DNA of 64,000 bases from an uncultured virus (IMG/VR IMGVR_UViG_3300013232_000154) (IMGVR_UViG_3300013232_000154), one strand, 5' to 3'. Shown: positions 1 to 64,000, counted from the stretch's first letter. Program-made: numbers and translations. The notes: generated by a model from the letters alone, not told the origin.

Positions 1-32
1 CGAAAAGGGCCGCCCATGGGCGGCCCTTTTCG
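1..32. terminator. Bidirectional intrinsic terminator
   Basis: Perfect palindrome CGAAAAGGGCCGCCCATGGGCGGCCCTTTTCG with A/T flanks, just downstream of the minus-strand gene ending at 51. Confidence 0.8.
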
Positions 33-50
33 CTGGTATTGCTTTGCTGG

Positions 51-506
51 TCAGGAGTTGTCGGCCAGGTAGATGGTTCCAGAGTCGTCCACGGCGATGC
101 CGCCGATGTCGTTTGTGGTGATGGCCGCGACGGTGTAGACGTTGGCGTTCTGGTCAACTCGCCTGATCCTGTTGTTTCCAGCGTCGACCACGTACAAGAC
201 GCCGCTTCGGTCAACCGCCAGGTGTGTCGGGTTGGTGAATCTGGCCGCAGAAGCTTGTCCGTCAACCAAGCCAGAAACGCCGTACGCGCCAACGAAGATT
301 CTGGACGTCGAATCACCCTTGCGGTACCTGTAGATCACATGCTTGTCGTAGTCAGCGACGTATACATGCTCAGACCTATCAACGGCAACGCCAGCGCCGT
401 TTACGAGGCCGTTAACGGGGAGTTGTATCTGCTGCTCCGACCCTGGCATTTCCGAAACGTCGTTGGTTGCCGATACGGGTCTGAGGCGGACGAGCCTTGT
501 AGCCAT
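51..506 (-). CDS. NHL-repeat beta-propeller protein
   Basis: GVAVDRSEHVYVAD, ARFTNPTHLAVDRSGVLYVVDAGNNRIRRV repeats; GGAGG RBS. Confidence 0.85.
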   Translation of the reverse strand: MATRLVRLRPVSATNDVSEMPGSEQQIQLPVNGLVNGAGVAVDRSEHVYVADYDKHVIYRYRKGDSTSRIFVGAYGVSGLVDGQASAARFTNPTHLAVDRSGVLYVVDAGNNRIRRVDQNANVYTVAAITTNDIGGIAVDDSGTIYLADNS

Positions 507-507
507 G

Positions 508-696
508 TTATGCCTCCAACCTTCCGCCGCATGTTGGGCAGTTGTTGTTCGTTATGTCGCACAACTCAGCGCTTGGGCAACTCTTCTCAAACTTCTTCCC
601 GCATTTGGAACACTTGACACGCTTGGTGACGCGGCCAGAGTCGCCTGCGACCTTCTTCTCCATCCGCGTGTTGTTCACACCAAACTTGCTCAGCAT
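508..696 (-). CDS. Small zinc-ribbon protein
   Basis: CSKC and CPTC pairs; packs tightly between the two NHL genes. Confidence 0.6.
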   Translation of the reverse strand: MLSKFGVNNTRMEKKVAGDSGRVTKRVKCSKCGKKFEKSCPSAELCDITNNNCPTCGGRLEA

Positions 697-711
697 GACT
701 TACCGTCCTTG

Positions 712-1665
712 TTAGACGTTCTTCTCGAGGATGTACAAGAATCCAGAGTTGTCCACGGCGATAGAAGACGCTGCGGAGACTGTTCCAGTCTTCCATCCCA
801 TCAAGGTCGAGACCTTGCCATTGTCAAGAACCTTACGAATGACCTCGTTAGCGTAATCAAGTACGTAGATCACGCCGCTGTTATCGACACAGATGTCGTA
901 GCATTCCGAGAACCTGGCCACGTTGCCGACGCCATCAACGTATCCGGTAGCAAAACCAGCGAGCGTGACGACGTTACCAGCCTCGTCAACCTGTCTAATC
1001 CTATAGTTGTCAGTATCTGCAACAAACAGCTTTCGCGACTTGTTGATGCAGAGTCCGTTTAGTCCATTGAACAGAGCGTTTGCTCCGTTTCCATTGGCAA
1101 ACCCTCCGCCAGTACCACCGGCGAGAGAAGTGACTTTTCCACTGGTCCATATCTTCTTGATCTTGTTATTCGCGTGGTCTGCTACATAAATAATCCCGGC
1201 GGCATCAACGCAGATGCCTGTTGGTGCGTTAAACTGGGCCAAAAGTCCATTATCATTGCATACGTCTCCAGCAACCCCAGTTCCAGCCAAAGTTTGACAT
1301 CGACCACTTGGGCTAATCCTCTTGACTTTGTGGTTCGCTCCATCGGCGACGTAGATGTTGTCGCTTGAATCAACGCAGATTCCAAACGGAACATTAAGTC
1401 TCGCTGTATTTCCGTCGCTTCCATACATACCAGAACTAGCAATATCTCCTGTAGTATTCATTTTGCCAACGAGGGCTCCGTTTACGCGGCCATCCTCGAA
1501 GGCTTTGTATACCACGTCATTAACATGGTCGGCGACGTACAAAGTCCCGTTTGCCGACACGCACATGCCCCAAATAGAGGCAGTTGCAGGCAACTGGTCA
1601 CCAGTCGTTACGACGGCGTGAACCTCGGAAGTTTGGACGTTGATTTTGCGGATCCGATCGGCCAT
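712..1665 (-). CDS. NHL-repeat beta-propeller protein
   Basis: About six repeats of FNxPxGICVDxxGxIYVADxxNxxIRK type. Confidence 0.9.
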   Translation of the reverse strand: MADRIRKINVQTSEVHAVVTTGDQLPATASIWGMCVSANGTLYVADHVNDVVYKAFEDGRVNGALVGKMNTTGDIASSGMYGSDGNTARLNVPFGICVDSSDNIYVADGANHKVKRISPSGRCQTLAGTGVAGDVCNDNGLLAQFNAPTGICVDAAGIIYVADHANNKIKKIWTSGKVTSLAGGTGGGFANGNGANALFNGLNGLCINKSRKLFVADTDNYRIRQVDEAGNVVTLAGFATGYVDGVGNVARFSECYDICVDNSGVIYVLDYANEVIRKVLDNGKVSTLMGWKTGTVSAASSIAVDNSGFLYILEKNV

Positions 1666-1728
1666 TGTATTTCTCCTTGTCTACCTAGTGCTAGTGTTTC
1701 TATTCAGTTTCCCTAGCCAAATCCCTTT

Positions 1729-3603
1729 TCAAATCTGAAGATCGCTCTTCGGGTCAGGCCCAGCCCCAGCAGCTTCCTGAAGACCCTCAAGCTCATCAAG
1801 TTGCTCTGGACTCAGCTTCCCCCAAGTCTCTTCTATGGATCTGTTCACGTCTTCATCGGTACGTACTGGCGGAGGAGGTTCTTGTCCTTGCGGCGGAAGA
1901 ACTGGCTCTGGTTGTCCTGGAATAGCTTCCGTCTGTGGAACAGGATTCGTTCCGTCGAGTATTTCTCTTATCTGTTCGGATTGCTCGCCAGCATTTCCAG
2001 ATTTAAGCTCTTCAAGAGAAGCGACTGGATCAACTGGATTAACTGGCTTTTTTGGCAATCCAGTCAATGGATCAACTTCTTGTCCTGGAGCCATGACGGC
2101 CAACTTCTTGAGAGCCTCTTCCTTGGTCCCGCCGAACGCACGAACATCACCGATGCTTGCCTCATAGGCCCCATTAGCAAACCTTACCGAGGCCATAGAC
2201 TGCTTTGGACTCTTCGGAGCCTCAATAGCCCCAGATAATCCAGTCAATTCTTCCCGCGACATGTGCTTAAGCTTGCCGTTACAAAATGGACACACGCCAC
2301 TCGCGTCGTAAGCCATGTGTGCCCCGCCAGACTTGCACTGTGGATTTGTACACTTGCTCGCCGCTGGAGTCATGTCGGCGGCTACCTTACTCAGATTGAA
2401 CGCGGTCGACGTGGTCTTTCCGCTGAGGTTGAATGACTTCTTCTTTGAGGCCAGCCTGAACAGCTCGCCCTGCTGCACGAAGTTCTTTCCCATCGGCAGC
2501 TTTCCAGACTCGATGATAGCGGTCTTCTCGCTCTCGGTTACGCCCGTGGTACTGGCCTTTTCAAGAAGTTGATCAGGACTCATCGCCCCGATTTCTGGCG
2601 TAGGAGGAGCCATGAACTCACGAGGATCTTGCTTGGCCAGCTCTTGTATTTCTGGATTAGACTGCGATCCGGGACTTCCAACCCAGTTATCAGCAGCAGT
2701 CTTGACCGTGTTTTTTGTCGAGGCGTTCTTGGCTATCTTGTCTCGTTCCTTGGCGTCCAGTTGGACGTTCTCTGGACCCTTAGCCATCTCGTGTTGGTCA
2801 AAATTGTACGCCTTCTCTGGCTCATAGACGCCTTGATACCCGCGCTCTTCGCCGAGGTCCTTGCGCATTTCCTGAAGGCGCTTCTCCGTAGACCAAGCCG
2901 ACTCCTTGATCGGGCGAGTCCTTTCGCCAGGCTTCAACTGGTAGTCGTTACCTTCGGTGTTCTGCTCGATGACGAGTCTGTTCCTGAGGTACCCGCCCTT
3001 CCACTTTCCATCTCCGTCCTTGAAGTCGCGGGAGAACTTGTCCATGATGCTCTGACGCCAAATGGCTTCGCCGCATAGAACTTGGTTGTCGTCGATCATG
3101 AGTCCGTCTAGGCAGTGATAACGACAGATAAACGTACTGACGGCGTTCTGTAGCTTCGGGCATATCCGCTTGTCTTCTGGGCCATGCATGGTGTACGAGC
3201 AGCCCGAGTTGGGACCACCAAGTCCGCCACTGGCTTGCTTCGTACCAAGGCCTGAAGACGGGTCTGGAATCCATATTCCAGCCGCTTTTTCGTTCGTTTC
3301 GGGGTGCATTTGCGCTATCTCCGCTACGAGGTTCTCGTCAACCGCGTCCGCCTTGCCCGCCCTTATGAGTAACTGATAGATGAAGCACAACGCAGTCGAA
3401 TATCCCTGGTAGAAGTTGGCCAAGGCATCCTTCGCGCTGTCCCTATCCTCTTGCTTCAGAAGATCCAATAGCCGATCGTAGGTCTCGGGTTTCGGACCCA
3501 GTTCAATTAGCTTCGCCCTCACCTCGTCCATTGAGCGAAAACTGCCAGCGCTCAACGGGTCGACGGGCGTCATTCCTTCTTGCCCGGCTCCTCCGGCATC
3601 CAC
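1729..3603 (-). CDS. Hypothetical protein, probable virion component
   Basis: 624-aa ORF in a co-oriented chain; Cys cluster, FNLS motifs, Pro-rich C-terminus. Confidence 0.7.
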   Translation of the reverse strand: MDAGGAGQEGMTPVDPLSAGSFRSMDEVRAKLIELGPKPETYDRLLDLLKQEDRDSAKDALANFYQGYSTALCFIYQLLIRAGKADAVDENLVAEIAQMHPETNEKAAGIWIPDPSSGLGTKQASGGLGGPNSGCSYTMHGPEDKRICPKLQNAVSTFICRYHCLDGLMIDDNQVLCGEAIWRQSIMDKFSRDFKDGDGKWKGGYLRNRLVIEQNTEGNDYQLKPGERTRPIKESAWSTEKRLQEMRKDLGEERGYQGVYEPEKAYNFDQHEMAKGPENVQLDAKERDKIAKNASTKNTVKTAADNWVGSPGSQSNPEIQELAKQDPREFMAPPTPEIGAMSPDQLLEKASTTGVTESEKTAIIESGKLPMGKNFVQQGELFRLASKKKSFNLSGKTTSTAFNLSKVAADMTPAASKCTNPQCKSGGAHMAYDASGVCPFCNGKLKHMSREELTGLSGAIEAPKSPKQSMASVRFANGAYEASIGDVRAFGGTKEEALKKLAVMAPGQEVDPLTGLPKKPVNPVDPVASLEELKSGNAGEQSEQIREILDGTNPVPQTEAIPGQPEPVLPPQGQEPPPPVRTDEDVNRSIEETWGKLSPEQLDELEGLQEAAGAGPDPKSDLQI

Positions 3604-4628
3604 AGTTCCATCAACCTCTTTTGCATGTCTTGCGTAGACGTGGGTGGCTTCGCGACCACCTCTTTGTCCTTCTTCTCTTGCGCTGGGCGACTGATCTCGG
3701 CTTTGCGCTTTTCGTTTGCTTCCCTGATCTGACGACCACTGTCAACGATGCGCTCCTCGAACAACTTGGAAAGCTTCTCTTTGATTTCCTCGGGGCTTGC
3801 TCCAGACACGTCGTCATTCATGGATACCTGGTTTTTCGGAGGCGTGTACATCGTCTGTTCCGCATCCTTGCCACCAGAATGAATCACGGCAGACGCCTTC
3901 ATCGGGGTGAAGTCGTCTGGGATGTTGGTGTTGTACTTCTCTTTCGCGGCCTCGATCTGCTTCCTGGCCTTGTCCTCGCGGATCGACATCACCGACTTGT
4001 CATGCTGAGTCGGCTCGCTCGCGAACTTGTCGATCTGCTTTGGATCCGCTATGGTCGCGGCGTTCTTGGGGACTTGCTGGTTGAACGGGGCTGAGTCGTC
4101 CCTCGCGGTCGTCGGGGCTATTCGCCCAGCGCGATCCTTCGTCGGGTCGTTTTCCATCGTCCTCTTGGCCGACTTTCCAGCTCGTGCGTTGGCGATCTCC
4201 TCTGCGGCACGATCTTCCCAAGACCTCTTGACCTTGGCTTCTGCGGCGAGGGCGGCTTTTTTGGCAAGCTGCTCTGCCTTGGAGATGTCGGCCATGCTGT
4301 CCCATTCGGACTTACTCACCACTCCCAGCGCCACTGGATCGACGCCATGAGTATTCAGCTTTTCCTTCAGCTTGGTGATCTCGTTGGCAAGCTTGGTCTG
4401 GGCTGCCTTGTCCATGGACTCCTTGGAGGCGTCCATGATTACTTCTGGCTTGGTTCTCTGGTCGGGAAGGCCAAAGACTATGTTCGACGTGTCTTCGAGA
4501 GCAGACGCGACAGTCTCTTCAGTTTCGGTCTTGTTGGCTAGCTTTGCTTCTTGCTCTTGCTGAGGCTTGACCTTCTTGAGTGAATCAAGCCAGTCCATGT
4601 CATCGTAACCGCCCTTACTCATTTTCAT
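3570..4628 (-). CDS. Hypothetical protein (Lys/Glu/Ala-rich)
   Basis: 352-aa ORF, AGGAG RBS, co-oriented chain. Confidence 0.7.
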   Translation of the reverse strand: MKMSKGGYDDMDWLDSLKKVKPQQEQEAKLANKTETEETVASALEDTSNIVFGLPDQRTKPEVIMDASKESMDKAAQTKLANEITKLKEKLNTHGVDPVALGVVSKSEWDSMADISKAEQLAKKAALAAEAKVKRSWEDRAAEEIANARAGKSAKRTMENDPTKDRAGRIAPTTARDDSAPFNQQVPKNAATIADPKQIDKFASEPTQHDKSVMSIREDKARKQIEAAKEKYNTNIPDDFTPMKASAVIHSGGKDAEQTMYTPPKNQVSMNDDVSGASPEEIKEKLSKLFEERIVDSGRQIREANEKRKAEISRPAQEKKDKEVVAKPPTSTQDMQKRLMELWMPEEPGKKE

Positions 4629-4638
4629 GTTCAGTCTC

Positions 4639-5049
4639 CTAGAAGCCCATCGACTTCAGCCATTCGGCTGGGAAGTTCGCCTCAAGGATCTTACTCGCGG
4701 TCTTCATTGGTCTCGTGAAGGAAGCTGGGGTAATCTTCGGCTTTGGAGGTGCGATCTTCAGCGTGAATTGATTGCCGCTGTTATCGGACTTCGTTTCCAC
4801 GCTGTACCTGTCTTTGCCGACGATGCCTTCCTGGATTTCTTTCACAGCCGCCAACATTTCCTGGAAGTTCGCGAAGTTCTTGTCTGGAACTGCTTGCGCT
4901 TGTGGCTGTTGCTGGCCGAGCGCTGGCTTAGCTGATTGCTCTGCTGGAGCCTCTTCCGTTACCACCTCTGGAGCCGCTACTGGCTCAGTGGCTGGAGCGG
5001 GCTGGGCAGGAGCTTGAGCAGGAGCCGCCACCTTGGTTTGCTTGTTCAT
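4639..5049 (-). CDS. Hypothetical protein (Ala/Pro-rich N-terminus)
   Basis: ORF; start chosen at the ATG with GGAG RBS. Confidence 0.65.
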   Translation of the reverse strand: MNKQTKVAAPAQAPAQPAPATEPVAAPEVVTEEAPAEQSAKPALGQQQPQAQAVPDKNFANFQEMLAAVKEIQEGIVGKDRYSVETKSDNSGNQFTLKIAPPKPKITPASFTRPMKTASKILEANFPAEWLKSMGF

Positions 5050-5163
5050 CGCTGTTCTCCACAAAAACTTGGCGCCACGACGATTGCGGACCTCTATGGC
5101 ATGGCCCGTTCGCGTGGCGCCGATTCCACTAGGCTCGCCGCTGCTCGCGATACGAGCTAGCCG

Positions 5164-5895
5164 CTACTTCACGTAGTCTTCCAGCATGGCCTTGGCGTAC
5201 TCATCGCCATACAGGTTCTTCCAGTATTCATACAACCGCCTGGAATCCTTCTCGGGGAGGCTGGCGAGCTTCTTGAACATGCCCTTCGGCGCGGCGACCT
5301 TCTCGGTCTTGTTCGCCTTGGAGGCCGTCTTCAAGAGGTTCGTGGCCTCTTCGCTGGCCGTCTGGAGCAGATAGCAGTAGGCCTTCGGGTCGTTCGTGAG
5401 ACCCTTGGACGCCGCCACGCACTTCTCCTGGCTGCCGTGGTTGCCCCAAGCCTTCACGATGTCCTCTGGGGACCATGGCCTGAAGTCGGCCTTCTTGGCG
5501 ACCTTGAGGATCATCGGCTTCTTGGACGCGAACAACGGCTCTTCGACTTGTTTCTTTTGTAGCATTGGATCCTCGAAGAGTTTCTTCGCTTCTTCTTCAA
5601 GAAGAGGATCGACTTGGGCGATATCACTAGCCGAAGCCATCGCTCCGCCGCAAGCGGTTTCTACGGCCTGGCCGCCGCAAGACGCGTCTTCTACGGCGCA
5701 ATTGGTCTCGGCGAGGCAAGCAGTTTCCTGAGCCACAGGCGAGCCGACGGAAGCCGCAGTCTTTACCTGCTTCTGGCTTTTCATGCCGTCGAGGATCTCA
5801 TCCAAACTCCTATTGGCTTCCTTGGGCGCTGCCAAGGTCTCTCCAACGGAGGCCGGACTAGTCGTCTTGATCCGGTTTGTCACGAAGTGTTGCAT
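5164..5895 (-). CDS. Hypothetical protein
   Basis: 243-aa ORF, AGGAG RBS, K[TV]A motifs. Confidence 0.7.
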   Translation of the reverse strand: MQHFVTNRIKTTSPASVGETLAAPKEANRSLDEILDGMKSQKQVKTAASVGSPVAQETACLAETNCAVEDASCGGQAVETACGGAMASASDIAQVDPLLEEEAKKLFEDPMLQKKQVEEPLFASKKPMILKVAKKADFRPWSPEDIVKAWGNHGSQEKCVAASKGLTNDPKAYCYLLQTASEEATNLLKTASKANKTEKVAAPKGMFKKLASLPEKDSRRLYEYWKNLYGDEYAKAMLEDYVK

Positions 5896-6027
5896 GGCTT
5901 TCTCCTGTTCGCTTCAGGCTACACACCTGTTTTACGAGTCCAGACACACTAATGATTACCGCGTGTCCAATCCTATTTCCTTCCACTTTATTTTGTTCTA
6001 CGAACTATCCCCAGTTCCTTCTTTTCG

Positions 6028-7215
6028 TTAGGCTCCAGATGTCGGCTCCATCGGGGCCTCAAGCTTCACCGATTCCCCAACCGTCTTCGAGAACTTCGCG
6101 AGTATCTTTTCTGGAACATCCTTCACCAAGCCTTCTTGCGACAAGAATTCCTTGACTATCCTCTCGGCTTCTTTACCAAGCGCTGGTGCCGACATGGGGC
6201 TTGTGGATTTCGTGTTGGATAGACGATCAGCCAAGAACCTGCTGAAATTGCCCTTGATCTCGTCCATCAACTCGACCATCTTTTCTGGATCCATAGAAAC
6301 CGACGAGACCAATGTGATAAGGTAAGTGTCAATAGCATGGTCAAACAGCCCAATAGCTCCGTTAACCCCTTTTAATGTAGGATATTGCGTCGTTTCTACT
6401 GTCGGCGTGACGGGGGCTGGAGTTGGTTCTGGAGTTATTGGTGAGATGATCTTTTCTGGCTTCTTCTCTTCTGGAGCTGGAGCAACCTTTTCTGGCTCGA
6501 CTGGCGCTGGTGGAGTGGTTGGTTTCACTGGTGGAGGAGCCTTTTTCAGGAAGGCCATTGCTTCGGCCTCAGAACTAGTCATCTTCAACGTGGTAAGAAG
6601 TTTCGGGATGCGCTCCTCTGGAACCGATTCCCTGAGAACCTTGATGGCATCTAGGATGGCCTTTTCCTTGTTGTCTTCTGGCTTCGAAGTCGGGGCATCT
6701 GTGGTCATGGGCAAGCCCCTCTTATACTCAAGGAGCTTGTTCGGGGACAAAGCCTCGACGATCTTCCCAGCAGCGTTGGTTATGTTCTGGCTGGCCGCTG
6801 GAGAAAGAACACCAGCAACGTCACCACGTATTGAATCCACGATCGGAGCAATTTGTGAGGTGAACACCGAGGGGAGACGATTCATGGCGGATTCAAGTGC
6901 GTCAAACGCGGCGATTACCCTCTGGTTCGGCGCATGAGTCGGAGCCATGGAAACCGATCTGAGCCTGCTCGCTGCCAAGGCGGCATTTTGAAGCGCCTTG
7001 ATGTCACCACCAGACGCGGCGCTCCAAAGGTCTCCGATTAGCGACGCGACGACCTCGTTCTTCGCGGCTACCGCAGCAAGAGACAAATATGCCCTCGCAT
7101 GCTGACCGCTGGTCGCCAGCTTGACGGCCTTGTCCACTCGGTCAGCCGAAGCCTTGTCGCCAAGCGAGTCAAGCCTATCGGCTTCCTCTAGGAATCGATC
7201 TATGATCGTGTTCAC
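6028..7215 (-). CDS. Hypothetical protein, probable virion/internal protein
   Basis: 395-aa ORF; ADRLDSLGDKASADRVD motif; Pro-rich linker. Confidence 0.7.
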   Translation of the reverse strand: MNTIIDRFLEEADRLDSLGDKASADRVDKAVKLATSGQHARAYLSLAAVAAKNEVVASLIGDLWSAASGGDIKALQNAALAASRLRSVSMAPTHAPNQRVIAAFDALESAMNRLPSVFTSQIAPIVDSIRGDVAGVLSPAASQNITNAAGKIVEALSPNKLLEYKRGLPMTTDAPTSKPEDNKEKAILDAIKVLRESVPEERIPKLLTTLKMTSSEAEAMAFLKKAPPPVKPTTPPAPVEPEKVAPAPEEKKPEKIISPITPEPTPAPVTPTVETTQYPTLKGVNGAIGLFDHAIDTYLITLVSSVSMDPEKMVELMDEIKGNFSRFLADRLSNTKSTSPMSAPALGKEAERIVKEFLSQEGLVKDVPEKILAKFSKTVGESVKLEAPMEPTSGA

Positions 7216-8966
7216 GCTTTTCCCGCCGCAAGGTTGAACTTTTCTATGATCAGAGTCTTGATCCGTTCACCTATCGAAGAAGCGTGAGCCTTGGAGATCG
7301 CATCTATCTGCTGCACGGTCGTCTTCTTCTGGGTAGGCGCCATCGAGCCATGGTTAACCTCGGTGATTAGCCTGTTGAAGTACTTGTTCACGATATCCAT
7401 GTAGCTGCTGGTAAGGTCCTTCGTTGCGTCTGGGATCGACCCTTCAGACTCTACGCGACCTTGGGCTATTCCAGAGTTCTTCGCGGCCTCTTCCAGTAAG
7501 GTCGGCCAAGGAGTTGGAGGAGCCTTGACTTCCTGAATCATCTGATCAAACGGGATGGTATTTGAATACTTTTTGAGTTCCTGTGCCAATAGCTTGGTCG
7601 ATACCGTCAAAGCGTTCGAGAGGATCATCTCAAAGTTACCAGGCCCGCCTGGCTTGTTCGTTCCGACGATCCCTTCCTTTGCCGCCCTGTCGTATTGCTG
7701 GGCTGCTCCCCTTATCTGGTATAGGACGTCTGCAAGCTTGCCCATGTAGTCGTCGAACTGCTGCTGGCCAACTCCATTAAGCTCTGGGTCAAAGTATTCT
7801 GGGTTTGGTTCTCCGCCAATGAACAACTCTGGCATCTTGGCTACTCTAGCCGCGCTGCCTGGGGTCTGGATTAGCTGGACAAGATTCCGAAGTTCCTCTA
7901 TGTACGGCCCGATCTCGTGGTTCAAGAATGCTGGATCAAGCGCTCCTCCAGCAGAAACTTGGGCCTTGAGCTTGTCGTACTGCTTCTTGAACCAGTTTCC
8001 CATCGCCGTGATTTTGTTTAGCTGGCTCGCCCCGACTCCCGATTGAAAGGTGATTTTGTCCCACACGTCGGACACTGCCGCTTTCCATCCCCACCACATC
8101 TTCCGAATGTCGTCCATTAACCCAGCGCTTTTGAGGAGCTTCTCCTCGATCCTGTTTGCGCAAGCCTGGATCTTCCTGACCGTATTTCTGCTGTGAGACC
8201 CAGAAGAGAAGTAGTCTAGCGACTCGTAAACGGCAACCGCTGGAAGCTGTCCGCCTTCTATCTTCTTGGTGGCCAAGACAAGCATTCCACTGAGGGCCGT
8301 CTTGTGGTAGTCCGCCCACTCACAATACAAGTCCGCCAGCGTGACCTTCTTTCGTTCTGCTTCCGCAAGGACGATCATGGCCATGTCGTTCTCTGTCCTG
8401 CTGGCGGTCTTCTTCAACGCGTCTTGCAGGAATTCTTGCCTGTCCTCGCAATCCTGGTAGTCCTCAAGAACTTCCATCCAAGCCTTGAAGAACGACTTTT
8501 CCTTCTCGGACTGGGCTTCCAGCTTCTTTTTGAAGGCCAACTCGAATGCGCGGCTGTTCATCAGCCAGTAGTTCTGGAATCCCTCGTACTGCGCCGTCTT
8601 CAGATGCTTCCCAATGAACTCGGTCTGCGGCCCAAGGAGAGAGTCCATGTAGTCTTGCAATGTCTCCATCCATGCACGCTGGTAGGACTTCTCGTCTTCC
8701 TTTTGGGCCTCAAGACGCTGCTTGAAGGACAACTCGAACGCCCTGCTGTTGGCGACCCAATAGTTCTGGAATCCCTCGTACTGAGCGGCCTTCATCATCT
8801 TCACGTCTGGGATCAAGGCGGCCAGCGCGTCAGCTTCTTCTGGAAGTCCATGCTCGTCGGCGATGTCGGCCATCCCGAGCAGGCTTTGCATGAGTTGTTC
8901 TAGTACCTCTGGCTCGCCACAGATCATGGCGCAAGCCTTGCCTTCGGTTCCTTCCATGCCATCCAT
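7212..8966 (-). CDS. Hypothetical protein with 64-aa internal tandem repeat
   Basis: 584 aa; AQYEGFQNYW..NSRAFEL.FK..LEAQ occurs twice. Confidence 0.75.
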   Translation of the reverse strand: MDGMEGTEGKACAMICGEPEVLEQLMQSLLGMADIADEHGLPEEADALAALIPDVKMMKAAQYEGFQNYWVANSRAFELSFKQRLEAQKEDEKSYQRAWMETLQDYMDSLLGPQTEFIGKHLKTAQYEGFQNYWLMNSRAFELAFKKKLEAQSEKEKSFFKAWMEVLEDYQDCEDRQEFLQDALKKTASRTENDMAMIVLAEAERKKVTLADLYCEWADYHKTALSGMLVLATKKIEGGQLPAVAVYESLDYFSSGSHSRNTVRKIQACANRIEEKLLKSAGLMDDIRKMWWGWKAAVSDVWDKITFQSGVGASQLNKITAMGNWFKKQYDKLKAQVSAGGALDPAFLNHEIGPYIEELRNLVQLIQTPGSAARVAKMPELFIGGEPNPEYFDPELNGVGQQQFDDYMGKLADVLYQIRGAAQQYDRAAKEGIVGTNKPGGPGNFEMILSNALTVSTKLLAQELKKYSNTIPFDQMIQEVKAPPTPWPTLLEEAAKNSGIAQGRVESEGSIPDATKDLTSSYMDIVNKYFNRLITEVNHGSMAPTQKKTTVQQIDAISKAHASSIGERIKTLIIEKFNLAAGKA

Positions 8967-8968
8967 TT

Positions 8969-9514
8969 TCAGTCTCCTAGCAGCTCTGCTGTAACGATGT
9001 TGTCCACCGCGAAGGCTCTCCAGTCGTTCCTCATGTCACACCACGCCACAAGGATGTGTCTGTTGGTTCCAGCCCAATAGACGTAGTCTGGCCTGATGAC
9101 CCTATTGGTCTCTGCCGTACGACCCATCTCGTCCTCGAGCGTCTTGTACTGGATCTTCAGCGGTATAGACCTATTCAAAGACCTCCAGATCTTCTCCCTT
9201 ACTTGGTATACGCGGTTTGCTTCCTCTATAGGGGTCTCTGGCGTGTAGATCTCCTCGAACATCTTCGCGGGGTCTTCTGGAGTTTCTTCTGGACCCTTTC
9301 CGAAAGGAAGGAACGTGAAGTCCGCGACCTCGTAGTATGGGTCTCCAGCTTGCCCCTTTGGGGCTGGCCGAAGCGCTGGCATCTTGGTCGGAAGCGGCAA
9401 CTTTCCAGATATCTCTTGCGGTGACGGGACCTCTCCGAGGAACTCTAGGTCTTCCCCAGGAAAGTCTTCTGGCAGTTCCGTCTCTGGGGCGGCGACCCTT
9501 ATGATCCTAATCAT
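8969..9514 (-). CDS. WYL-domain protein
   Basis: IQY...R.IRPDYVYW...ILVAWCDMRNDWRAFAVDNI matches the WYL signature. Confidence 0.8.
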   Translation of the reverse strand: MIRIIRVAAPETELPEDFPGEDLEFLGEVPSPQEISGKLPLPTKMPALRPAPKGQAGDPYYEVADFTFLPFGKGPEETPEDPAKMFEEIYTPETPIEEANRVYQVREKIWRSLNRSIPLKIQYKTLEDEMGRTAETNRVIRPDYVYWAGTNRHILVAWCDMRNDWRAFAVDNIVTAELLGD

Positions 9515-9866
9515 GGAACTCCAAGGACTTCGTTTCCCAGTCGATTTTGACCCTCTTCCCGACCACTCCTCCAGCCTTCTCAAGTGTCCCGAAAGGTACT
9601 TCTACGGCCATCAGGCATGGACTCCCGCTGCTGACGGTCCTTAGAGACATGGGAATAAGGCTTTCTGTCTTCACGATGACGCCTTCCTTGTTGACGAAGG
9701 CGATGTCCAGAGGGATGTAGGTGTTGGCCATCCAGAACCGCAAGACGTCTGGCTTGTCGAACTTGAACAACATGCCCGACATCTCTGGCATGCTTCGGAC
9801 GAACATGAGTCCTTGAGATCGGGACGCCACGTCATCCGCTATGCGTATCAGATCAATTCTCGCCAC
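9507..9866 (-). CDS. DUF192 family protein
   Basis: RSQGLMFV...GMLFKF...FWMANTYIPLDIAFV. Confidence 0.85.
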   Translation of the reverse strand: MARIDLIRIADDVASRSQGLMFVRSMPEMSGMLFKFDKPDVLRFWMANTYIPLDIAFVNKEGVIVKTESLIPMSLRTVSSGSPCLMAVEVPFGTLEKAGGVVGKRVKIDWETKSLEFHD

Positions 9867-10120
9867 TCGCCGTTACCTCCCATGGGGTATGGTTCTGTCT
9901 TGGGCGTCGGCCTCCCTGCCTTGAGGGCCTCGTCATACTCGTCCACGTCCATGCCGATGTCCTCAGCAGACCCCATGAAGCTCTCGTAGTCGTCGTCATC
10001 GACCTCGACGACCAAGGCAAAGTCCTTGATATTCCTTATTGTGCAATTAAGGAATCCAAGATTCCTCCTGAGCAACTTTTCTTGTGATCGTCTAACCCTC
10101 AGAAGCATCGAATCCCTCAA
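9848..10120 (-). CDS. Hypothetical protein
   Basis: ORF overlapping its neighbours in an operon-like chain. Confidence 0.55.
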   Translation of the reverse strand: MRDSMLLRVRRSQEKLLRRNLGFLNCTIRNIKDFALVVEVDDDDYESFMGSAEDIGMDVDEYDEALKAGRPTPKTEPYPMGGNGEWRELI

Positions 10121-10502
10121 TCCTGATGATCACGGGCGGAAGCTCGCGTTCTGCCTTTTTGACGAACGTTTGCCTGGCCCTCTTCGCCCTTGACCTGATG
10201 CTGGACAATTTCGGAAGCTCTTTGTCCACCTTCAGCAAGCTTGGCATGTTGGTGACCATCTCAATAAGGATGATACGTCCTTCTTGTGTGAGCGCGTACC
10301 TGGAGCCTTCTTGTATGCTCCTCGGCTTGAGGAGTCCTTTCGTGATCAGGTTGTTCACGGAGGATCCTTCGGCAACGATGTCTTGGCCAGGAGGAGACGA
10401 TGCCCACAGCTTGTAGAGCGTCGTTGCTTCCTCGTCGGTGATCTTGTTCTTCTTCATGAAGAAGTTCGGAAGACCGATGAGTGTCAAGTCTATGCTAGGC
10501 AT
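10092..10502 (-). CDS. Hypothetical protein, possible winged helix
   Basis: LITKGLL...YALTQEGR resembles a wHTH wing. Confidence 0.55.
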   Translation of the reverse strand: MPSIDLTLIGLPNFFMKKNKITDEEATTLYKLWASSPPGQDIVAEGSSVNNLITKGLLKPRSIQEGSRYALTQEGRIILIEMVTNMPSLLKVDKELPKLSSIRSRAKRARQTFVKKAERELPPVIIRIEGFDASEG

Positions 10503-10504
10503 GG

Positions 10505-11254
10505 CTATTCCTCCGACGCCCTTTCTCCTGCGGCTATCATTTCTGGCGACGTCATCTTCCCAAGTCCAAGCGCGGCCAGTTCTTTTGATACGTCATATTC
10601 GGACAACACGAAAGCCTCTATGGCAAGCCTCTCTGGCCCGATCTTCTTGCCAAGAGTCCCTGCATTCTTCTTCATCTGAGTCCATAGATTTTCCTCAATC
10701 TTGAACCCATACTTTTTGGAAAAGCGTAATGCCCTCGTGATGATTAGCGGGTTTTTTGGAACCGCGCTGGCTGGATCCATGATGGACGCGATAAGCTTTG
10801 ATTTTATGTCCTTGGACGCTCTCCCGGTGACGTCGATTAGGATATGTGGCTCTACGGCGAGGATGGCAAGAGAATTTATCGTGAAGTCTCTAGCGTATAT
10901 GTTTCTGGTTAGCGGGGTCGGGCTTACGCCGATCCCGTGCAGATACTCGGCAACTGCTGGGTCGTCCATCGGGCCTTGGAAGTCCATCTCCAGGTCGCCA
11001 GTCACCAGCCGTATGCTCATTGTCCTATGAAGTAGTTCCGACGAGGCCTTCAAGTTTTCCTCGACTAGACCAGCAAGTGTCGAGGCCTTTCCTACAGAAG
11101 CCGTCGCGATGTCCAAGTCGTGGACGTCCGATAGCGGCAATCCCATGGCCACAGACCTTGGATATCCGCCAACGAAGAACGCGTCCTTTATCCCAGCCTG
11201 GCTCGCCGCCAAGGTGATGGAAGATATCGCCCGTTTGAGGTCTGCCTCCGTCAT
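10505..11254 (-). CDS. CCA-adding enzyme / poly(A) polymerase family nucleotidyltransferase (class II, short)
   Basis: VGGYPR...DLDIAT, RDFTINSLA, RALRF motifs. Confidence 0.85.
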   Translation of the reverse strand: MTEADLKRAISSITLAASQAGIKDAFFVGGYPRSVAMGLPLSDVHDLDIATASVGKASTLAGLVEENLKASSELLHRTMSIRLVTGDLEMDFQGPMDDPAVAEYLHGIGVSPTPLTRNIYARDFTINSLAILAVEPHILIDVTGRASKDIKSKLIASIMDPASAVPKNPLIITRALRFSKKYGFKIEENLWTQMKKNAGTLGKKIGPERLAIEAFVLSEYDVSKELAALGLGKMTSPEMIAAGERASEE

Positions 11255-11257
11255 GGC

Positions 11258-14122
11258 CTACCCCATTTTCATCATGCGGCTCGAGATTGCGAGTCTGACC
11301 ATGCGGAGCAAGCTGATCGCCGACTGAACCGCTTGCTTGGTCCCGCCGAGTTCGTCCCTGATGAGGCTCCCGATCATTTCTCCAATTACGTCGCTGACTA
11401 ACTTGTACGTGGCTTGCTTCAGCCCAGCTCCACCACGCTTCTCAGACTGAGAGAGCCTGGACATGATGTATGCGTCGATGTTCTCGTTCGTGCTTAGCAA
11501 TCCGAAAATGTTGTCGATGATCGGGTCTAGTCCAGACTGCGATGTCAGGCTGGTGGCGATGGTATGCGCGACCATGCTCTTCAACTTGCTGGCCTTCTCG
11601 GCGTCTCCGTACGTTTTCCAGTCCCTTGAGATCGCGTCGAACGGTACGAATTTCCCGTACAGTTTGTTGGCGGCATTACCGAACAGGACGGAGCGCTGGC
11701 TCCTGTTGTTCAGCATCCTCAAAACGTTGCTCTCTCCGACGGTCGTGTAGAAGTCGTTGATCTTCTTGGTGAACTCGTTCTCTGGGAGGTTCAGCTTTTT
11801 TGCGTATTCAGGGGCTACGGTCCTCATTACCTCCTCTCGGGCAAGCTGCGATGCTTGCTCGTCGATGAACGTCTTGTATTGAGCCCTGAACGATTTGGGA
11901 AGGTCCTTGACGTCCTTCGTGGAACTTACGTATCCACGAATCACGTCTTGCATCATTTCTGGAGGAGCGGTGAGTCTTCCTGACTCATCCGATAAGTTAG
12001 GTAACTGATCTTGAGTTGCAAAGTTAAGGATCTTTGATGCCTTTGCCAAGACTTCAGTATTCTGGGCTGGATCTTCCAAACCAATGGGCTTAATGTAAAG
12101 ATATCTTCCTTTGACTGGTTTTACCTCGAAATCAACACCAGGGAACTGCTTCCCTAAAGCGCCATTCAAGAGCGTCTTGACGTATTCGATTGGATCGCCG
12201 ACTTCTGCTTGCCCCTCTGGGTCAGGAGAAAACATCTGGACGAGCTTCTGACGCATTTCTTGCTCGCCTTGCTGTACTTGCTCTGGCGTGTCCACCATGT
12301 CGACGCGAATCGTCTTCTGTTGTCCTATCGGCCTGATTGGATATACGAGCGCGTCTTGCGGGGCTTGTGGCGTGGTGGGCAACGTTCTCTTGAGTTCTTC
12401 CGCACGGTCTTGGATCTGCTTGATCAGATCCCATGTCGGATCGGGGATTGATTGCTCGTATGACGGTCCACCTTCCTCGCCAGCAATTTGCGACTTGATA
12501 TCACCAAACATTTCCTTGGCGATGCTTGGAGCCATGTAACTTTCAGCGAAGTTCTCTGGATTGGTATAGAGGATCGGTTTAGGGATGGATCTCTCCATTC
12601 CTACTCTTCCCCCTGCCTCTTCGCTGGAAATCTCATGCCTAGTTGCCTCGCCCTCTTCTCCAGTTCCAGTGATGTCTGTGGATACTTGCCTGAACTGGCC
12701 AGTGGCCCGCTGCTTCTGCTCTTGAACCTTGCTCGGGCTGATTTCTTGCTTTGCGGTAGAGATCATCCTGTTCTCGACCCAGAACTTTCCTCCTTGCTTG
12801 TAGTCCTTCTTCTGCAAGCTTATCTGCTCGTTTGGAGGAAGTGTAGAGTTGATCTCGTTCTGCAAGGCGTCAAGTTGTTCTTGAGGAAGCTTTTCGATCA
12901 CGCCGATGACCAGGTTGTTGAGCATGGTCGAAAGGATGGCCAGCGTCGTCTTGTTTTCTGTTCTGAACGTTTTCGTGGGCTTTGATAACGTCTCGTCTCT
13001 CGGGTCGATTACTTCCTTTGGTCTTACCTGGAGAGCCAGCCTCGGATCGCCTGGGTTCATGGCAGCGCCAGACGTGCTCCACATGAACTTTGGATCTGCC
13101 TCAAGCGGAAGATTCAATTTCGGGGCGACAAGCGAATATACTCTATTCAGGTTCTCGAAAGCGGAATACGTTCTGCTCCCCTCGTTTCCAGGAGGCACAA
13201 ATCCATGCGACAAATTCTGATACTGCCCTTGATACTCCCATCGATTCCACTTGTACGACTCCGCAACCATCAAGTCTTCCAAGTACTGGTTGAGTATCTT
13301 CGCGTCCTCGGTCTTGCTGAACTCGACGTCATCTAACGAGTTGAACCTCTTTAGGATTGAAGACATGTCCTTGCCCATGTACTTCACCGACGTGAAAGCT
13401 TGCTTCCCGCTTGGAAGCTGCATGATCCTGGACTTGGCGAGCCTGAAAACCGAATCGTTCGGGATGGAGAGGTTCGTTCCTTGCTTCAAGTGGCGTGGAA
13501 TCATGTCGCCAACGACATTGCCGTTCTGGTCGATGTAGCTCGAAAAGTTCTTCTGTGACTTGTCGACTGCCTTTTTGAAATATTTTGTCTTTGACGTCAA
13601 GAACGCAATGAAGTTCTTCACGTCTGGGGTATCAAGCGACTCGTAGACCCATTCGGTTACGCCCTTCGATTGACCGAGATTTTCTGCCTTGATAACCTCG
13701 TCCGACATCCATTCGCCTAGCGTCTTGTTCTGGTATGGGAGAAGCAGAATCTCGTTAATAATGTCTGTCTTCTCGGCGTCGTTTGTGGACATCTGGTACG
13801 CCTGATACAACTGCTGGGCTCTTTCCGTAGTTCCAGTCGCCTCTGGTGTCTCAACCGTTGCGGAAGGAGCTTGAGGAACTGCTTCTGGTACCACTGGTGG
13901 CTCTGGTACTGCTGGGGCAGTTGGTTCCTGCTGATAGCTCACGTCTCCCGGGGACGTGACGTCCTCTACGGGAACGGTCTGGCGACGAAGGTTGCTGACA
14001 GCCATGTCTCTGAGAAGTTCTGGATTGAAGACGTCTTGCCCCTCAGGAGAAGCCTGAATCCTCTGTATCTCTTGCTGGATTTCCGCCTCGGACAGAGCCG
14101 CGACGGCCACTATTATGAGCAT
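11258..14122 (-). CDS. Large hypothetical protein, probable virion protein
   Basis: 954-aa ORF, no recognisable domain. Confidence 0.75.
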   Translation of the reverse strand: MLIIVAVAALSEAEIQQEIQRIQASPEGQDVFNPELLRDMAVSNLRRQTVPVEDVTSPGDVSYQQEPTAPAVPEPPVVPEAVPQAPSATVETPEATGTTERAQQLYQAYQMSTNDAEKTDIINEILLLPYQNKTLGEWMSDEVIKAENLGQSKGVTEWVYESLDTPDVKNFIAFLTSKTKYFKKAVDKSQKNFSSYIDQNGNVVGDMIPRHLKQGTNLSIPNDSVFRLAKSRIMQLPSGKQAFTSVKYMGKDMSSILKRFNSLDDVEFSKTEDAKILNQYLEDLMVAESYKWNRWEYQGQYQNLSHGFVPPGNEGSRTYSAFENLNRVYSLVAPKLNLPLEADPKFMWSTSGAAMNPGDPRLALQVRPKEVIDPRDETLSKPTKTFRTENKTTLAILSTMLNNLVIGVIEKLPQEQLDALQNEINSTLPPNEQISLQKKDYKQGGKFWVENRMISTAKQEISPSKVQEQKQRATGQFRQVSTDITGTGEEGEATRHEISSEEAGGRVGMERSIPKPILYTNPENFAESYMAPSIAKEMFGDIKSQIAGEEGGPSYEQSIPDPTWDLIKQIQDRAEELKRTLPTTPQAPQDALVYPIRPIGQQKTIRVDMVDTPEQVQQGEQEMRQKLVQMFSPDPEGQAEVGDPIEYVKTLLNGALGKQFPGVDFEVKPVKGRYLYIKPIGLEDPAQNTEVLAKASKILNFATQDQLPNLSDESGRLTAPPEMMQDVIRGYVSSTKDVKDLPKSFRAQYKTFIDEQASQLAREEVMRTVAPEYAKKLNLPENEFTKKINDFYTTVGESNVLRMLNNRSQRSVLFGNAANKLYGKFVPFDAISRDWKTYGDAEKASKLKSMVAHTIATSLTSQSGLDPIIDNIFGLLSTNENIDAYIMSRLSQSEKRGGAGLKQATYKLVSDVIGEMIGSLIRDELGGTKQAVQSAISLLRMVRLAISSRMMKMG

Positions 14123-14135
14123 GATCTCTCTTCTC

Positions 14136-15500
14136 CTACGGCTTCAAGGCTGCGTTAAACGGATACACGCCTTCGGTCATTCTGTCCTTCCACAAGTATG
14201 GTGACCGTCTTGGCTCATCCCATACGTAGTAGACTCCATAGCTGTTTTGGTTTCCTTGCATCTCGCTCGTGTATTCTGGGTTGTACCGCGTCTGGTCCTC
14301 GATCTTCTTCTGTTTGTCTTCCATCCAGCCCTCGTCCTCGAAATAAGGCCAGACGCGAGCCCGTATGTCCATGTCGCTGACTGCCGTACCAAAGTTAGGC
14401 CCGCCGATGGACTGCGCCGCGAACTTGTATCTTGGTTTCATCCCCAACAACGTCAGCAAACCGATCAGACACCTCAGAACATGCCTGTACCTACGAGAGC
14501 ACAGCGACGTCCAAGGATCCACGCATCCGTCCTTCTCTTCCTTGATCTCTTCCTCAATGGATTCCAGGGCCAGCTTCCTGATCTCCTCCACCGCGTCATC
14601 CGACGAGAATGTTCTTCCCTTTGGATATGAGGACAAGTGAACCATCCCGCCAGGTTGTATGTATACTCCCTCGTTCGCAAGCTCCCTCTCTAGCTGAATG
14701 GCTATCTTGGCCTTGCGCTTGTTTTGTTCCTCGTCTGTTTCTATCGTTTCGACAGATGGGCCTTCGTCACCAAACGCGACAGATACCGTCGCGTCACTAA
14801 CGTCGTCTGGATTGTCGCATAGCGATTGGGCCACGATTATTGCGTGAATCGCGGCCTCATGAGCCTTCGGAGCGTTTTCTGGACTTACTGTAGAAGCGGT
14901 CACTCGCCATCCGTTAGATCCCCGCCTCAAGGCGACCTTTGCCCTTGGGGAATCATTCTTTACTTCTGGTTGCGTCAGCTTTATGTAATCGTCTATTTCC
15001 TTGCTGTTGATGACACGCTTAACCTTGCCGCCAAGGGCATCGATCAGGACGATTCCGAATCCGCCAGCGCATTCTCCAGTACCCGTGACGATCTTGTCTG
15101 AGCGCACGGTTGGAGACTCGACCTTGCTCTTTGTCTTCTTGTAGAAGTCGTCGGGGAGGCCAGCGCAAACGTAGGCTTCTTCAAGAGCGCCAACCTTGTA
15201 CAGTACGTTGCATCCACGAACGGAGAATCCCCCGAGAATCATTTCCTTCTCGTGGGCCTTCTTGGCTATGCCTTCTGCCAACTCTTCGTCTCCGCCGTCA
15301 TCGAAGAACACCACTGCCTTGAAGTCCGAGAGCGACATCTCGGCCTCCATGATGCGATCGACCTTAAGGTTTGATTCGCCCTCTGTGTCGATGTGGGTGT
15401 TCTCGCATGAATACCCGTTAGACTCCAAAACTTCCGTCAGTACGTAGACGGGTTGTCTGGACTCCTCGTGGCAAGCGACGATGAGTACCTTGTTTGGCAT
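14136..15500 (-). CDS. Protein with N-terminal DJ-1/PfpI-like domain
   Basis: KVLIVA...EVLESNGY...DFKAVVF...GG...VRSDKIVTG pattern; usual nucleophile Cys not evident. Confidence 0.55.
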   Translation of the reverse strand: MPNKVLIVACHEESRQPVYVLTEVLESNGYSCENTHIDTEGESNLKVDRIMEAEMSLSDFKAVVFFDDGGDEELAEGIAKKAHEKEMILGGFSVRGCNVLYKVGALEEAYVCAGLPDDFYKKTKSKVESPTVRSDKIVTGTGECAGGFGIVLIDALGGKVKRVINSKEIDDYIKLTQPEVKNDSPRAKVALRRGSNGWRVTASTVSPENAPKAHEAAIHAIIVAQSLCDNPDDVSDATVSVAFGDEGPSVETIETDEEQNKRKAKIAIQLERELANEGVYIQPGGMVHLSSYPKGRTFSSDDAVEEIRKLALESIEEEIKEEKDGCVDPWTSLCSRRYRHVLRCLIGLLTLLGMKPRYKFAAQSIGGPNFGTAVSDMDIRARVWPYFEDEGWMEDKQKKIEDQTRYNPEYTSEMQGNQNSYGVYYVWDEPRRSPYLWKDRMTEGVYPFNAALKP

Positions 15501-15504
15501 CTCA

Positions 15505-15675
15505 TTATTCCTTGGCCCCGGGCTTTTTCAAGTACACCTGATCCTTGCGGACGATGTACTCGCCAGAACTGGCGGTAACGACGACGTGATCATGAAGTAC
15601 CTGCTTGACCTTGCCAGATAGCTCGCGGCCAGCGTCCTTCCAGAAGACGGTCTTGAACACGGTTATCCTTGACAT
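15505..15675 (-). CDS. Small hypothetical protein (56 aa, SH3/KOW-like)
   Basis: MSRITVFKTVFWKDAGRELSGKVKQVLHDHVVVTASSGEYIVRKDQVYLKKPGAKE; fills the gap between neighbours; below the ORF-track cut-off. Confidence 0.55.
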   Translation of the reverse strand: MSRITVFKTVFWKDAGRELSGKVKQVLHDHVVVTASSGEYIVRKDQVYLKKPGAKE

Positions 15676-16352
15676 TGCTTCACCCGCCTGAGCCTATACT
15701 TGCCAAGAAGGCCAACGAGCCCACTTCTAGTGAGCGCGGACAGGTCTTCCTCGGCAAATCGCCTCCCGTCATCGGACTCCAACATCCTTCCGTCTGGACA
15801 TCGAATGGTCGCGCCATCGTTCTCCAGCGAGTATTTCGGCGAGGTCAATGGACACTCAGAGGAAAGCCAGCTAGCCAGCGCGACTTGTGGTACCACCCTG
15901 AGCCTGTCCCCGCCTTCACTGTCCAGCGACAACGTCAGAATCCCGCCACCACCTTCGTCAAGGACGAAGAACCTCTTCCCAGCTTCCTCGTTCCATGGCA
16001 ACTCAATGGACGTCCTCCTGTCCTTTGAGATGACGTGGCCAGGCATCACCGATCTGTCTTGTCCGATTAGGATCACGATGTCGCCATTGCGCATCCGTGA
16101 CTGCGACAGGCCGATTCCTGCGGACGAATGCGGAGAGGCGGTGACGTCCAAGTATGGGTTGTACGCCCCGTCGCCCATCCTTCCAAACCTGAGCCTCACG
16201 CCGTTCAGGTGAAGCCCGTCCGACACGAGGGCCTTTATCCTTCTGATGGTCTCACGATGTGACGGTGGGTCGCCGAGAGGCTTGGCCTTCTCGGCGACCT
16301 TGACGCCGTGCTCGACGGCGTAATATTGCCCGTCCTGCCATCGTACTATCAT
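15663..16352 (-). CDS. Hypothetical protein
   Basis: 229-aa ORF, ATGA overlap with upstream gene. Confidence 0.65.
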   Translation of the reverse strand: MIVRWQDGQYYAVEHGVKVAEKAKPLGDPPSHRETIRRIKALVSDGLHLNGVRLRFGRMGDGAYNPYLDVTASPHSSAGIGLSQSRMRNGDIVILIGQDRSVMPGHVISKDRRTSIELPWNEEAGKRFFVLDEGGGGILTLSLDSEGGDRLRVVPQVALASWLSSECPLTSPKYSLENDGATIRCPDGRMLESDDGRRFAEEDLSALTRSGLVGLLGKYRLRRVKQCQG

Positions 16353-17026
16353 TTCTCTTCTTCGCCGAATATGGACAGGAAGTCGAACCTGTCCGGGCTA
16401 CCAGCCTTCTTCTCTTCCTTCTTTTCTTCCTTCTTTGGAGGAGCCTCGAAGATCTTGTTGCTCTTCGCGGACGACGGGTCGATGACCTTGGACTCCTTGT
16501 ACAAGGCGATGTCCTCGTCCTTCTCCTCGACCTCTTCAGCGTCGGCTACCCGATTGATGGCCTTGGCCTTCTTCGACTTCTTGGTCTGGACTTGCTTACC
16601 AGGAGCGGCCAATTTGACCTCTTCTATCGTAGCGGCCTTCGAGGCTGCGACGTCGGCTATCATTGGAGGGGCTTCTGGGTCGGCGAGCATGTTCCAGGCA
16701 AGCGCGTTCTGGATTTCCTTGAAGTTCATCGCGCTCTCTGGGATCTCGATCAGCATTCCAGGCTCGACGGTTCCCTTGATGCACTCAAAGGCGATCTTGG
16801 ACTTGTAGATGTTCCGCAGCTTCTTTGTCTTTTCTTTCGGCTTGTTCGCGTACGCCGCTGGAGGCTCTCCAACCAGCTTTGCAAACCCAGCCGCGATCGC
16901 CCCTTGGACGTCCTTGTGCTGGTAGAGGTCGTCTGAGATTGTGATCCTCGACCCTTTCACCAGGGTGGCCTTGGCGCAATCCAAACACACGCGCATCTCG
17001 TTCTGAATCAAACTCTCAAGAATCAT
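16349..17026 (-). CDS. Hypothetical protein
   Basis: 225-aa ORF, ATGA overlap. Confidence 0.7.
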   Translation of the reverse strand: MILESLIQNEMRVCLDCAKATLVKGSRITISDDLYQHKDVQGAIAAGFAKLVGEPPAAYANKPKEKTKKLRNIYKSKIAFECIKGTVEPGMLIEIPESAMNFKEIQNALAWNMLADPEAPPMIADVAASKAATIEEVKLAAPGKQVQTKKSKKAKAINRVADAEEVEEKDEDIALYKESKVIDPSSAKSNKIFEAPPKKEEKKEEKKAGSPDRFDFLSIFGEEEK

Positions 17027-17619
17027 TCTGATCTCCTTGTTCTTCTCGTCACGATCGTGCCCCTCAAGCCACGCTGCTTGACAATGGCTTCTTCGTAACT
17101 ATTCACTGTCACGCTCACTTGTTTTCCATCACTCTTCGCATCGTCACCAAGGATTTTCTTGATTTCGTCTTCTGTGTCCCATGGTCTCAGTATGAATGAT
17201 ACGATGTATTCGGCGTCGGGATCTGGCAACGAACCCCTTTCCTTGTCCATCATCCTGAGGCGCTTCAACTCTGGAGTGGCATCATCGCTCGTCCCGCGAG
17301 TTTGCTCGTCCGAGTTCTGAGACTTGTTCGTTTGGTTGTTGGTACTCGGCAATGGTCCTCTTTGATGCTCATTGACTGGAGGCCCACCGAAGTTTGGTAC
17401 AGCCGTCGTGTAATACGAACTCTTGTATGGGTCATGGTTGTCTACTTGGGTCCATGAAGGGCCGAGAGACCCGCCTGGGCCTATGGCTTCCTTCTCCAAT
17501 CGCTTGGCTAAGGACACAAGTTCTTCGTTGCTGGCGCCTTCTAGGTCGTCAGCCTTGACGTCTGGGCATAGCCGACGGATCATGGCCATGCCTGATACTT
17601 TGCTGAGGTTGAACTTCAT
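17023..17619 (-). CDS. Hypothetical protein (starts MKFNLSKV)
   Basis: Start placed just after the stop of the upstream gene. Confidence 0.65.
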   Translation of the reverse strand: MKFNLSKVSGMAMIRRLCPDVKADDLEGASNEELVSLAKRLEKEAIGPGGSLGPSWTQVDNHDPYKSSYYTTAVPNFGGPPVNEHQRGPLPSTNNQTNKSQNSDEQTRGTSDDATPELKRLRMMDKERGSLPDPDAEYIVSFILRPWDTEDEIKKILGDDAKSDGKQVSVTVNSYEEAIVKQRGLRGTIVTRRTRRSE

Positions 17620-17621
17620 GC

Positions 17622-18512
17622 TTAGATGAATCCTAGTCCCGTGAGGCGATAGGTCTTCCCATCTGGGCATTCACAATCTATGGTTCCAGCCTTGTGAACA
17701 ACTGATATCTTGCACGTCATGTTATGCACGTCAATCGTTTGACCGACTTGGGGCCGCTTGCCGATTGATGATTCCTCTTGGACTGGCTCTTCCCTTAAGC
17801 CTAGAAGGTTAGCCTTCTTGGTCTTAAGCTCTGAAACTTGGCGCTGCTCTGATGCGTTCAACTCGCGGTTCTGATCCATAATGGCAGCTAGCTTGACGTC
17901 TATGTCCTTGAGTTCCGCAACTCTAGTCGAATATGGGCCAGATCCGCCCTTATGATGCAGGTATGGGACGTACTTGGCGTACTTCTTCTCGTTCTCAATT
18001 GCCTTCAGGTTGAAGGCCTTCTTGTTCGTCAACTGCTTGCCCACGTCCTTGTCAAGGATGCGTTCCTTCTTTTCCTTCGCGGCCTTGTCAGACTTCTCGA
18101 ACCGTTCGGCTCGCTTCTCGTCGCTTGCCTCACCCTGCTCGGCTGGAAGGTTGTTGACGGGTCGGGCGTCCCCGGTCCTCTCCCAAGCTTCTGGGTTGCG
18201 ATGTGGGTAAGGGGTCGTCGAGGCCGTGTCCAGCCTCTTCTCCGTGATCCCTTGAAGCTTTGAGTTCTCGGTCGGAAGCTTCTTGTCCACCAGCTTCTTC
18301 TCGACGGTCGATGGGGGATCTTCTACTCCCGTCCTGTCGGATCCCTTGGCCCCTAGGCCTTGTTCGGTCGTCTTTCCGAGAGGCTCCCGATCCATGTCTT
18401 TTCGCTGTTCGTCGAGCCTTGTTTCGGTGCTTTCAAGGGCGGCTTTCTTGCCCATGCGCTTGGCCAATTCCTCGGCGAAGAGGTCGTTTACCTTGCCCGT
18501 TTTCTGGATCAT
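17622..18512 (-). CDS. Hypothetical protein with short TE.RL repeats
   Basis: 296 aa; TETRL, TEQGL, VEKKL, TEKRL; AGGAG RBS. Confidence 0.7.
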   Translation of the reverse strand: MIQKTGKVNDLFAEELAKRMGKKAALESTETRLDEQRKDMDREPLGKTTEQGLGAKGSDRTGVEDPPSTVEKKLVDKKLPTENSKLQGITEKRLDTASTTPYPHRNPEAWERTGDARPVNNLPAEQGEASDEKRAERFEKSDKAAKEKKERILDKDVGKQLTNKKAFNLKAIENEKKYAKYVPYLHHKGGSGPYSTRVAELKDIDVKLAAIMDQNRELNASEQRQVSELKTKKANLLGLREEPVQEESSIGKRPQVGQTIDVHNMTCKISVVHKAGTIDCECPDGKTYRLTGLGFI

Positions 18513-18556
18513 GACTATCTCCTTGTCCTCTTAGAGGTCTTCTGTTTGGAGGACGC

Positions 18557-21058
18557 TTATCCCTTGGCTGACAAAGCCATTGCCTTCGACGCGATATGTG
18601 TCGATTTGCATGCGAATGCCACTGACGACCCGAAAACCGTCATCGACGTGGGCCTTCCAACCGCGAACACGCCGTCACTGGACAGATGTGTCTCCTCGCG
18701 ACCCCACTCTTCTGGGGCCACGGCCCTCAACTCGCTTGGAAGAAGCCTCATGAAGTTCGCTGGGTTTGAAGGTCTTGGAAGGTTAACCAAGGTTACCTTT
18801 GCCTTGGTTCGGTCAATTGACAGCATGCGATCAAGAAGGATTGCCGCTCCGATCTCGTCGCCCTTTTCAATCGCGTCCATAACGTCTTCTGGTTGTGGGT
18901 CAGAGGACAACTCCTCTGCCTCTGATATCTTTCCATCCGAGAACGACAAGCCGAGCCTAGAAAGCAATCCAGATGCTTCTCCTCTGGCGTCCATCTTTTC
19001 CAAGGATTCCCAAGCGATCTGGGCCAGTTCTGCCGCCTCTTTTCCAGAGAAGCGTTCCTCTGCGGCAAGGCGCAACAGAACCAGAAGAGCTTCCTTGTCT
19101 TCGATGTCGGCAAGGTTTCTGGCAAGTGTGGTCGATCCCTCTGGAAGAGAGAATATGGAGTTCGCTTCGGGGATCTTATCGCCAGCCCAGTCCGTACGAG
19201 CGGCCTTCATGTACTGAAGGGCCTTCTTCCTTCCGAGCATGGATGCCAGCGCCTCTGGAAGGAGGCTCATTGCCCCTCCAGCGGTTGGCAGGACGTCCTC
19301 TCCAAGGGCAGACAAGGCAAGCGCCCTCATCTCTGGCTTTGCTTTGCCGAAACCCTTGCGTTGGAGTATCTTTTGTACCGTTTCCATGTCACCGCTCTCG
19401 CTCGCGCAGGCGAGGGCGAAGCATCTAAGGTCTGGATGATCTGAACACGCGGATTCAAGCAGAGCTTTGTCTCCGTGAGCGGATATTGCACGCATTACCT
19501 TTCGGTCTAGCAAGTCATCCGGACACACTAGCTTTTGTTCGCGGCGGAGCTGCAACAACTTGCCTAGGAAGTTCCTGACGGACTGGTCTCCCTCGTTAAG
19601 CCTTGAGAAGAACGTGATGTTGACCGAGAGCTTGTCGCCTTCTGGGATCAGGCATATTTCTGGAGCCGCGCCAAGGACGACGTCACGCCCTTGTGTTGCC
19701 ACCAAGTTAACGACGGCATTCACCATGTCTGGATCACTTCTGTTGTTCGTAAGGAACTGTAGAACGTCGGCGTCATCGGACGAATAGAGCCTGGCGAAAT
19801 CGGCCACGCCCTTACCCTCTGGAACAGCCGATAGCGCGTCCCAGTCCTTGTCGGTGAACGCTTCGCAAAGCTGCGGGTATTGGCCAAGAACTGACACGGC
19901 CTTTCGGGCCGCGAGCGCCTTGTCTTCCCCAGCGGAAATGGTCATCAGCAAAGAGTTTATGTCGGAACACGTGCCTACTTCTTCGCCAGACAATACCCTT
20001 GGAGAGTCGTACCATTCTCCCAGTGACGGATTGTTCATGGCTGGGGCGACATCTTCTTCGTACTCAAGACCATCCGCCTTTAGCCCTTCCTTTAGCTTGT
20101 CCACATATGGGGCAAGCATCCGTCCTATGGTCATGCGAAGATCAAGCGTTTCCTTCGGCAACTCAGACCTCTCTCGCAAAGCCATCATTGTCTTGCTGGG
20201 ACCGATGGCCTTAAGCAAGAGAGGGAGGAAATCGAAGCGCCCAGTCTTATTGGCGTGTGCAAGTATGGCCTCAGCCGAGTCGGCTGGATCGTCAACCTTT
20301 TCCTTGAGAGCATGGGTCATCTGGTCTTTCAATATGCTAGGAAGATGCTCCATCAGCATGAGCGCCTTGGCGGAAGGAGACGATGGCTTGACCTCCACGT
20401 TCTTCTTCGTCTTGAGGCGCATCCTCTTCGGGTTTCCTTCTGGGTCGAAGTACCGCAGATGCCCGCTGAGTATCTGATTTCCCATGGTTCCGAGAAGCCT
20501 GTATGGCCTCTTCTCGTGACGCCACAAGTATATCGCTTCCTTCTCCATCTTGTTTGAAGACGACGCCATTGGGGGTGGCGCTCCTCCACCTCCGCCGCCT
20601 GGCTGTTGAGGAGGAGGAACGAACTTAAGCTCGCTCAACTTCTTCTTCGCCGTTCCATCCTTGATGAACTTGTCGGCTAGTCCCCTGACGAGTTTGTAGT
20701 ATTCAACGTCGTACAGCTTCACGTATTGCCAATAAGAGACCTTGCCCATCACTTCCTCGACGTCATTCAATGACTGCGTGTACCCGAGGAATGCCAGTTC
20801 CATCGCGTCGTCCTGAGCTAGCTGCGCGGACGGGGTCGACTTTCGGCGCATGAGGTGGAGTCTATGCTCGCCCTTGAATTCTGTCGGTACATCCTTCTCG
20901 TGGGGAGGTACCCACTTCTTTTTGGCGACGGCGACGATTTGTTCTTCCATGCCAGCCTTCCAGTCGTTCATCCTAGACAACTCGTCCACGTCGCTTCCAG
21001 CGGGCATAGAAATCGCGCTCTTTATCTGTGAGGCGATCCACTGGTTCGTTTTCTTCAT
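18557..21058 (-). CDS. Large hypothetical helical protein
   Basis: About 833-aa ORF immediately downstream of terminase. Confidence 0.7.
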   Translation of the reverse strand: MKKTNQWIASQIKSAISMPAGSDVDELSRMNDWKAGMEEQIVAVAKKKWVPPHEKDVPTEFKGEHRLHLMRRKSTPSAQLAQDDAMELAFLGYTQSLNDVEEVMGKVSYWQYVKLYDVEYYKLVRGLADKFIKDGTAKKKLSELKFVPPPQQPGGGGGGAPPPMASSSNKMEKEAIYLWRHEKRPYRLLGTMGNQILSGHLRYFDPEGNPKRMRLKTKKNVEVKPSSPSAKALMLMEHLPSILKDQMTHALKEKVDDPADSAEAILAHANKTGRFDFLPLLLKAIGPSKTMMALRERSELPKETLDLRMTIGRMLAPYVDKLKEGLKADGLEYEEDVAPAMNNPSLGEWYDSPRVLSGEEVGTCSDINSLLMTISAGEDKALAARKAVSVLGQYPQLCEAFTDKDWDALSAVPEGKGVADFARLYSSDDADVLQFLTNNRSDPDMVNAVVNLVATQGRDVVLGAAPEICLIPEGDKLSVNITFFSRLNEGDQSVRNFLGKLLQLRREQKLVCPDDLLDRKVMRAISAHGDKALLESACSDHPDLRCFALACASESGDMETVQKILQRKGFGKAKPEMRALALSALGEDVLPTAGGAMSLLPEALASMLGRKKALQYMKAARTDWAGDKIPEANSIFSLPEGSTTLARNLADIEDKEALLVLLRLAAEERFSGKEAAELAQIAWESLEKMDARGEASGLLSRLGLSFSDGKISEAEELSSDPQPEDVMDAIEKGDEIGAAILLDRMLSIDRTKAKVTLVNLPRPSNPANFMRLLPSELRAVAPEEWGREETHLSSDGVFAVGRPTSMTVFGSSVAFACKSTHIASKAMALSAKG

Positions 21059-21059
21059 G

Positions 21060-22838
21060 CTACCTGTTCCCCATGTAGACAACGCCAGACTTCGGCAGGG
21101 CCTTGGCGACAAGATTGGTAAGGGCCTGATACGTTGCCCCAGCCAATGCGTCACAACAGTCGTCCGTCGGGTACTCAGATTGCTTGTCTGGATCTATCTT
21201 GTAGCCTCTCGATGTTGCCCTACCTCTAAGGTTCTTCAACTCTCCGATGAGATAATCATGCTGATAAAGAACCAAGTCCCCCTCGTTCACCAAGTTCCTT
21301 AACTCCACGTAGATCTTTGTGGTATAGGTTGGTATGAACGGAGTCTCTTCAGTCCTCAACCCAGACATCGTGAGCCGCTCCAGCATCTGGGCCGACTGGA
21401 ATGTATCAGCCGTTATCTTCGCGACTGGGAACCTCTTGCATAGATCCCTGATGTACTGCTCGACGGTTGACAGCAATGGCGGCCCTTGCTTCGTTGGCGT
21501 CCAGACCTTCATGAGGTCAAGGACGACTTGCCTCTTAATGTGGCCCCATTGGTTTTGGAGGGTGATCACATGAACGAGGGCCACAGCGAAGTTGTGGCTG
21601 CTCTTCGAGGCGTCGAAGTGAATGTAGTACGAGTACCGTGGATCTCCGAACTTTGCCTCGGTCATCAACGGGTTTATGCAGTCGTTTATCTTCTGCTCGT
21701 TGAAGAACTTCTCTCCGATTTCTGCCTGGAATCGTGCGTTCCACGTGCTGTAGTACTTGACTGGGTCCTTTGGTTTTTCCCTGGTTTCTAGAGACTCCTT
21801 GGAGAACTCCTTGTTAGGGTTCATCCTCCAGGTCGGCAACTGTAGGGCTAGGATCTCCTCGTGGAGATGGTTTATCTTGCCCTCAAGCTCTTCCCTCTCC
21901 TGCGCCATCTTGAATAGCTTGTAGAAGGTTCCTTCCTTGCCTCTCGGGTCGCTCAGTAACACGACCTTTCCGTCTATGCCGAACTGGATTGTGGATGGGA
22001 CAAGCGCTCCGTACACCTCGTCTCCAGAAGACTTGCCGCTGGAGGTTTGGAAGTGGGCGAACTCGTCAAACAATATGCAGATTGCGGCTTGTCCTCGCAA
22101 GGATGCGGAGTTCGAGTGTCCTGACTTCAAGACTACCGAGCCGTCGAGCATGATGCTCATTCCGCGCTGCTTACGACTTGAGTTTTCTCTCTTGTCGGCG
22201 TCCGTGAGCAAGTAGATCGTGTCGCTGGTCGTGGCCCCGTGATTGATCTTGTCCGAGAAGTACGGGGAACGAGCTATGCGTGACTGGATTTCCTTGAACA
22301 ACGGGTCATATGCCTGCTTTTCCGACACGGCGACGTTGAGGATGGCAATGGGCTTGTCCGGAGAAAGCCTGTAGAACTTGTGCGGGTTTCCTTCTGGGCA
22401 TTCCAGAAGCTTGTAGGCCTCGTACGCGGCGATGATCGACACGAGCATGGTCTTTGAAGAGCGTCGTCCCATGACCAGCAACAACTGGTTGTGGGGTACT
22501 CTGCGCATGTACTTGTCAATTACTTGTCTGAAGCCGCCCTTGTCCTCGTCGTAATCCAGTTCCTCGTTCAACGCGATGTCAAGAAGGATGTTGAGTTCGT
22601 GTTCGCTTAACTCAAGATGCTCGTTCCCTCTGGTTCCGCGATAGAACAGCTTCAGGACGATTCGTTGCATGTCCCATAGGGTAACTGGTGGATCTTGCCC
22701 CAAGAAGTTCAGGAACCGGGGGTCTTCGCAAAAGGTGATGATGTCGACGACCTTGTGCTCTTTTGACGACGAGGCCCTGGCGTCTTGGAGAACCTGGTCA
22801 ATCAACGACGCCATCTCATTTTTCTTTTGCTTGGCCAT
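21060..22838 (-). CDS. terL: Terminase large subunit
   Basis: Walker A-like MGRRSSKT, Walker B ILFDEFAHF, coupling motif LSDP, RNase H-like YIHFDAS and TDDCCDALA. Confidence 0.9.
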   Translation of the reverse strand: MAKQKKNEMASLIDQVLQDARASSSKEHKVVDIITFCEDPRFLNFLGQDPPVTLWDMQRIVLKLFYRGTRGNEHLELSEHELNILLDIALNEELDYDEDKGGFRQVIDKYMRRVPHNQLLLVMGRRSSKTMLVSIIAAYEAYKLLECPEGNPHKFYRLSPDKPIAILNVAVSEKQAYDPLFKEIQSRIARSPYFSDKINHGATTSDTIYLLTDADKRENSSRKQRGMSIMLDGSVVLKSGHSNSASLRGQAAICILFDEFAHFQTSSGKSSGDEVYGALVPSTIQFGIDGKVVLLSDPRGKEGTFYKLFKMAQEREELEGKINHLHEEILALQLPTWRMNPNKEFSKESLETREKPKDPVKYYSTWNARFQAEIGEKFFNEQKINDCINPLMTEAKFGDPRYSYYIHFDASKSSHNFAVALVHVITLQNQWGHIKRQVVLDLMKVWTPTKQGPPLLSTVEQYIRDLCKRFPVAKITADTFQSAQMLERLTMSGLRTEETPFIPTYTTKIYVELRNLVNEGDLVLYQHDYLIGELKNLRGRATSRGYKIDPDKQSEYPTDDCCDALAGATYQALTNLVAKALPKSGVVYMGNR

Positions 22839-22839
22839 A

Positions 22840-23040
22840 TTATCTCATGTCCCAGTTTTGACCAGTCGTTGCACGATACGACCAGAAGGCTGGCTGAGAC
22901 CAATAGAGAAGCGTGGCCTCCACGTTGTCCTTCTGGGCGTCCCTTGGCAACTGATAACCAGAGAAGCGATATTTGGTGGGATCAACCACCTCGTCTTCCT
23001 TCTTCTCTTCCGGCCTCGGAGCGTTTGGTATGCAAGGCAT
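22840..23040 (-). CDS. Small hypothetical protein
   Basis: GGAGG RBS before ATG at 23040; abuts terL. Confidence 0.5.
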   Translation of the reverse strand: MPCIPNAPRPEEKKEDEVVDPTKYRFSGYQLPRDAQKDNVEATLLYWSQPAFWSYRATTGQNWDMR

Positions 23041-23072
23041 GACACACCTCCCCACATACCTATTCTGCGCCT

Positions 23073-23948
23073 CTATGGGGCGTACCTGTTCATATGGAAG
23101 AGACATTCCTTGAGCGCGTCCTTCCACGGCCTTAACGTCTTGCCAGTCAACGTTTTGTATTTGGCGCATGATAAAGAGCAGTTATTCGGCCTTTTGGCGG
23201 GGAAGGCGCTGTTTGATGCCACTACGATGTTCTCTGGTAGCTTGCACAAGGATAGCGTTTCCTTGGCGAACTCTTCCCATGTCGTGATTCCAGAGTTGGC
23301 CACGTTCACTATTCCCTTGGCGTCCATGTTGGCAAGCCCAAACACGGCCTCGGTCAAGTCATCAACGTATACTGGGGATCCCTTGACATCTTTGGGAACC
23401 TTTACATAGAGCCTTCTGTCAGCATTGGCCAGCCAGTCAGGAATAAGCCCCGCTTGTTCTTCTCCAAAAACCCAGCCCGCCCTGATGACCAGTGAAGATG
23501 GACAAGAAATCAGGCAGCTCTGTTCCCCGTGAAGCTTTGATTGCCCATAGGCATTTTGTGGATTGGAACTGGCCTTCTCGCCGTGGGCATTGACGTTCTT
23601 GCCTTCAAGGACTGACCATGAGGAGAAGTGGACCAGCTTGCATCCGATCCTCATGCATGCCTTGGCGATTAGCCCAGGCCCGATCCCGTTGATCCTGAAG
23701 GCCCCAGCCTTGGCTTCCTCGCATATCTCTGGATCCGAAATGCCAGCGCAGTTGAACACGATGGTAGGCTTGATGTAATCAAGCAGGTGGTTGACATGCT
23801 CGGCGTTGGTTATGTCTGCCCTGGCATGATCGAACGCGAATATCCTATAGTCATCTATCTTGTTCGAGGCAACTCTGAGAAGCGAGGATCCTATGATCCC
23901 GCCAAGCCCGAAAATGACATATGACGGCTTTTTGTTCCCCAAGGTCAT
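23073..23948 (-). CDS. rmlD: dTDP-4-dehydrorhamnose reductase-like SDR
   Basis: IFGLGGIIG, DIT, NCAG, P.NAYGQSK (YxxxK), GSPVYVDDL, AKRPNNCSL, RPWKDAL. Confidence 0.85.
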   Translation of the reverse strand: MTLGNKKPSYVIFGLGGIIGSSLLRVASNKIDDYRIFAFDHARADITNAEHVNHLLDYIKPTIVFNCAGISDPEICEEAKAGAFRINGIGPGLIAKACMRIGCKLVHFSSWSVLEGKNVNAHGEKASSNPQNAYGQSKLHGEQSCLISCPSSLVIRAGWVFGEEQAGLIPDWLANADRRLYVKVPKDVKGSPVYVDDLTEAVFGLANMDAKGIVNVANSGITTWEEFAKETLSLCKLPENIVVASNSAFPAKRPNNCSLSCAKYKTLTGKTLRPWKDALKECLFHMNRYAP

Positions 23949-24020
23949 GTCTCCCAAGAGATTAAAAGATCATACGCCCCCTTTTGCATGTATTATCAAT
24001 CGAAACCAAGGAGAGATTCT

Positions 24021-24419
24021 ATGTTCAAGCACTTGCTGATTGACCCGAACAAAAATCTGTTACTTTGCAGTACCGACCTGGTAGGTGTCGGAGAAAGAGT
24101 GGAACTTCACGCGCCCGGGGGAACTGGGGCGACCCCGATCCAGATCGCGGGGAAGATCATGAAGAAGGTCGCTGACCCGAATCTTTTTGAGGTCGAAACA
24201 TCGTATGACAGTCAAGAGTTCGTAGGGAAGAAATATTACGTGGAACAAGATTGCGTGTTCCGTATTCTGACGAAGAGCATTGGCGGAACCAGGCGAAGGA
24301 AGTTCTCTAGGGACGAGAAGGAAATCGTCAACCTAGAACACAACGACGACTTCATCGAGAAGAAGGTAGTCAAGGCAAAGACTGGTTCCGTAAGGAAGAA
24401 ACGCAAAAAGGCCCAATGA
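24021..24419 (+). CDS. Hypothetical protein
   Basis: AGGAG RBS; basic C-terminus. Confidence 0.65.
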   Translation: MFKHLLIDPNKNLLLCSTDLVGVGERVELHAPGGTGATPIQIAGKIMKKVADPNLFEVETSYDSQEFVGKKYYVEQDCVFRILTKSIGGTRRRKFSRDEKEIVNLEHNDDFIEKKVVKAKTGSVRKKRKKAQ

Positions 24420-24421
24420 CG

Positions 24422-25582
24422 CTATCCGACCCGAAGCCCCTTTAAGAACCCCTCCTTGTTCCCTTTCAAGTCTCTTGTCCCGCCCCTCAGTATCTTAGTG
24501 AACTGAGGCCTGAAGCAGAAGTACAGGCGGATGATCCCGCTGTACTCGTTCTCCCACTCGTCTATCGACTTGCGACTATCTGACATGAGCGTTTGGTTTA
24601 TCTTTGCCCCAGCCCCTACCGAAACGGATTTTATTTCTTCCTCATCCCCACGAATTCCGCTCCATCCGCTTGGATTCCATCCACTTGCGCCAGAGGAGCC
24701 AGAGCTTCCGCTCCATCCTCTCGGACCAGAAACTCCACTACAGCTAGAAATACCAATATCACCGCTGTAACCAGAAGTACCAACATTACCAACAGAACCA
24801 CTATAACCGCTTACTCCGCTTAGTCCGCTATGTCCAGAGAATCCACTGTATCCGTAATATCCTGTGTTGTATGTTACTGGAGGTGGATTAATGACATACT
24901 CTTTCTTGGGCTTGTAAAAACAAAATCCAAAAGCAGGCGCCACATTGTGGCTTCCTATGACCGCGCTCGCGATGTCTGCCTCTTCTTCCTTCGAGAAGAA
25001 GAATTGCCTGACTGTTCCGTCATCTGCCCTGAACCCGTCCCACCAGAGGGCGTTCGGAGCGCAGACATAGTTCTGCGGAGGCCAAGACCATCCGCATTGC
25101 TCGCAAAGTCTGTCGTTTCCAAGGAAATCAGTTCCATGGGTTGGACATGTCTTCTTGTATCTTTCAAGCGCAAGATCTTCGATCTTGCGCCCATTGATCG
25201 GATTCATTCCCTTGACGCTAGGAAGAATTGCCGTGTTCATTTTGTTGTTTCCGCGCCAGTCGAACCAGAGTCCCCATTCGCTTTCTATCGGACAAACATA
25301 GCTTCCCGGTCCTTTGACCCATTCGTATGGGGCCTCAAGGAACGCATCAACTGGAAAGACTGGAATGTTCTCTCCAGAAGGAAGACCAAACGTGTGTTCT
25401 CCAATTAAACGAGGAGCCTTCTTGAGAGACGCTTTGAATCCATTGTGCTCCATCACAAGTGAATGAGTTAGAGGCGTCCCAGCGGTCATCTCTAGAGAAT
25501 AGAACTGCGTGATGCTCCGTGGGTAGTTCGGGATTAAAGAAACGCAACCAGGTTCAGTTCCAAGACTGCCGCTGAAGCACAT
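24422..25582 (-). CDS. Hypothetical protein, paralogue of 25638-26942, with G-x-S triplet repeat
   Basis: Near-identical core (SYVCP.ESEWGLWFDW, PPQNYVCAPN.LWWDGFRA.DGTVRQFFF); GYSGFSGHSGLSGVSGYSG run. Confidence 0.8.
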   Translation of the reverse strand: MCFSGSLGTEPGCVSLIPNYPRSITQFYSLEMTAGTPLTHSLVMEHNGFKASLKKAPRLIGEHTFGLPSGENIPVFPVDAFLEAPYEWVKGPGSYVCPIESEWGLWFDWRGNNKMNTAILPSVKGMNPINGRKIEDLALERYKKTCPTHGTDFLGNDRLCEQCGWSWPPQNYVCAPNALWWDGFRADDGTVRQFFFSKEEEADIASAVIGSHNVAPAFGFCFYKPKKEYVINPPPVTYNTGYYGYSGFSGHSGLSGVSGYSGSVGNVGTSGYSGDIGISSCSGVSGPRGWSGSSGSSGASGWNPSGWSGIRGDEEEIKSVSVGAGAKINQTLMSDSRKSIDEWENEYSGIIRLYFCFRPQFTKILRGGTRDLKGNKEGFLKGLRVG

Positions 25583-25596
25583 GATATTCTCCTTTT

Positions 25597-25631
25597 GTTC
25601 TGGCGCGGTACGTTTGGTACCGCGCCAGAAC
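25597..25631. repeat. Perfect 15-bp inverted repeat
   Basis: GTTCTGGCGCGGTAC-gtttg-GTACCGCGCCAGAAC. Confidence 0.85.
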
Positions 25632-25637
25632 TATAGC

Positions 25638-26942
25638 CTAGCTGCCTACTGGCAATCCCTTCAAGTACCCTTCCTTCTCGCCTTCCAGGTTCCTGAAGCC
25701 ACCTTTCAAGAGCTGCTCGAACTGAGGCTTGAAGCAGAAGTACAAGCGGATGATCCCGCCGTTTTTCTTCTTCCATGCCTTAACCGAAGCCTGAGTGTCG
25801 GGAAGAAGGACTTGGTTGATCTTCGCGCCAGCCCCAACGGCCACCGTCTTGATCTCGTTTTCGGCGGCTTCCGCAGCGGCTTGTTTTGCTTCCATCTCAC
25901 GTATCTCTGCGTTCGAGTACGTGTCATGCATGACGATCCCGCCAGAAGTCTTCTGCTCGCAGCATCTGGCCGCTGTTTTGTTGCGCATCAGTCGTGGCTT
26001 GTCGTCTGAGTCATCCATGGCTGGGGCGCATGCGCCCGCTGCGGCCGCCACGATTGGCCCTACAGACGCGTAGTTGAACGACGCTGGTTCCACAAAGTTT
26101 TGTCCAGTATGCGACGTGTCTGAACAGTAGCTGCTCAGAACTCCCTCACTATGAAGCGTGTCAGAAGAGTACTTCATGCTCTTGCAACCATCGAAGGACT
26201 TGAGTCCACCACCTTGACCACCAGCATGTCCAGATGGACCAGTCAGTCCATGTTGACCACTCGCTCCGTAGTGAGTACCAACACCCCATCCGTACAAAGA
26301 GCTAGGAGCTGCCTGTGTCATCTTCTTCGGACGGTAGAAGCAGAACCCGAAGGCGGGTACCGTATTGTGCTTGCCAATCACGGCGCTCGCGATGTCCTTC
26401 TCGTCGTCCTTCGAGAAGAAGAACTGGCGAACCGTACCATCCGACGCCCTGAACCCATCCCACCAGAGAGTGTTCGGGGCGCAGACGTAGTTCTGCGGAG
26501 GCCAGCAGTACCCGCATTCCTCGCAAAGCCTGCTGTCTCCGACGAAGGCCTTGCCATGGATCGGACACTTGTTGCTGTAGCGTTCCAGAGCCAGTCCCTC
26601 GATCTTCTTTCCAGTGATCGGGTTCATGCCTTTGACGCTCGGAATCACGGCGGTATTGGCGCAGTCGTTCATTGTCCAATCGAACCAGAGACCCCATTCG
26701 CTCTCGACGGGGCAGACATAGCTTCCCGCTCCCTTAACCCAGTCCTTCGGGGAATCAAGAAACGCGTCCACTGGGAAAACGGGAATCGACTGACCAGGTG
26801 GAAGACCATGCGTGCGACTGCCAGTCAGCTTCTGCGCCCGCATCAGCCTCGCATAGAAACCGTTCTGAGTCATCACATGCAGAGGCGTGACTGGCAATCC
26901 ACGAACCATCGTTTCCGAGTAGTATGGCGACAAGTGTGACAT
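25638..26942 (-). CDS. Hypothetical protein, paralogue of 24422-25582
   Basis: Shared core; CPIHG..C..C zinc motif. Confidence 0.8.
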   Translation of the reverse strand: MSHLSPYYSETMVRGLPVTPLHVMTQNGFYARLMRAQKLTGSRTHGLPPGQSIPVFPVDAFLDSPKDWVKGAGSYVCPVESEWGLWFDWTMNDCANTAVIPSVKGMNPITGKKIEGLALERYSNKCPIHGKAFVGDSRLCEECGYCWPPQNYVCAPNTLWWDGFRASDGTVRQFFFSKDDEKDIASAVIGKHNTVPAFGFCFYRPKKMTQAAPSSLYGWGVGTHYGASGQHGLTGPSGHAGGQGGGLKSFDGCKSMKYSSDTLHSEGVLSSYCSDTSHTGQNFVEPASFNYASVGPIVAAAAGACAPAMDDSDDKPRLMRNKTAARCCEQKTSGGIVMHDTYSNAEIREMEAKQAAAEAAENEIKTVAVGAGAKINQVLLPDTQASVKAWKKKNGGIIRLYFCFKPQFEQLLKGGFRNLEGEKEGYLKGLPVGS

Positions 26943-26960
26943 TGTTTTTCTCCTTTGTTA

Positions 26961-26990
26961 TGGCATGGGACGGCATGCCGTCCCATGCCA
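26961..26990. repeat. Perfect 30-bp palindrome
   Basis: TGGCATGGGACGGCATGCCGTCCCATGCCA. Confidence 0.85.
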
Positions 26991-27007
26991 AGGTTTCCCT
27001 GGTTGGA

Positions 27008-27934
27008 CTAGTACGTACGATGGACGAAGAACGGGTCGGCGCTGCCGTTCATGGCAGACGACGTCCTGCGCGTGAGGATTGGGAGCTTGCCGTCAGCCTG
27101 AAGTTCGGCGAACAGCATGTTGACCGGGCCGCTAGTGAGAATCGAAGGGACGCCCTTCTCAAGCTGCTCGAAGAGCGCGATCTTCTTCTCGTAGTCGTCG
27201 GCGAACGATGGAATCGCCATCTTCGCGACTCGGACCCTGACGCGGAGATCGTTCGAGACGTTCTTCCACGACATCTTGCACTTGTCGCAGTAGCCATCCA
27301 CGAGCAATACCTCGCCATGGATCGGGCATTCCTCGAACTTGACCGTCGGGAACTCGCCGATGCGATACACGCGGACGAGGCTCCCCTTGACCTGGTAGGT
27401 CTCGGGAATGGCTTGTCGGCGTGACAGCCTCAGCAAAGTCACCGTCGTCTCGACGTCGACCTCGCCAGACGCGTTGAAGACGATGAAACGCTTGTCGTCT
27501 CCGCGCTTCTTCAACTCGGCGATCACGTTGATCGGAGCGTCTGGGCAATAGGCCGAAATCACGTCCTCGTCGGACCACTGGGTCACTGGCCGCTTGGCAG
27601 TTTCGGACTTCGCGGCGGTCTCCTTCGTCTCTCCCTTGAGGATAGCCCAGCCGAGGCGGAACTTGGCGACTGGGACGCCGCCCTTGTCCACGAAGATCGG
27701 CTTCGCATCCTCTTCCTTGGTCGTCTCGGCTTGGAGCAGGGACAGCCCCGAGTCGTCCTGGTCGATGCCCAAATCAGCAAGTAACGACGCGACCTTGGCG
27801 GGCTTGATCTTCATGATCGTAGCCGCTTCGTCGACTCGCTTTTTCAGGGTTTCCAGGGAACTACTGGTGGGAACGTCTTGCTTGGTGGCCATTGGCGCAC
27901 CTCCGTTTTCTTGCGTTGCCTTTTTATCGGCCAC
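27008..27934 (-). CDS. Hypothetical protein with CPIHG..C..C zinc motif
   Basis: 308-aa ORF; ECPIHGEVLLVDGYCDKC. Confidence 0.75.
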   Translation of the reverse strand: MADKKATQENGGAPMATKQDVPTSSSLETLKKRVDEAATIMKIKPAKVASLLADLGIDQDDSGLSLLQAETTKEEDAKPIFVDKGGVPVAKFRLGWAILKGETKETAAKSETAKRPVTQWSDEDVISAYCPDAPINVIAELKKRGDDKRFIVFNASGEVDVETTVTLLRLSRRQAIPETYQVKGSLVRVYRIGEFPTVKFEECPIHGEVLLVDGYCDKCKMSWKNVSNDLRVRVRVAKMAIPSFADDYEKKIALFEQLEKGVPSILTSGPVNMLFAELQADGKLPILTRRTSSAMNGSADPFFVHRTY

Positions 27935-28092
27935 GCTGTCCTTGGCTACTCCGCCACTGGCGTTTCGCCTTTGGCTACTCGGCTGTCCGCTCGTGCGAAC
28001 TATCGCCTTTCACCGATCAACTGATTATAGAACGGTGCAGATAGACCTCCAAAATAATTCTTTGAAAATTTTGGCACATTATATTTTCGTCA

Positions 28093-28120
28093 TTGACATC
28101 CCTAATAGGAGGCGTATCAT
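28093..28120 (+). promoter_or_regulatory. Sigma70-type promoter (leaderless downstream gene)
   Basis: TTGACA-N16-TATCAT, ATG 7 nt downstream. Confidence 0.65.
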
Positions 28121-28127
28121 CACCACC

Positions 28128-28439
28128 ATGAAGACCAAGGCACGATTAATCAAAGCCTTGCTGGATCAACACTTGCTCCGCGACAAGGACACCATAAAGG
28201 CCAAGCTCGAGGCTGATGAGTTGTCGTCTCTTGATGGTGGAGTGCTTGTTCTGGTCAAGCGGCGCAAGAAGAGAGGTAGGGTACGGAACGCCTTCGTGGC
28301 TCCAGATGGTCTGTCGCACTTCATCTTCTCCGACGGGAGGAACTCATTCATGTTCCTCTCCAAAGACAAGGACAGAGTCGGGGCGATAGCAGACTTCATT
28401 ATGGACGGTTTTGAGGACGAGGAGAATCAAGATGCTTAA
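28128..28439 (+). CDS. Hypothetical protein
   Basis: ATG right after promoter; upstream part of the track ORF is antisense to another gene. Confidence 0.6.
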   Translation: MKTKARLIKALLDQHLLRDKDTIKAKLEADELSSLDGGVLVLVKRRKKRGRVRNAFVAPDGLSHFIFSDGRNSFMFLSKDKDRVGAIADFIMDGFEDEENQDA

Positions 28440-28914
28440 GCTATCGACCCAGATGGTCAAGAAACTGATGGAAGTCGATGGATCAATGAACTTCTTCAAA
28501 ATCGCCCTTGAAGATACCATGTCGTTCGCCAAAGGGCTGATGTCCACGGAGGAATTTCAGGCTTTCATCACGGAAATCATAAACGAAGTGAATGTTCCCA
28601 AGAAAATGGCCGCTGTCTACAAAGAGTACTACGAGGCCGACGACATCCTTGCTCTCATCAGCTTCTTCAAGTCGTCCACTGGAAAGAAACTCCTTCGGCT
28701 CCAGCCACAAATGCTCCCAAAGGTATCCATTAACACTCAGTTGATTGCCGCCGAAATGATGGTCGTCGCGCTCCGCAAGGTCGCAGAACGCTACCCTAAC
28801 GCCCACGGATTGTCCGCCTCAGATGGCCCTCCACATTTGGATGCCATTCCACCTTGGGAAGCCAAGGACGAAGACGACGAGAACGAGGACGAGGACGAAG
28901 GTCAGAATATTTAG
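28432..28914 (+). CDS. DUF2059-like protein
   Basis: MAAVYKEYYEADDILALISFFKSSTGKKLLRLQP. Confidence 0.65.
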   Translation: MLKLSTQMVKKLMEVDGSMNFFKIALEDTMSFAKGLMSTEEFQAFITEIINEVNVPKKMAAVYKEYYEADDILALISFFKSSTGKKLLRLQPQMLPKVSINTQLIAAEMMVVALRKVAERYPNAHGLSASDGPPHLDAIPPWEAKDEDDENEDEDEGQNI

Positions 28915-28963
28915 CTTGACATTACGTGCGCTTCTGAGACAATTAGTCCCAAGGAGGAACACC

Positions 28964-29845
28964 ATGGATTACAAGTACCACAATCAGATCGTGACGCTTG
29001 ACGAGCACCACCTCGAAAGGGCCATCTCGGAGGAAGAGAAGCGCCACCGCAACGGGACGTTCAAGTACGGCCCTTTGGCGCTGACTCAGGCTCAAATCGC
29101 CCAGATCAAACAGACCTGGCCTCCAGACAGAATCCAAGAGATGCTGGCCAAGTCCAAGGACATAAAGGAAGAAGCGAAGGATCGCAAGGCGTACCTCGCC
29201 CTCCACGAGTTCCTCACCAAGACGATCACCCAGCCAGAAACTCCAGCTTGCAAGTTCGCCGCGATCGACCTGGCCTTCTCCATGCTCACCAGCATGGCCA
29301 CTGGCCTCAAGTTCGATGCCAGGAGCAACTGGGTCGAGCGCATCATCCAAGGCAAGCGCTACCGTCTCAGGCCATCTGAGCGCTTTGCCAAGATGATCGT
29401 CCGCGAGGATCAGGTCAAGGGGGCCGACATATACATCTTCGGCTTGTACAAGGAGGAGATGCGCCGCTGCTGGTTGCTTGGATGGGCCAGCCAAGAGGAC
29501 ATGATCTCTGGCAAGCGCGGCAACAAGAACCTTGACGAGAACCTTCGATGGGACGAGATGTGCTACTACAAGTCCGTCGACGAGCTTCGTCCCATGGCGG
29601 ATCTCGTCCGCCAGATGGGAATTGAGGTCGTTCCCGATGGCGTCTTGTTCGAGGCCGTCCCGACCGAGGCGTCGATCCCGTCATGCGAGAAGACCAAGGC
29701 GCTCGACATCCTGATGAAGAGTCCCTCTGGCGTACTCACCAGCATCATCGGCTTGGACGATCCTCCTCCACAGCAGCAACAGCAACAGAAGTCTCAGCCC
29801 GTTCAGAAGCAAGCAGAACCGAGTCCAGACGACTACACGTTCTAG
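28964..29845 (+). CDS. Hypothetical protein, possibly nuclease-fold
   Basis: GGAGG RBS; DIYIFG...WLLGW motif; polyQ tail. Confidence 0.65.
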   Translation: MDYKYHNQIVTLDEHHLERAISEEEKRHRNGTFKYGPLALTQAQIAQIKQTWPPDRIQEMLAKSKDIKEEAKDRKAYLALHEFLTKTITQPETPACKFAAIDLAFSMLTSMATGLKFDARSNWVERIIQGKRYRLRPSERFAKMIVREDQVKGADIYIFGLYKEEMRRCWLLGWASQEDMISGKRGNKNLDENLRWDEMCYYKSVDELRPMADLVRQMGIEVVPDGVLFEAVPTEASIPSCEKTKALDILMKSPSGVLTSIIGLDDPPPQQQQQQKSQPVQKQAEPSPDDYTF

Positions 29846-29854
29846 GAGCTTCCC

Positions 29855-30316
29855 ATGTCCAAGGTCTACCATTACCTCGTGGGTTTCTCAACCCACGAGG
29901 GGGCCGACGCGATCTGGCTCACCAGCAAGAAGAGATACACGGAGAAGCAGTTCAACAAATTGTGCGTCTCGGTGGTTCCAGAAGCGACGAAAGAGTACTT
30001 GCTGTGCATACAAGGTACGCGAGACAAGGCGCTCGCTGGGCAATTCCTTCTCGACATCAGGTTCGAGGCGCTCTACACATACATCGCAGATCAGTTGTCC
30101 AAGCAGTACGGGTTCAAGGTCTTGGCCCCGCATCGCAGTCTCTACCTGTTCGGCTGGGCCAACATACTAGACACGGAAGACTGGAAGCAACAGCGATGCG
30201 AAGTGATGGAAGCCATGCGTGAGAAGATGGAAGAGGCTGGATTCGGACGTGGCTTTCACTACTGCGACTTATGGAACAAAGACGAATCACCTAAGAAACC
30301 GTGCTCGAAGCCGTGA
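29855..30316 (+). CDS. Hypothetical protein
   Basis: 153-aa ORF with AGGAG RBS. Confidence 0.65.
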   Translation: MSKVYHYLVGFSTHEGADAIWLTSKKRYTEKQFNKLCVSVVPEATKEYLLCIQGTRDKALAGQFLLDIRFEALYTYIADQLSKQYGFKVLAPHRSLYLFGWANILDTEDWKQQRCEVMEAMREKMEEAGFGRGFHYCDLWNKDESPKKPCSKP

Positions 30317-31126
30317 GTCCTGCTGGCGCAAGAAGTTTGCCCCAAACTTGCCGCTTTCCAAACCAAGTACCAGCGCCTTCGGCAAGTCGTTCTTGATGTG
30401 GTCGCTCAATGACCCGATGCCAACGGCGATTGCGGCCACGGTGTCCGTATCACCACCAAAAGCCACGCTCTTTTTGAGGATCTCCGAGAGCGTCTTGCTG
30501 GACGAGAACGCCGTCAACGCGGCCCTGGCGATTTCCTCGCCGTTCAACGAGACACGGCCCGTCCACGTATCCCACTGTCCAGGAACCGACTTCTCCACGA
30601 GCTTGACCACCTTGTGTGGCTCGACTTGCTTCTGAGCCACAAAGTACGATGCGGTGGCCACGGCTAGCGCTGCGCGAACGCCAGCACTCGTCCGATGGGT
30701 GATAGAGGCTTGGACCGTACACGCGAACTGGACGTCTCGTAGCTTTGGCAAGAATCCCAGTGGAACAGCCCTCATTGCCGCCCCGCCGCGCTCGCTGGAA
30801 GGAAGGATCTTCTTGAGGAGGTCGTCGCCGCTCTTGACGTGGGCGAGGAGCTTTCCGAATCCCCGAGCGTATCCTCTGATCGGATCTCGCTTGAACGTGT
30901 CAACGAATGCCTTGGCGTAGTTGCGTTCGTCAAACCAGTCGCCCGTCAGAATGGCCTCGGTGACGGCCAAGGACATCTGGGTGTCGTCCGTGTATCGGCC
31001 TGGGCTTTTGTTGTACTTTGAGAGGCGATGGTACTTGGCGAGGTCATTATGCTTGGTCACCAGCTCGTCTGGGACGAGTTCAAATCCAGCCCCATAAGCA
31101 TCGGCCACGGCCAGTTCGAAGAGCAC
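30287..31126 (-). CDS. ADP-ribosylglycohydrolase (DraG/ARH family)
   Basis: AVADAYG, YTDDTQM, GAAMRAVP, SITH, GGDTDTVAAI. Confidence 0.9.
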   Translation of the reverse strand: MLFELAVADAYGAGFELVPDELVTKHNDLAKYHRLSKYNKSPGRYTDDTQMSLAVTEAILTGDWFDERNYAKAFVDTFKRDPIRGYARGFGKLLAHVKSGDDLLKKILPSSERGGAAMRAVPLGFLPKLRDVQFACTVQASITHRTSAGVRAALAVATASYFVAQKQVEPHKVVKLVEKSVPGQWDTWTGRVSLNGEEIARAALTAFSSSKTLSEILKKSVAFGGDTDTVAAIAVGIGSLSDHIKNDLPKALVLGLESGKFGANFLRQQDSRLRARFLR

Positions 31127-31137
31127 GGAAATCTCCT

Positions 31138-31569
31138 TTAGTCGATGTACTTGCCACCGCGAATGACTCGACCTCCACCGTCTTCACCTTCGTACCAAGG
31201 AAACGCAAAGTAACCGCAATGCTCTGTCAAGACCGCGATGCTCTTTCTGTCTGGCCCGAAGAACCAGCCAGCATCCAAGAACGAAGCGCTGCTACCATCT
31301 TCAAAGACAATGTACAGTACGCCATCAAAGTACTTGTTGATGTCCTCGTCATTCTTGTTGACGTGGTCCTGAGCCCACTGAGGGAGCGTCTTCAGAAAGT
31401 CCTCTCGGACGTATTTCATGACTTGCTCCTTGGCCCAACTAACTTCCCGATAATCCAGAACGGAAACATCGACAAGACAAAGATCGTTCCAAGAACGACG
31501 GAGAAAATCGCTTCCACGCCATCCATGCTTGTTTCCAAGTATGAGTTCACCCTCTCGCCGAAAGACCAT
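31138..31569 (-). CDS. Hypothetical protein
   Basis: 143-aa ORF; AVLTEHCGYFAF. Confidence 0.6.
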   Translation of the reverse strand: MVFRREGELILGNKHGWRGSDFLRRSWNDLCLVDVSVLDYREVSWAKEQVMKYVREDFLKTLPQWAQDHVNKNDEDINKYFDGVLYIVFEDGSSASFLDAGWFFGPDRKSIAVLTEHCGYFAFPWYEGEDGGGRVIRGGKYID

Positions 31570-31642
31570 GACTTTATGAGCATGGCTTGTTCCTTTGAAA
31601 AGGCGGCAGACGAATCACGTCTGCCGCCCGAGCCAATACGGC

Positions 31643-32728
31643 CTAGCCCTTGGTGATGACCACCATGTCAGGCTTCTTGGTAATCTTGTAGGAGGGCCAA
31701 TCCGCCCCGAGCCTGACCAGCATGGATCGGCTGAGTCGAATGTTGTTGCGCGGATCGACATGGACATGGTCAGAAGGAGAGCTTCCCTTCCCGATGTGAA
31801 TCTTGATCGCAAAGGATGCCCCGCTGACCATGACATGGGCTCCACGCTGGCGGGCATTGAGGTCTCGGCCCATCCACCGAGGAACGAACAAGACGCCGTC
31901 GTTGTTGATTGAACGAGTCACCCCGTCCGCATCGTCCGAATCATCGTCCGACCCGTCATCATCGTCGTCATCGTCGGCGGGAGTCATCGGCTGGGCGGTC
32001 GGCTGGACCTTGGCCGTGATCACGTCTCCAGTGAACTCGTTCGGGTCGACTTCGGGCGGGTAGTAAAGGATCGCGGGTCGCGGGAACCCAGACGGCTGAA
32101 CCTGGGTCTGCTGGTAGTCATCCATCTGCTGCTGGCGATAGATGCCGTGAACGACGTTCCGCAGATCGCGATGGAACACTTGCTGGCCCTTGGCCCGCAA
32201 CTCCTTCGTGACGTTGAACGCCGTGAACGCCTTGCGAGCCGCCACGAGATCCTTGACCGTGTTCTCGACATCGCTGATCTGTTGCTGTGACATTGTCTTC
32301 TTGCCTCCTAAAAGGTTTGCAACCAAAGTGGTTAGCAGCGCCAAGTACTCGGACTCGGTCTTCTTTTGCTGCTCGTCCGTCCTTAGAGCCAGCGCCTCGA
32401 CCGCCCCGCGCATTGCGGAGATCGAATCTTCGAGGAGCAACTCTTCTGCCAGACTAAGGGGAAGCGTCATTCCCCTTTCGTACGGCCCCGAACACTCCAG
32501 CATTTTCAGCTTAACCTTGAAGGTCCTCGTCAGAACTTCCAGCGGAGACCTTTGCTTCACCGCTTCCACAATCTCCAACGCTAAGTCCGCTAGTTCATCT
32601 TGGATCGGAGCGTTTCCGTTTCTCACTACCGTCCCGTATGGCGTTTGATGGATCATTGGCATCTTCCTCAGGGCGATGACGAACGATGACGAGCTTGAGT
32701 TCGAAACATGCCCCTCTCTGAACTTCAT
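31643..32728 (-). CDS. SNSSSSSF-motif protein in frame with a C-terminal AbrB/MraZ-like region (possibly two genes)
   Basis: MKFREGHVSNSSSSSFVI; internal GGAGG and ATG at 32293; SINNDGVLFVP and VDPRNNIRLS repeats. Confidence 0.65.
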   Translation of the reverse strand: MKFREGHVSNSSSSSFVIALRKMPMIHQTPYGTVVRNGNAPIQDELADLALEIVEAVKQRSPLEVLTRTFKVKLKMLECSGPYERGMTLPLSLAEELLLEDSISAMRGAVEALALRTDEQQKKTESEYLALLTTLVANLLGGKKTMSQQQISDVENTVKDLVAARKAFTAFNVTKELRAKGQQVFHRDLRNVVHGIYRQQQMDDYQQTQVQPSGFPRPAILYYPPEVDPNEFTGDVITAKVQPTAQPMTPADDDDDDDGSDDDSDDADGVTRSINNDGVLFVPRWMGRDLNARQRGAHVMVSGASFAIKIHIGKGSSPSDHVHVDPRNNIRLSRSMLVRLGADWPSYKITKKPDMVVITKG

Positions 32729-32913
32729 GACTTGCTCCAAATGGCTAATGCCACGATCCCGATGACGATCACAAAAAGGACGGCCTTGTGCCAGTTGATT
32801 GGCTTTACGTCCGACCTGTCATCAACGACCGTCATGACTTGGTCAGGACAGACATGGGCTTTTGCCAGCTTCTTAATCTTTTGGGCGAAGTCCACTTTGA
32901 TGATGTTTCCCAT
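32725..32913 (-). CDS. Small membrane protein
   Basis: C-terminal hydrophobic AVLFVIVIGIVALAIW; AGGAG RBS. Confidence 0.55.
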   Translation of the reverse strand: MGNIIKVDFAQKIKKLAKAHVCPDQVMTVVDDRSDVKPINWHKAVLFVIVIGIVALAIWSKS

Positions 32914-32947
32914 GACCGTTCTCCTATGCATACATTACCCCGTAAGA

Positions 32948-33796
32948 CTAAGAAGTCAAGGCACGCAACCCCTTCAGAAGCACACTCGGCCAGCGTGTTT
33001 CTTGCGCCTTGTTCACGCGCATAATCTCGTCCTTGGGTCCAATAACCCCGTCAGCCTTCAAGTCTTCTAACCTCGGGCGAGGGGCTTTCATAACCTCTTT
33101 CACGACATGGTCTACGAACGCCTCGATTGGCATCCATAGCTTGGTCCTTGCAAGTTCTTCTTTGTCGCATGGGAAAGAAACCTCGTTGAAGACGCAAGTC
33201 TCTCCGATCACCACCTCGTAAACTGGCAAGTTCCCATGTCCTCTACCGAGCCTTGCCATCCTCTCCAGATGCTTCTTGTACTTGCTTTTACCTTCTGAGG
33301 TATTCAAATACATGCCGAGGCCACAAACGCCTCCGTCCTCAAAAATGATGACGGCATCCAGCTTGCATGTCGTATCAAGGATGAAATCATAAAGAATCCT
33401 GTTTTTCCCATACTTCTGGTTTCCCAGTCGAGTGATCATGGATTGATCCCTCACGAAACTGGGGAACAACCTCCTCGCCCTTGCCGCGAAGCAGCGCTCA
33501 AGCTTGTACTCAGAGAAAGGATCATCTACGGATATCTTGTATTTCGGAAGGACTATAGACATAAGCGGACGGTTTATGTCCATGGCTTCTTTCTTGAACC
33601 GCTTGACGAAGTCCTCAAAGTCGGGGATGTGGAAGTCCTTGTCCGAGTAGGCCATGTCCCAATACATGTTGGCCATGATTGGCAATTTGACGTTGTCTTC
33701 GTCAGTATTGTCCGCTGCGTCTGGATCAAATGAGACCTTTCCCTTGAACATCCTGAGCGATTGAAGCATGCGGCCATAAACCGATTCGTAGTCCAT
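32948..33796 (-). CDS. Hypothetical protein, possibly TaqI-like restriction-endonuclease fold
   Basis: ARARRLFPSFVRD...LD...LDAVI resembles the TaqI-family pattern; GGAGG RBS. Confidence 0.5.
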   Translation of the reverse strand: MDYESVYGRMLQSLRMFKGKVSFDPDAADNTDEDNVKLPIMANMYWDMAYSDKDFHIPDFEDFVKRFKKEAMDINRPLMSIVLPKYKISVDDPFSEYKLERCFAARARRLFPSFVRDQSMITRLGNQKYGKNRILYDFILDTTCKLDAVIIFEDGGVCGLGMYLNTSEGKSKYKKHLERMARLGRGHGNLPVYEVVIGETCVFNEVSFPCDKEELARTKLWMPIEAFVDHVVKEVMKAPRPRLEDLKADGVIGPKDEIMRVNKAQETRWPSVLLKGLRALTS

Positions 33797-33853
33797 TTAT
33801 CAATCCTCCTCACATATTCTATCCTGAGGAGGATCAAATGGAAGGCACTAAAT

Positions 33854-33885
33854 GAAGAAGGCCAGCCGATCGGCTGGCCTTCTTC
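33854..33885. terminator. Palindromic terminator-like hairpin
   Basis: GAAGAAGGCCAGCCGATCGGCTGGCCTTCTTC downstream of the gene ending at 33903. Confidence 0.7.
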
Positions 33886-33902
33886 TAGGGTACAATTTTG
33901 AT

Positions 33903-34718
33903 CTAGAATCCAGCGGTACGAACCATGTTCTTCTTTGCTTCTGCGGCTTGACCCATTGGAGACTGCATGTTAACTTCTGGGGCCGCTGGGGTCGCTGCTG
34001 TTGGGGCTGCTGGATTTGCCACTGGCGCTGGAGTCTTTGTCGCTGCTGGAGCATTGGGAGACATCTTGCTGCTCTTGGCCCAAGCAGTCGCGGCGTTGGC
34101 CAAGGCACCCATGGCCTGAGCGAACTGTCTCAGCGTCACGGCGTCTAGGTTCTGATGCTTTCCTTCAAGCAGATCCCTTACTGCCTCAAAGCTTGCACGG
34201 GCTTGTTGCAAGCTCTGCTGCGCTTGCTGCTGCGTCTGCTGTACGGCCTTGTTCTGAATGCCTTCCGACCAGTTCTGAACGCCTTGAAGAGCTTGACCCG
34301 GAGCCTGAATCGCTTTGCCAGCCAAGTCCTTGACCGTTTGCACGGCTTTACCTGGAGCGTTTTGAAGCCAGTTGGCTCCTCTGCCAAGTTGCTTTGCTCC
34401 CCACTGCGCGGCGTCACCAAGGATTCCAGCAGTCTTGAGGGCTTCATCAATGGCGTCTATGTTGGCCTGGAAGTACTCTGGAGAACCATCCACGCTAAAC
34501 CCTTTGGACGCCAGGTGTTCCATAGCTACCGTAACGTCTTCGGCCACGACTGACTTGCCATTAGCCTCGGCGATCTTCGCCATCGATTCCATGAGTTGCC
34601 CCATGGCCTCGCCGACGTGAAGTTCTGGCTTGATTTGGTCTGCAACTGAAGCGAAGGTCTTTTTGGCTTCGGCCAAGCGAATGATTCTGCCGTACTGGTC
34701 AACACGAGAAAGCTTCAT
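33903..34718 (-). CDS. Hypothetical Ala/Gln-rich protein, probable virion protein
   Basis: AGGAG RBS; KTA/RTA motifs; putative late promoter upstream. Confidence 0.7.
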   Translation of the reverse strand: MKLSRVDQYGRIIRLAEAKKTFASVADQIKPELHVGEAMGQLMESMAKIAEANGKSVVAEDVTVAMEHLASKGFSVDGSPEYFQANIDAIDEALKTAGILGDAAQWGAKQLGRGANWLQNAPGKAVQTVKDLAGKAIQAPGQALQGVQNWSEGIQNKAVQQTQQQAQQSLQQARASFEAVRDLLEGKHQNLDAVTLRQFAQAMGALANAATAWAKSSKMSPNAPAATKTPAPVANPAAPTAATPAAPEVNMQSPMGQAAEAKKNMVRTAGF

Positions 34719-34784
34719 CTTCGGGTCTCCTTGGGTATGGTTCAGCCACCAGCTTTTACTTCTGAACCCAAGGAACCCCATCCT

Positions 34785-35117
34785 TTATGCTGTTTTCATT
34801 CTTTTCCTCTTGGGGAGAACAAGAGTAGCATAATAGCGGCGCTTCATCGTATCTTCGGGGTAGTCCTTGCGGCCTCTGGAAAGCCCCTTGATGGTCATCC
34901 CGTCGGGGTGGGGCAGACACCGTACATTGAACAGCTCAATGAGGTGGGGGCCGATTATGCTCCCCGTCTTGTTGATGTAAAGCGTATCCACCCCTTCTGC
35001 CCGTTTGTCCGTGTTGGTGGCTACCAGAAAGACGCCCTTGTACTCCTCCCTATTATTGCTGCAAACCAGATCCCAGCGCAGCAAAGGTCTTTTGTTGACG
35101 GACAGAGCCATGGGCAT
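34785..35117 (-). CDS. Hypothetical protein downstream of PARP
   Basis: AGGAG RBS, 6 nt after the PARP stop. Confidence 0.6.
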   Translation of the reverse strand: MPMALSVNKRPLLRWDLVCSNNREEYKGVFLVATNTDKRAEGVDTLYINKTGSIIGPHLIELFNVRCLPHPDGMTIKGLSRGRKDYPEDTMKRRYYATLVLPKRKRMKTA

Positions 35118-35123
35118 CTCCTT

Positions 35124-36719
35124 TTAGGCGCTGAACTCGATGAGGTACCGAAGCATGTGTTTCGGCGTCTCGTAGACGATCCATTCGTTGTTCATGAGTG
35201 ACGATCCAGCCTTGCCGAACACCGAGTCGCAGCCATGTGGGGCCGTCGTGTACGCCGCCGCAGCCTGGCAAACATGTGGCCTTCCAAGAATGACGTCCAC
35301 AAGGAACATAAAGGCTTTGCGATTTCCAACTCCACCGCTGCCTCGAGCCCAGTAGGAACTAGCCATACTGCAATAACCAGCGGATTTGCCCCAATCATCC
35401 GCAAAATAGAGGCCAGGCCCGAACATAGCGCCCGTGATCTGTACGCCGACGAGCTGGCGAGGCAGCATCAAGGACTTGCCAAGAATACCGCTGACGTTGA
35501 CGCTACGAGTCCCATGGAACAGCAACTCGGTTCTGCTCGCGGAATACTTGCCAGCCATGTCCTTGGTCAAGTCACCGCGATCACGAGCCCTGAACATCGG
35601 GCGCTCGTTGGTCTGCGGCTTCTTCAGCGCTATCTTCTCCTGCTCGGCGAGGAAGAGCTTCTCCATGGCGGGCTTTCTGACGGCCCACAGGTTATGGATC
35701 TTCATCGCGCTGAGGCCATGCCTGTTCTTCGTAGAGTTGGTCGCGAAATCCGTGACCCATTTCGATTCTGGAGACCGCGTATCCATCCAACTCATTTCAA
35801 CGCCGAGTCCTTCCAGCGGGTTCTTTTGTACCGTGGTCTGCGAGGAGAGATTGGCCACGAGCGCGGCTTCGAATGCGTCCAAGTCAAGCTGCCAACTGTT
35901 GATGTTGTCGGCGCTTAAGATCCATGTGGAAGCCGCAGCGCCAAGGTTCTTCTTCTTGGGAATCTTGGAGTAAAGGACGCTGGTCATCTCCTTGAGGTCT
36001 CGGTCATTCACTTGGGCGTTGACGTCATTTCCAACCTTTCCTACGCGGGTCAACGCATGGCCGAGGATCTTACGGGCATCGTCGATGCAGCCTTGAGTCG
36101 GCAAGCTGTCGTTGGCCATCGCGCCCTTGGTATAGCTGATCGTCGCCACGTTCAGGTCGCGCATCAAGGACATGGTCTGAAAATCGACTTGGACAGTCGG
36201 AGAAGACTTCTTGCCTTTGGTGGTGGCCGAGGCGGCAACCACGACTGGAGCCTTTTTGGCCCCGTCATTGCATTGGATCGTTTTGGCGGATGGAAGACCA
36301 GTGGCGCGGGTGGCCTGGGGGCGAACCAAGTAACAGTCCTTGCCCGCCTTGGCCCGCAACGTCTTCATGCCAGCAACCGTGACCCACTCGCCACGGCCAG
36401 CGTTCTTAGAGCGAAGCTGGCTCTTGTACTCTGAAGCGGCGTCGGCCTCGCTGGAACATTCGACGAACTGGAAGTCGGGGCTTGTCGCCCCCGTCCGTCC
36501 CCACTGGAAGTAGGCGAACCAAGCCTTGGTCTTCGTGGACTGGACGATGGCCCCGTGATAGAACTTGTTGCTGTCTACCCCGTCCTGCTTGAAGCAGCCC
36601 ATGTCGCAGATGCGCGTCCCGTCGAACTGGTCGTCCGCGACAGCAGCGGGACCGAAGCATTCGAAGTCATTCGGGCCGTGTCCTTGGGGGAATTCGCCTT
36701 TGCCGAGCTTGGTACCCAT
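35124..36719 (-). CDS. Poly(ADP-ribose) polymerase-like protein (WGR + helical + catalytic domains)
   Basis: SNKFY...QWGRTG (WGR); LYSKIP; LLFHGTR, MFGPGLYFAD...KSAGY, NNEWIVY (H-Y-E triad). Confidence 0.9.
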   Translation of the reverse strand: MGTKLGKGEFPQGHGPNDFECFGPAAVADDQFDGTRICDMGCFKQDGVDSNKFYHGAIVQSTKTKAWFAYFQWGRTGATSPDFQFVECSSEADAASEYKSQLRSKNAGRGEWVTVAGMKTLRAKAGKDCYLVRPQATRATGLPSAKTIQCNDGAKKAPVVVAASATTKGKKSSPTVQVDFQTMSLMRDLNVATISYTKGAMANDSLPTQGCIDDARKILGHALTRVGKVGNDVNAQVNDRDLKEMTSVLYSKIPKKKNLGAAASTWILSADNINSWQLDLDAFEAALVANLSSQTTVQKNPLEGLGVEMSWMDTRSPESKWVTDFATNSTKNRHGLSAMKIHNLWAVRKPAMEKLFLAEQEKIALKKPQTNERPMFRARDRGDLTKDMAGKYSASRTELLFHGTRSVNVSGILGKSLMLPRQLVGVQITGAMFGPGLYFADDWGKSAGYCSMASSYWARGSGGVGNRKAFMFLVDVILGRPHVCQAAAAYTTAPHGCDSVFGKAGSSLMNNEWIVYETPKHMLRYLIEFSA

Positions 36720-36744
36720 TTATCCGCCTCCTTGTTCTGGGGTA

Positions 36745-36772
36745 ATAATAGCCCATGGTCGCAAGAATGCAA
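36745..36772 (-). promoter_or_regulatory. Sigma70-type promoter for PARP
   Basis: GTGCC-TTGCAT-N16-TATTAT. Confidence 0.6.
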
Positions 36773-36802
36773 GGCACATAAAAAGCAAGGCACGGAATGT
36801 TC

Positions 36803-36830
36803 TTGACGACGTGGTGAAAGCGGCTATCCT
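36803..36830 (+). promoter_or_regulatory. Sigma70-type promoter, divergent from PARP
   Basis: TTGACG-N16-TATCCT. Confidence 0.6.
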
Positions 36831-36849
36831 TTCATGAGGAGGTCGCCTC

Positions 36850-37401
36850 ATGAACCAGCAAATCGTCGATTTCTACGAGGGAAAGCTAAGAGTCGGACGC
36901 GACAAGCTTTCCTTCGATGAGATCATCAAGCTTCCGACAGATAGGCTCGAGAAATGCCACGACTATATCCAGTGGCTCTTCCCGCTCCCAGAGAACTCCG
37001 CGTTCATGAAGAACGCGCCAAAGCTTGACGAGGCCTCCGCCAAGCTGATTGCCAAAGACTACAGCATGCGCGTCGGTGAGGCCGTCAATGCAATGATGAA
37101 GTTCTGGAACATTGAACTCCATCTCAATACAGAGAAGAAGCCGTACGTTCAACCTGGCCAGTACTGGATGGTTCCCGACGACCATAACCACTTCCGCATT
37201 TCCCGAGTCCTTCGCTTCCTCACTCTCCTCAGCAAGTCCAGCGACACAAAGTCTCGGTCCATTCACTTCCAGAATATCGCGACCAGCCTCCTCTATGCCG
37301 TCTTCATTGCCAACGACAAGGAAAAATTTGCCACCCCAAAGACCGTCGAGTTCTGGGAAAAGGCAACCCAACTGGGCTGGGGCGAAGACCCGAGGGGATA
37401 G
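36850..37401 (+). CDS. OGFr (opioid growth factor receptor conserved region) domain protein
   Basis: LEKCHDYIQWLFPL, DHNHFRISRVLRFL. Confidence 0.85.
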   Translation: MNQQIVDFYEGKLRVGRDKLSFDEIIKLPTDRLEKCHDYIQWLFPLPENSAFMKNAPKLDEASAKLIAKDYSMRVGEAVNAMMKFWNIELHLNTEKKPYVQPGQYWMVPDDHNHFRISRVLRFLTLLSKSSDTKSRSIHFQNIATSLLYAVFIANDKEKFATPKTVEFWEKATQLGWGEDPRG

Positions 37402-37402
37402 C

Positions 37403-37915
37403 ATGGGAGAACCAGAACTCCAAAACGCACGTCTGTTCAAGGGTCTAATGTCTGATCCTCATACGAAAAAACAGACCATAAGGATTCTTGACGAGCGATG
37501 TTGTGACGTTGATCCCGAATGCCTTTGTACGGCCCATATCTACTACCACCTCTCCAAGATCATCCCCAAGAATAGGACGATCTTCGATCTTGGTTGCGCT
37601 TACGCCTTCCAGGCATGGTACTTCAGGCATCACAAGGCATACGTCGGCGTAGATCTTCTCTGCTTGATCAAAGACCGCATCTCCTTTGGCAACACAAGGC
37701 ATTACCATTGTTCCATAAGCGAATTCGTCAAAGGTCACTCTCGTGGAGACGGCGAGGAACCACACTTTGCCATTTGCTGCTACGTCCCGCCATGGCATCA
37801 AAACAACGAGGAACTCGTCAGAAAACACTTCGACCATGTCTTCGTCTTCTATCCCAGCGCCAAAGATCACGACGAAATGGACGCGATGTTCAACCTCGCT
37901 TGGGGGAAGCCATGA
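37403..37915 (+). CDS. Putative class I SAM-dependent methyltransferase-like protein
   Basis: IFDLGCAYA, YVGVDL. Confidence 0.55.
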   Translation: MGEPELQNARLFKGLMSDPHTKKQTIRILDERCCDVDPECLCTAHIYYHLSKIIPKNRTIFDLGCAYAFQAWYFRHHKAYVGVDLLCLIKDRISFGNTRHYHCSISEFVKGHSRGDGEEPHFAICCYVPPWHQNNEELVRKHFDHVFVFYPSAKDHDEMDAMFNLAWGKP

Positions 37916-38265
37916 CTTGGGAAGATGAAAATGGATGGAAGAAAACAGACTACCCCAATGTCAAAAAAGGACAATGGTACGTCTATCTCCTCATCTGCTC
38001 GGACAACAGCCTTTACTGTGGCATAACGAACGACTTGAGAAAGAGGATGTCAACCCACGCCCAAGGCAAGGGAGCCAAGTACACTCGTGGACGCCTTCCA
38101 GTCCAATTGATCTACACCGAAAAGGTTAAAAGCAAGAGCGCGGCTCTGAAAAGAGAGTTCCAGATCAAAGCGCTGCCACGACGTCAAAAATGCAACTTGA
38201 TCAAAGAATGGCCAGACATGCTCATCAAGACTAAAGAGAACATGAGGTTCGACGATGCCGAATAA
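37912..38265 (+). CDS. GIY-YIG nuclease (UPF0213 type)
   Basis: WYVYLLICSDNSLYCGITNDLRKR...H..GKGAKYTR...ALKRE.QIK. Confidence 0.9.
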   Translation: MTWEDENGWKKTDYPNVKKGQWYVYLLICSDNSLYCGITNDLRKRMSTHAQGKGAKYTRGRLPVQLIYTEKVKSKSAALKREFQIKALPRRQKCNLIKEWPDMLIKTKENMRFDDAE

Positions 38266-38722
38266 ATGGATCTGTGATATGTGCCTTCCAAACGTCCAGG
38301 AAATCAGCGAGGTCATACCTGGCCTATGGCTTGGCTTCGACAAGGACAGTGGCAAGTACGTCCTCGTCGGAGGACCAGACGGAGGGGACATCCTTCACAG
38401 CTTCAAAGAAAAGCCCGAGCCAGACGTCTACATGAGGTCTGAAAACGAGACCGAGAGGGAATGGGAAAAGAGGTACAATTCCCTTCCGAAAAGCGAGATA
38501 AGCAAAGATCTAAAGTGGATCCGAATGGCCCGAAAAGAGTTTGAGAAGACACTGGATCGAGAGGTCGGCTTGGATCAAGCGGCGGATTGGGCCTCACGTC
38601 TTAAGGAAGGTGGATGGAAGAAGGGGAAAGGGTCAGCGGTTATCTGGCTGTACGACAAGTGCGGAAAGATCCTTCGGAAGTGGCCGAAATCAATCACAAG
38701 AATTCGAGAGGAACGCAAATGA
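38255..38722 (+). CDS. Hypothetical protein
   Basis: 155-aa ORF in chain. Confidence 0.6.
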   Translation: MPNKWICDMCLPNVQEISEVIPGLWLGFDKDSGKYVLVGGPDGGDILHSFKEKPEPDVYMRSENETEREWEKRYNSLPKSEISKDLKWIRMARKEFEKTLDREVGLDQAADWASRLKEGGWKKGKGSAVIWLYDKCGKILRKWPKSITRIREERK

Positions 38723-39006
38723 GCAAGGAAAGCAAGAACCCATGCTTTGAAATAGCTTCGTACCGAACGTTTGGCAAGAATTTATCAATGAAACTCCTTC
38801 AACATGACGGACGTATGGACTTGTCAAAGATGTGTGAACACAAAGGGATCGCCTGGATCTGCTCAACCTGCGGCGACATCACATGGGAAAAGTCCAAGAC
38901 ATGTCGGTACTGTGAGGTCAATGGGTTGACCAAAACAAAGTGGTTCAAGGTCTGGGTCGTCACGTACGCCATGCGCAAGAAACTGCTTAGAAGGAGTAAG
39001 TCATGA
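38719..39006 (+). CDS. Small zinc-finger protein
   Basis: CSTC...CRYC; ATGA overlaps. Confidence 0.55.
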   Translation: MSKESKNPCFEIASYRTFGKNLSMKLLQHDGRMDLSKMCEHKGIAWICSTCGDITWEKSKTCRYCEVNGLTKTKWFKVWVVTYAMRKKLLRRSKS

Positions 39007-39455
39007 AGGTAGCCGAGATCGATCGCAAGACGGGAGAGTCTATCCCACCAGAAAAGTGGAAGCGATACGTCGCCTCGTCATGGCTAACCATCTTTCCTCC
39101 AAACTATCCCAAAGGCCAGAAGGCCATGACGCCAGCCAAGTACATCAAGATAACTTCCAAAAAAGGCAAGAAGAACAAGGACAAGAACGGCCCCGTCAGG
39201 GAGTATGAGTATCGCGGGGCAGATGGGAAGCCCATCCTTCCGTTCTCCATAGTCGTCGTTGACTTCTCGGCAATGACCGAGGACGGACGGAAGTGGGCCG
39301 AGAAAAACTTCCCATGGGACGAAGGAACGCAGTTTCTCTTCCTTTCCGAGGTACGTTTCACGCCTGGCCACTGCGTCGTGGTCGACGGAGATGGGAAGCT
39401 TCACTGGCTTCTCCATACAAACGAGTTCAGGATGCTCACGGAAGACGAGGTCTAA
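39003..39455 (+). CDS. Hypothetical protein
   Basis: 150-aa ORF, AGGAG RBS. Confidence 0.6.
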   Translation: MKVAEIDRKTGESIPPEKWKRYVASSWLTIFPPNYPKGQKAMTPAKYIKITSKKGKKNKDKNGPVREYEYRGADGKPILPFSIVVVDFSAMTEDGRKWAEKNFPWDEGTQFLFLSEVRFTPGHCVVVDGDGKLHWLLHTNEFRMLTEDEV

Positions 39456-39456
39456 C

Positions 39457-39957
39457 ATGCCACTGACACAAGAAGAAATGCTGAAGAAGTACGGGACGCG
39501 CATCGAGAAGGAGGGAAAGAGGTTCAAGAAGTCCGCCATCGTCCAGGCCAGACCAGCCGAAGAAGGCGAAGCCGTGGTCACCATCACCGATGGAAAGGTC
39601 GAGACGAAGAACGTGGCCAAGAAGGGTGACTGGCTCGTCGTCAATCCAACTGGCGAAGAATACCTCATCTCCGACGAGAAGATGAAGAGCCGCTACGAAA
39701 AGCTTGCTCATATGAGTAGTGTCTTCATCAAGAACAAGCTCGTAGATTTCAGCTACTTCAAGGCAACTGGCAAGATCATGGCCATCGTCGCAGATGACAA
39801 AGACGCCACCGAAGATCCCACGTTCATGGCCTCTTGGGGAGAACCGATGATCCTAGAGGCTGGAGACATCCTCGCCATGCCGATCGGATCGAAGCCCGAG
39901 GTCTACAGAATTGAGGGAGAGGTCTTCGACAAGACCTACGAGCACGACGATGCCTAG
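39457..39957 (+). CDS. PGDYG-like domain protein
   Basis: AKKGDWLVVNPTGEEYLI...YE, repeated as AGDILA...YRIE..VFDKTYE. Confidence 0.6.
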   Translation: MPLTQEEMLKKYGTRIEKEGKRFKKSAIVQARPAEEGEAVVTITDGKVETKNVAKKGDWLVVNPTGEEYLISDEKMKSRYEKLAHMSSVFIKNKLVDFSYFKATGKIMAIVADDKDATEDPTFMASWGEPMILEAGDILAMPIGSKPEVYRIEGEVFDKTYEHDDA

Positions 39958-40213
39958 AGAAGTCTCAGACCTGGCAACCAGACGTCCAGCGCTCAATGAA
40001 TGTCCGCGCTGTGGATGCAAGAATACCACGTTCATGCGCGGGGAAGTCCAGAGAAGCAAGCGGTACTTGTGGTTCCTTTGGGAACGACCGTATTGCGCCG
40101 TCATCTGCAATGGATGCAAGGAAGTCGTCGGATGGGAAGATCCCGACGGCAATTTCGAGGGAGAACCACATGACGATGTCGTTCATCGCGTACGAGCGCA
40201 AACTCGAAGATAA
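39950..40213 (+). CDS. Zinc-ribbon protein
   Basis: CPRC...CNGC. Confidence 0.5.
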   Translation: MPREVSDLATRRPALNECPRCGCKNTTFMRGEVQRSKRYLWFLWERPYCAVICNGCKEVVGWEDPDGNFEGEPHDDVVHRVRAQTRR

Positions 40214-40652
40214 CAAGAAGCTCCTCGGGTACTGGTGCAACAATGGAGTGATCATGATCTCCGTTCACAGGGACGGATCACGATTTGCAGACACGGCAGT
40301 CTTCGTCCTTCCGACTGAACTCCGTGACATCGTAGCGGCCATCAAAAAGGAACCTCAAGACGGAGAAGTATTCAAGACGGCAGAGCTGCTCAGGCCAAGT
40401 CTGATCCCGTACATGGCCGTCATTTCCGCTGCCTTGAGCGGAAAAACGGTGACCATAAAAGAAACGCATGCCTCTGAGTCACGACTGCTACCAGGGAGCG
40501 AAAGCTCTGTCTGCGTCGATTGTGACGACCTGGAGCCGATGCTTGAAGCTTGCGTCGGATTCATGAAAGACTACATGTCTACGTGCAAAATCAAACCGCT
40601 AATGGGGGCCACTGCCAACGAGTGGCAGATGGAAGAGTTCAAGGAGAAGTGA
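40170..40652 (+). CDS. Hypothetical protein
   Basis: GGGAG RBS, ORF in chain. Confidence 0.6.
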   Translation: MTMSFIAYERKLEDNKKLLGYWCNNGVIMISVHRDGSRFADTAVFVLPTELRDIVAAIKKEPQDGEVFKTAELLRPSLIPYMAVISAALSGKTVTIKETHASESRLLPGSESSVCVDCDDLEPMLEACVGFMKDYMSTCKIKPLMGATANEWQMEEFKEK

Positions 40653-40653
40653 A

Positions 40654-40842
40654 ATGTCAAAGCAAGCGCTTGACCAGTACGTCTTATTGGCGACCAGGCT
40701 ATGCGACTTGTTTGATAAGGGCTTGGCCGACTCTGATGACGCTGATCGCTTGCGCGAGGAGATGGATCCGTTCTGGGACTCGCTGTCTGAGGAAGAGAAA
40801 GCAGAGGCAAGAAACCAATGCGTCAAACTAAGCAAAACGTGA
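40654..40842 (+). CDS. Small acidic hypothetical protein
   Basis: ORF in chain with AGGAG RBS. Confidence 0.55.
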   Translation: MSKQALDQYVLLATRLCDLFDKGLADSDDADRLREEMDPFWDSLSEEEKAEARNQCVKLSKT

Positions 40843-41180
40843 AGACCTACAAGGACTACGGACAGCCCCACTTCAGGCCAGAGTTCCCCGCCTCAAATTT
40901 CTTCGTTCCCTATGGCAAGTCGGGCATGATGGCATTCTGTCCAGATCCAACCAAGAAGAGCAAGCGTCCTAGAATCGTATGGCCAGAAAGCTCGTGGAAG
41001 GGATCTCGATTGAGCATTGTTGCGGCAGTGGCGGCGGCAGAATGGACAATGATGTTCGAATTGTATGCCATCCTTCGGGACGAACACGCGAAAGGACAAA
41101 GAGACCTATGGATGGAGATCTTTAGGGACACTATCAACGCGTGTGGCTGCAAAGGCCTCGTCAATCGTATAATCGACTAG
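40839..41180 (+). CDS. Hypothetical protein
   Basis: GTGA overlap with upstream stop. Confidence 0.5.
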   Translation: MKTYKDYGQPHFRPEFPASNFFVPYGKSGMMAFCPDPTKKSKRPRIVWPESSWKGSRLSIVAAVAAAEWTMMFELYAILRDEHAKGQRDLWMEIFRDTINACGCKGLVNRIID

Positions 41181-41191
41181 AAAGGACGTCC

Positions 41192-41704
41192 ATGAAAAAG
41201 TTCCCCAAGCTGTACTCGGCAAAGTTCTTCCACGTACCTATCAAGAGAAGGGCCATGATCAAGAGCATGGCCCTTCGTCACTGGAAGAAGCTCAACCGTG
41301 CATACAAGACGAGCTTCATGCTCCCATCTATAAAGTACTTCAAGTCCGAGAAATCACTGGGCCTATCGAACTATCTTAACATGGCCCTAAATCATGACCT
41401 GGCAAAGCGAGCCACACGCAAAGATCTGTCGTTCGTCATAGGACACGAGTTGTGTCACAGTATTCTAGGGCTAATATCACTGAAAATACTCAGAGAAGCG
41501 AAGACACATATAAAAATAGCCATGAAAGGTGTAGCCTATATCCAATATCTGCGTTCAGCTAAAAAGTCGATGAGCGCATTGAGGCGCTTAAGAAAATCTG
41601 GTAGTCACGGCTTCGCTTTCAAAGCCGCCATGAACGTCCTCGGGCTAAAGACGACCAGAGGAATGAGATGGGAGCTTGAAGAGGCACAAAAGAAAAAGAA
41701 ATAA
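41192..41704 (+). CDS. SprT-like zinc metalloprotease-domain protein
   Basis: GHELCH (HExxH) and distal HGFAF. Confidence 0.6.
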   Translation: MKKFPKLYSAKFFHVPIKRRAMIKSMALRHWKKLNRAYKTSFMLPSIKYFKSEKSLGLSNYLNMALNHDLAKRATRKDLSFVIGHELCHSILGLISLKILREAKTHIKIAMKGVAYIQYLRSAKKSMSALRRLRKSGSHGFAFKAAMNVLGLKTTRGMRWELEEAQKKKK

Positions 41705-41714
41705 AAAACGAACC

Positions 41715-41743
41715 TTGACAAAGGATTTGGGGTATGATATAGG
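41715..41743 (+). promoter_or_regulatory. Promoter of the tRNA operon leader
   Basis: TTGACA-N17-TATAGG with extended -10 TG. Confidence 0.6.
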
Positions 41744-41787
41744 GTAGATAGCAACGGCGGAGCGGTTCCGCCTAGAGGGTTACTAAG

Positions 41788-41868
41788 ATGTTCCTTGAAG
41801 TCGTGAGAGTTAACCGAGTAAATAATAAGCGTGGCATAAAAGCCAACGCCTCGGGAGACATCACGTAA
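41788..41868 (+). CDS. Putative attenuator leader peptide MFLEVVRVNRVNNKRGIKANASGDIT
   Basis: AGAGGG RBS; codons match the downstream tRNA anticodons; 3' end overlaps the antiterminator strand. Confidence 0.75.
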   Translation: MFLEVVRVNRVNNKRGIKANASGDIT

Positions 41869-41923
41869 GTCCGAACCCCAAAAAGTGATGAAACCCCGAG
41901 GCCAAAAACCTCGGGGTTTTTTT
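41814..41923 (+). promoter_or_regulatory. Transcription attenuator (alternative 1:2, 2:3, 3:4 hairpins)
   Basis: GCCTCGGG..CATCAC (41848-41864) pairs with GTGATG..CCCGAGGC (41885-41902), which overlaps the terminator 5' arm. Confidence 0.75.
41891..41923 (+). terminator. Intrinsic terminator upstream of the tRNA array
   Basis: AAACCCCGAGG-ccaaaaa-CCTCGGGG followed by T7. Confidence 0.85.
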
Positions 41924-42011
41924 GTTGCCGTAAGGAAAAGGAAGGTGGGTCAGATGCGGGTTAAATCGTTCGCCAAACGTTAGTCGGGCCGCGAAAGCGA
42001 CCCGACGATGT

Positions 42012-42087
42012 GGGTCGCAGGCCGACTGGTGAGGCAACGGACTTTTAATCCGTACCCAGCAGGGTTCGATTCCCTGGCGACCTACCA
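42012..42087 (+). tRNA. tRNA-Lys(UUU)
   Basis: ACGGA-CTTTTAA-TCCGT anticodon arm, GGTTCGATTCC, encoded CCA. Confidence 0.9.
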
Positions 42088-42144
42088 AAGACGTGAGACG
42101 CTCCAGAAGTGGTTCGTTCCTGGTTCCATGATGGGGCAGACGTA

Positions 42145-42156
42145 GATCTTTGACAA
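42145..42156 (+). promoter_or_regulatory. boxA-like antitermination element
   Basis: GATCTTTGACAA resembles rrn boxA. Confidence 0.5.
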
Positions 42157-42171
42157 CCGAAGACCGCTAAT

Positions 42172-42246
42172 GGGCCTGTCGTATAATGGCAAGTATGCTA
42201 CCTTGACAGGGTAGAGGAGATGGTTCGATTCCATCCTGGCCCACCA
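42172..42246 (+). tRNA. tRNA-Val(GAC)
   Basis: CTACC-TTGACAG-GGTAG; T arm; CCA. Confidence 0.9.
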
Positions 42247-42280
42247 TTCCCATGTATGATTCCCACAAAGGAGATCTATC

Positions 42281-42775
42281 ATGGAAAAAGACGTCAAAGA
42301 ATTGCTCTCGCCACTCGGAAAAGTAGAAGTGTTCGGATACTGGGGTGGAGTGACTGGCGGGTTCATGATCTGGTGGATGGACGACAAGAACGAGTACGTC
42401 GTAGACTTGACCCACTCGTTCGATGGATTGCAATGGGACACGATCAAGACCGAAGAAGCTTCAATGGCAGAGTTCGTCGAGACTGCCGAGGCCGCTTTGG
42501 CAGATAACCGACCTCTCATCAAATGTGATGATCCAAAGAAGCTTGAAGTCGGTTACCTCCTCTTGGGCGCAAAGGGAGGAACAACGGTTCGCGTCTCGAC
42601 GAGGCTCCATCAGACTGGGCTTGTAGACCCAGAGGTCAGGAAACGATTTGATGGCGTGAGAGAAAGGATGTTTGAATTCCAAGGTGAATCGGTCAAGATC
42701 GGGGCCAGAGTCAATCCGTTGAAGAAGGGTGAGACTTGGACCAGAGGCCGAGATGGAGAGATCGTACCCGAGTAG
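42281..42775 (+). CDS. Hypothetical protein inside the tRNA array
   Basis: 164 aa, AGGAG RBS; stop overlaps the next tRNA. Confidence 0.65.
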   Translation: MEKDVKELLSPLGKVEVFGYWGGVTGGFMIWWMDDKNEYVVDLTHSFDGLQWDTIKTEEASMAEFVETAEAALADNRPLIKCDDPKKLEVGYLLLGAKGGTTVRVSTRLHQTGLVDPEVRKRFDGVRERMFEFQGESVKIGARVNPLKKGETWTRGRDGEIVPE

Positions 42776-42855
42776 CTCAGTTGGTAGAGTAGCAGACTAT
42801 CCGCCACAGCGGCTTAATCTGCCTGTCGTGGGTTCGATTCCCACCTTGGGTACCA
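42766..42855 (+). tRNA. tRNA-Lys(CUU) with 14-nt insertion in the anticodon loop
   Basis: ACCCGAG/CTTGGGT acceptor, GCAGA-CT[ATCCGCCACAGCGG]CTTAA-TCTGC, T arm, CCA. Confidence 0.7.
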
Positions 42856-42866
42856 AGTTTAGGGCA

Positions 42867-43009
42867 TTCCGACGAATGCTGGAAGGGACTACATTTCAAA
42901 GCGCGGACAGGGGTTCGATTCCTCTCGCGAGAACTTGACTCTCGCGTAGCTCAAAGGTAGAGCAGCGCTCTCCCGAAAGGGGTACGTCTCTCCGATTTTG
43001 TCGTCGGGA
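42867..43009 (+). ncRNA. yrlA: Y RNA (YrlA-like) with permuted tRNA-like module
   Basis: Terminal stem TTCCGACGA/TCGTCGGGA, GACGAATG motif; T arm, then loop-closed acceptor stem, then D arm. Confidence 0.7.
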
Positions 43010-43019
43010 CTTTCTTTGT

Positions 43020-43094
43020 TCCTCTCTGGTGACAACGGCAACATGCTTGACTGTTAATCAAGAGATCCTGGTTCGAATCCAGGGAGAGGAGCCA
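43020..43094 (+). tRNA. tRNA-Asn(GUU)
   Basis: TCCTCTC/GAGAGGA, CTTGA-CTGTTAA-TCAAG, G73, CCA. Confidence 0.9.
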
Positions 43095-43100
43095 TAATTT

Positions 43101-43176
43101 GGGTCGCAGGCAGATCTAGTGATTGCACCTGGTTCTTACCCAGGCGAGCTCGGAGCGTAACCGAGGCGACCCACCA
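43101..43176 (+). tRNA. tRNA-Lys(CUU), non-canonical T loop
   Basis: GGGTCGC/GCGACCC, CCTGG-TTCTTAC-CCAGG, T loop AGCGTAA, CCA. Confidence 0.75.
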
Positions 43177-43241
43177 ATATTTTTCCTTAACAAAGAAGGA
43201 AATGCAAAGAGTTCTTTCTAATTTATAAGTGGAGGAAAAAC

Positions 43242-43940
43242 ATGAGAAATATATCAGACCTACGAAGAAGAATGGGCGAAGAGGAATGGCTAGAATACAA
43301 GGCTCTTCAATCTGAGTTGCGCTATGAAAAATATAGTTCTGGAGAGCATGTTACTCGTTGGAGACAGAGAACAAAAATGAAACTCATTCAGTACAAAGGG
43401 GGTAAATGTACAGTTTGTGGATATGACAAACCAGTTCCAAGAGCGTATGATTTTCATCATAAAGATCCAAGCAAAAAGGACTTCACAATAAGCAGTGGGA
43501 TCAAGTCTCTTGATCGTTTGAAGAAAGAAGTAGACAAATGTGATCTATTGTGTTGTCGCTGCCATGCTGAGAAACATGATATGGAAAATTCTGTTATTAG
43601 AAGCATTACAATAACGAAACATGAGAACAAAATAGAAAAACTAAAAGAACTCAGGCGGAGAGCACTCCATAAATATGGAATGTCGGCAGTTGGAGATCTT
43701 ATTAAATGCAAGTTCTGTGGAACCGAAATTGTAGCAGCCAGAGATGGCCAATCAACTTGTAGCAAAGAGTGCAGGCGGCAGTTGAATATCAAAAATAGGA
43801 AATGTAAAAATAGACCTTCGAAAGAAGAACTTAAAGAACTTATTAGCAAGTTACCGTGGACTAAAATTGGACAGATGTACTCCGTAACTGGTAATTCTGT
43901 CAGAAAATGGGCTAGATCTTACGGTTTAATGGCTCGGTAG
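43242..43940 (+). CDS. HNH homing endonuclease
   Basis: CTVCGY...DFHH.DP..KDFTIS...EVDKCDLLCCRCHAEKH; C-terminal Zn ribbon and HTH; AT-rich. Confidence 0.85.
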   Translation: MRNISDLRRRMGEEEWLEYKALQSELRYEKYSSGEHVTRWRQRTKMKLIQYKGGKCTVCGYDKPVPRAYDFHHKDPSKKDFTISSGIKSLDRLKKEVDKCDLLCCRCHAEKHDMENSVIRSITITKHENKIEKLKELRRRALHKYGMSAVGDLIKCKFCGTEIVAARDGQSTCSKECRRQLNIKNRKCKNRPSKEELKELISKLPWTKIGQMYSVTGNSVRKWARSYGLMAR

Positions 43941-44006
43941 CTTAATGGCAAGCAGCATGCTGTTAACATGCCGATAATGTGGGTTCGACTCCCATCCGAG
44001 CCTCCA
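43931..44006 (+). tRNA. tRNA-Asn(GUU) by anticodon, with atypical U73
   Basis: GGCTCGG/CCGAGCC-T-CCA, GCATG-CTGTTAA-CATGC. Confidence 0.8.
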
Positions 44007-44195
44007 ATTACTGTTGACTTGTACTGGTTGTTTGGTACAAACAGTATCAAAAGTGTCCATTGATATGAGGTGATCCATGTGTGAAAAATGCCAGAAAGAG
44101 GTTCAAAAGAAAGCCGAAGAGCGAAAGAGAAAGAGAGCTCTGAAGCGCCTCGTACGCAAGTACCTGCACGACAACGGCTTCCCATATTACTAAAA

Positions 44196-45116
44196 TCATT
44201 CGTCGCGCAGATACACGTTTCCCCAAACATCGGCCACGAAATAGTTACTACCAACGTTGTCGGTGGCGGCTATGAATGACTTGGTTCCGTTTGGAGATAC
44301 AGACCATGCAGTCTCAAATGAACTAAAATCAGAAAAATCGTAGACGGCACATAGGGCTGTTATCTGCCCAGACATCGTGACTTTAAGTTCGTTCAAGAAA
44401 GGATTAGGATACGTTTCGTTCAGGCTGGCCACATAATGAAGGACGCCATTTGCCACCCTATGTATGGAGCAACCGTAAATCATGGTGTCAAAATTCATCT
44501 CTGTCAATCCAACATAAACATCATGGCCGTTTGGACTAACTGTTCCAGTGACGTATGTTACAATATCTGGGCTTGGAGTTGGATAATACAAAACTCGATG
44601 TGAGTATCCTTCAGGAGTTATTCTGACGATTGAGAAACCTGATCCATCTAGGTCTCCATCAGCAACCCAAATTGTACCATCTTTTGTTACGCCGAGTATG
44701 CCGTTGTAACCCAAAGCAATGAAACGAGTACTCCTTCCGTCAACGCCATAAACTGGCTGATCGACAAGTTCCGTGAGAGAACCGCAAATCAAGTTAGCTG
44801 AGGCCGCGCCGACTTCGTAAGAGAAAAGCGCTCCTCCAAACGGCCAATCCCACGTACTCGTGGTCGGACAACTAATATAAAGCTTGTTGTCTGGTCCACA
44901 TTTTGGAGAACTCAACTCATCATGGTAAATAGATACCAGTTTGGATACTTGGCCCGTCATGTCCATGAAATAGGTACCATACATATCTTCATTATATTTC
45001 TGGACATAGAATCCATGGTTTCTGCTCGCGGAAAAGGTGTACGAAATAGGCCCATCATAGATCGTGGCCAGATTGGATCCGCCATCTACCCTTGGAATAA
45101 CCTTGCTGAATTTCAT
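44196..45116 (-). CDS. Divergent beta-propeller/NHL-like protein
   Basis: GVTKDGTIWVAD, ADVWGNVYL; GAGGAG RBS. Confidence 0.6.
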   Translation of the reverse strand: MKFSKVIPRVDGGSNLATIYDGPISYTFSASRNHGFYVQKYNEDMYGTYFMDMTGQVSKLVSIYHDELSSPKCGPDNKLYISCPTTSTWDWPFGGALFSYEVGAASANLICGSLTELVDQPVYGVDGRSTRFIALGYNGILGVTKDGTIWVADGDLDGSGFSIVRITPEGYSHRVLYYPTPSPDIVTYVTGTVSPNGHDVYVGLTEMNFDTMIYGCSIHRVANGVLHYVASLNETYPNPFLNELKVTMSGQITALCAVYDFSDFSSFETAWSVSPNGTKSFIAATDNVGSNYFVADVWGNVYLRDE

Positions 45117-45173
45117 ACGTGTTTCTCCTCTCAGTATGGTTCTGTTGAAACCATGCTGAACCCTTGAGTTTGT

Positions 45174-45248
45174 GTCCTCGTGGTGTAGTGGAACGCATAC
45201 ATCCCTGCGAAGGATGTGGAGCAGGTCCGATTCCTGCCGAGGATACCA
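45174..45248 (+). tRNA. tRNA-Arg(GCG)
   Basis: CATCC-CTGCGAA-GGATG; T loop TCCGATT; CCA. Confidence 0.85.
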
Positions 45249-45249
45249 C

Positions 45250-45897
45250 TTAGAACTCTGCACGTTCTGGGAAAACCCAGCCTCCGTCGCGGAGGAATAC
45301 TTCCGCCGTCCTGCCCCAGAACGGCCTTCTTACATTCACGTTGGGCAAGGAGAAGTAGACGTTGTTGAAGCTGATCCCATCCATCCCGTACATCGGCGAG
45401 AGGATGTCATGGATCGCCTTGAGGGTACAATGCGGGTATTCAGCACAGATCACTTTTGGCCATGGGCCATTCTTGATGACGTCAGCAAGAATGGTCGGCT
45501 CGTGGCCTTCAACGTCGAGACAAAGCAAGTCAAGCTGCTCGATCCCAGCCAAGGCCATGACAGTGGCAAGGCGGATGGCTCGAGTTCCACTCTCGCCATC
45601 CTTCGTGGGTCGCTCCACTACCTCGTTCCTGAAGACCACCGTTCCATCGTGGTCAGAAAGGGCGGCATGGAGGTTAAGCAGCGAATTCGGTCGGTATCCG
45701 AGGAGCTTGTCGTAGCTGGCCTTGGTTCCCTCTATGTTGATTCCTTTCCAGCCCATGTCCTCGAACGCCTTGCAACACGATAGCGACACGCCATCGGCTG
45801 CACCGCATTCCAGGAACGTCCCGATGGGCTGACTCTCAAAATAGTTCTTGAACAAGACCTCGTCAACGGGTGGATTCCATTGGCCATACCATCCCAT
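45250..45897 (-). CDS. FkbM family methyltransferase
   Basis: FLECGAADG...GWKGINIE...LDLLCLDVEGHE. Confidence 0.85.
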   Translation of the reverse strand: MGWYGQWNPPVDEVLFKNYFESQPIGTFLECGAADGVSLSCCKAFEDMGWKGINIEGTKASYDKLLGYRPNSLLNLHAALSDHDGTVVFRNEVVERPTKDGESGTRAIRLATVMALAGIEQLDLLCLDVEGHEPTILADVIKNGPWPKVICAEYPHCTLKAIHDILSPMYGMDGISFNNVYFSLPNVNVRRPFWGRTAEVFLRDGGWVFPERAEF

Positions 45898-45899
45898 GT

Positions 45900-46850
45900 T
45901 CAGCCTCCGAGTTCTTTGGCGAGAGAGTTCAGCGCATGCGCGGCTGATACCTCATCTGGACCATACAATGGCTCTGGAGCGAAAAGCTTGGTCTTGTAGC
46001 CAGGAATCTTTGCTAGGCTGTCTCTGACGCCATGCCAGCCAGGAGACATCCCGCCAGTTCCGCCGAACACGAAGACTAGCGGCGAGCCAGCGTAAAGCAT
46101 TAGGCCAGCCGTCCCAGTGTTAGACGTGAAGGATGCCACAGCTTGCGAATGCATGGCGAGTTCCAGATCCATGTGGTTCTCGAAACCAACCATGTCCTCC
46201 ACGTATTCGCAAGGTAGCTTGGTGGCCTCATGCTTCGGACAAGTGACATAGAAGTCAAAACCATACTTCGACAGTTTACCATGCAACATCTCCCACGAGT
46301 GGTAGTCGCGGGCCTCGTGTCCATTGAGCCTGGTCTTGGCTCCAAGAGTGAAGAACTTCTTCTTGGCGGACAAGGTCTTGGCAATCTCCAATGCCTTTGG
46401 GGACGGTTCTGGCAATCCATAGCGGCTGTAGTCGAACGCCATGGACGGTGGAGAATAGGCTCCTTCATGCAGTTCGCTGCCGCTTATGTTCATGGTCGAA
46501 CAGATCAAAGCAACGTCTCTGGCCCTATTCACCTTTCTGGATTCTTCTGGCTTGCTTGAGTTCCAGTTCAGGATGCCCCAGTACTCGTCGGCGAAACCAT
46601 AAAGCGGATGCCAGCCAACATACCCAGCCACGATCGTGTGAAAACCGTTGGCCTTGGCCTCGGCGCATCCATGCGCCCTGCTTGGACGACCACAAATCAG
46701 TTCTATTCCAAGCTCGCATGGGTATCCGTAGTAGATGGCGATAGGCTGGTTTCTGATGCGTTCCTTTCTGATCAGTCTATACCCGCGCCCCTTGGTCGAG
46801 GCATGTTCGCAAGGCAGTTCTTGGACGGTACCTTCGGCAAGAAGTTTCAT
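45900..46850 (-). CDS. Putative glycosyltransferase-like protein (GT-B/GT9-like)
   Basis: ELGIEL N-terminal motif; RDYHSW, FTSNTGTAGLM..AGSP..FVFG; adjacent to FkbM. Confidence 0.45.
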   Translation of the reverse strand: MKLLAEGTVQELPCEHASTKGRGYRLIRKERIRNQPIAIYYGYPCELGIELICGRPSRAHGCAEAKANGFHTIVAGYVGWHPLYGFADEYWGILNWNSSKPEESRKVNRARDVALICSTMNISGSELHEGAYSPPSMAFDYSRYGLPEPSPKALEIAKTLSAKKKFFTLGAKTRLNGHEARDYHSWEMLHGKLSKYGFDFYVTCPKHEATKLPCEYVEDMVGFENHMDLELAMHSQAVASFTSNTGTAGLMLYAGSPLVFVFGGTGGMSPGWHGVRDSLAKIPGYKTKLFAPEPLYGPDEVSAAHALNSLAKELGG

Positions 46851-46930
46851 TCGTATCTCCTTTGCTAATGATATTGACACAAAGGCTTGCGCTTCCTTTT
46901 GGACGTATAATTTATCCAAAGGAGACGCAC

Positions 46931-47533
46931 GTGATAATCATCAAAGGCGGCAAGGAGAAACCAAAGGACTTCGTGACGATGATGGACTGGTTCGAGAGGC
47001 GTACCAAGAACCATATCCGCCTCGTCCAGAAGTACTGTGGTAAGATATACAAACATGACCCAAAAAAGTTCAAGGGGATCATCGACCGTGGCAGGGCACA
47101 CGACGAGAGCAAGTTCAAGGAACCAGAACTTGATCCATACGTCCTGATCGCCTGGCGGTACAAATGCAAGCGCGACAAGAAGGACTTTGCTGGATACATC
47201 GGCGACTCCAAAGCGATGGAGGAGGCCGAGAAGGAGATGGTTGCTGCCACAGAGCATCACATCAAGAACAATCCTCATCATCCCGAGTATCACACTGAAC
47301 AAGTCGGAAATCTGATCAACAAGGACAACCGAGACAAGCCACCAGAGAAGATGATTGATGCCACCAAGATGGGAGACATAGACATCGGTGAGATGGTCGC
47401 CGACTGGTGTGCGATGTCTGAGGAGCTTGCCGACGACCCGATCAAGTGGGCGGACAAGAACGTCAACGTTAGGTGGAAGTTCACGGACAAGCAGAAAGAC
47501 TTGATCTATGAGTTGATCAAGGCGATTTGGTAG
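46931..47533 (+). CDS. DUF5662-like HD-type protein
   Basis: HDESKF..PE, HHIKNNPHHPEY, EMVADW; AGGAG RBS before GTG. Confidence 0.75.
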   Translation: MIIIKGGKEKPKDFVTMMDWFERRTKNHIRLVQKYCGKIYKHDPKKFKGIIDRGRAHDESKFKEPELDPYVLIAWRYKCKRDKKDFAGYIGDSKAMEEAEKEMVAATEHHIKNNPHHPEYHTEQVGNLINKDNRDKPPEKMIDATKMGDIDIGEMVADWCAMSEELADDPIKWADKNVNVRWKFTDKQKDLIYELIKAIW

Positions 47534-47603
47534 GGGACCTCTGGTCGAGGGGGCTAGGCTTATAACCAAGCTATTGTGGGTCCGATTCCCACTCCTACCA
47601 CCA
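47529..47603 (+). tRNA. tRNA-Ile(UAU)
   Basis: GGTAGGG/TCCTACC-A-CCA; CTAGG-CTTATAA-CCAAG; T loop TCCGATT. Confidence 0.75.
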
Positions 47604-47735
47604 TGGATCGAATGCGGGTGGGAGTACATCCAATGCTAATGGAGAGTTCTGGGTTCGAGTCCCAGCGGCCCAGCTTGATTGGGCCGTAGCTTAACGGTAA
47701 AGCGCTAAAAACCTCTCGCCAATTTTGTCGATCCA
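47604..47735 (+). ncRNA. yrlA: Y RNA (YrlA-like) with permuted tRNA-like module
   Basis: TGGATCGA/TCGATCCA stem, CGAATGC motif; CTGGG-TTCGAGT-CCCAG, CGGCCCA-loop-TGGGCCG, GCTT-AACGGTA-AAGC. Confidence 0.7.
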
Positions 47736-47759
47736 AATTTTCTAAGAATCGTGGAGCCA

Positions 47760-48113
47760 ATGACCAAAGCCCACTATACCAAACAAGTTTATGCATGGGA
47801 GCGCGACCTGATCGGTTTTCAACGCCTCTCAGCCCTACCAATTGGGAAACTTAGGGCATGGGCAAAGAACATATGGAAGAAAGAGCGTCCGCTAAAGTCC
47901 ATGCCCAAAATCGTCGCTGGGAAAGGAATCAGGTACTTAAATGAGTACATGAGTTTTTCGGAAAACAATTTGATAGTGCTATCGCGACACCAACGGAACA
48001 GGCTAGTCCTTCTTCATGAGATATGCCATTACCTGGGGACTAATCACGAACTTGATCACGGTCCTGTATTTCAAGATCGCTACGCAACAATGTTCTTCAA
48101 GTACTTAGTTTGA
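47760..48113 (+). CDS. SprT-like HExxH protein
   Basis: LLHEICHYL...DHGPVF. Confidence 0.65.
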   Translation: MTKAHYTKQVYAWERDLIGFQRLSALPIGKLRAWAKNIWKKERPLKSMPKIVAGKGIRYLNEYMSFSENNLIVLSRHQRNRLVLLHEICHYLGTNHELDHGPVFQDRYATMFFKYLV

Positions 48114-48115
48114 TT

Positions 48116-48189
48116 GGGCCTGTCGTATAACGGCAGTACATTTGCTTCACACGCAAGTGGCGGAGGTTCGACTCCTCCCTGGCCCACCA
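48116..48189 (+). tRNA. tRNA-Val(CAC)
   Basis: TTTGC-TTCACAC-GCAAG; T arm; CCA. Confidence 0.9.
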
Positions 48190-48270
48190 TGACCGAATGC
48201 AGAACGGGAGTACATCTTTCCTGTGCAAAGAACGCCCGCAAGGGCTACTCTCGTTCACTCTTGTCGGTCA
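48190..48270 (+). ncRNA. Short Y-RNA-like RNA lacking the tRNA module
   Basis: TGACCGA/TCGGTCA stem, CGAATGC...GGGAGTACAT...TTGTCG shared with the other two. Confidence 0.6.
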
Positions 48271-48275
48271 ATTTC

Positions 48276-48350
48276 GCCCCCGTAGTGTAAAAGACAGCAT
48301 GCAGAGCTTCTAACTCTGCGGAGAAGGAGCGTTACCTTCCGGGGGTACCA
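48276..48350 (+). tRNA. tRNA-Arg(UCU), non-canonical T loop
   Basis: CAGAG-CTTCTAA-CTCTG; T loop AGCGTTA; CCA. Confidence 0.8.
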
Positions 48351-48375
48351 CTGACGTACCAACCAAAACGCAGAT

Positions 48376-48450
48376 GCCCCCGTAGTGTAAAAGACAGCAT
48401 GCGATGCTTCGAACGTCGCGGAGAAGGAGCGTTACCTTCCGGGGGTACCA
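48376..48450 (+). tRNA. tRNA-Arg(UCG), duplicate body of the previous tRNA
   Basis: CGATG-CTTCGAA-CGTCG; otherwise identical to 48276-48350. Confidence 0.8.
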
Positions 48451-48482
48451 AACTTGGTGTACAATTAGCCTAGGAGAACGCG

Positions 48483-48785
48483 ATGGATCTTTCTGAGGCC
48501 ATTGACATATGGGAAGGGGTTGCTACTGGCTCGGTCAACCGCCTGGACCCGAGATTCCTAGAATCCATCAGACAGTTCGGCCTGATCCTTGAATGTAAGA
48601 AGAACGACCTGGCTGCGGACGTTTTTGTCCGTTCTGGTCTTTGTTCATCGAAGGGAGACTTCAAGCGCTCCCTTGGCGGGCTTCGGCTCAATGAGTCTCC
48701 AGTTACCATAGACATGACCATTGGCGCGACATCACTGCTCAGAAAAGGAAAGAACTCCGTCGTATTGGCCATCGTAGCCGAGTAG
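48483..48785 (+). CDS. Stand-alone S4-like RNA-binding protein resembling the TyrRS C-terminal domain
   Basis: DVFVRSGLCSSKGDFKR..GGLRLN...LLRKGKN. Confidence 0.7.
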   Translation: MDLSEAIDIWEGVATGSVNRLDPRFLESIRQFGLILECKKNDLAADVFVRSGLCSSKGDFKRSLGGLRLNESPVTIDMTIGATSLLRKGKNSVVLAIVAE

Positions 48786-48840
48786 CGTTTTCAGGTTGAC
48801 AAACGCAGCACTTATCGTACCATCTTGGTGGAGGCATGAG

Positions 48841-49137
48841 ATGAACTGCGAACTCTGCGGGCGGGACGTCCCAAAGGTCACTCGACACCACCTCATCCCC
48901 AAAGCCACCCATACCAAGCGGCTCAAGCGCGAGTTGGGGGACGAGCGGAACGTCCAAGCCGACCTTTGCGTGGCTTGCCATCGTCAGCTTCACTACCTTT
49001 TCGAGAACAAGCTCCTTGGTCGAGAGTTGAACACGCTTGACGCGATCCGTAGGAACGAGGATGTCATCACCTACGTGAAGTGGATCCGAAAGCGGCCAGG
49101 CGACTTCACGCCGAGGAAGGGCGTAAGGAGAAATTAG
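48841..49137 (+). CDS. Small HNH-like protein
   Basis: CELCGR...TRHHLIPK...LCVACHRQLH; promoter TTGACA-N16-TACCAT at 48796. Confidence 0.75.
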   Translation: MNCELCGRDVPKVTRHHLIPKATHTKRLKRELGDERNVQADLCVACHRQLHYLFENKLLGRELNTLDAIRRNEDVITYVKWIRKRPGDFTPRKGVRRN

Positions 49138-49139
49138 TT

Positions 49140-49215
49140 GGGCGTGTAACTCAGTGGCTAGAGTGCGACCCTTACAAGGTCGAAGTCGCAGGTTCGATCC
49201 CTGCCACGCCCACCA
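49140..49215 (+). tRNA. tRNA-Val(UAC)
   Basis: Canonical cloverleaf, CGACC-CTTACAA-GGTCG, CCA. Confidence 0.95.
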
Positions 49216-49228
49216 AAGGGAGACAAGA

Positions 49229-49588
49229 ATGGTTCAATATCCTCCGCCACCGATCGCGTACGAGACCTACTTGATCTGGATGCAAGATTACGACTACGCG
49301 GGAGTCACTCTGGTCGAAGGGCCTCAAGGTGTTGACATCGAAAAGCTGAGGGACGAGTACCATGACACGTGGAAAGCAGCTTTTCGTTCCCACGAGGAAG
49401 CCAGACGCACAGCACGTGAAAAGAAGCTACCAGAACCACCTTCCCCAGAAATTTTGGATCAATACAATAGGCATGTTAGGGAAGTTGCCAACGTCCTATT
49501 CCTTGATGCCCAGACCTACGGATTCGCATGCTGGCTAGTTGACACCAAGGGCTTCAAACACGTCAATGCAAAGCGTGTTTCAATCTAG
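49229..49588 (+). CDS. Hypothetical protein
   Basis: GGGAG RBS. Confidence 0.6.
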   Translation: MVQYPPPPIAYETYLIWMQDYDYAGVTLVEGPQGVDIEKLRDEYHDTWKAAFRSHEEARRTAREKKLPEPPSPEILDQYNRHVREVANVLFLDAQTYGFACWLVDTKGFKHVNAKRVSI

Positions 49589-49637
49589 TTTCCGTGCCGA
49601 CGATGTGGTACAATCAACTCGGACGAGGAGGACGGCC

Positions 49638-49973
49638 ATGGAAGTAAAACCCATCTCCCCGAAAGCCCTCATTGAGGCTCGGAAGAAGCCCGATTTCTTC
49701 CCACCAGAGATCATCGAGGCATTCAACGAGCTGATCGCCAAGAACTTTAACGGACACTCTGCGACGGTGGACCAAGAAGAGGCTCAGGAGTTGGCTATTT
49801 CCAAGATGGCCAAGAACGGACGAAAGATCAGCTCAAAAGACATCTACAATAACGGATGGATGGATATTGAGCCGTTGTTCAGAGACAATGGATGGGAAGT
49901 CGAGTACGACAAGCCTGGATACAACGAGAGTTACGAGGCGTTCTTTGTCTTCACCCCGAAAAGGAAGAAGTGA
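49638..49973 (+). CDS. Hypothetical phage protein
   Basis: GGAGG RBS; GWEVEYDKPGYNESYEA. Confidence 0.65.
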   Translation: MEVKPISPKALIEARKKPDFFPPEIIEAFNELIAKNFNGHSATVDQEEAQELAISKMAKNGRKISSKDIYNNGWMDIEPLFRDNGWEVEYDKPGYNESYEAFFVFTPKRKK

Positions 49974-50526
49974 TACTTGGTTCGGGACAAATACCAGCGA
50001 TATCTCTCCAACACTTGCCTTTAAGCATGGCCACCTTTAGCTGGAATTCTTTATACAACTCTTCAACGTCATTGATCAGACCAGCATGTATCTCTCCGTG
50101 ACAATTGTGACAAACCATAATGCATTTCGAAAGCTCGTTACAAACGTTCTCCATGCTAAGGCTAAGCGCCCTAGAGTCTAGATGTATGTCTTTGTCAAAG
50201 CAGTGATGGAACGTTATGTTTTTGGGTGTTCTTTTATATTTGCATATGATGCACGAGCCACCCAGAAAGTTGACGATAGACATCTTTCTTCTTCTGTTTC
50301 TTTCCGTCACTGGATTTATACCGAGCGCTTTTTTTCTTTTTTCGTAATACCTTTTAGATTTAAGACGGGATGCTTGAACTTTTTCGTCGTCGCTTCTAGG
50401 AGGGTATCTTGGCGCTCCCCAAGGCTGGCATTTCAAGCATCTCCTTCTGTTTCCCATGTTCTTGAGAACGCCATCTATCTTGTTCCACGTCTTGAACTTC
50501 TCCCCGCAAACAGTACATGTAGGCAT
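49951..50526 (-). CDS. HNH homing endonuclease
   Basis: CIICKY...FHH...ELSKCIMVCHNCHGEIH; same family as 43242-43940. Confidence 0.8.
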   Translation of the reverse strand: MPTCTVCGEKFKTWNKIDGVLKNMGNRRRCLKCQPWGAPRYPPRSDDEKVQASRLKSKRYYEKRKKALGINPVTERNRRRKMSIVNFLGGSCIICKYKRTPKNITFHHCFDKDIHLDSRALSLSMENVCNELSKCIMVCHNCHGEIHAGLINDVEELYKEFQLKVAMLKGKCWRDIAGICPEPSITSSFSG

Positions 50527-50564
50527 TGTGGTTTCTCCTAGCACGTAATTCTGCGGTGATATGC

Positions 50565-50592
50565 TTGACTCCTTCTCACTTTTTGGTATCAT
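50565..50592 (+). promoter_or_regulatory. Sigma70-type promoter for the intron-containing tRNA
   Basis: TTGACT-N16-TATCAT. Confidence 0.6.
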
Positions 50593-50609
50593 TCAATATG
50601 GTTGCGGTT

Positions 50610-50874
50610 GGTCCCGTAACTCAGCGGTGAGAGTAGGTGACTTAGGAAACTGGGTCCGCTTAATGGGAACATTAAGTGATAATCTGCCAAATTCGGTGAA
50701 CCCTGTAAAATGGCAACGCCGAGCCAAGCCCCAAAAGGGAAGGTGTAGAGACTAGACGGCAGACATCCAGTACGGATGAAGGCATAGTCCAGACCACGAA
50801 CCGAAAGGGCGGCAAAAGCCGAAGTGGTAAGCATAATCACTTAGTCGCAGGTTCGAATCCTGCCGGGACCACCA
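50610..50874 (+). tRNA. tRNA(CAU), probably Ile2 (lysidine type), interrupted by a group I intron
   Basis: Exons 50610-50642 and 50832-50874 give GGTGA-CTCATAA-TCACT and GGTCCCG/CGGGACC-A-CCA; resembles bacterial Ile2 tRNAs. Confidence 0.85.
50643..50831 (+). mobile_element. Group I intron (189 nt, no ORF)
   Basis: P1 GACTTAG/CTGGGTC with U.G at the splice site; P AATTCGGTGAA, Q AACGCCGAGC, R GTAGAGACTA, S AAGGCATAGTCC; terminal G. Confidence 0.9.
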
Positions 50875-50891
50875 ATTTCAAGGAGATCGAC

Positions 50892-51047
50892 ATGGGCAGG
50901 CTCGTTGAGTCAGAAGAGTATGACCCAGAAATACATTGGAGGTTCTTGGGATTCTTGATCGACAAGAAGGCAGCAAAAATCAGCATCCCGATCATCATCG
51001 TCGTGGACGGCATCATAATTTTCCTTCATTATGCTGGACTCATTTAA
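50892..51047 (+). CDS. Small membrane protein (51 aa)
   Basis: AGGAG RBS; hydrophobic C-terminus ISIPIIIVVDGIIIFLHYAGLI. Confidence 0.5.
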   Translation: MGRLVESEEYDPEIHWRFLGFLIDKKAAKISIPIIIVVDGIIIFLHYAGLI

Positions 51048-51114
51048 GCGGTCTTCGGATTTGAGTTGATTTTCCATTCTCTCTCGATAGACTGTGCTTT
51101 GGAGGAACAAACTC

Positions 51115-51378
51115 ATGGGTAAGCATGCAAACAAGTCTGCTGGTGACGAGAAGACGAAGATCGTCTTCGCAACGGTGACGAAAGAAGTTGGCGAAGGCGA
51201 TGCCAAGCAAACCTTCACCTTGAAGTACGACGAGGGAACCGAGCGGTTCAGTCTAAAGAAGGACAACTCGCTGCTCGTCTCGAGTTGCAACTTGAACGAT
51301 TGCGTTTTGACAGCGGAAACGCACAAGATTAGCTTCTCCGCCGAGGAGAAGAAGATTGGCTACAAGCCGATCAAGTGA
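51115..51378 (+). CDS. Hypothetical protein
   Basis: GGAGG RBS. Confidence 0.6.
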   Translation: MGKHANKSAGDEKTKIVFATVTKEVGEGDAKQTFTLKYDEGTERFSLKKDNSLLVSSCNLNDCVLTAETHKISFSAEEKKIGYKPIK

Positions 51379-51638
51379 TGAAACAAAAGCCCCCAACCTT
51401 AAAAAGCGAGTTGGAACTCATCGAGATGGTGAGGCAACTCTGCTACAAGAACCACGTCGAGATGATGAAGAAGTCTGGTGGTGGTGGCGCGGCAATCTGC
51501 GCATGCGGGCATGGGTGTGGACGTCCCCTCGAATGCGCTGGCTTGCAGATCCTCTTGGACGCATACGAACGAGACCGAGTCCATCAAGCTACTTTGTTGG
51601 CTGAGGCGAAGGCCAACAGACCGCTACGTCATCTTTAA
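51375..51638 (+). CDS. Hypothetical Cys-rich protein
   Basis: ORF in chain. Confidence 0.5.
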   Translation: MMKQKPPTLKSELELIEMVRQLCYKNHVEMMKKSGGGGAAICACGHGCGRPLECAGLQILLDAYERDRVHQATLLAEAKANRPLRHL

Positions 51639-51651
51639 TCAAGGAGGACGC

Positions 51652-52302
51652 ATGTTTAGGCGAACGTTCTTCAAGACGATTGCCGCTGGTTTGGCTGGTC
51701 TTGGCCTAGGCTTATCTGCCAAAGAAAAGCCGCCAGAAGGCGAGCCAATCCTTCACGACAGCCATCAGTGGCCACATTACGATTTGCCTGGCGGTCGGTC
51801 TCGGTGGTACAAACAACTTGTTGATTGGGACGACCAGGCTAGTCGTCAAGGACGCGACGTCACTTACCTCTACGCTCCAGAGTATGCCATGACATTCGTT
51901 ACGCTTGGAAAGCGTCCAAGCAAAGACGATCCCATTTACATCTTTGTCGGAGATGATCGGCGCTTGATTCTTATGGACCATGCTTGGCCAGGATGGTACA
52001 ACATGTATCATGGAGCTTGTGGATGCGAACAGCATGTTCCAACATGCGCCGTGACCAAGGACAAGGTACTCTCTACGCTTCTCGAGACGCCAGTCGACAG
52101 GAAATGCATCTACTTGTACAAGCGTGGAGATAACGAGTGGGGAGGCCTTGCCACGCCGACGCCCATAAATTTCTCCGAGTTGCGAGAGAACGTCAAAGTA
52201 GGCGTTACCAAGACGGCCCTTTTGTGGGCATGCAGAAACAAAACCATGACATTCGGCCATCACTGGTCTGCTAATATCCACGTTTCCAATGCTAGGAGCT
52301 AG
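51652..52302 (+). CDS. Hypothetical protein with twin-arginine-like N-terminus
   Basis: MFRRTFFKTIAAGLAGLGLGLSA; GGAGG RBS. Confidence 0.65.
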   Translation: MFRRTFFKTIAAGLAGLGLGLSAKEKPPEGEPILHDSHQWPHYDLPGGRSRWYKQLVDWDDQASRQGRDVTYLYAPEYAMTFVTLGKRPSKDDPIYIFVGDDRRLILMDHAWPGWYNMYHGACGCEQHVPTCAVTKDKVLSTLLETPVDRKCIYLYKRGDNEWGGLATPTPINFSELRENVKVGVTKTALLWACRNKTMTFGHHWSANIHVSNARS

Positions 52303-52304
52303 CT

Positions 52305-52754
52305 GTGGAAATAGTCATTTCTGGGGTTAAAGCTTGCAGTCCCCATGGATACTACTTGACTGGTTTACATAAACCACGAGTTGAAAAGGGAACTATCGGC
52401 GTAAAAATGGTATGTGGTCGTTTCTGTTACGTGATCTGGGAAAAATACGTTGGAGGAAGTGGAGAGTTCTATGGGCCACCAACTGGACAGCCTGGGGCAG
52501 AGTGGTACGCTTATGATCTGCCAATCCCCGAATCGTGCATGGAGCCATTCCCCCTTAAGGATGCCATCTTCGCCATCTCTAAAAACAAGGACGCTCAAGC
52601 TCAATGCAGGATGAGAAAGGAAGAACTGAGCAACATGTCATCGGCCTTGATCAAAGAATACGATGAGTGGCTTGGTTTTTTGAGTGAAAAGGAATTCTGT
52701 GAGCAAGACTACATACATTTTGGGATGAAGAAAAAATGCCAACCAAAGCAATGA
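52305..52754 (+). CDS. Hypothetical protein
   Basis: ORF in chain. Confidence 0.55.
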   Translation: MEIVISGVKACSPHGYYLTGLHKPRVEKGTIGVKMVCGRFCYVIWEKYVGGSGEFYGPPTGQPGAEWYAYDLPIPESCMEPFPLKDAIFAISKNKDAQAQCRMRKEELSNMSSALIKEYDEWLGFLSEKEFCEQDYIHFGMKKKCQPKQ

Positions 52755-53104
52755 CGGCGGAGCAAGTTGCCCACCTTACCCAGTTCGTCCAGCCGTACTG
52801 GCATGACGAGACAAAATGCGCTGCCGAGGTGGCCATGGGTGTCATCGAGAAACAGCAAACCGAGATTGCAGCGCTTCGATCCCTGCTTGAGAAAGCCGAG
52901 GACGACTCTGTGTTCTGGCGAAGACAAGTCGCCAAGCTAAGGCAACATCTTGAGCAGATCAAGTACGTGTTGGGAGACCAACCGTCTGCCGACAAGGTCC
53001 TTGACACCATGCGAGTGGTTCACGACAACGCAAAGCTGACCGAGTTCGTCGGGAAGGCGCTCATGGATACCTACGAGCGAAACGTCAAGCCAAAGCCAGA
53101 ATGA
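52736..53104 (+). CDS. Hypothetical coiled-coil protein
   Basis: ORF in chain. Confidence 0.6.
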   Translation: MPTKAMTAEQVAHLTQFVQPYWHDETKCAAEVAMGVIEKQQTEIAALRSLLEKAEDDSVFWRRQVAKLRQHLEQIKYVLGDQPSADKVLDTMRVVHDNAKLTEFVGKALMDTYERNVKPKPE

Positions 53105-53182
53105 CGCACGATTAAATCAGCACCGTTTTTAACTTGAAGAACCATCGTCCTCCCGTATAACTATGACTGGGAGGAAGTTCCA

Positions 53183-53545
53183 ATGTCCATTGAAGAAGAA
53201 GTCCAATCACAAATTGAGATGTGTTCTCGTTGTTGTTTGCATCCGAACGACCTTGTCCACAAGGACATGGTAAAGAAGGTTCTTGCGTGGTGGGATTCTG
53301 CTGGAGATTACGCCGCAGGAACCGAAAGGGATGGATACGTCATCTTCGAAACTGATGATGGTAAGTTTGCGGTCTTCGAGGACGGCGAGGACTACACTGG
53401 ACACGGATGTCAATGCAACTCCATCTTGTCGGTTTTTGATACCTACTCGGACGCGCTCGTCCTTGGACTGACCGAATCCCAGGCCAAGAATCTCAAGCTT
53501 GAAGACGACCGTTTGAGGGCCTTGGCGGCAAGGGCTGGCGAATGA
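53183..53545 (+). CDS. Hypothetical protein
   Basis: GGAGG RBS; DYTGHGCQC; promoter TTGAAG-N16-TATAAC at 53134. Confidence 0.65.
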   Translation: MSIEEEVQSQIEMCSRCCLHPNDLVHKDMVKKVLAWWDSAGDYAAGTERDGYVIFETDDGKFAVFEDGEDYTGHGCQCNSILSVFDTYSDALVLGLTESQAKNLKLEDDRLRALAARAGE

Positions 53546-55503
53546 AGAAGGTATACTATAACGACAACGACAAGGGATCTTGCGCGTGGCTCAGGCAACT
53601 CATCAAGGATGGGCTGATCCCAGATGGCGACGTCGATGATCGCAGCATTCTAGAGGTAAAAGGAGACGACGTCCGTGGGTACACGCAAGCGCACTTCTTC
53701 GCTGGAATCGGCGGATGGGTACATGCCCTCGCCCTTTCTGGATGGCCTGGAGATCGAAGAATCTGGACAGGAAGCTGCCCATGTCAGCCGTTTTCCTGCG
53801 CCGGGAAAGGGCAAGGAGAAAAAGACAAGCGCCACCTCTGGCCAGAGTTCCGAAGGCTCATCGAAGAGTGTCGCCCTCCAGAAGTCTTTGGGGAGCAAGT
53901 TGCGGCGAAGGCTGGCCGTCTATGGCTCTCCAGAGTACGAATTGACCTGGAAGAAATGGGATATGCAGTCGGGGCCAGCGATTTGTGCGCTGCGGGCGTC
54001 GGCTCGCCGCATATCAGACAACGCCTCTACTGGTGCGCCAGACACGACGGGATGGCCAACCCCGAACACGATGGGAGGCGGTCAGACCTCGAGGGGCGGG
54101 GACAGGAAGGACGAGCTCCTGATGGGGGGCTTGGTGAAGCCGCCAGAGGACGACGGGACGCTGAGCAGCGCGTTGAAGATGGCGGGGTGGCCGACTCCAG
54201 CGGCCAACAAGTTCGAGCAGGACATGGATCGCGTATGGGAGCGTCGGAAGGAGCAGAAGGCTCTAGGGCGGAACGGGAACGGGTTCGGCTTGACGCTGGG
54301 AATGGCGTCGACGCTGGCGGGGTGGCCGACACCGATCGTGAACGACGAGTTGGGGAGTACTCATTGCTACGGCAAGAAGGACAAGAACGGGGATCGAAAG
54401 AGGTTCCTGAAGCTCCCAGGGGCCGCAAAGACGGCGGGATGGCCGACTCCGAATGTACCGAACGGGGGGCGGACGACGAACGTGGGAGGATACACGGAGG
54501 ACGGGAAGAAGATCCAAGCGGACCTCGGGGCGGTGGCGAAGACGGCGGGATGGCCAACGCCGAAGGCCCAGGAGGACGGACGGAGCGTGGAGCAATGGAA
54601 GGAGTTCCACGACAAGAATCCGAGGGCGAACAGCAGCGGGGGGCCTCCAGGGCTGAACTTGCAAGTGGCAGCGCAACTCGCCGCTTCACCAACTGGGACG
54701 ACTCCAAGTGGCACGAATGCCAAGACGGGCGGAAAAGAAGGATACCGACTGAACCCACGATTTTCACTTTGGCTACAAGGATATCCATTGGCTTGGACGA
54801 CCTCTGGAGAGAAAGCGTTAAAAAAGTCGAAAGGAACGAATTAATCAATGGCGCATCCGAGGAAACCAGACCCCCAGAAGGAATGCTGTCAGTGCGGAAC
54901 AACCCTTCAGAGGAAGAGAATCAACGGGACGCTCGAGGATATGGGAGCGTTTCTGAAGAGAAAATACTGCGACAGAATGTGCATGTCGCTGGCTTACTCA
55001 AAAATGAGAACTCCGTCGCCGAAGGCGAGCAGAAAACAAGCTCACAAACTTGTGAAAACGACATGCTCAAAATGCGGAGGAGTCACAACAAAGATGCATG
55101 TCCATCATATGGACGAAAATCCAATGAACAACTCTCCAGAGAACTTGAAGACACTTTGTTCATCTTGTCACAAGAAACATCATCTGCAAGTGTGGAGGGA
55201 TGCCCATCCGCCACGTTATTGTCTGCATTGTACGAAGTATGCAAAGAAAAGGGGAATGTGTCAGAAACACTATCAACGCTGGAAGAAATATGGAGATCCA
55301 TTAACGACAAAGAAAAGGGAAAATGGAACCCCGAACAGTTATATTATTGTACAAAACGCATCATGAAGTACTCACTTTTCCCTATGGCTAATGGGATACC
55401 CAGCGGAAGAGTGGGCCTCCTCAGGGGTGCAGGCAATGCAATCTGCCCAGAAATTGCGGCGGAATTCGTGATGGCGTACATGGAGGCAGCTAATGAGCTT
55501 TGA
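53542..55503 (+). CDS. C5-cytosine DNA methyltransferase with long low-complexity insert
   Basis: FFAGIGG (I), GSCPCQPFS (IV), GEQV (VI), PHIRQRLY (VIII), LRGAGNAI (X). Confidence 0.85.
   Translation: MKKVYYNDNDKGSCAWLRQLIKDGLIPDGDVDDRSILEVKGDDVRGYTQAHFFAGIGGWVHALALSGWPGDRRIWTGSCPCQPFSCAGKGQGEKDKRHLWPEFRRLIEECRPPEVFGEQVAAKAGRLWLSRVRIDLEEMGYAVGASDLCAAGVGSPHIRQRLYWCARHDGMANPEHDGRRSDLEGRGQEGRAPDGGLGEAARGRRDAEQRVEDGGVADSSGQQVRAGHGSRMGASEGAEGSRAERERVRLDAGNGVDAGGVADTDRERRVGEYSLLRQEGQERGSKEVPEAPRGRKDGGMADSECTERGADDERGRIHGGREEDPSGPRGGGEDGGMANAEGPGGRTERGAMEGVPRQESEGEQQRGASRAELASGSATRRFTNWDDSKWHECQDGRKRRIPTEPTIFTLATRISIGLDDLWRESVKKVERNELINGASEETRPPEGMLSVRNNPSEEENQRDARGYGSVSEEKILRQNVHVAGLLKNENSVAEGEQKTSSQTCENDMLKMRRSHNKDACPSYGRKSNEQLSRELEDTLFILSQETSSASVEGCPSATLLSALYEVCKEKGNVSETLSTLEEIWRSINDKEKGKWNPEQLYYCTKRIMKYSLFPMANGIPSGRVGLLRGAGNAICPEIAAEFVMAYMEAANEL
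53675..54844 (+). CDS. Overprinted ORF with five GWPTP repeats (start uncertain)
   Basis: GWPTP x5; ends RLNPRFSLWLQGYP, resembling MTase motif IX. Confidence 0.65.
   Translation: MGTRKRTSSLESADGYMPSPFLDGLEIEESGQEAAHVSRFPAPGKGKEKKTSATSGQSSEGSSKSVALQKSLGSKLRRRLAVYGSPEYELTWKKWDMQSGPAICALRASARRISDNASTGAPDTTGWPTPNTMGGGQTSRGGDRKDELLMGGLVKPPEDDGTLSSALKMAGWPTPAANKFEQDMDRVWERRKEQKALGRNGNGFGLTLGMASTLAGWPTPIVNDELGSTHCYGKKDKNGDRKRFLKLPGAAKTAGWPTPNVPNGGRTTNVGGYTEDGKKIQADLGAVAKTAGWPTPKAQEDGRSVEQWKEFHDKNPRANSSGGPPGLNLQVAAQLAASPTGTTPSGTNAKTGGKEGYRLNPRFSLWLQGYPLAWTTSGEKALKKSKGTN
54848..55366 (+). CDS. HNH endonuclease nested within the MTase ORF in another frame
   Basis: CSKCG...HVHHMDENPMNNSPENLKTLCSSCHKKHH. 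Confidence 0.85.
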   Translation: MAHPRKPDPQKECCQCGTTLQRKRINGTLEDMGAFLKRKYCDRMCMSLAYSKMRTPSPKASRKQAHKLVKTTCSKCGGVTTKMHVHHMDENPMNNSPENLKTLCSSCHKKHHLQVWRDAHPPRYCLHCTKYAKKRGMCQKHYQRWKKYGDPLTTKKRENGTPNSYIIVQNAS

Positions 55504-56035
55504 ACTATTGGGGTTCGTTGCCAACGAGCCCATAACCGAGAAGCCTAGTGACAGGCCAACTTGCCCGTATTGCGGAAGTACGGACATTGAGAGGAGCGCT
55601 GCGTACCAGACGCTGGTTGCTGGATCCAAGGACATTGACAAAGACTGCAACCATCACTGGGATCATTACACTTGCCATTCATGCAAGAAGCTGTGCATCC
55701 GAGAGTATAGAGAGGGCAAGGTCTGGTACACGTACGAACAGAAGGTTCTTCGTGGCGTCCCCAACTGCTTCGAGAACTACGTTTACAAATGCAAGTGTGG
55801 AGGGGACGTCTACCGTCGCGACTCTAACGATAGGTACTTGTTCGAATGTGACAGATGCAAGGCCAGCATGGCTACAGAAAACGAGTATCCAGGTGGCCCA
55901 AAGCATAAACCAGGCATCATCGAGGTCGACGCAAGCATCGCCAGAAAGCTACGCCTAGGATGGACGATACAAGAGGAAGTCGGCGAGGTCATCATCAATG
56001 ACTATGCTATAGCGAAGGTCAAGGTGGATCCATGA
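55493..56035 (+). CDS. Multi-zinc-ribbon hypothetical protein
   Basis: CPYC, CHSC, CKC, CDRC. Confidence 0.65.
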   Translation: MSFELLGFVANEPITEKPSDRPTCPYCGSTDIERSAAYQTLVAGSKDIDKDCNHHWDHYTCHSCKKLCIREYREGKVWYTYEQKVLRGVPNCFENYVYKCKCGGDVYRRDSNDRYLFECDRCKASMATENEYPGGPKHKPGIIEVDASIARKLRLGWTIQEEVGEVIINDYAIAKVKVDP

Positions 56036-56271
56036 GCGATTATCACCGTCAATGCAAGGTGTCCCGCCAGAAGAATGGAAATGTTGAGGTCTTGGTGACG
56101 TGGCTTCCAGAAGAGTTCGCGAGGGTCGGAAAGGTTCTTGAGTTGGAGATGGAGCCTGGCGTATGGGAGAACGGATGGGCCGTTTGCGAGGTTCATGCAC
56201 GCAAGAAGACCAAGGAAGTTGTCGAGCGTTCTCGGGATCACTTGAAAAACAGAAGCGCTTCGGACGTCTGA
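56032..56271 (+). CDS. Hypothetical protein
   Basis: ATGA overlap. Confidence 0.55.
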   Translation: MSDYHRQCKVSRQKNGNVEVLVTWLPEEFARVGKVLELEMEPGVWENGWAVCEVHARKKTKEVVERSRDHLKNRSASDV

Positions 56272-56299
56272 TCTGTCTGACGTTATTCTGAATTACGTC

Positions 56300-56692
56300 C
56301 TATATATCTGACTGGCGACAGGTTTCTGCCGTCGTCGGAATCTTGTACCACTCGACGTCAGACTTGGTCAGCCCGTAAACCTTCAGCACGCTCTTGAGGT
56401 AATTCTCGATAGCTTCCTCTGATAGTATGTCGCGCCCCAAAAGAGCCATGTTGTTGATGTGCTTAAGGGCATTTCGTGCTGCCGAGACAGTGTCTTCCTC
56501 CCTTTTGTCTAGTTCGTACCATCTCAACGCCCGTTCCAGCCGACCTTTGACGATGTCAAGGGTCAAGTCTGGACCACAGCGTTTGACGTCGCCCTTTATG
56601 AACTCAAGGGCGACGACCACAGCAGCCATGGTGTTGTTCTCTCGACATGATAGGGTGTCTATGACGCGATTACGTTTGGCCTTCTTTGCCAT
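56300..56692 (-). CDS. Hypothetical protein
   Basis: 130 aa, GGAG RBS. Confidence 0.55.
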   Translation of the reverse strand: MAKKAKRNRVIDTLSCRENNTMAAVVVALEFIKGDVKRCGPDLTLDIVKGRLERALRWYELDKREEDTVSAARNALKHINNMALLGRDILSEEAIENYLKSVLKVYGLTKSDVEWYKIPTTAETCRQSDI

Positions 56693-56819
56693 GACTAGCT
56701 CCGTTCACCATGCGCCAAAGTTCATCTGGCAATGGTATTTATCGTGACGTTTGCACCACTTGATCCTACGCAGCATCTTCAATCTATTGCGTCTGAGGCT
56801 CCACTTCCCAAACACCGTC

Positions 56820-57236
56820 CTACTTCTCTCCGTACTTGAGGTAGTAGTTCGCCTTCATAATGTTGGGGTCGTTCATCACGTAGCCTTCGATGGTACCAGC
56901 CTTGTCAAGATAGGCGTTCCAACGCCCATCTTCTCCAAGCTCGAAGATCAAGTCGCAAGCAGTTCTTCCGCCACCTGGCTTGTCCGTCAAACCCCTAAAA
57001 ATGACGCGATGGTAACGATTGTCTGGCGTCCCGAGGGCGGGTGAGTTGAGCCAGAAGATGTCCCAGAGGTCAAGGAATTTTGATATCCCGTCGAAGCGGA
57101 AGTACATGGTACCGTCATGAGCGTGTACTTGGTTCTTGCCTTCGTCTTTCTGTAAACGGATGCTTCCGACCATGACGTCCCCAGTGGAAGAAACGTTTCT
57201 GCTCTCGATCAGTGTTTCGGTCTTTCCGCTGCCCAT
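56820..57236 (-). CDS. Hypothetical protein
   Basis: Last gene of the 4-gene minus-strand operon. Confidence 0.65.
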   Translation of the reverse strand: MGSGKTETLIESRNVSSTGDVMVGSIRLQKDEGKNQVHAHDGTMYFRFDGISKFLDLWDIFWLNSPALGTPDNRYHRVIFRGLTDKPGGGRTACDLIFELGEDGRWNAYLDKAGTIEGYVMNDPNIMKANYYLKYGEK

Positions 57237-57237
57237 G

Positions 57238-57585
57238 TTAGACCCCTTTTTCTTCGCCCGCCAGTTGAGCCCAAGCCTTAGCCAGGAATCCCCTGTTCGC
57301 GGACTCGATGACCTTCAAACGAGACTTCTTGGAGTAACAAGACTTGGGGACGATGATCCGTTCCCCGATCTTTTCCCTATAGTTCCTTGTAACGCGCTTT
57401 CCAACCCCGTCCTCGTAGATCCGCTTGATCACGTCACCAGTAAGTTCGCCGCTCTTGACTGTCCTTGGGTGTTCCCGTCCGCAACTCGGACAGACGAACA
57501 GAAAGTCGCCATCAAGCTCGAGGTTGAGGTTGACGGTGAAATACCCATTGCAGTCGTTGCAGAAGAACTCTATCAACTCGCGCAT
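57238..57585 (-). CDS. Zinc-ribbon protein
   Basis: CNDC...CPSCGREH; TAATG overlap. Confidence 0.65.
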   Translation of the reverse strand: MRELIEFFCNDCNGYFTVNLNLELDGDFLFVCPSCGREHPRTVKSGELTGDVIKRIYEDGVGKRVTRNYREKIGERIIVPKSCYSKKSRLKVIESANRGFLAKAWAQLAGEEKGV

Positions 57586-58403
57586 TACGCGACCTTCCTC
57601 GCCTCAAGGATCTTCTTGACGGACGGCTCGACATCATCGAACTTGCTTTGCGGAGACTTGTTGCCGACGCTGCGCAAGCCGAACTCGTCGGCCTCGATCA
57701 TCATCTTGCGCATGATGACGTGGTCGGTAGGTGGCAGCGCCTCGTGGTTCTTGAAGACGATGCATATCGACTCGACGAACTTGAGTTTGCCAGTGATGGT
57801 CTTGGCGAAGACGCGGATGGTGTTCCCGTAGATCACGTAATGGAGACCGCTGTTTCCAACCACGGTCAAGCTCCCACGGCGCAAGTATCTGGCGAACTCT
57901 TTTGGTCCGACCATCTCTCTCAAGAGCGCTCTGGCGCGGCCTTCCGGGGTGTTCTCTTGAACGCCACCGAGAGAGTTGTACGATCTCGTGTTCACCATCA
58001 CGGTCTTAATGCGGTTGATGAACTCGATGCGTTTAATCTGCTCTGGCGTGAGCTTGACTACGTTCCCGTAATAGTAGGAGGAGTCACTTGAACCGTAGCT
58101 CGCCCACGTAATGTTGGTGTCCGTTTCGAGGTAGATGTTTGGGGTATTAACAACGTACCCATTCGTAATGTAGTTATCGTGCTTGAGATCGTACTTGAGC
58201 TTGATGGCGGACGTGTAGTAAGACGACGAACCAGAGCCAGTGACCTTGATCGTTCCTTGATTCGTCTCTATTTTCAGACCCTTGTTTTGTACGATGTACG
58301 GGTATGTGATTGTCCCGCTTGTGTTCGTTATGTACAAGCTATCGGCAAAGGTCAGACTTGAGGAAGTCGTTTGGTCGATGTAAGAAGCTAGCGCAGCCAT
58401 CAT
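57585..58403 (-). CDS. Hypothetical protein, low-complexity N-terminus and possible E2-like Cys domain
   Basis: RARALL...ESICIV...LPPTDHVIMRKMMIEADE. Confidence 0.65.
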   Translation of the reverse strand: MMAALASYIDQTTSSSLTFADSLYITNTSGTITYPYIVQNKGLKIETNQGTIKVTGSGSSSYYTSAIKLKYDLKHDNYITNGYVVNTPNIYLETDTNITWASYGSSDSSYYYGNVVKLTPEQIKRIEFINRIKTVMVNTRSYNSLGGVQENTPEGRARALLREMVGPKEFARYLRRGSLTVVGNSGLHYVIYGNTIRVFAKTITGKLKFVESICIVFKNHEALPPTDHVIMRKMMIEADEFGLRSVGNKSPQSKFDDVEPSVKKILEARKVA

Positions 58404-58651
58404 TAACCTCCCGCAACCATGCCATGGAAGATCACTTCTTCGGCGTTCGGATCGAACTCCGTGAGCATCTTAGATGGCTTGCCTCCAATGCCAGGCAAGT
58501 ATGCAAAGTAGCCCTTCTTCTTGAGTTCGTAGAACTTCTCGCGGGCCTCGTGAACCTGATCGAGGAAACGCTTATCCCAAGTCAGGCGGTCGTCCCCGTT
58601 CTGACTCAGGATTTTGAATCTGATCTGCGTGGGCGCGGCGGCGGTCTGCAT
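58403..58651 (-). CDS. Small protein ending in Gly-Gly (possible ubiquitin-like)
   Basis: 82 aa ending EFDPNAEEVIFHGMVAGG; GGAGG RBS; promoter TTGACA-N17-TATATT upstream. Confidence 0.7.
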   Translation of the reverse strand: MQTAAAPTQIRFKILSQNGDDRLTWDKRFLDQVHEAREKFYELKKKGYFAYLPGIGGKPSKMLTEFDPNAEEVIFHGMVAGG

Positions 58652-58765
58652 TTACCAACCCTCCTTGGACGCGAAATATAATGGCCCAGTCATTCGGTGT
58701 CAACAAAGAAAATGTGCCTTGACTTGAGCCACTCATAAGGTATCTTTCCCGAGAAGGAGACGCAC

Positions 58766-58999
58766 ATGTGGTTTACTGGAAAGCCACCCAAGGGCGGGAC
58801 TTACTTGGTGACCATCAAGACTGCCCGAGGTGAGACGGAAGTACGAGAGGCCGATTACGCCCCAGACCACGTGTACTCAAATTTCACTTGGTACAGGGAC
58901 TGTGATCGTGTCACAGATCATGGGGACATTGTCTTGGCTTGGACGAGAATGCCAAAACCTTACGTGCAAAAAGGGATTCAATCAGAATCCACTGTATAA
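58766..58999 (+). CDS. DUF551-like small phage protein
   Basis: PP..G.YLVT...VLAW..MPKPY; promoter GTGCC-TTGACT-N16-TATCTT at 58719. Confidence 0.6.
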   Translation: MWFTGKPPKGGTYLVTIKTARGETEVREADYAPDHVYSNFTWYRDCDRVTDHGDIVLAWTRMPKPYVQKGIQSESTV

Positions 59000-59272
59000 T
59001 AGTGAAAAGCCTCGCCTAACGGCGATTGGCACAAAAACCCGCGCCATCTCTGGGAGTCCATTCTTGGGCTTCCAAACCCAGAAACCTTCTGGGGTTGTAG
59101 AAAAGAGCGGGTAAATAAACGACAAAACTGTGCGAAAGTTCTTGAATCCGTCTGGGTACGTGATACTGTCCCTGGCGCTTTTGAGCTTTCCGTCCTATGG
59201 ACGAGACGTCATAGAGTGTCGTAACTGGTTCGGGTGTCCGAGCCAGCGTGTCACAAAATAGGAGGATAAGGC

Positions 59273-59788
59273 ATGCGCCCGAACTACACGATGGTACTGG
59301 CGCTCGTATTCGTGTCCGCATCGGCATTTTCGATGACTCCCTTCAATGGGGATGATGTTGTGGCAAAGTTTGCCAGCGACAAAGAACCAGTTGTCGATAA
59401 TGCTGACGTGAAGAAGCTCTACGAGGCTTGCTTGAGTTATGCGGAGGCAAGGGATTCCCAAGGGAACCTATACCTCGTATTCTCGAACAAGCTTCGCAAG
59501 CGCGTGGAGACGAGGATGAGCGACGCGAACGTCGCGGAGATGGACGCTTACCGCCAGATCGCCTTGGAATGGTTGATCGATAACGAGGCGAAGCTTCAAG
59601 ACCGCCAGGATCAAGCAGTCCTAAATGCTTGCTTCTTCGTGAAGGCCCTGCTTAGTGTTAAGTCTGGGCTTCCTAGTGAGGTTTTGACGAAGATGACGAA
59701 GGTCGCTTGCTATAGGCTGGTTCGATGGCTGGATGCGAACTCTGCCGTGACAGTTGGGATGAATTCAATCTTGGCCATCGTAAAATGA
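59273..59788 (+). CDS. Hypothetical protein with Sec-type signal peptide
   Basis: MRPNYTMVLALVFVSASAFS; GGAGG RBS. Confidence 0.65.
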   Translation: MRPNYTMVLALVFVSASAFSMTPFNGDDVVAKFASDKEPVVDNADVKKLYEACLSYAEARDSQGNLYLVFSNKLRKRVETRMSDANVAEMDAYRQIALEWLIDNEAKLQDRQDQAVLNACFFVKALLSVKSGLPSEVLTKMTKVACYRLVRWLDANSAVTVGMNSILAIVK

Positions 59789-59802
59789 ACCGTGATCGTG
59801 CA

Positions 59803-59835
59803 GAAAAAGGGGAGGCCAGTGGCCTCCCCTTTTTC
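59803..59835. terminator. Bidirectional intrinsic terminator
   Basis: GAAAAAGGGGAGGCCA-g-TGGCCTCCCCTTTTTC. Confidence 0.85.
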
Positions 59836-59840
59836 GTCTC

Positions 59841-59868
59841 TTGACTTGGTGCAAGTCGTCTCTATAAT
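59841..59868 (+). promoter_or_regulatory. Sigma70-type promoter, leaderless MTase mRNA
   Basis: TTGACT-N16-TATAAT, ATG 6 nt downstream, no RBS. Confidence 0.75.
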
Positions 59869-59874
59869 CTTCAC

Positions 59875-60831
59875 ATGAAGTTCGTCGATCTATTCTCTGG
59901 ATGGGGCGGGATGCGCTACGCAGCCGAGGAAGTCGGCTGGGAATGCGCTGGGTCGTGGGAGAACGATCCAGACATCCAGAAATGCTACGAGGCCGTATGG
60001 GGACACCCTCCAAACGGAGACGTGAAGGAAATCGATAAGCTTCCCAAAGGATGCGATATCCTTATCGCTGGTTTTCCATGTCAGTCGTTCAGCTCTTTGG
60101 GCAACCAGAAGGGCTTCCTAGACAAGACACGTGGAACGCTGTTCTACGAGGTTCTCCGCATAGCCAAGGCCAACAATCCACGGGTAGTCATCCTGGAGAA
60201 CGTCAGAAACCTGAAGAGCCATGACGACGGAAAGACGTACGAGACCATCATTGGGGCGCTGCGCGAGGATCTTGGGTACTATTGCACAGATTCCATACTC
60301 AACGCCGTGGACTTCGGATGCGCTTGTAATAGGCCCAGAATCTTTATCGTTTGCTTCAGGGACAGCGCCGACATGAAAGAGTTCTCATTCTATCCGATGG
60401 GCTGGATCAAGCCCAATGCGAAGCGCATCTCCTCATGCTTCCTTCCAGCCAGCGACATCCCAGAGTCGGCGTGGCTCACGCAGACCGCTCTTGACGGGCT
60501 GAAGAAGCATAAGGAGCGTCACCAGGCCAAGGGGAACGGTTGGGGTTATACCGTTCTGAACCCAGCCAGACCAGCCCACACGTTCTCTACCTCTGGCAAT
60601 GGTTCCGAACACAACCTCATTGTCGATCGTAGGCCAGGCGCTGTTGGCGCAAACAAGAACTCCGATGGGCTACGGATGCTTCTTCCCGAAGAACGGGCCA
60701 AGGCCATGGGATTCCCGTCCAAGTTTGTGATCCCCTCTTCGAGGGACCTTGGAAATACCGTGGTCGGAAACAGCGTTGCCATTCCCGTCGTTCGACACCT
60801 TTTCGGTCGAGTGAACGAAGTTTTGTCTTGA
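59875..60831 (+). CDS. C5-cytosine DNA methyltransferase
   Basis: DLFSGWGG, AGFPCQSFS, ENVRNL, RPRIFIV, GFP, GNSVAIP. Confidence 0.95.
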   Translation: MKFVDLFSGWGGMRYAAEEVGWECAGSWENDPDIQKCYEAVWGHPPNGDVKEIDKLPKGCDILIAGFPCQSFSSLGNQKGFLDKTRGTLFYEVLRIAKANNPRVVILENVRNLKSHDDGKTYETIIGALREDLGYYCTDSILNAVDFGCACNRPRIFIVCFRDSADMKEFSFYPMGWIKPNAKRISSCFLPASDIPESAWLTQTALDGLKKHKERHQAKGNGWGYTVLNPARPAHTFSTSGNGSEHNLIVDRRPGAVGANKNSDGLRMLLPEERAKAMGFPSKFVIPSSRDLGNTVVGNSVAIPVVRHLFGRVNEVLS

Positions 60832-60871
60832 CCGAACAGATTACCGTGCTATGCTCCCGTTGGAGCGAAAG

Positions 60872-61066
60872 ATGAAGAAAAGCATAGCCACGATCGAAAA
60901 AGAGCTTCTGCATGGACAGTGGCACGACAAGAAGCTGGTTCAGCAGCTAGAAGACGCCAACTTCATCAGGGGTTGCTTGATTGCGGCGAGAGAAAGGGTC
61001 AAGCATCTTGAGAAGATGGACAAAAAAGCTCAGGGCTTGTTCATTCGCCGCTGTCTAGGAGGATGA
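60872..61066 (+). CDS. Hypothetical protein
   Basis: GGAG RBS; promoter TTGACC-N16-TATGCT at 60828. Confidence 0.5.
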   Translation: MKKSIATIEKELLHGQWHDKKLVQQLEDANFIRGCLIAARERVKHLEKMDKKAQGLFIRRCLGG

Positions 61067-61483
61067 ATGGACTTCCTTTCAAAAACCGAACGCAGTCATC
61101 GGATGTCGCTGATCCGCAGCAAGGATACTGTCCCCGAAAAGAAAATGGCCATGTTGTTGCGCAAGGCGGGGATCAAGTACAAGCGGTACGCCAAGCTTCC
61201 AGGGACTCCAGACTTCGTCGCTGGAAAGGTGGTCTTGTTCGTAGATGGCGACTTTTGGCATGGAAGAGACTTCGACAGGTGGAAAGGCAAGCTTTCTCCT
61301 TGGTGGCGCGAAAAGATCGCGACCAACAAGAAGCGCGATGCCAGGATCAATGCGTGCCTTAGACGCATGGGCTTTAGCGTGGTACACTTCTGGGAGAAGG
61401 ACGTGAAGCGGAAACCAGAGGCTTGCATCACGAAGATAAAGAGGATAGGAGAGAAGAATGGCCTTCTTCGGCGTGACCATTGA
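61067..61483 (+). CDS. vsr: Very short patch repair endonuclease
   Basis: RS.RMS.IRSKDTVPE, LPGTPDF, FVDGDFWHG, KI..N..RD, FWE. Confidence 0.9.
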   Translation: MDFLSKTERSHRMSLIRSKDTVPEKKMAMLLRKAGIKYKRYAKLPGTPDFVAGKVVLFVDGDFWHGRDFDRWKGKLSPWWREKIATNKKRDARINACLRRMGFSVVHFWEKDVKRKPEACITKIKRIGEKNGLLRRDH

Positions 61484-62507
61484 GATTATCGACAGCGTTG
61501 GGCAGATACCCAATGCCGATCGCATCCAAGTCGCCAAGCTTCTAGGCAAGGACTTCCAGTTCGTCATTGGGAAGGACACCTTCAAGCCTGGGGAGCGCTG
61601 CTTGTACTTCCCAGTCGATTCCGTCCTCCCAGATGATCTGATCGCTAAGATGGGCCTCACTGGCAAACTGTCTGGAAAGCTAAAGAACCGCGTCAAGACG
61701 GTGAAGTTGCGCGGCCAGATCAGCCAGGGCATCGTGGCCAGCATGGACATCCTTGATCCGCTGTTAAAAGAAGTCGCGCACAAGTTCTCCACAGAAGCGC
61801 TCACGCAAGCGCTGCGCGTGACCAAGTACGAGCCTCCAGAGAATGTCTGCAATGACGGCATCCTCAAGCCGCTACCAGACGGACTCTCCATGTACGACAT
61901 CGAGGGAGCGGATCGCTACGCTGATGTCGCTGCCATCTTGATGGACAAGGACGTCCTCATCACCGAAAAACTCGAAGGAACCAACGCCTCGGTCTGCGTC
62001 AAGAAAGACGGCAGTGTTTTCGTGAACTGCCGTAGGAATACCATCATCGAAATTCCAGACGTGAAAAACACGTACTGGAAAGCCATCGAGCAGTACGGCC
62101 TCGTTGAAATGGCCAAGAAGATGATGGAGACCTTGTCCGAAGACGTCACCATCTACGGTGAGCTGATCGGGCCAGGCATCCAGAAGAACATCTACGCATT
62201 GAAAGAACATCAGGTCCGCGTTTTCGACGTGAAAATCGGACAGAAGTGGATGCCCGTCGAGCCGTTCATCGCGGCTTTCAGCTCATGCGCTGAGTTGCTC
62301 GTTCCTCGTCTCTGGAAGGGGAAGCTTAGCGAGTTCCTTGGCGGGCGTACGATCAAGCAAGCCTCTGATGGGATGTCCATGTTGAATCCCATGCAAAAAC
62401 GCGAGGGGATTGTCATTCGTCCTCTTGTCGAAGACGAGGTTCCGCAGTTCGGGCGCTTGATCTTGAAGCAGCGAAGCGCAGAATACCTCGCTGAAAGCGA
62501 CACGTAA
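61458..62507 (+). CDS. ATP-dependent RNA ligase, DRB0094 family (N-terminal OB fold)
   Basis: IPNADRIQVA, VKTVKLRGQISQG, TEKLEGTN (KxxG), YGELIGPGIQKN, REGIVIR, ILKQRS. Confidence 0.9.
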   Translation: MAFFGVTIEIIDSVGQIPNADRIQVAKLLGKDFQFVIGKDTFKPGERCLYFPVDSVLPDDLIAKMGLTGKLSGKLKNRVKTVKLRGQISQGIVASMDILDPLLKEVAHKFSTEALTQALRVTKYEPPENVCNDGILKPLPDGLSMYDIEGADRYADVAAILMDKDVLITEKLEGTNASVCVKKDGSVFVNCRRNTIIEIPDVKNTYWKAIEQYGLVEMAKKMMETLSEDVTIYGELIGPGIQKNIYALKEHQVRVFDVKIGQKWMPVEPFIAAFSSCAELLVPRLWKGKLSEFLGGRTIKQASDGMSMLNPMQKREGIVIRPLVEDEVPQFGRLILKQRSAEYLAESDT

Positions 62508-62529
62508 GCTCAATTACCTTGGAGGATAC

Positions 62530-62724
62530 ATGGCACCAAACAAACTCGTGAAGGACTGGAATGACAACCAGACTCCGCTGAAAGTTCGTACGATGACATC
62601 GGCGGAAGACGTTCCATGTCTAGTGGTTGAATCCGTTGACGGAAGCCGAGCACTAGTGCTTGAGTTTGACGGCAAAGACTTCATTTGGCCAGAAGTGCTT
62701 CCGAGAGAAGTAAAGGCAAAGTGA
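62530..62724 (+). CDS. Hypothetical protein
   Basis: GGAGG RBS. Confidence 0.5.
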   Translation: MAPNKLVKDWNDNQTPLKVRTMTSAEDVPCLVVESVDGSRALVLEFDGKDFIWPEVLPREVKAK

Positions 62725-62754
62725 GAAACCCAATTGCCTTGAAAGGAGCGTAGC

Positions 62755-62967
62755 ATGAAGATAGGCGACAAAGTTGAGGTTTTAGACCCTGGTCTTGCGA
62801 TGCTTCGCAGGTTGATGGGCAAACGTGCCAAGGCTAACAATTTAGGAGTTGTGCAAGAAATCATGGATAACGGCGACGTTCTTGTAGCGTTCCCGATCGG
62901 GAAAGGAGATGAGGCCCACTCTCAAATCGCTCCTTACCCCAAACACATGGTGAGAGTTTTGGGCTGA
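62755..62967 (+). CDS. Small KOW/SH3-like hypothetical protein
   Basis: MKIGDKVEV...GVVQEI; AGGAG RBS. Confidence 0.55.
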   Translation: MKIGDKVEVLDPGLAMLRRLMGKRAKANNLGVVQEIMDNGDVLVAFPIGKGDEAHSQIAPYPKHMVRVLG

Positions 62968-63139
62968 ATGGCAAAGCGTAAACGTAACTGGAGGTTAGCG
63001 TGTACGTAGCATTGAGAGAAGAACGGAAGATGTGGGCCTGCATCTCCAACTCTCGCCATTTTCCAAAATGGCACAGATCACATCGGAAATGGCTTAGGCG
63101 ATACAATTACTGGTTGCGTATGTTTCGCAGGAGGATGGA

Positions 63140-63397
63140 ATGGCAAAGCGTAAACGTAGAAAGCGTTTTTCAACCATCATTCGAGAAATGACTCCTATAC
63201 TCGTCAAGGAGTTGTGTAAGGCAGCAAAGAAGTACCGCTCTTGCGGGCCAGAATGTTTTCTCGTTGGGAAGAAGTCGTGTCGTACTTGCGGCATCAAAGT
63301 GGGTCGTGAACGGTTTGATAACGGTCTTTCTTGCGGGATTCATTGCGACGAGTGTTTCGATCACATGGTCGCAGAGGCCCGAAGCAAAAGCTGGTGA
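63140..63397 (+). CDS. Small Cys-rich hypothetical protein
   Basis: GGAGG RBS; CRTC, CDEC. Confidence 0.5.
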   Translation: MAKRKRRKRFSTIIREMTPILVKELCKAAKKYRSCGPECFLVGKKSCRTCGIKVGRERFDNGLSCGIHCDECFDHMVAEARSKSW

Positions 63398-63567
63398 GAA
63401 GCCATGAAGAAAATGAAGAAGCGGATGAGAAAGTACAGATGCTCGGCTTGTGGCGCAGTAATACTGCGCATGGCTTCAACAAAGACCTATAAGTCTTACT
63501 GCGAGAAGTCGGATCGATACGTACGGATCAGACTAGTAGAAAAGAAGAAGTAGGGCCTTAAGAAAGC

Positions 63568-63843
63568 TTGGAGAATGACATGGCCGACGGAGAGGGCTGT
63601 AAGTGCGAAGCGCATGGAGAATGCGAGTGCAGTTGTCCAGATGTTGACTGGACGCCGAAAGAACTCGTTCTTGCGAGGAAGCGCATCGCCGCGCTTGAAG
63701 CCGTAATCATACACATGCGCTCTTGCCGAAAGCCACCCTCATATTGCGCCGTATGCAATGACCTCTTGGCCGTAGCCGAGATGCTTGATGAGCAAAGCAA
63801 ACTGCTTCCAGAGGACAGTGGCGAAGACCCATTTGGCAGTTAA
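63568..63843 (+). CDS. Small Cys-rich hypothetical protein
   Basis: CKCEAHGECECSC; start uncertain. Confidence 0.5.
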   Translation: MENDMADGEGCKCEAHGECECSCPDVDWTPKELVLARKRIAALEAVIIHMRSCRKPPSYCAVCNDLLAVAEMLDEQSKLLPEDSGEDPFGS

Positions 63844-64000
63844 AAGGAGCATTAAGTGGCTTGCAACCAGGAAAAACGAGAACATGACTCTGAGTTCACA
63901 GAGTTTGAAATCAAATGCAAGATGCGGTCTCGATGGGTTCCGCATTTTCTGGCTATGTTGAAATACATGCAGCAGTTAGGATCCATGGGAGGGTCACGGC

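Follow-up and report, generated by a model that had tools for sequence, protein, structure and literature searches.

Leader-peptide attenuation is the textbook form of control for amino-acid operons. Among enterobacteria it occurs in single-amino-acid forms (the trp, his, leu and pheA leaders) and in multivalent ones (ilvGMEDA, ilvBN and thr). In pheST, with its pheM leader, attenuation acts on a component of decoding, raising its capacity when the cognate codons are read slowly. T-box riboswitches likewise place a choice between terminator and antiterminator in a 5′ leader, where the state of a specific tRNA is reported by codon–anticodon matching. Phage-encoded tRNAs, for their part, as in T4, T5 and others, are viewed as tools of codon supply or anti-defence (PMC11555353). 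Phage tRNA arrays have HNH endonuclease genes and small ORFs scattered among the tRNAs, as does the array considered here. In the literature we found no report of demand-dependent transcription control of phage tRNA arrays, nor of leader-peptide attenuation of tRNA genes anywhere.

We analyzed a stretch of 64,000 nt (the window) from the uncultured virus IMGVR_UViG_3300013232_000154, in which a short ORF and a terminator precede an array of tRNA genes. We consider it likely that this is a ribosome-mediated transcription attenuator of the trp type heading the array, with the speed of decoding setting tRNA output through product feedback; the phage probably makes its tRNAs only when the codons they serve are read slowly. 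If this is true, phages meter tRNA supply by a feedback in which the ribosome directly reads out the product, phage tRNA arrays are recast as regulated responses and not constitutive cargo, and the leader is a compact natural sensor of decoding capacity at the level of isoacceptors. This instance is unusually testable: each leader codon can be swapped separately.

The locus resembles the ilvGMEDA, ilvBN and thr leaders in its succession of promoter-like site, short leader with a predicted translation start, and clustered regulatory codons that stand for several amino acids. Like enterobacterial leaders in general, it has mutually exclusive 1:2, 2:3 and 3:4 hairpins, a U-tract terminator and a stop codon so placed that a finishing ribosome would cover segment 2. 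By contrast, enterobacterial leaders control biosynthetic enzymes and repeat one codon, whereas the phage leader precedes tRNA genes and samples isoacceptors, taking every Val codon once and three distinct codons for Arg; what it senses is also what it putatively regulates. The pheST case differs in its target, an aminoacyl-tRNA synthetase, in its single amino acid and in its chromosomal location. T-boxes make direct contact with uncharged tRNA, using a specifier codon and the T-box motif and no ribosome, whereas the phage leader has its 13 matched codons in frame behind a ribosome site; neither the T-box nor another cis-regulatory family of Rfam was detected in the leader or in a 13-kb scan. 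Membership in an Rfam leader family was likewise rejected: the best candidate, Thr_leader (RF00506), reaches 24 bits where the gathering score is 55, and covers mostly the terminator (41858–41925). No other leader family (His, Leu, Trp or Phe) matches the leader at E up to 10, and the 13-kb scan yields none at all at E up to 1.

Leader anatomy and codon content

Read 5′ to 3′, the locus is composed of a promoter-like site, a Shine–Dalgarno sequence, a 26-codon ORF (41788–41868), a strong intrinsic terminator (41890–41923) and the first tRNA gene. The features of the leader are:

41715–41743, plus strand: promoter-like site; −35 TTGACA (41715–41720), 17-nt spacer, TG (41735–36), −10 TATAGG (41738–41743)
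41756–41772, plus strand: 5′ hairpin of the leader RNA, just 5′ of the ribosome site; 6-bp stem, 5-nt loop, present in MFE and centroid folds
41775–41780, plus strand: Shine–Dalgarno AGAGGG, 8 nt 5′ of the ATG at 41788
41788–41868, plus strand: leader ORF, 26 codons plus stop, product MFLEVVRVNRVNNKRGIKANASGDIT
41800–41841, plus strand: regulatory run, codons 5–18, with 13 of 14 codons served by the array
41890–41926, plus strand: intrinsic terminator (3:4); 12-bp stem 41890–41901/41909–41920, 7-nt loop, T7GTT tail

Promoter-like site, ribosome site, ORF and terminator all lie where an initial annotation of this DNA had placed them. The promoter-like site is missing from the matches of a consensus promoter scan because its imperfect −10 lacks the final T. 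Pairing of the Shine–Dalgarno sequence with a generic anti-SD (−6.3 kcal/mol) is as strong as the average over 23 phage gene starts. Background sites average −2.9, and 11.6% of random sites attain −6.3. The terminator hairpin is the sole one of its kind within the window. Upstream, a SprT-like gene ends at 41704 without a terminator of its own.

Codons 5–18 read exactly as first annotated: GTC, GTG, AGA, GTT, AAC, CGA, GTA, AAT, AAT, AAG, CGT, GGC, ATA and AAA. The claim that 13 of these 14 are served by the array holds, and the match is beyond chance by windows, shuffles and draws. The test codons comprise four for Val—each Val codon once, as had been noted—three for Arg, three for Asn, two for Lys and AUA for Ile. 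The small size of the tRNA set, which covers five amino acids, gives the match high statistical power. Among 86,401 stop-free windows of 14 codons, taken in six frames over the 64 kb, a single one attains 13 cognate codons, and it is the leader itself; five reach 12 of 14, three of them overlapping the leader. Only 1 of 449 short ORFs has 12 or more. The match is specific to the frame, the other two frames of the same 42 nt giving 4 and 3 cognate codons and the minus-strand frames 2, 0 and 2, and when the ORF body is dinucleotide-shuffled 200,000 times, 3 of the shuffles attain 13.

The choice among cognate codons is non-random as well. The initial annotation held that every anticodon of the array has a codon in the leader; this stands for all 10 unambiguous anticodons, each represented within codons 5–18, but not for its underlying tally of 13 tRNAs. 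Nearly every isoacceptor is sampled once, and each by 1–3 codons only. When 13 cognate codons are drawn according to phage codon usage, 1.9% of draws cover all 10 anticodons, and 0.4% include 9 or more of the 10 Watson–Crick cognates. Codon choice in the leader thus samples isoacceptors and does not follow phage usage.

Alternative pairings and ribosome position

Three segments of the leader RNA, together with the 3′ arm of the terminator, form the competing structures:

41802–41818, plus strand: segment 1 (CGUGA, GUU, CCGAG), partner 41850–41865
41848–41865, plus strand: segment 2, pairing with segment 1, or with segment 3 via GCCUCGGG (41848–55) and CAUCAC (41859–64)
41885–41902, plus strand: segment 3 (GUGAUG at 41885–90, CCCGAGGC at 41895–902), antiterminator partner of segment 2, overlapping the 5′ arm of the terminator

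The pairings are mutually exclusive, with energies of −26.0 (1:2), −23.6 (2:3) and −20.5 kcal/mol (3:4). The fold of 41750–41930 has z = −6.2, and none of 200 shuffles is as stable. Both competing duplexes are stronger than composition predicts: 2:3 reaches −25.3 kcal/mol against −9.5 ± 2.3 in shuffles (0 of 2000 as strong), and 1:2 reaches −27.5 against −14.5 ± 3.1 (2 of 2000 as strong). Without segment 1, the MFE structure of 41845–41922 is the antiterminator (−28.2).

In the mechanism we propose, transcription would start near 41750 and a ribosome would load onto the 26-codon leader. Fast decoding of codons 5–18 would bring the ribosome to the stop codon, where it would cover segment 2; hairpin 3:4 would form and transcription would stop in the T-tract, short of the first tRNA. 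Slow decoding, at any codon of the run or summed over it, would keep the ribosome on segment 1; 2:3 would then pair, leaving no terminator, and RNA polymerase would enter the tRNA genes. With no ribosome on the leader, 1:2 would form and transcription would terminate. As the phage's own tRNAs serve the test codons, the products would relieve the signal, providing direct feedback of supply to demand. We infer that the leader is translated, that ribosomes stall on it and that read-through reaches the tRNAs.

Ribosome position fits this scheme in a footprint model. With the A site at codons 5–15 the full antiterminator is free; the antiterminator left is worth −19.5 with the A site at codon 17 and −12.4 at codon 18, and a ribosome at the stop codon leaves none. 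The initial annotation had cautioned that a ribosome stalled at the last codons could partly cover the antiterminator strand; in the model the antiterminator is partial at codons 17–18. The layout is that of a trp-type attenuator throughout: a short ORF led by a ribosome site 3′ of a promoter-like site with an imperfect −10, a codon cluster, exclusive pairings and a U-tract terminator, in a geometry where segment 2 is free as long as the ribosome is held up on the regulatory codons and is covered once it has reached the stop codon. The 1:2, 2:3 and 3:4 anatomy first annotated here and the match of codons to anticodons are supported by folding and statistics, and also by conservation (below). 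A masked-ribosome fold, put forward with that annotation as a check, turned out differently for the full-length RNA: at equilibrium and with a simple ribosome mask, the terminator is not displaced: of its 12 pairs, 11–12 persist at every one of 27 stall positions. The proposed switch would thus have to be kinetic.

The tRNA array and the possible trigger of the proposed switch

The array contains 12 tRNA genes, not the 13 first counted, and no second CUU tRNA is seen in it. ARAGORN detects 10 of the 12; the other two are the Lys-CUU tRNA with an insert and the CAU tRNA with an intron, which may be Ile2 or Met. The genes and elements are:

42012–44006, plus strand: proximal block 3′ of the terminator, tRNAs and ORFs
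42012–87, plus strand: tRNA-Lys UUU, first tRNA after the terminator
42172–246, plus strand: tRNA-Val GAC
42281–42775, plus strand: 164-aa ORF
42766–42855, plus strand: tRNA-Lys CUU, 14-nt insert in the anticodon loop
42869–993, plus strand: YrlA-like element
43020–94, plus strand: tRNA-Asn GUU
43242–940, plus strand: HNH endonuclease ORF
43931–44006, plus strand: second tRNA-Asn GUU
45174–50874, plus strand: distal tRNAs, their codons likewise in the leader
45174–248, plus strand: tRNA-Arg GCG
47529–603, plus strand: tRNA-Ile UAU
48116–189, plus strand: tRNA-Val CAC
48276–350, plus strand: tRNA-Arg UCU
48376–450, plus strand: tRNA-Arg UCG
49140–215, plus strand: tRNA-Val UAC
50610–50874, plus strand: CAU tRNA, interrupted by a group I intron

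The consensus scan found no plus-strand promoter-like site between 41921 and 42172. Farther downstream, a block of minus-strand genes (44196–46919, including an FkbM methyltransferase) splits the array, and promoter-like sites precede distal tRNAs at 48796 and, most clearly, at 50565–50592, directly before the CAU tRNA; the initial annotation had cautioned that internal promoters, 48796 and 50565 among them, may drive distal tRNAs. The proximal block reads 7 of the 13 matched codons, and the other 6 (GTG, AGA, CGA, GTA, CGT, ATA) belong to distal tRNAs. The split, the promoter-like sites and the 7 of 13 codons make control of the distal tRNAs, and hence of the entire array, doubtful; the proximal block is the least that the switch would gate.

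The same mechanism could also serve an inducible counter-defence, in which the natural trigger would be anticodon nucleases or comparable defences that destroy host tRNAs, and the restricted set of Lys, Asn, Arg, Val and Ile tRNAs would replace those targeted, under attack only. The composition of the array is in keeping with this: the tRNAs cover five amino acids only, in near-complete isoacceptor sets (three for Val, three for Arg, two for Lys), and a single codon per isoacceptor fits all-or-none loss better than mild shortage. Nuclease targets include tRNA-Lys (PrrC), tRNA-Arg (colicin D) and tRNA-Asn (colicin E5), but no Val- or Ile-specific nuclease is tied to the tRNA set here. Phage tRNAs are reported to evade retron and other tRNA-targeting defences (PMC11555353); the window, however, identifies neither a host defence nor the host. 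Moreover, an attenuator is unable to distinguish cleaved tRNA from scarce or uncharged tRNA, and the phage itself uses all the codons in question (23.7% of its 9,670 codons), so plain matching of supply to demand explains the tRNA set equally well. We regard attack on host tRNAs as an unlikely trigger, and only tentatively entertain the leader as a codon-by-codon sensor of tRNA loss that would have replacement tRNAs, carried solely for species destroyed by host defences or by competitors, transcribed once any of about ten isoacceptors disappears; the same layout also works as plain feedback on decoding capacity. Were counter-defence true, it would amount to an inducible, self-limiting circuit built from a mini-ORF and RNA hairpins alone.

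Conservation among metagenome relatives

Relatives were obtained from four metagenome runs, all four of which carry the block; the set contains no diverged homologue in which to count compensatory pair changes. Among 20 listed runs only X8 is labelled RNA-Seq, and this label is a guess that may stand for DNA. The block 41703–41937, which includes the promoter-like site, is kept at about 94–99% identity in 4/4 runs, while the upstream gene and downstream content differ; conservation starts at 41703 in X8 and at 41683 in X1. Part of this high identity could stem from recent exchange of the block as a cassette. The neighbouring ORF, on another contig of run X8, shows 74 letter differences and 14 gaps over its 549 nt.

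Among the variants listed, the change common to all four relatives is 41763 C>T, in the loop of the 5′ hairpin; the leader ORF carries a single indel, an in-frame CTG after codon 4, and a single substitution, the synonymous CTT>CTC at codon 3. In X8, the 4 substitutions listed out of 5 and all 6 inserted letters fall within 41763–41799, leaving at most one further substitution in 41800–41937; two substitutions and three single-base insertions in its Shine–Dalgarno region yield, by reconstruction, GAGGAG. One relative combines the in-frame codon insertion with a rebuilt ribosome site. X1 has a 1-nt deletion at 41880, within the 2:3 loop.

These comparisons bear on a simpler account, in which a chance or untranslated ORF lies beside an ordinary terminator or insulator closing the upstream operon, the tRNAs come from other starts or leaky read-through, and the pairings have no regulatory role. 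The SprT-like gene without its own terminator, the weak −10 and the terminator that always wins in equilibrium masked folds would all suit it. Yet relatives swap the upstream gene and keep the promoter-to-terminator block, frame and ribosome site, the codon match is extreme and frame-specific, and both 2:3 and 1:2 exceed shuffles; we consider this account very improbable. Least probable of all is a stand-alone micro-gene whose product, a small basic peptide of 26 residues, would have a function of its own and no connection with the tRNAs: the unit is complete (own promoter, ribosome site and terminator) and conserved as a cassette, but synonymous codons spread across every array isoacceptor, last eight codons that double as antiterminator segment 2, and tRNA genes following in the contigs past the terminator (X1, X6, X8) would be left unexplained.

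Past the terminator, the contig of X1 continues into tRNA-Lys UUU. Those of X6 and X8 lack this adjacent tRNA-Lys(UUU) gene and run on into the conserved segment ahead of tRNA-Val, while the variants listed include no change of the AAA codon. No comparable leader was seen in five arbitrarily sampled named phages. A second type of module, with an identical terminator and GCCTCGGG partner and a different spacer, occurs in X1, X5 and X8; if tRNA loss were the trigger, such modules of relatives, with the same terminator and other leaders, would gate other tRNA sets.

Leader anatomy and codon content

The phage tRNA array is preceded by a leader that carries a promoter-like site, a short ORF and an intrinsic terminator, all of them at the coordinates assigned in the initial annotation:

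41715-41743, plus strand: promoter-like site, TTGACA (41715-41720), a 17-nt spacer with TG, and TATAGG (41738-41743)
41756-41772, plus strand: 6-bp hairpin
8 nt upstream of the ATG at 41788, plus strand: Shine-Dalgarno sequence AGAGGG
41788-41868, plus strand: leader ORF of 26 codons, TAA at 41866-41868
41890-41923, plus strand: intrinsic terminator, 12-bp G+C-rich hairpin with a T7 tail

The first tRNA starts after the terminator, at 42012, and no plus-strand promoter-like sites were found in the stretch from the terminator to the second tRNA. The −10 hexamer of the promoter-like site is imperfect, and the site is absent from our consensus-scan list. Shine-Dalgarno pairing amounts to −6.3 kcal/mol, which is also the average over 23 of the phage's gene starts, against a background mean of −2.9 kcal/mol; 11.6% of random sites match the leader's value. 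No second leader-like window was found ahead of the other tRNA heads in the window.

ARAGORN identifies 10 tRNAs (Lys UUU, Val GAC, two Asn GUU, Arg GCG, Ile UAU, Val CAC, Arg UCU, Arg UCG and Val UAC), and allowing introns adds two. The resulting 12 are one short of the 13 counted in the initial annotation, whose second CUU tRNA was not found. Together they serve five amino acids, or six if an anticodon CAU stands for Met. ARAGORN's further prediction at 45209-45605, whose 'intron' would span 324 nt, was taken as an artefact.

The leader had been noted for codons that match this array, and the match is borne out by a window scan, by frame specificity and by shuffling. We scored codons against the cognate set of ten unambiguous anticodons, which comprises 15 codons (GUN, AGR, CGN, AAN and AUA). 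Of the 14 codons at 41800-41841, 13 are cognate. Across the six frames, 86,401 windows of 14 codons are free of stops, and the leader run is the only one to attain that score. A score of 12 occurs in five windows of the same scan, three of them overlapping the leader, and among 449 ORFs of 20-40 codons the leader alone has at least 12 cognates. Read in its other plus-strand frames, this 42-nt run scores 4 and 3, and its three minus-strand frames give 2, 0 and 2. When the ORF body is shuffled with dinucleotides preserved, 3 of 200,000 sequences reach a score of 13. The phage's own usage (21 long ORFs, 9,670 codons) prefers AAG (83%) and AAC (76%), and cognate codons make up 23.7% of it. The leader's 13 codons cover all ten anticodons, nine of them through the Watson-Crick cognate. 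Random draws of 13 cognates cover all ten in 1.9% of cases under phage usage and 4.7% under uniform usage, and nine by Watson-Crick pairing in 0.4% and 1.1%, respectively. Since such synonymous spread is rare in random draws, the run looks built to sample isoacceptors, beyond amino acids alone.

Alternative folds and a candidate attenuator

The leader RNA (41750-41930) folds at −69.5 kcal/mol, compared with −45.9 ± 3.8 for shuffled sequences (z = −6.2; none of 200 as stable). Four strands, segments 1 to 4, account for three competing structures: 1:2 (41802-41818 with 41850-41865, a small hairpin inside) at −26.0 kcal/mol; the 2:3 antiterminator, GCCUCGGG plus CAUCAC (41848-41864) with GUGAUG plus CCCGAGGC (41885-41902), at −23.6 kcal/mol; and the 3:4 terminator at −20.5 kcal/mol. 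With segment 1 left out, the minimum free energy fold of 41845-41922 is the antiterminator (−28.2). In duplex tests against shuffled upstream sequence, 2:3 was matched by 0 of 2000 shuffles and 1:2 by 2 of 2000.

The initial annotation had proposed folding the leader with and without a masked ribosome, and the outcome depends on how the fold is made. In a footprint model of nascent-transcript folds, where RNA becomes available 13 nt past the A-site codon's first base, a ribosome stalled at codons 5-15 leaves the whole antiterminator; −19.5 is left at codon 17, −12.4 at codon 18 and nothing at the stop codon. Because the modelled values fall at codons 17 and 18, the test-codon run would end at about the limit of effective stalling. 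Equilibrium folds of the complete RNA with a ribosome mask, however, keep the terminator, which is displaced at 0 of 27 positions. From this persistence it follows that the switch decision would have to be kinetic, as it is in the trp leader.

The leader is probably a ribosome-mediated attenuator, a reading by the initial annotation that is well supported by the sequence evidence, apart from its tRNA count. Slow decoding of the test codons would keep the ribosome on segment 1, 2:3 would form, and transcription would enter the tRNA genes; with fast decoding the ribosome would reach segment 2 and transcription would stop. As the tRNA products decode the test codons, such a loop would limit itself. 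Destruction of host tRNAs, the trigger originally proposed, would make the leader an anti-defence device and is a special case of the attenuator; the restricted, isoacceptor-complete tRNA set fits it, and we consider it unlikely. A chance ORF next to an ordinary terminator would leave both the codon spread and the antiterminator unexplained and appears very improbable. A stand-alone peptide gene, which does no better on these two features, is scarcely credible.

The layout of this putative attenuator works as it does in the multivalent leaders of ilv and thr. The leader belongs to none of the Rfam leader families, for which the best match, Thr_leader, scores 24 bits against a gathering score of 55 and lies mostly across the terminator; nor is it a T-box. 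A 13-kb Rfam scan gave no cis-regulatory matches. Our literature search, with old scanned papers outside its scope, found no leader-peptide attenuation of tRNA genes; an older paper may describe a Phe-rich leader before an E. coli tRNA-Phe gene, which the search did not confirm.

We looked for comparable leaders in five named phages, an arbitrary sample drawn by tRNA similarity (RSP15, JustBecause, GodonK, GAP31 and TSW001). A scan by 3-kb blocks, covering 29 heads in three of them, gave a lowest per-window p of 0.001; the leader described here, with its codons matched to the 9-kb array as a whole, also escaped that scan. A whole-locus scan tested 61-341 windows per head, with low power for arrays covering more than 35 codons. 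It recovered the window's own leader (10 of 10, p = 4e-5), and no window upstream of 44 tRNA heads in the five phages stood out (best per-window p = 0.005). The absence of a comparable leader at these 44 heads indicates that the device is not universal. The present leader is an unusually clean instance, since with a tRNA set limited to five amino acids the codon match has real power as a statistical test.

Relatives of the leader in public data

The window has a G+C content of about 52%. Its large terminase gene lies on the minus strand at 21060-22838, and it also carries a polymerase-like gene and genes for DNA methyltransferases and HNH endonucleases. Megablast and distant blastn searches of the window against 50,697 phage records returned no match, and of the 404 records matching the terminase the best falls short of 28% identity, which places the window far from any listed phage. 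Scans for relatives gave two chance pattern matches without tRNAs and one distant terminase locus (30% identity) in IMG/VR, a single unrelated locus in JGI metagenomes, and four chance matches, all without tRNAs, in GTDB genomes.

Relatives of the leader do occur in metagenome runs. Between 6 and 15% of the words of 41100-43100 are found in 20 public runs from 17 studies of wastewater, bioreactors, sediment and freshwater. Four runs from four studies were examined (X1, X5, X6 and X8), and all four have contigs covering the leader; X8 bears an RNA-Seq label that is a guess. The leader block differs at 2 of 151 nt in X5, at 13 of 488 nt plus 7 gap letters in X1, at 11 of 204 nt plus one gap in X6, and at 5 of 235 nt plus 6 inserted letters in X8, from which we estimate identities of about 94-99%. 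Likeness begins at 41703 in X8 and 41683 in X1, and those contigs have different sequence upstream, so that leader and promoter move together. In the X1 and X8 relatives, other genes take the place of the first SprT-like gene (41141-41704), whose protein has three metagenome relatives at 82, 77 and 50% identity. Downstream, likeness ends at 41937 in X6 and X8, where the following 154 nt, including tRNA-Lys(UUU), are swapped for 10 letters; X1 has 484 other letters in place of 42250-42767. The spacer 42092-42170, which separates tRNA-Lys(UUU) from tRNA-Val(GAC), is kept in X1, X6 and X8, even without the tRNA-Lys gene.

Changes within the leader are given here for the variants listed, a limit that applies notably to X1 and X6. 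X1 has a single-base deletion at 41880, within the 2:3 loop. In X8, four listed substitutions and all insertions fall within 41763-41799: the ribosome site, reconstructed from the listed variants, is rebuilt to GAGGAG, codon 3 has one synonymous change, and one in-frame CTG codon is added after codon 4. The 138 nt of 41800-41937 could hold at most one unlisted substitution. The neighbouring ORF of X8, on a separate contig of the same run that may derive from a different genome, shows 74 differing letters along 549 nt, besides 14 gaps. By our count, third codon positions hold 23 of the 35 substitutions listed for it, as expected of a gene that evolves normally. A cassette exchanged recently could also account for the high identity of the leader block.

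Contigs of X1, X5 and X8 carry a second module, in which this terminator and, ahead of it, the GCCTCGGG partner recur but the spacer is different and shorter. Judged from these contigs, the second module type hints at what may be a family of such switches. In the window, a 21-nt motif of the second module type is absent and a single terminator of this kind was found.

Genes downstream of the leader

The genes that follow the terminator include:

42012-44006: proximal block, in the order Lys UUU, Val GAC, 164-aa ORF, Lys CUU, Y-RNA-like element, Asn GUU, HNH endonuclease gene, second Asn GUU
42766-42855: tRNA-Lys(CUU), 14 extra bases in the anticodon loop, Rfam tRNA 56.4 bits
44196-46919, minus strand: three ORFs, with an FkbM-type methyltransferase at 45250-45897 (E = 2e-8)
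50565-50592: promoter-like site of the intron-bearing tRNA
50610-50874: intron-bearing tRNA, 189-nt group I intron at 50643-50831, RF00028 61.8 bits (gathering 50)

The leader had been placed before the whole array. Proximal-block tRNAs read seven of the 13 matched codons; the remaining six (GTG, AGA, CGA, GTA, CGT and ATA) are read by tRNAs at 45174-49215. The distal tRNAs lie past the minus-strand block and the promoter-like sites at 48796 and 50565, and direct leader control is therefore plausible for the proximal block only. For the distal tRNAs, either longer run-through transcripts exist, or the minus-strand block was inserted later, or the leader just reports on the phage's whole tRNA repertoire. 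The tRNA-Arg(GCG) gene sits between two ORFs of the minus-strand block. The 164-aa ORF of the proximal block has no family match and no informative Atlas neighbour.

Several tRNA genes are unusual. The 14-base insert of tRNA-Lys(CUU) lies just 5' of the anticodon and is able to form a small CCGC/GCGG hairpin; the X1 and X8 genes lack precisely these bases and have a normal 7-nt loop. With this insert the gene could be disabled, serve as a decoy or have an anticodon loop of altered form. For the intron-bearing tRNA, we infer the anticodon CAU, not ARAGORN's UAG: following the general rules of group I splicing, exon GACU would pair with intron GGUC, and the intron ends in G. Its acceptor-stem pairs C4-G69 and C5-G68 presumably recall tRNA-Ile2. 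Arg UCU (48276-48350) and Arg UCG (48376-48450) are near-identical tandem copies whose differences lie in the anticodon arm. The T-loop is unusual in both, and Rfam lists the first alone, at 45.1 bits.

Three elements, 42869-42993, 47605-47737 and 48190-48275, each lie directly 3' of tRNA genes and have the motif GAATGC..GGGA.TACAT in common (3 matches, 0 expected). Two give sub-threshold YrlA matches (34.9 and 47 bits, gathering 69), and all three may be phage Y-RNA-like or tRNA-like RNAs. A second SprT-like (PF10263) small protein, matching below the Pfam cut-off, is encoded at 47751-48113; together with the first, it flanks parts of the tRNA array.
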